A DNA stretch of 11,546 nucleotides from an uncultured Lachnospiraceae bacterium (GTDB lineage: Bacteria > Bacillota > Clostridia > Lachnospirales > Lachnospiraceae), in the NCBI GenBank assembly GCA_964483155.1, contig CAZAAC010000063.1, forward strand, positions 1-11,546. The letters run 5' to 3'. The first letter of the stretch is position 1; each line of letters begins with the position of its first letter. Both the position numbers and the translations under genes were made by a program. Of the stretch, positions 1 through 11,546 are shown in pieces. The notes beneath the pieces are model-generated. The model was given only the letters and a program-made list of their open reading frames with translations. It had not been told where the DNA came from and searched no databases.

Positions 1-85
1 CATCTCCTCTGCGGAGAATATCTACTACGGTCAAGGCCTCGACCATTTCAAAACCATCTGCAAATGTCATTATTACTTTTTTCAT
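1..85 (-). CDS. DJ-1/PfpI (ThiJ) family protein, N-terminal fragment; the gene runs off the window start
   Basis: Reverse strand from the ATG at 85-83 reads MKKVIMTFADGFEMVEALTVVDILRRGD, the canonical DJ-1/PfpI N-terminus (ADGFEE-EAL-VD-LRRAG pattern). A GGAGGA RBS (revcomp of 91-96) lies 5 nt upstream, inside the C-terminus of the preceding gene. Confidence 0.6.
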   Translation of the reverse strand, partial: MKKVIMTFADGFEMVEALTVVDILRRGD

Positions 86-86
86 T

Positions 87-725
87 TTATTCCTCCAAAT
101 TTTTAGTGTTTAGTGAAAGTGCAATGATCATAACGGGTATGCATAAAAAGCTTGCGTATGTGGCAAGGCGCCGGCAACTTAGCAGGGCAATAATGACACC
201 TAGATGATACAGTGCCAGAGTCACGCCAAAGAACAAACACTTTTCCCGTTGAGCATTTTGCCGGGACAGAATGTATTCAACTCCTGAATCGATAAACTGT
301 TTCAGATTATTTGTAGAAAAAATAGTCGAGCAGTTATATTCTTTTGTTCCGTGAAAAGCAGACCATTGAGTCGAAGCCATAAAAAATACTGGCATAACTC
401 CAAGCAGTGGATCTGCATTCACTGGAATTAGCAAAAGGATAAGAGCACCTGCGAAATTTACCAATATGGCATATAGGGAGATGTTCATGCTTCTTTTTAA
501 TATGGTACCCAATGCAATTCCTGAGAAAAAAATCAACAGGCCCAAAATTCTAAGAATGAGTGAATTTGTACTAGACACACAGACTGACTTGCAAATCTGG
601 ATCATGTTTGCTGTCTGCGCAAGACCAAAGTTATCATTTCTGCAAAATATCGTATATCCGCCGAGAAATCCGCCATTGAGGCACATGAGCCAATGCAGGG
701 ATAATTCTTTGTTTCGTATGTTCAT
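87..725 (-). CDS. DUF1275 / YoaK-like integral membrane protein. The alternative start at 764 adds 13 aa but has no RBS.
   Basis: Multi-TM hydrophobic ORF. The N-terminal motif GGFLGGYTIF...DNFGLAQTANM resembles the DUF1275 aGfvDa..f...vF.s.qTGN signature. An AAGGAAAT RBS precedes the internal Met (ATG at 725), which is preferred over the first Met at 764. The TAA stop at 89-87 directly abuts the DJ-1 start. Confidence 0.55.
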   Translation of the reverse strand: MNIRNKELSLHWLMCLNGGFLGGYTIFCRNDNFGLAQTANMIQICKSVCVSSTNSLILRILGLLIFFSGIALGTILKRSMNISLYAILVNFAGALILLLIPVNADPLLGVMPVFFMASTQWSAFHGTKEYNCSTIFSTNNLKQFIDSGVEYILSRQNAQREKCLFFGVTLALYHLGVIIALLSCRRLATYASFLCIPVMIIALSLNTKNLEE

Positions 726-807
726 TGAGTTATATTTCCTTTCGAAGAAATCGTAACATAACATAACGAATAAAAATACAGAATATTAATTATATTATAT
801 ATAGAAA

Positions 808-827
808 ATATCTATGGAAAATGATAT
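808..827. promoter_or_regulatory. Candidate LysR-type operator (T-N11-A-like dyad ATATC-N10-GATAT) in the divergent intergenic region
   Basis: A 5-bp inverted repeat, ATATC (808-812) and GATAT (823-827), with a 10-bp spacer sits ~45 bp upstream of the LysR start, between the divergent genes. LysR boxes are typically such AT-rich interrupted dyads. The context is AT-rich, so this could be chance. Confidence 0.2.
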
Positions 828-872
828 GTTATATAGGTAGCTAGTTGTACGCTGAACGAGGGAGATGAAGAA

Positions 873-1778
873 ATGGAATATATAAGCTATGATTGGTATA
901 AGGCTTTTTATATGGTCGTAAAAAATGGTAGTATTACGGCAGCTGCAGAGACTATGAAGTTGACTCAGCCAACGGTAACACATTCAATCCAGAAGCTTGA
1001 AGAGGCATTATCCAGCAAATTGTTAATTCGTGGGAAAAAAGGTGTTATCCTTACGGATGAAGGGCATATAATATATCAATACATTGAGAATGCATGTGAA
1101 AACATTATGCGCAGTGAAAAAGAATTGGTTAAGTACAAAAACAGAGAGTCTGGCGAACTGGTAGTCGGTGCAAATGAAACCACTTTGCATCATTTTCTCC
1201 TGCCTTACATTTCAGCTTATCAAAGGCAGTATCCGCAGATTAGTATCCGAATTGAGAACAATGTATCTCCGGAAATCATTAGGCATCTTCAGAATGGCAA
1301 GATAGACTGTGCTGTGATTTTCTTTTCTGCGGAATATAAAAAGGAGGAGATTGTCATAAAGGATCTGGCCCAAATACCCTACTGTATAATTGCAGGAAAA
1401 AATATACGGGAACTGCTTAACGGGAAGAAAGAATTAAAAGAATTGGAAAAGTATTCTCTGGTAGGCCTTGCTGAGAACACAGTATCTGGACAGGCACATA
1501 GAAAATTTTTTGAAGACAATGATTTAAATTACAAACCTAGAATAACTGTAGCAACGGCAGATCTTGTGGTTCCAACAGTAATAAGTACAGGCGGTATCGG
1601 AATAGTACCAAGGCCTTTTGCTGAGGAAAAGATTCAATCAGGGGATCTATTTGAAGTAAAAACAGCCCAGAAGATTCCGGACAGACCGATCTGTTTAATA
1701 TGCAATAATAACGCAGTAAATAAACCTGCAGTACGTGCGCTGATTGAGATGTTTGAAATGCATATGGGAAGAATTTAG
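873..1778 (+). CDS. LysR-family transcriptional regulator
   Basis: The N-terminal wHTH ITAAAETMKLTQPTVTHSIQKLEEALSSKLLIRGKKGVILTDEG is a textbook LysR signature. The 301-aa length and C-terminal substrate-binding-like domain fit. A GAGGGAG RBS lies upstream of the ATG at 873. It is divergent from the DUF1275 gene. Confidence 0.9.
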   Translation: MEYISYDWYKAFYMVVKNGSITAAAETMKLTQPTVTHSIQKLEEALSSKLLIRGKKGVILTDEGHIIYQYIENACENIMRSEKELVKYKNRESGELVVGANETTLHHFLLPYISAYQRQYPQISIRIENNVSPEIIRHLQNGKIDCAVIFFSAEYKKEEIVIKDLAQIPYCIIAGKNIRELLNGKKELKELEKYSLVGLAENTVSGQAHRKFFEDNDLNYKPRITVATADLVVPTVISTGGIGIVPRPFAEEKIQSGDLFEVKTAQKIPDRPICLICNNNAVNKPAVRALIEMFEMHMGRI

Positions 1779-1924
1779 CTGAAATTAGCGGAGTAGAGAA
1801 CTTATGAATTAGCAATATTACTATGGAAAAAGATATTCACTTAAAAATCTAGCCCGAACTTGTATTTTTAAGGAGAGCGAGTACACTTAAAGCAGTAAAT
1901 TTTTTCAAGAAAAGAGGAAGGAAT

Positions 1925-3961
1925 ATGGCAATTCAGTCAATTGTTTTATTATTCATTATTTTGGGTTGTGTTTTTGGATTGTATCTAATTGTTTTTCAAA
2001 TTTTGGGACTACGCGTAATTAGTTCAAATGAAGTAGCAGTTGTAGAAAAATGGTGGAGTATTAAAGGTTCATTAAAAGACTCCATTATTGCATTAAATGG
2101 AGAAGCAGGTTATGAACCTTCGCTTTTACGTGGAGGTATACATTTTCGCTCTGTATTGATGTACAAAATGCATAAGTATCCGCTGATTACGATTCCCCAG
2201 GGGCAGATTGCTTATATTTTTGCAAGAGATGGAAAACCACTTGCTCCAACACAAACACTTGGAAAAGTTGTAAATGAAGCGAATAACTTTCAGGATGTAA
2301 AAGGATTTTTGCAAAATGGTGGTCAAAGAGGTCCACAAAGAGGGATTTTGCGTGAAGGTACCTATGCTATTAATTTAGCACAATTTGTGGTAATTACACC
2401 AAGCGATATAAAAGCAGTTAATATTTCAAAACAAGATAGAAATGAATTATATGCTATGCAACAAACATTGGCGCAAAGAAATGCATTTACTCCTGTCATT
2501 ATTATGGGTAGAGGCGTAGATGCCAGTGATGATATTTGTATTGTAACAGTACATGATGGACTTCCGCTTGAAAATGGTGAGATCATTGCAAGTGATGTTG
2601 GACCAGACCATTCGAATTTTCAAGATCCAGAAAAGTTTTTAGAACTTGGTGGAAGACGTGGTAAACAGATAAGAGTACTAACAGACGGAACTTACTATAT
2701 TAATCGTTTATTTGCTACTGTAGAATACCGTGCAAAAACAGTGGTTCCCATTGGATTTGTGGGTGTTGTGGTTTCCTTTTATGGAGAACAGGGTGTAGAC
2801 ACTACAGGTTCTGATTATAAGCATGGAGAATTGGTTGCAGATGGATGTAAAGGTGTATTAGAAAAACCTTTGATGCCAGGTAAGTATGCATTTAATACAG
2901 ATGCCGGAAAAGTTGTACTTGTTCCTACTACAAATATTATTTTGAAATGGAATAAGAGCGAAACTGGTGATCATAAATATGATGAAAATTTAACAGAAGT
3001 TGATATTATCACAAAGGATGCATTTGAGCCGTCATTACCACTTTCAGTTGTAATGCATATTGATTATAAACAGGCACCATGGGTAATTCAAAGATTTGGT
3101 GATATTAGTATGTTGGTAAATCAGTCACTAGATCCTCTTGTAAGTGCATATTTTAAAGATGTGGCTCAGACTAAGACATTGATTGAACTGATTCAGGAAA
3201 GAAGTGAAATACGTGAGCGCGCAGTAAAAGAAATGCATGAAAAATTCCAAAGATATAATCTTCAATTAGAAGAGGTATTGATTGGAACACCAAAAACAAG
3301 CGCAGGCGATATCATGATTGAGAATATTTTAACCCAGCTTCGTGAGCGTCAGATTGCGGAAGAAAAGAAAGTGACTTACCAGAAACAGCAAGAAGCTGCA
3401 GAAAGTGAAAAAACATTACGTGAAGCAGAAGCAGCAGCTGAGCAACAGGGATTCCTTACCAAATCAAAGATTCAGATTGAAGTAGAGCGTAATAGCGGTG
3501 CGGCGCTTGCAAGTAAAGCAGAACAAGAAGCAAATCAGATCACGGCACTTGCAAAGGCAAACTCTACAAAAATCAGACTTGAAGGTGAAGCAGAAGCTTC
3601 AAAAGAATCGAATGTTGGTCTTGCAAAAGCCCAGGCAATTGATGCACAGGTTAAAGCATATGGTGGTGCAGAATATCGAGTAATTCAAGAAGTTGTGGAT
3701 AAACTATCTGAGGCAATTCGATATGCACAGGTTGATATTGTTCCAAAAACAGTAGTCAATATGGGCGGAAATGGCGATGGAAATGCTACAAATGCAGGGA
3801 CAAATACCGTTATGGACACCTTACTGAAATTCATTACCATTGATAAACTAGGGGTATCACTTGTTACAAAAGAGGAAGATAAAGTAGAAAATACGCCAAA
3901 AGAAGTTGAAAAAGAAGTGACAATAGAAGAAAAATCGAATATTTCAAAAACCGAAGAATAA
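1925..3961 (+). CDS. Flotillin-like SPFH (band-7) domain protein, YqiK/FloT family, unusually long at 678 aa
   Basis: N-terminal membrane anchor (IVLLFIILGCVFGLYLIVFQILGL). SPFH-like strand motifs (LLRGGIHFRSVLMYKMHKYPLITIPQGQ). A long Ala/Glu/Gln-rich coiled-coil with EA repeats (REAEAAAEQQ...EGEAEASKE). A Gly/Asn-rich C-terminal tail (NMGGNGDGNATNAGTN) as in E. coli YqiK. The AAGAGGAAGGAAT RBS is strong. Confidence 0.65.
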   Translation: MAIQSIVLLFIILGCVFGLYLIVFQILGLRVISSNEVAVVEKWWSIKGSLKDSIIALNGEAGYEPSLLRGGIHFRSVLMYKMHKYPLITIPQGQIAYIFARDGKPLAPTQTLGKVVNEANNFQDVKGFLQNGGQRGPQRGILREGTYAINLAQFVVITPSDIKAVNISKQDRNELYAMQQTLAQRNAFTPVIIMGRGVDASDDICIVTVHDGLPLENGEIIASDVGPDHSNFQDPEKFLELGGRRGKQIRVLTDGTYYINRLFATVEYRAKTVVPIGFVGVVVSFYGEQGVDTTGSDYKHGELVADGCKGVLEKPLMPGKYAFNTDAGKVVLVPTTNIILKWNKSETGDHKYDENLTEVDIITKDAFEPSLPLSVVMHIDYKQAPWVIQRFGDISMLVNQSLDPLVSAYFKDVAQTKTLIELIQERSEIRERAVKEMHEKFQRYNLQLEEVLIGTPKTSAGDIMIENILTQLRERQIAEEKKVTYQKQQEAAESEKTLREAEAAAEQQGFLTKSKIQIEVERNSGAALASKAEQEANQITALAKANSTKIRLEGEAEASKESNVGLAKAQAIDAQVKAYGGAEYRVIQEVVDKLSEAIRYAQVDIVPKTVVNMGGNGDGNATNAGTNTVMDTLLKFITIDKLGVSLVTKEEDKVENTPKEVEKEVTIEEKSNISKTEE

Positions 3962-3984
3962 GATATTAGTGATAGAATGATAGA

Positions 3985-4033
3985 ATGGAGTGTTATAAAT
4001 TGACAAGTAATAAGTCTTTTTGCAACACTCCAT
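3985..4033. other. 10-bp perfect inverted repeat (ATGGAGTGTT ... AACACTCCAT) with a 29-nt loop; possible weak terminator or regulatory hairpin after the flotillin gene
   Basis: 3985-3994 is the exact reverse complement of 4024-4033. The loop contains a consensus -35-like TTGACA (4000-4005). There is no immediate U-tract, but the downstream DNA is T-rich. Confidence 0.3.
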
Positions 4034-4174
4034 ACTATTATGATTAGTTATTTTATATTTTTTATAGCCCTGCATACGATGCTCTCATTTTTTGAACAGA
4101 AAAAGAGAGGAAAAATGTGCGTGGCTATTGTACTATCAAGTAATAGATTGACAATCAAGGTAAGGAGAAAGAGT

Positions 4175-4639
4175 ATGGATGAGAAGTTTATGATGTTTCT
4201 TAATGATATTCCAGTTTCATTACAGGGCTTTGTGCTTGAACTGGATGAGTTTCTAATAAGTAAAGGATGCAAGAGAGAAATAAAGGCAGCAAAAAGTGGA
4301 TTTGTTTCGTCTTATATAAATCTATCGACAAAGAAAACACTGTTAAATTATGTCTTTAGAAAAACAGGAGTAAAAATGCGAATATATGCAGCCAAGGTGG
4401 CAAACTTTGATTCCATTTTGGATGATTTCCCAGCAAAAATGAAAAAGGAAATTATAAAAGCAGGAGATTGTAAAAAACTCACAGGAGCGATTTGCTCTCC
4501 TACATGTCCAGCTGGATATACCTTTGTTATGGATGGAACTGAAAATAAAAAATGCAGAAGTACAGCATTCTTTCATGATTTAAATGAAGAAAGCAGCAAA
4601 TACATCTGGAATCTCATTGAGTCAGAGGTATCAGCATAA
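4175..4639 (+). CDS. Hypothetical protein, 154 aa, possibly DUF1801/YdhG-like, with a C-terminal 4-Cys cluster
   Basis: An AAGGAGAAAG RBS lies 6 nt before the ATG at 4175. The longer ORF from 4040 lacks an RBS and its N-terminus looks like non-coding read-through. The central segment KSGFVSSYINLSTKKTLLNYVFRKTGVKMRIY resembles the DUF1801 core. The C-terminus is C-x7-C-x3-C-x15-C. Confidence 0.5.
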   Translation: MDEKFMMFLNDIPVSLQGFVLELDEFLISKGCKREIKAAKSGFVSSYINLSTKKTLLNYVFRKTGVKMRIYAAKVANFDSILDDFPAKMKKEIIKAGDCKKLTGAICSPTCPAGYTFVMDGTENKKCRSTAFFHDLNEESSKYIWNLIESEVSA

Positions 4640-4743
4640 CACGAAAGAAAAATTTTTTTATCTTCAAACGGTTTTATCAGGACGTATTTCAAACCAGAAG
4701 GGGGAATAGAATACTACAATAGACAATAAAAAAGGAGGAAAAA

Positions 4744-5190
4744 ATGCTTAGATATGTACATACTAACATTATTGCAAAAGATACAAAGAAACTCATCGAA
4801 TTTTATAAAAAGGTCTTTGATTGCAAGAGTATAGGGGAAACCCGGAATATCAGCGGAGAATGGCTTGATAAGATGACTGGTGTAAAAAATGCACATATTA
4901 CAGGGGAACACATCTGTCTGCCTGGTTATGATGAGGCTCATCCAACGTTAGAGATTTTTTCCTATGATGAAATACTGGATGGAGGAACCCAGCATACTAA
5001 CAGAGCAGGTTTTGCACATCTTGCATTTGAAACAAATGACGTTGAGGGAAAATTAAAAGAAGTACTAGAAGCTGGTGGGTCGAAATATGGAGAACTTGTC
5101 AAAACACTTTACGAGGATGGAAGAAAAGCAGTTTTTGTATATGCAGCAGATCCGGAAGGCAATATTATTGAATTGCAAAGCTGGTCGTAA
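4744..5190 (+). CDS. VOC-family protein (glyoxalase / bleomycin-resistance / dioxygenase fold)
   Basis: Two beta-alpha-beta-beta-beta halves. HLAFETNDVEGKLKEVLEAGG and VFVYAADPEGNIIEL are typical VOC motifs. The AAAGGAGGAAAAAATG RBS is strong. Confidence 0.85.
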   Translation: MLRYVHTNIIAKDTKKLIEFYKKVFDCKSIGETRNISGEWLDKMTGVKNAHITGEHICLPGYDEAHPTLEIFSYDEILDGGTQHTNRAGFAHLAFETNDVEGKLKEVLEAGGSKYGELVKTLYEDGRKAVFVYAADPEGNIIELQSWS

Positions 5191-5202
5191 AGGGAAAGGG
5201 AA

Positions 5203-5226
5203 CAACCAGAGGTTGCGAATTTTTTT
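5203..5226 (+). terminator. Weak candidate intrinsic terminator after the VOC gene
   Basis: CAACC-aga-GGTTG is a 5-bp stem with a 3-nt loop, followed after 4 nt by T7 (5220-5226). The stem is short. Confidence 0.3.
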
Positions 5227-5259
5227 AATAGAATTAAACGGTAACTTGATGGGAGAAGA

Positions 5260-6021
5260 ATGGGAAGCAAGATAAATATTTATGAACAGGGGCAGATAGA
5301 AATTTTATTTGGTAGTCACGACCACTCCTTTCCACTGCACAGCCATGAATGCTGGTGTATCGGAATGGTGACCGAGGGAGAAGTATGGTTTAAAATTAAA
5401 GACCAGGAATGTCTTCTGAAAAAAGGTATGATGTATGTTATCCCTTCTAATGCAGGGGTATTAATCACAAAAAAGAGGGGATATCATTTTGTAACGATAT
5501 GCTTCAAGGATGAATTACGAGAACGATTTCAAACAATAGAATTAGAACAATATTTTTTAAAATTAAAGGATACAGATAACTTTATGAGAGTCTGCTATGA
5601 TTTTATGTGGTATGGAGATATGTCGAAGATCATACAAGAATTCCTAGAAATCATGCGACCGATGATTTCTATAAAAAATATAAAGGAACAAAAGCAACTG
5701 AGCTTATCTGTCAAAAAAGCAGCAGAATTTATTAAAAAAAATCAAAATAACAGATTTGATTTGGACAATATTGCGATGGAAGCCAATATTTCAAAATATC
5801 ATTTGGTACGCCTGTTTAAGAAGGAGATGGGTGTAACACCAAATCAGTATTACATACAAAATAAGCTACGCACAGTAAAAACAAAGATTATGGAAGAACA
5901 ATCGGAAGTGCAGATAGCAACAGAGCTGAATTACGCAGACCAGAGCCATTTGTGCAGGCAGTTCAAGCAGCTGATGGGGGTTAGCTTACAGGAATATAAA
6001 AGAAATGTTCGCAGAAAATAG
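5260..6021 (+). CDS. AraC-family transcriptional regulator (cupin-like N-terminal domain plus C-terminal HTH)
   Basis: The C-terminus FDLDNIAMEANISKYHLVRLFKKEMGVTPNQYYIQNKLRTVKTKIM...QIATELNYADQSHLCRQFKQLMGVSLQEYKRN is a classic dual-HTH AraC signature. The N-terminal His/Cys-rich region is a cupin-type sensor. Confidence 0.9.
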   Translation: MGSKINIYEQGQIEILFGSHDHSFPLHSHECWCIGMVTEGEVWFKIKDQECLLKKGMMYVIPSNAGVLITKKRGYHFVTICFKDELRERFQTIELEQYFLKLKDTDNFMRVCYDFMWYGDMSKIIQEFLEIMRPMISIKNIKEQKQLSLSVKKAAEFIKKNQNNRFDLDNIAMEANISKYHLVRLFKKEMGVTPNQYYIQNKLRTVKTKIMEEQSEVQIATELNYADQSHLCRQFKQLMGVSLQEYKRNVRRK

Positions 6022-6098
6022 AGCAATATTTTACAATACCAGCGAATTCCTTTGTGTTAGTGTTAGATGAAAAAAACGAGCAAAGGAAGAGGTATAAA

Positions 6099-6404
6099 AT
6101 GAAAATAAAAGCAGCATTTATTTTTGTAGCAGAGAAAGCAGATTCAAAACAGCACAGAGCAGTAATTGATACGCAAGGTCTTACACTTTATGTGGTTGGT
6201 GTGGAAAATTATGAACAGGCAGTTCAAGTAGCAAAGGAATTGGTAGCAGAGGGAATAAAAGCAATAGAATTATGTGCCGGTTTTGGAAATGAAGGTACAG
6301 GTCTCATCTGTAAAGCAGTGGGTTCAGAAGCAGTAGTAGGGGCCGTAAGGTTTGACCGCCACCCAGCGTTTGGTTACAGAAGCGGAGACGAAATGTTTCA
6401 ATAG
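6099..6404 (+). CDS. Small conserved hypothetical protein (~101 aa, possibly DUF6506-like)
   Basis: An AGGAAGAGG RBS precedes the internal ATG at 6099, which is preferred over the ORF start at 6054. A Gly-rich AIELCAGFGNEGTGLI motif resembles a small alpha/beta nucleotide-binding-type fold. The family assignment is from memory only. Confidence 0.55.
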   Translation: MKIKAAFIFVAEKADSKQHRAVIDTQGLTLYVVGVENYEQAVQVAKELVAEGIKAIELCAGFGNEGTGLICKAVGSEAVVGAVRFDRHPAFGYRSGDEMFQ

Positions 6405-6422
6405 AATTTTAATCATACAGTC

Positions 6423-6451
6423 TTGCATATAGCTGGTTTTTTTTCTATAAT
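6423..6451 (+). promoter_or_regulatory. Near-consensus sigma-A promoter upstream of nudC: TTGCAT -17- TATAAT
   Basis: The -35 TTGCAT is at 6423-6428. The -10 TATAAT is at 6446-6451, a perfect hexamer. The exact 17-nt spacer contains a T8 homopolymer. The implied leader to the nudC ATG is ~75-80 nt. Confidence 0.5.
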
Positions 6452-6532
6452 GGGAAACAGGCAATAAAAAAATAGAAAGGTTGCGTGGACAGAAAACAAC
6501 TGTTTCTGAGAGCAGTATGATAAGGTACAATT

Positions 6533-7402
6533 ATGATACAGGATATATTTCCAAATGTTTTCCATAATGAATACGTGGAAAAAACACCTACAGATAAAAG
6601 TGTGATTTTAGCTTTTAATAATGATACTATTCTTGTAAATAATAAGGATGGAGAAATTGAATTTCCTAGGAAAAGGGAGTTTGAGAAAGCGGAGTGTACA
6701 TTTATATATTTATTCTCAATAGATACAACAGAATATTTTCTTGCGGATTATGATAATGCAGGGGCTATGGATGATGGATTAGTTGCCCCTGATTATACTT
6801 ATGAACCAATAGGTGCCTTGCGATACTCTTCGCCGAAGGATCGGGGATTTGCTGGAATTACTGCTTTTCACCTATATAACTGGTATAGAGATAACAAATT
6901 CTGCGGAAGATGTAAGGGTCATATGAAGCCAAGTCATAAGGAGCGCATGCTTTTTTGTGAGCAATGTAATACAATGATTTATCCAAAGATCTCTCCGGCA
7001 ATGGTGGTTGCAATTGTGGATGGAAATCGCCTGCTGCTGACAAAATATGCAGGAAGAGAATATACAAATTATGCACTGATCGCGGGATTTGCAGAAATAG
7101 GTGAGAGCGTGGAAGCGACTGTGATGAGGGAGACATTGGAAGAGGTAGGTCTGAAGGTTAAAAATATAACGTACTTCAAAAGTCAGCCATGGGCCTTCTC
7201 AGGTAGCCTTTTAATGGGGTTTTTTGCAGAATTAGATGGCGATGATAAGATTACTCTGGATGAAAACGAATTATTGGAAGCAAATTGGTTTTCCAGAGAA
7301 GAGATTCAGATAGAGGAAGACGGAATAAGCCTCACAAGGGAAATGATTCACAGATTCAAAACAGGTAACTATCATATAGAAAACTCTCTATTTCCAGATT
7401 AA
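6533..7402 (+). CDS. nudC: NAD(+) diphosphatase (NADH pyrophosphatase), Nudix family with zinc ribbon
   Basis: A CGRC...CEQC zinc ribbon is immediately followed by the Nudix fold. The Nudix box GFAEIGESVEATVMRETLEEVGL matches Gx5Ex7REUxEExGU. The three-domain NudC layout is present. The downstream SQPWAFSGSLLMGF matches the NudC-specific region. Confidence 0.85.
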   Translation: MIQDIFPNVFHNEYVEKTPTDKSVILAFNNDTILVNNKDGEIEFPRKREFEKAECTFIYLFSIDTTEYFLADYDNAGAMDDGLVAPDYTYEPIGALRYSSPKDRGFAGITAFHLYNWYRDNKFCGRCKGHMKPSHKERMLFCEQCNTMIYPKISPAMVVAIVDGNRLLLTKYAGREYTNYALIAGFAEIGESVEATVMRETLEEVGLKVKNITYFKSQPWAFSGSLLMGFFAELDGDDKITLDENELLEANWFSREEIQIEEDGISLTREMIHRFKTGNYHIENSLFPD

Positions 7403-8168
7403 CTTGTTCAGGATTATCTCCATTGGAAAAATGTGCTGCATGCTTAATGATATGCAGGGGATAACCAGTTGCTTTGACCCAAGCTTCGTTATATTTCTTT
7501 ATTTTTCCTGTCGTATCATGATCACCAAGTAAAAGTAGTACTGGAAAATCAAATTGTACATTTTTATTTTCCAGAGCAAAGTTACCATACGCAATATCCA
7601 TTTGCTCAATAATCTCTGTTTTTGATAGAGGTGCTAACATTTCCATCATTTTTTTATAGGAATAGTCTGTTTTGGAAACAGATTTTGCCATGCTTTTCCG
7701 AAGCAGATTGTCAGTAAACATTTTTCCAAGGGGAGCTACTTGCTTCAACCACCATAAATCTGATTTTGAATAATACATAAGTCCAAAGGGCGTGGTATCG
7801 AGCATTATCATTCTGTCTACATGTTCAGGATAGTGATATGCAAATTCCTGACTTGGATAACCACCCATAGACATACCGACCAGAATAACTTTCTCGATAT
7901 TCTCTTTATCTAAGATAGTCTTTAATTCTTTTGCAGTATTTTCATAAGAAAAATTTTGATAAGGTCTTGATAATCCATGTAATGGAACATCCCACGTGAT
8001 CACTGTGTAGTTTTTCTCAAAATAGGCCACTTGTTTTTCAAACATGGTGTGATTTGCAGTGACACCATGTGTAAATAAGATGCATTTTGTGCTCGGATTA
8101 TGATTTCTTGAAATCCAGTAGTGGACACTGCCATTATTAGATTCAAGTTGTTTATGTTCTGTGCTCAT
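7356..8168 (-). CDS. Alpha/beta-fold hydrolase (esterase/lipase-like)
   Basis: The HGVTANHTMF oxyanion region, the nucleophile elbow GMSMGG (GxSxG), and a C-terminal HAAHF catalytic His region are present. An AGGAGGGAATC RBS precedes the ATG (revcomp at 8168). The 3' end overlaps the nudC 3' end by 47 bp. Confidence 0.85.
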   Translation of the reverse strand: MSTEHKQLESNNGSVHYWISRNHNPSTKCILFTHGVTANHTMFEKQVAYFEKNYTVITWDVPLHGLSRPYQNFSYENTAKELKTILDKENIEKVILVGMSMGGYPSQEFAYHYPEHVDRMIMLDTTPFGLMYYSKSDLWWLKQVAPLGKMFTDNLLRKSMAKSVSKTDYSYKKMMEMLAPLSKTEIIEQMDIAYGNFALENKNVQFDFPVLLLLGDHDTTGKIKKYNEAWVKATGYPLHIIKHAAHFSNGDNPEQVNLEIESFLYDSYLF

Positions 8169-8260
8169 GATTCCCTCCTACACTTTTCCAGAGATACTTT
8201 TCCCATATAAGACTGTAAAGCCAAATGAAAAAAATAGTGGCATTAATAATTCCTGTAAGG

Positions 8261-8266
8261 TATAAT
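8261..8266 (+). promoter_or_regulatory. Candidate -10 element (TATAAT) for the ECF-S/kinase gene, with a poor -35
   Basis: TATAAT at 8261-8266 lies ~115 nt upstream of the ATG at 8379. The best -35 at 17-bp spacing is TGGCAT, which is weak. An 8-bp-stem hairpin at 8295-8325 lies in the putative leader. Confidence 0.25.
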
Positions 8267-8378
8267 TTGTAAATATGGTGAAGTGTGTTATACATCTTTC
8301 TTTTATGCTTTTCTGCCAAGAAAGAATTTAAAATATATTATACCATAAGAACTAAAAAAAAACCATTTGGAGAAAACT

Positions 8379-9512
8379 ATGAGAACAAACAGAACAAATA
8401 AATTTGTCATTTCGGCATTATTTTTGGCTATAGGAATTATATTACCGTTTGTAACAATGCAGATCCCGGCTATTGGAAATATGTTATTACCCATGCACAT
8501 TCCAGTAATCTTGTGTGGTTTTATTTGTGGAGGACCATATGGTCTTTTAATAGGATTTATACTTCCCTTATTAAGAAGTGTTTTATTTGGTATGCCACCT
8601 ATTATGCCGATAGCGACAGCGATGTCGTTTGAACTTGCTACCTATGGGTTTGTAGCAGGAGTAATGTATCAAAAACTCTCAAACAAAAAATACGCGCTAT
8701 ATACATCTCTTATTGTGGCAATGCTTACAGGAAGATTGGTTTGGGGAATCGTATCTCTAGGATTATTTTCTCTGCTAGGAACTGTTTTTACATGGAAGAT
8801 ATTTGTAATACAGGCTTTTATCAATGCAATTCCAGGAATTATAGTACAATTAGTAGTAATTCCGCTGTTGATAACTTCACTAAAGCATGCTGGAGTTATG
8901 AAACATCTTGCAAAGAATGAAAAATTAAAAATGGAAGTGAAATGCATAAAAAGGTTTGAACTAGTTTTATTGGAAATTGATAAGCTATTGAAAACTAAAA
9001 ATGATACTATCATGATTGCGATTGATGGAAAGTGCGCCAGTGGAAAGACAACCCTGGCATATTATTTGCAGAGCATCTATGCATGTAATTTGTATCATAT
9101 GGATGATTTTTTCTTAAGAGAGGAACAAAAGTCAGAGGAACGTGTCAATGAGATTGGCGGCAATATTGACTATGAAAGATTCAAAACAGAAGTAATTGAT
9201 AAGCTTCTTAAGAAACAAGATGTAATATATAAGAAATATAATTGTATGGAAAAAGAATTTGAAGAATTAACACAGAAAATGAAGCACAAGAGACTGAATA
9301 TTATAGAAGGGTCTTATAGCCTTCACCCATACTTTGGAAACATTTATGATTTAAAGATATTTATGAATATTGAAGATTTGAGACAAATTGATCTTATCAG
9401 AAAGAGAAATGGGGAAGAAAAATTAGAACGATTTATAAATGAATGGATTCCAAAAGAAAACGCTTATTTTGATAAATTTGTAGAAATGAAGGATTGTGTA
9501 ATAGTCGACTAA
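8379..9512 (+). CDS. Fusion protein: ECF-transporter substrate-specific (S) component (N-terminal, ~170 aa, 5-6 TM) plus uridine-kinase/phosphoribulokinase-family P-loop nucleoside kinase domain (C-terminal, ~170 aa)
   Basis: A GGAG RBS lies 6 nt before the ATG at 8379. The ORF track start at 8367 is a TTG without a better RBS. N-terminal half: TM helices with the RibU/PanT/QueT-like S-component motif HIPVILCGFICGGPYGLLIGFILPLLRSVLFG. A Lys/Glu-rich linker follows. C-terminal half: Walker A IAIDGKCASGKTT (9027-9053); YHMDDFF, like the Udk DsYY and NRK DDFF motifs; NIDYERF; NIIEGSYSL; DLKIFMNIEDLRQIDLIRKRNG, like Udk DxKIFVDtdxDxRxxRRxxRD. One continuous 378-codon ORF with no internal RBS. Confidence 0.8.
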   Translation: MRTNRTNKFVISALFLAIGIILPFVTMQIPAIGNMLLPMHIPVILCGFICGGPYGLLIGFILPLLRSVLFGMPPIMPIATAMSFELATYGFVAGVMYQKLSNKKYALYTSLIVAMLTGRLVWGIVSLGLFSLLGTVFTWKIFVIQAFINAIPGIIVQLVVIPLLITSLKHAGVMKHLAKNEKLKMEVKCIKRFELVLLEIDKLLKTKNDTIMIAIDGKCASGKTTLAYYLQSIYACNLYHMDDFFLREEQKSEERVNEIGGNIDYERFKTEVIDKLLKKQDVIYKKYNCMEKEFEELTQKMKHKRLNIIEGSYSLHPYFGNIYDLKIFMNIEDLRQIDLIRKRNGEEKLERFINEWIPKENAYFDKFVEMKDCVIVD

Positions 9513-9577
9513 TATTGATTGAAATGTAGAAAATAAAAAACTGCAGAAAAAAATAGAAAAAGCGGAGAGTGAGCGGC

Positions 9578-10663
9578 ATGAAATTGAAAAAAGTAAGGTG
9601 TCTTGTATTAGGTATGATAATGGTTCTTTCTTTCGTAGCATGTGGAAATTCCAAGAGTAGTAGTGATGCAAGTGTAAGTACAGAAAGTGTAAGTGCAGAA
9701 AGTGTAGATACAGAAGAGTCTAAAGTGGTAAGTGTAGAAGATGAAAGCACAGAACAAACAGTTTCAGCAGATGTGAAAGCGTCAGCTTCAGGGCAGGGTC
9801 AAAAAGTGTATATGACAACAGATATCAGTGCAGAAGGAATGATGGAAGCTTATGAAGCCCTAGCATGGATACCAGAAGGAAATGTTGCTGTGAAGCTTAG
9901 CACAGGAGAACCACCAGCGAGCAATTATCTGAGACCGGAATTGATTAAAGAATTAGTGCAGTCTGTAAATGGAACGATCGTGGAATGCAATACGGCGTAT
10001 GGTGGCTCCCGTGGAGAAACAGCCATGCATATGCAAGTAGCAGAAGATCATGGATTCACAGATATTGCTACAGTCGACATTATGGATGCTGATGGTTCTA
10101 TGAGCCTTCCCGTGGTAGGTGGAACGCATCTGAAAGAAAATCTGGTAGGATCACATTTTGCAAATTACGATTCTTATCTTGTGCTCTCACATTTCAAAGG
10201 GCATCAAATGGCAGGTTATGGAGGTGCTATTAAAAATATATCCATAGGACTTGGTTCCAGGGAGGGTAAATGTCTGATACATACTGCAGGAAAAAGTAAT
10301 AAAAGTATGCGCGGAGGTGTTCAAGATGACTTCTTAGAATCAATGGCTGAAGCAGGCAAATCTGTTTCTGACAGCCTGGGAAATGGTAAAAATATAGTTT
10401 ATATCAATGTTATGAACAGAATTAGTATAGACTGTGACTGTAATGGAAATCCGGCCGAACCTGATATCCATGATATCGGAATTCTCGCGTCAACTGATCC
10501 AGTAGCGCTTGATCAAGCATGCATCGATCTTGTATATGCAGCGGAGGGTAGAGAAACTCTTGTTGATAGAATAGAAGAATTGCATGGTTTACACACGCTA
10601 GAACGAGCAGAAGAAATCGGACTTGGAAGTCGCACTTATGAATTGGTGAACCTTGATGATTGA
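9578..10663 (+). CDS. DUF362-domain putative lipoprotein (Ser/Glu/Val-rich linker plus ~290-aa DUF362 core)
   Basis: A GGAGAG RBS lies 8 nt before the ATG at 9578. The signal peptide MKLKKVRCLVLGMIMVLSFVAC-GNS carries a lipobox-like cysteine. An acidic low-complexity linker follows. The core motifs VKLSTGEP and LSHFKGHQMAGYGGAIKNISIGLG resemble the DUF362 VKPN / KtH...G.lKN signature. A Cys cluster SIDCDCNGNP is present. Confidence 0.75.
   Translation: MKLKKVRCLVLGMIMVLSFVACGNSKSSSDASVSTESVSAESVDTEESKVVSVEDESTEQTVSADVKASASGQGQKVYMTTDISAEGMMEAYEALAWIPEGNVAVKLSTGEPPASNYLRPELIKELVQSVNGTIVECNTAYGGSRGETAMHMQVAEDHGFTDIATVDIMDADGSMSLPVVGGTHLKENLVGSHFANYDSYLVLSHFKGHQMAGYGGAIKNISIGLGSREGKCLIHTAGKSNKSMRGGVQDDFLESMAEAGKSVSDSLGNGKNIVYINVMNRISIDCDCNGNPAEPDIHDIGILASTDPVALDQACIDLVYAAEGRETLVDRIEELHGLHTLERAEEIGLGSRTYELVNLDD
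9671..9715 (+). repeat. Three tandem, slightly diverged 15-bp repeats inside the lipoprotein linker coding region
   Basis: AGTGTAAGTACAGAA, AGTGTAAGTGCAGAA and AGTGTAGATACAGAA, encoding SVSTE, SVSAE and SVDTE. They are in-frame and head-to-tail. Confidence 0.75.
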
Positions 10664-11546
10664 GATACTGCATCGTGAATTTGTTTATCTTTGGTACTAC
10701 TTTTGCGTACAGCTCGGACAGATATTTCCATACTGGTTATTGGGAATGATGATTGGTTCGACAGTATCCGTATTCGGCAAAGAAAAAATTCATCGGTTAT
10801 TTAGTAACTTGCAGGATAAAAAGTGGGGCATGTTTGGTATCGTACCAGCCTGTTTATTGGGCATAGCTTCACCACTGTGTATGTATGGAACGATTCCAAT
10901 TGCTGCATCCTTTTCGGAAAAAGGGATAAGAGACGACTGGCTGGCAGCGTTTATGATGTCATCCATATTACTTAATCCTCAGCTGATTATATATAGTATG
11001 GCATTGGGGACAAAAGCGTTTATCGTACGAATAGTATCGTGCCTTCTATGTGGCGCTGTTGCAGGATTACTAGTACACATATTTTATAGGAAGAATTCAT
11101 TTTTTAACTTTTCTTCTTTCAGAGAATCAAAGAGTCGGGATACGGATCCTAATCTACTGATGCGATTTTTGAAAAACTTTGGGAGGAATGTGAAAGCAAC
11201 TGGACTGTACTTTCTCATCGGAATTGTATTAACTGCACTCTTTCAAAGGTATATCCCAACGGATGCATTTGTTAATTTATTTGGAGATAATGAGGGATTT
11301 GGCGTCCTGATGGCAGCCACGATAGGTGTTCCACTCTATATGTGTGGAGGTGGAACAATACCTCTTTTGCAGCAATGGATTCATGACGGAATGAGTATGG
11401 GATCAGCCGCTGCATTTATGATTACCGGTCCTGCTACTAAGATTACCAATCTGGGTGCTGTTAAAATCGTATTGGGTTCTCGGCGCTTTATCATGTATCT
11501 GCTGTATGTAATTATTTTTGCTCTTGTAACTGGGTTTTTAATGGTA
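10656..11546 (+). CDS. PF03773-type two-repeat permease (DUF318 / ArsP / SO_0444-like putative metal or metalloid transporter), partial; the 3' end lies beyond the window
   Basis: The ORF opens after the in-frame TGA at 10647-10649 and runs uninterrupted to the window end, verified codon by codon. The ATG at 10656 overlaps the upstream stop (ATGATTGA). Repeat 1 is VPACLLGIASPLCMYGTIPIAASF. Repeat 2 is GVPLYMCGGGTIPLLQQW. Both match the P-x-C-x-x-G/S-x-(I/V)-P repeat of the DUF318 family. Confidence 0.75.
   Translation, partial: MIEILHREFVYLWYYFCVQLGQIFPYWLLGMMIGSTVSVFGKEKIHRLFSNLQDKKWGMFGIVPACLLGIASPLCMYGTIPIAASFSEKGIRDDWLAAFMMSSILLNPQLIIYSMALGTKAFIVRIVSCLLCGAVAGLLVHIFYRKNSFFNFSSFRESKSRDTDPNLLMRFLKNFGRNVKATGLYFLIGIVLTALFQRYIPTDAFVNLFGDNEGFGVLMAATIGVPLYMCGGGTIPLLQQWIHDGMSMGSAAAFMITGPATKITNLGAVKIVLGSRRFIMYLLYVIIFALVTGFLMV

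Follow-up and report, generated by a model that had tools for sequence, protein, structure and literature searches.

An overlapping DUF362 lipoprotein-permease gene pair and its ECF-S/kinase neighbour in a Lachnospiraceae bacterium

Genes and junctions at the locus

We analysed an 11,546-nt stretch of DNA from an uncultured Lachnospiraceae bacterium, hereafter the window. The last part of the window carries three genes: a fusion of an ECF transporter S component with a P-loop kinase, a DUF362 lipoprotein gene and a PF03773 permease gene (Table 1). An earlier note on this DNA had described the three as co-directional, and they do lie on one strand with the boundaries it gave; no terminator was found between them. 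Promoter-like sites in the divergent intergenic region that precedes the first gene are no more numerous than in shuffled sequences, and the site listed in Table 1 is a candidate.

Table 1. Positions of genes, domains and sequence elements in the window
Feature	Position	Strand	Remarks
Promoter-like site GTGGCA-18-TATAAT	8237-8266	+	divergent intergenic region, upstream of first gene; consensus scan, 10/12 matches
ECF-S/kinase fusion	8379-9512	+	377 aa counted from ATG
ECF transporter S-component domain	8379-8933	+	~residues 1-185 of the fusion
Cytoplasmic P-loop kinase domain, uridine-cytidine kinase fold	8943-9512	+	P-loop GKCASGKTT at 9027-9053
65-nt A-rich spacer	9513-9577	+	between kinase and DUF362 genes; contains ribosome-binding site GGAGAG
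DUF362 lipoprotein gene	9578-10663	+	361 aa
Predicted lipoprotein signal peptide and low-complexity Ser/Glu-rich linker	9578-9793	+	linker, residues 23-72; from sequence
DUF362 core, LarA-like fold	9794-10663	+	conserved H205, H209, K219, K231, H235 (10190-10282) and D-C-D-C (10430-10441)
8-nt overlap ATGATTGA	10656-10663	+	permease start codon within DUF362 gene end
PF03773 (ArsP_1 / UPF0718, YraQ-type) permease	10656-11546 (window end)	+	residues 1-297 of 299
Permease Cys75, motif SPLCMYGTIP	10878-10880 (Cys codon)	+	conserved, first of the two repeats' cysteines
Permease Cys230, motif PLYxCGGGTIP	11343-11345 (Cys codon)	+	conserved

Both junctions agreed with the earlier description. The spacer between the kinase and DUF362 genes, said to lack a hairpin, gave no terminator-like site when scanned, and its folding was no better than that of shuffles (z 0.30). 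The same 65-nt spacing is found in L087, L089 and L090. At the second junction the permease start codon does overlap the lipoprotein stop codon, with ATG at 10656-10658 and TGA at 10661-10663. The full length of the permease, 299 aa, was seen in L089.

The GC contents of about 30 and 45% given earlier for the ECF gene and the DUF362/permease pair, respectively, have the right order but overstate the gap, as we measured approximately 0.31-0.34 in the ECF/kinase gene and 0.39-0.43 in DUF362/permease. The difference resides in codon positions 1 and 2. Since GC3 is alike across the four parts (0.26, 0.30, 0.29 and 0.37; window range 0.21-0.40), the separate origin hinted at from GC content is unsupported. 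The GC difference between the genes stems from amino-acid composition.

Features of the encoded proteins

The S component matched PF12822 over residues 8-165 with 61.6 bits (cut-off 30.7) and, marginally, PF07155, the profile used to check for a RibU-type riboflavin S component, with 32.5 bits (cut-off 26.7). The FolT-family model stayed below its cut-off (28 vs 60), and ThiT and PanT from the PDB matched just at E above 1. No EcfA or EcfT gene is present within the window. The kinase domain was modelled by AF2 with a pLDDT of 96, and its best Foldseek matches were 1rz3 and uridine-cytidine kinases with a TM of about 0.7. All curated kinase models scored far below cut-off (TIGR00235, 27.8 bits vs 220; PRK05480, 28.2 vs 180), and weak similarity to NRK1 extends across the P-loop-to-DDFF stretch. 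The fusion protein is identical to database protein P0121; we found no description of an ECF-S/uridine-kinase fusion in the literature.

The DUF362 protein matched the entire PF04015 profile (1-200; 162.7 bits, cut-off 24). Its signal peptide, MKLKKVRCLVLGMIMVLSFVAC, contains the lipobox FVAC, in which Cys22 (codon 9641-9643) is at least 90% conserved; residues 1-72 have a pLDDT below 50. A lipobox pattern was detected in 62 of 80 DUF362 orthologues, the others having alternative signal peptides, SLH domains or truncated calls. The lipobox with its conserved cysteine predicts a lipid-anchored protein, and the whole DUF362 lipoprotein clade is predicted to be exported. Relatives carry SLH, ChW, Big_2, fn3, dockerin or CBM9 domains and can be fused to flavodoxin, peptidase, transglutaminase or other domains. 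Cytoplasmic DUF362 proteins typically carry fused 4Fe-4S domains.

The DUF362 core has the fold of the LarA N-terminal domain. Its structural relatives are LarA-type enzymes only, and no similarity to metallochaperones or to the periplasmic-binding-protein fold of solute-binding proteins was found; on the latter ground we rejected DUF362 as a solute-binding protein. The DUF362 and LarA families belong to the same Pfam clan, CL0471. At the sequence level, weak matches to Lar_N (19.9 bits, under the cut-off of 23.3) and to the LarA-homologue model NPN_LarAH5_MAR (26.5 bits vs 462) span residues 120-252. The residues H209, K219 and H235, conserved at 87-93%, form a His-x9-Lys-x15-His pattern with the 10/16 spacing of H174, K184 and H200 in LarA1, an equivalence taken solely from spacing and HMM coordinates. 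In LarA1, Lys184 and His200 belong to the cofactor site and His174 is catalytic (PMC11770544). By offset rather than alignment, the phosphate-binding Arg75 of LarA would fall on the conserved E111 and the second catalytic His108 on the conserved G143/S144/R145. The cysteine-containing motif pointed out earlier was confirmed as DCDC, with C286 and C288 about 80% conserved in diverse relatives. Conservation in DUF362 revealed no four-cysteine site, and the Cys-x-Cys itself is kept in just ~80%.

The permease matched PF03773 with 136.6 bits (cut-off 32.3; profile positions 15-291 of 294). It consists of two repeats with one conserved cysteine each, as seen in 53 orthologues, and additionally carries C129xxC132. 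Scores against the SO_0444 Cu/Zn efflux model (115.2 bits, cut-off 300) and the SaoE model (73.3 bits, cut-off 325) were low, and the Cys-Ser-Cys motif of these families is missing; SPLCMYG and PLYxCGGG are found instead. The metal or metalloid handling previously ascribed to the permease is still plausible, but the protein lies below both curated cut-offs and does not have the Cys-Ser-Cys signature.

Conservation and neighbourhood of the gene set

To assess the conservation of the DUF362-permease pair we surveyed 80 GTDB species loci of related genomes. A PF03773 permease was present in 68 of them. It lies downstream of DUF362 on the same strand in 64 loci and directly after it, at most 238 nt away, in 60. 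Of the 64 downstream pairs, 41 overlap by exactly 8 nt, as do the two genes in Ruminiclostridium josui; the pairing holds in Anaerocolumna and Ruminiclostridium too. Across families the permease homologues share 72-95% identity. The permease stays single even where two or three DUF362 genes are present, and 8 loci with room downstream of DUF362 have none. The arrangement is real and far beyond chance; the adjacency that the earlier note had proposed to check across genomes is conserved. The core of our finding is an obligate two-gene module of a DUF362 protein, predicted to be Sec-exported and lipid-anchored, and a 299-aa permease. Both proteins are predicted to be made from one mRNA via the conserved 8-nt start/stop overlap, whose retention across genera argues for the translational coupling suggested before. 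We found no description of this pairing in the literature.

The ECF-S/kinase gene or parts of it adjoin the pair in 15 of the 80 loci (~19%). Conversely, a search starting from the ECF-S/kinase fusion gave 80 loci, 7 of which have DUF362 next to it. The kinase and S component occur fused in both orders or as neighbours; free-standing versions of the kinase exist, and it can stand alone after the permease. Gene orders include DUF362-permease-kinase (L004, L005), kinase-permease (L026) and DUF362-ECF-S/kinase-permease (L066, L074, L104-L106). Orders such as the first are equally compatible with an import-and-trap pathway. Because the recurrence amounts to ~19% of loci and comes in shuffled orders, we regard the link of the ECF-S/kinase to the pair as functional but looser than that between DUF362 and the permease. 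This supports the functional link to the transporter-kinase suggested before.

It is possible, though less likely than not, that only DUF362 and the permease form a unit, and that the ECF-S/kinase serves the uptake of a vitamin or nucleoside without relation to them, merely sharing their operon or island in some lineages. That 81% of DUF362 loci have no ECF-S/kinase fits such a separation, as do the unrelated contexts in which the fusion is found and the absence of DUF362 from about 90% of ECF-S/kinase loci, many of them on short contigs. However, they occur together in 15 of 80 loci, spanning at least four gene orders and several families, which is far more than the ~0.5% that we estimate for a single-copy gene to lie within a 16-kb span by chance. 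In several genomes the ECF-S/kinase separates DUF362 from the permease, and the 65-nt junction is kept where upstream genes differ.

An exoenzyme, a transporter and a kinase together make up a classical salvage arrangement. The gene set could accordingly be read as a pathway in which DUF362 on the surface transforms or liberates a compound outside the cell, which then enters through the permease (and ECF-S where present) and is trapped when the uridine-kinase-like enzyme phosphorylates it. All the gene orders listed above match this logic, as does the predicted cytoplasmic location of the kinase domain with its nucleoside-kinase fold. We nevertheless consider salvage unlikely. A kinase or ECF-S is found in only ~19% of loci while the pair is near-universal, the fusion also occurs without DUF362 beside AKR-Fer4 genes, and characterised relatives of the permease export metal(loid)s and are not nucleoside importers. 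Salvage would also leave unexplained the redox chemistry implied by the flavodoxin fusions and the DUF4405 context.

This redox context is visible in the 138 flanking ORFs. The prevailing neighbours are aldo/keto reductases (22 of the 138), Flavodoxin_4, Fe-ADH, flavin reductases, FMN_red, CMD-cupin and esterase lipoproteins. Of the 80 loci, 30 carry Flavodoxin_4 lipoproteins and 16 carry DUF4405 (cytochrome b), and among 150 cluster representatives at 50% identity, nine have Flavodoxin_4 fused to DUF362, in both orders. TetR, LysR and two-component regulators lie near DUF362 loci, with a two-component system upstream in 15. Experiments have established Flavodoxin_4 and DUF4405 as components of extracytosolic electron transfer, with Anaerocolumna xylanovorans among the organisms concerned (PMC11334425). 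In our survey the trio adjoins DUF4405 in this species. The [ST]GA[ST] flavinylation-type motif is missing in most neighbouring Flavodoxin_4 proteins, and neither Flavodoxin_4 nor DUF4405 is present in the window or in the 33.6-kb contig region of a 94% relative. The gene set probably belongs to redox chemistry outside the cell.

Electrons from DUF4405 and Flavodoxin_4 might serve extracellular detoxification or respiration, with DUF362 reducing or oxidising an external thiophilic or carbonyl compound and the permease exporting the toxic substrate or importing the converted product. The oxidoreductase-rich neighbourhood, the nearby regulators and the experimental roles of both partners speak for this, but we hold it to be rather improbable: no substrate can be named, the electron-transfer partners are not nearby in the organism of the window, judged by the region of its 94% relative, and the need for fixed-ratio coupled translation is left unexplained.

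Least probable among these alternatives is the binding-protein-plus-channel pair of the earlier note, a surface metal- or metalloid-binding DUF362 exchanging its ligand with the permease for uptake or resistance: the coupling of a lipoprotein to a permease, the conserved Cys-x-Cys and His of DUF362, the cysteines of both permease repeats, the weak similarity to SO_0444 and SaoE and the upstream two-component systems, typical of stress-induced resistance genes, would suit it, but the fold of DUF362 is that of an enzyme, its fusions are to flavodoxin, peptidase and transglutaminase domains, one permease accompanies as many as three DUF362 genes, the permease is far under the SO_0444/SaoE cut-offs without their Cys-Ser-Cys, and the flanking-ORF census turned up neither arsR nor merR nor any copper/arsenic resistance gene.

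Proposed function and comparison with known systems

We tentatively favour, at a probability of roughly 0.35, a surface redox enzyme that is supplied with a thiophilic metal or cofactor by its dedicated permease, while the importer-kinase would bring in a riboside-like precursor and trap it. DUF362 would be a redox-active enzyme on the outer face of the membrane rather than a binding protein, wired in relatives to surface Flavodoxin_4 and then via DUF4405 cytochrome b to the electron supply of the cell. A Sec-exported protein folds outside the cell, and its metal or cofactor must therefore be delivered there. What the coupled permease may export to the enzyme is this thiophilic metal ion or metal-thiolate cofactor; the constant stoichiometry and the extremely high conservation of the permease would then be accounted for. 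The role of the ECF-S/kinase would be accessory: its S component, working with a shared EcfAA'T module encoded elsewhere, may import a compound resembling a riboside or vitamin, which the fused cytoplasmic uridine-kinase-fold domain may then trap by phosphorylation. The trapped compound would be a cofactor precursor of the enzyme or a product of the surface reaction.

Parts of this proposal resemble known systems. TerC-type Mn delivery and the Cu-ATPases for periplasmic cuproenzymes are dedicated metal exporters that load secreted enzymes. The proposed logic is the same, a membrane protein delivering metal or cofactor to an enzyme folded outside, but the protein families differ and, to our knowledge, those systems are not encoded as translationally coupled enzyme-transporter pairs. 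PnuC-NadR, a nicotinamide riboside transporter and kinase, is an uptake-and-trap pair. Pairs of this type likewise join an importer to a cytoplasmic P-loop riboside-kinase-fold domain; here an ECF S component takes the place of PnuC, and the kinase is far below curated models. The ArsP / SO_0444 / SaoE permeases (TCDB organo-arsenical exporter family), seen here just as weak NCBIfam matches, have the same two-repeat layout with conserved cysteines, and these relatives are described as thiophilic metal(loid) exporters. In contrast to the Cys-Ser-Cys of SO_0444/SaoE, our permease has a single cysteine per repeat, and it is coupled to a DUF362 lipoprotein, an arrangement we did not find reported for those families.

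LarA enzymes are taken here to be cytoplasmic, whereas the DUF362 protein is predicted to be exported and lipid-anchored, has its own D-C-D-C motif and probably has Glu at the Arg75 position. The likeness to the LarA superfamily (nickel-pincer-nucleotide 2-hydroxyacid racemases/epimerases; DUF2088/Lar_N; PDB 5HUQ, 7S91, 9EIA) consists in the Pfam clan and the His/Lys/His spacing. The DUF362 core, ~290 residues against ~420 in LarA, does not have the LarA C-terminal domain, and sequence identity is 10-14%. None of larB, larC, larE and apbE is among the 25 most frequent families of the 138 flanking ORFs, and a nickel-pincer cofactor thus finds no support in the gene context.

Related loci share Flavodoxin_4 lipoproteins, DUF4405 and an ECF S component with flavinylation clusters, which comprise ApbE, Flavodoxin_4, DUF4405 and an ECF-type flavin transporter (PMC11334425). 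A. xylanovorans is one of the two Flavodoxin_4 source organisms of that study. Unlike those clusters, the loci have no apbE in the flanking census and few flavinylation-like motifs, and none of the partners is in the window. A full-text search of main texts for DUF362 did not return that article.

The gene set of DUF362 and permease, with or without ECF-S/kinase, is widespread in gut Clostridia. At its most speculative, and with low odds, DUF362 could be an NAD-independent surface dehydrogenase or reductase that carries hydride on a bound metal-thiolate cofactor akin to the nickel-pincer nucleotide. Cytoplasmic synthesis of this cofactor would start from a riboside that the ECF-S/kinase captures and phosphorylates; the cysteine-lined permease would then carry the cofactor out of the cell for insertion into the enzyme there, with electrons passing to or from surface flavodoxins and DUF4405 cytochrome b. 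If true, DUF362 would be the first LarA-type enzyme known to act outside the cell, and the permease the first transporter dedicated to exporting a cofactor of this kind.

Gene layout of the trio and its surroundings

The trio region comprises three genes in the same direction, encoding an ECF-S/kinase fusion (gene 1), a DUF362 lipoprotein (gene 2) and a PF03773 permease (gene 3). The product of gene 1 is identical to the database protein P0121, the start of gene 2 is common to the 96-99% identical protein P0001, and the complete permease has 299 aa in the near-identical contig L089. The spacer between the first two genes, which the earlier note described as A-rich and free of hairpins, is so on closer analysis: it contains no terminator-like site and folds no better than shuffled sequences (z 0.30). 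A terminator or structured spacer separating the trio genes was thus rejected, and a riboswitch or other known RNA was rejected as well, as the whole window matched no Rfam family at E up to 1. The overlap of genes 2 and 3 was also confirmed: the start codon of the permease, ATG at 10656-10658, falls within ATGATTGA, the end of which is the DUF362 stop codon (10661-10663).

Features of the window and their positions
Feature	Position	Strand	Length	Remarks
SPFH/Band_7 protein	1925-3961	+	678 aa	
Cys-rich ORF	4172-4639	+	155 aa	no Pfam match
DUF6506 protein	6099-6404	+		between AraC regulator and NudC
NudC-type NADH pyrophosphatase	6533-7402	+		NUDIX and Zn ribbon
Alpha/beta-hydrolase	7356-8168	-		just upstream of trio
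Gene 1, ECF-S/kinase fusion	8379-9512	+	377 aa	ATG six bases 3' of GGAGA
Spacer	9513-9577		65 nt	A-rich
Gene 2, DUF362 lipoprotein	9578-10663	+	361 aa	
Gene 3, PF03773 permease	10656 to window end	+		window stops at residue 297

The GC content of the DUF362 and permease genes (0.39-0.43) exceeds that of the ECF/kinase gene (0.31-0.34), as the same note had observed. Its suggestion of a separate origin was rejected, since third-position GC is alike in the four parts (0.26, 0.30, 0.29 and 0.37; window range 0.21-0.40). The difference is located in codon positions 1 and 2 (e.g. kinase GC2 0.21) and reflects amino-acid composition, not foreign origin.

Upstream of the trio, the converging NudC-type and hydrolase genes overlap by 47 nt, a neighbourhood kept in the related loci L089 and L090 and not in L087; an NAD-related enzyme gene is found near riboside-kinase-like and LarA-like genes. 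The Cys-rich ORF and the DUF6506 protein are both uncharacterised. Downstream of the permease, the window's lineage carries an SPFH protein and then an unknown 312-aa protein. In the 94% relative L090, this second SPFH protein (339 aa, 7502-8521) starts 22 nt after the permease stop and is overlapped by the 312-aa ORF (8521-9459), so the operon may continue beyond the window end.

Conservation of the pair and its ECF-S/kinase associate

To assess the conservation of the DUF362-permease pair, we scanned one genome per GTDB species, which returned 584 DUF362-protein relatives, and analysed the best 80 of the 584 loci. A permease homologue is present in 68 of these 80. In 64 loci it follows DUF362 on the same strand, with a distance of up to 238 nt in 60, and 8 loci lack it despite room downstream. 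The exact 8-nt overlap ATGnnTGA recurs in 41 of the 64 downstream same-strand pairs, and Anaerocolumna xylanovorans and Ruminiclostridium josui also have it. Together, the repeated position and the overlap argue that the pair is a conserved unit with predicted translational coupling, as the earlier note had proposed. In R. josui (L170/L171, 1414-7903), genes for a HypE-like (AIRS) protein, a HypF carbamoyltransferase and an enoyl-CoA hydratase lie directly 5' of the pair and Tn3 transposase genes downstream; the placement of metal-centre maturation genes beside a LarA-like protein may be either significant or incidental.

Gene 3 matches PF03773 with 136.6 bits, and its public names are only 'permease' or 'YraQ (UPF0718)'. 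Each repeat has one conserved Cys (SPLCMYGTIP and PLYxCGGGTIP), a central helix carries CxxC, and sequence identity between Lachnospiraceae, Ruminiclostridium and Halanaerobium amounts to 72-95%. Gene 3 reaches neither the SO_0444 nor the SaoE equivalog cut-off; a SaoE/SAO selenoprotein system was rejected on its score far below cut-off and the lack of SAO partners among the annotated neighbour families.

Gene 1 encodes an ECF S component (PF12822, 61.6 bits; PF07155 marginal, 32.5 bits) fused to a cytoplasmic P-loop kinase, for which all curated kinase models score far below cut-off. For the kinase domain, modelled with AF2 at pLDDT 96, the best structural matches are 1rz3 and uridine-cytidine kinases with a TM of about 0.7, followed by phosphoribulokinase, pantothenate kinase and NRK1. 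Clostridia commonly have this fusion; free kinases (~70% identity), pairs in reversed order and a form extended to ~550 aa also occur. The longer form (metagenome loci L116-L125 and L139) has ~165 extra residues between S component and kinase; PF12822 is the sole domain recorded on it.

In 15 of the best 80 of 584 loci, ECF-S genes, kinase genes or both are present, in several orders. The ECF-S/kinase follows the permease (L006, Anaerocolumna), lies between DUF362 and permease (L066, L074) or stands upstream of the pair (L016, the window); the kinase alone follows the permease (L004, L005) or directly precedes it (L026); and DUF362 is followed by ECF-S without a permease in L022 and L023. In five further loci (L045, L049, L056, L060 and L061), a more distant ECF-S, 30-36% identical to the window's, comes directly after DUF362-permease and a TM1506/DUF1893 gene replaces the kinase. 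A reciprocal scan of metagenome contigs with the fusion protein as query yielded 80 loci, in which the fusion adjoins DUF362 in 7 and AKR-Fer4 genes in 11. One locus, L104, carries on one strand DUF4405, TM1506, Fe-ADH, DUF3737, CMD-cupin, Flavodoxin_4, DUF362, ECF-S/kinase and permease. Loci with the window's gene order keep the 65-nt junction despite different upstream genes (L087 versus L089 and L090). The ECF-S/kinase gene is therefore genuinely, though facultatively, associated with the pair. That the gene is merely a neighbour outside the unit we consider rather doubtful.

The DUF362 protein and its redox neighbours

Gene 2 matches DUF362 with 162.7 bits. Its product has a lipoprotein signal peptide, in which Cys22 shows a conservation of 90% or more, and a disordered Ser/Glu linker about 50 residues long. 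It belongs to a clade of 524 clusters at 50% identity (E below 1e-30), with thousands of homologues in gut and rumen Clostridia. Among the 80 orthologues, 62 have a lipobox and the rest other signal peptides, SLH repeats or truncated calls; the whole clade is predicted to be extracytoplasmic. Relatives carry ChW, Big_2, fn3, clostripain or transglutaminase modules, and CBM9-dockerin modules are known from the literature.

In the AF2 model, residues 73-361 form a core of high confidence, for the most part with pLDDT above 90. Its LarA-like reading agrees with the weak matches of Lar_N, the N-terminal domain model of the LarA nickel-pincer-nucleotide racemase family, and of LarA-homologue HMMs over residues 120-252, and with a shared Pfam clan. 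DUF362 profiles and a short DUF362 fragment used as queries did not reach LarA, a motif search for a LarA homologue in 1.8 Mb of locus sequence found none, and a sequence search of solved structures matched neither DUF362 nor the permease. In LarA1, the nickel-pincer nucleotide is bound via Lys184, His200 and Arg75, and His108 and His174 act in catalysis (PMC11770544). The best-conserved polar residues among 46 diverse DUF362 domains of the exported clade include H205, H209, K219, K231, H235, D170, D287, D307 and D317. Since H209, K219 and H235 are spaced 10 and 16 residues apart, like H174, K184 and H200 of LarA1, we infer a putative equivalence, which is based on spacing and not on alignment. 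By the same offset, however, the position of Arg75 would be occupied by the conserved Glu111, which argues against an identical phosphorylated cofactor. An intrinsic 4Fe-4S site was rejected as unlikely, because only C286 and C288, of the DCDC motif singled out earlier, reach about 80% conservation, compared with 52% for C137, 7% for C232 and 59% for C315.

A Pfam census of 138 same-strand flanking ORFs identified aldo/keto reductases (22), Flavodoxin_4 (15), two-component systems (7-8), GNAT and 4Fe-4S domains (5 each), and ECF-S and DUF4405 (3 each); ApbE, LarB, LarC and LarE were absent from the top 25 families. Flavodoxin_4 genes, mostly encoding lipoproteins, occur in 30 of the best 80 of 584 loci, and Flavodoxin_4 is fused to either side of DUF362 in 9 of 150 representatives of 50%-identity clusters. 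Cytoplasmic DUF362 proteins have known 4Fe-4S fusions, whereas the exported ones are fused instead to flavodoxin, a carrier able to acquire its cofactor outside the cell. Both kinds of fusion point to DUF362 as a putative redox-active catalytic domain.

Experiments in PMC11334425 established that Firmicute Flavodoxin_4 proteins, among them one from A. xylanovorans, serve as substrates of ApbE outside the cytosol, and identified DUF4405 as a membrane cytochrome with haem b; the paper also notes ECF-type flavin transporters in flavinylation clusters. The Flavodoxin_4 neighbours of the pair mostly lack a flavinylation-type motif; an ApbE flavinylation motif was rejected, with only 4 of 42 carrying it, and these away from the expected place. 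The window's own lineage has no flavodoxin or DUF4405 gene nearby. Flavodoxin_4 is also fused to varied surface catalytic domains (Peptidase_S9/esterase, FGE-sulfatase and DUF362, in L012, L013, L019, L037, L060 and others) and occurs as stand-alone lipoproteins, which suggests a general partner module at the cell surface of Lachnospiraceae and Oscillospiraceae.

In the closest genera, the pair is immediately preceded by genes for an OmpR-type response regulator and a HAMP histidine kinase (L002-L006 and L010; 15 loci), which suggests signal-induced expression there. The window is without these genes and has LysR and AraC regulators further upstream instead.

Proposed function and its meaning

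Most carriers are predicted to translate the exported LarA-fold lipoprotein together with the Cys-bearing permease from one mRNA. The ECF S component is linked to a cytoplasmic domain of uridine-kinase fold, and the two have a facultative link to the pair. In the reading that we favour, at a probability of about 35%, DUF362 would be a redox enzyme at the cell surface. Being Sec-exported, it would have to obtain its metal or cofactor from a supply outside the cell, and the coupled permease, whose characterised family members are said to export thiophilic metal(loid)s, may deliver a thiophilic metal or cofactor there. The ECF-S/kinase would take up and trap a riboside-like compound feeding this system. 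A salvage route of exoenzyme, importer and kinase is an unlikely alternative, and a detoxification or respiration step outside the cell, with the permease moving substrate or product, is more improbable. Least probable is the earlier model of a metal-binding lipoprotein plus channel.

Every part can be assigned to a known family, and there are precedents for an exoenzyme that has its own dedicated partner in the membrane. Our literature searches found no paper on DUF362 function, on the DUF362-PF03773 pairing or on the ECF-S/uridine-kinase fusion, and the papers that mention DUF362 are silent on what it does and on the permease.

The DUF362 family is large and without known function, and the obligate coupled permease and recurrent flavodoxin fusions of the exported clade offer a concrete experimental handle on it. 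They connect it with flavin-based electron transfer outside the cytosol of gut anaerobes, which has become a research field only recently. The ECF-S/uridine-kinase-fold fusion is a second lead, an undescribed uptake-and-trap architecture. The pair itself is an experimentally tractable lead. Should its permease prove to deliver a metal or cofactor, the pair would offer a compact model of cofactor loading, in Gram-positive bacteria, into enzymes that fold outside the membrane.
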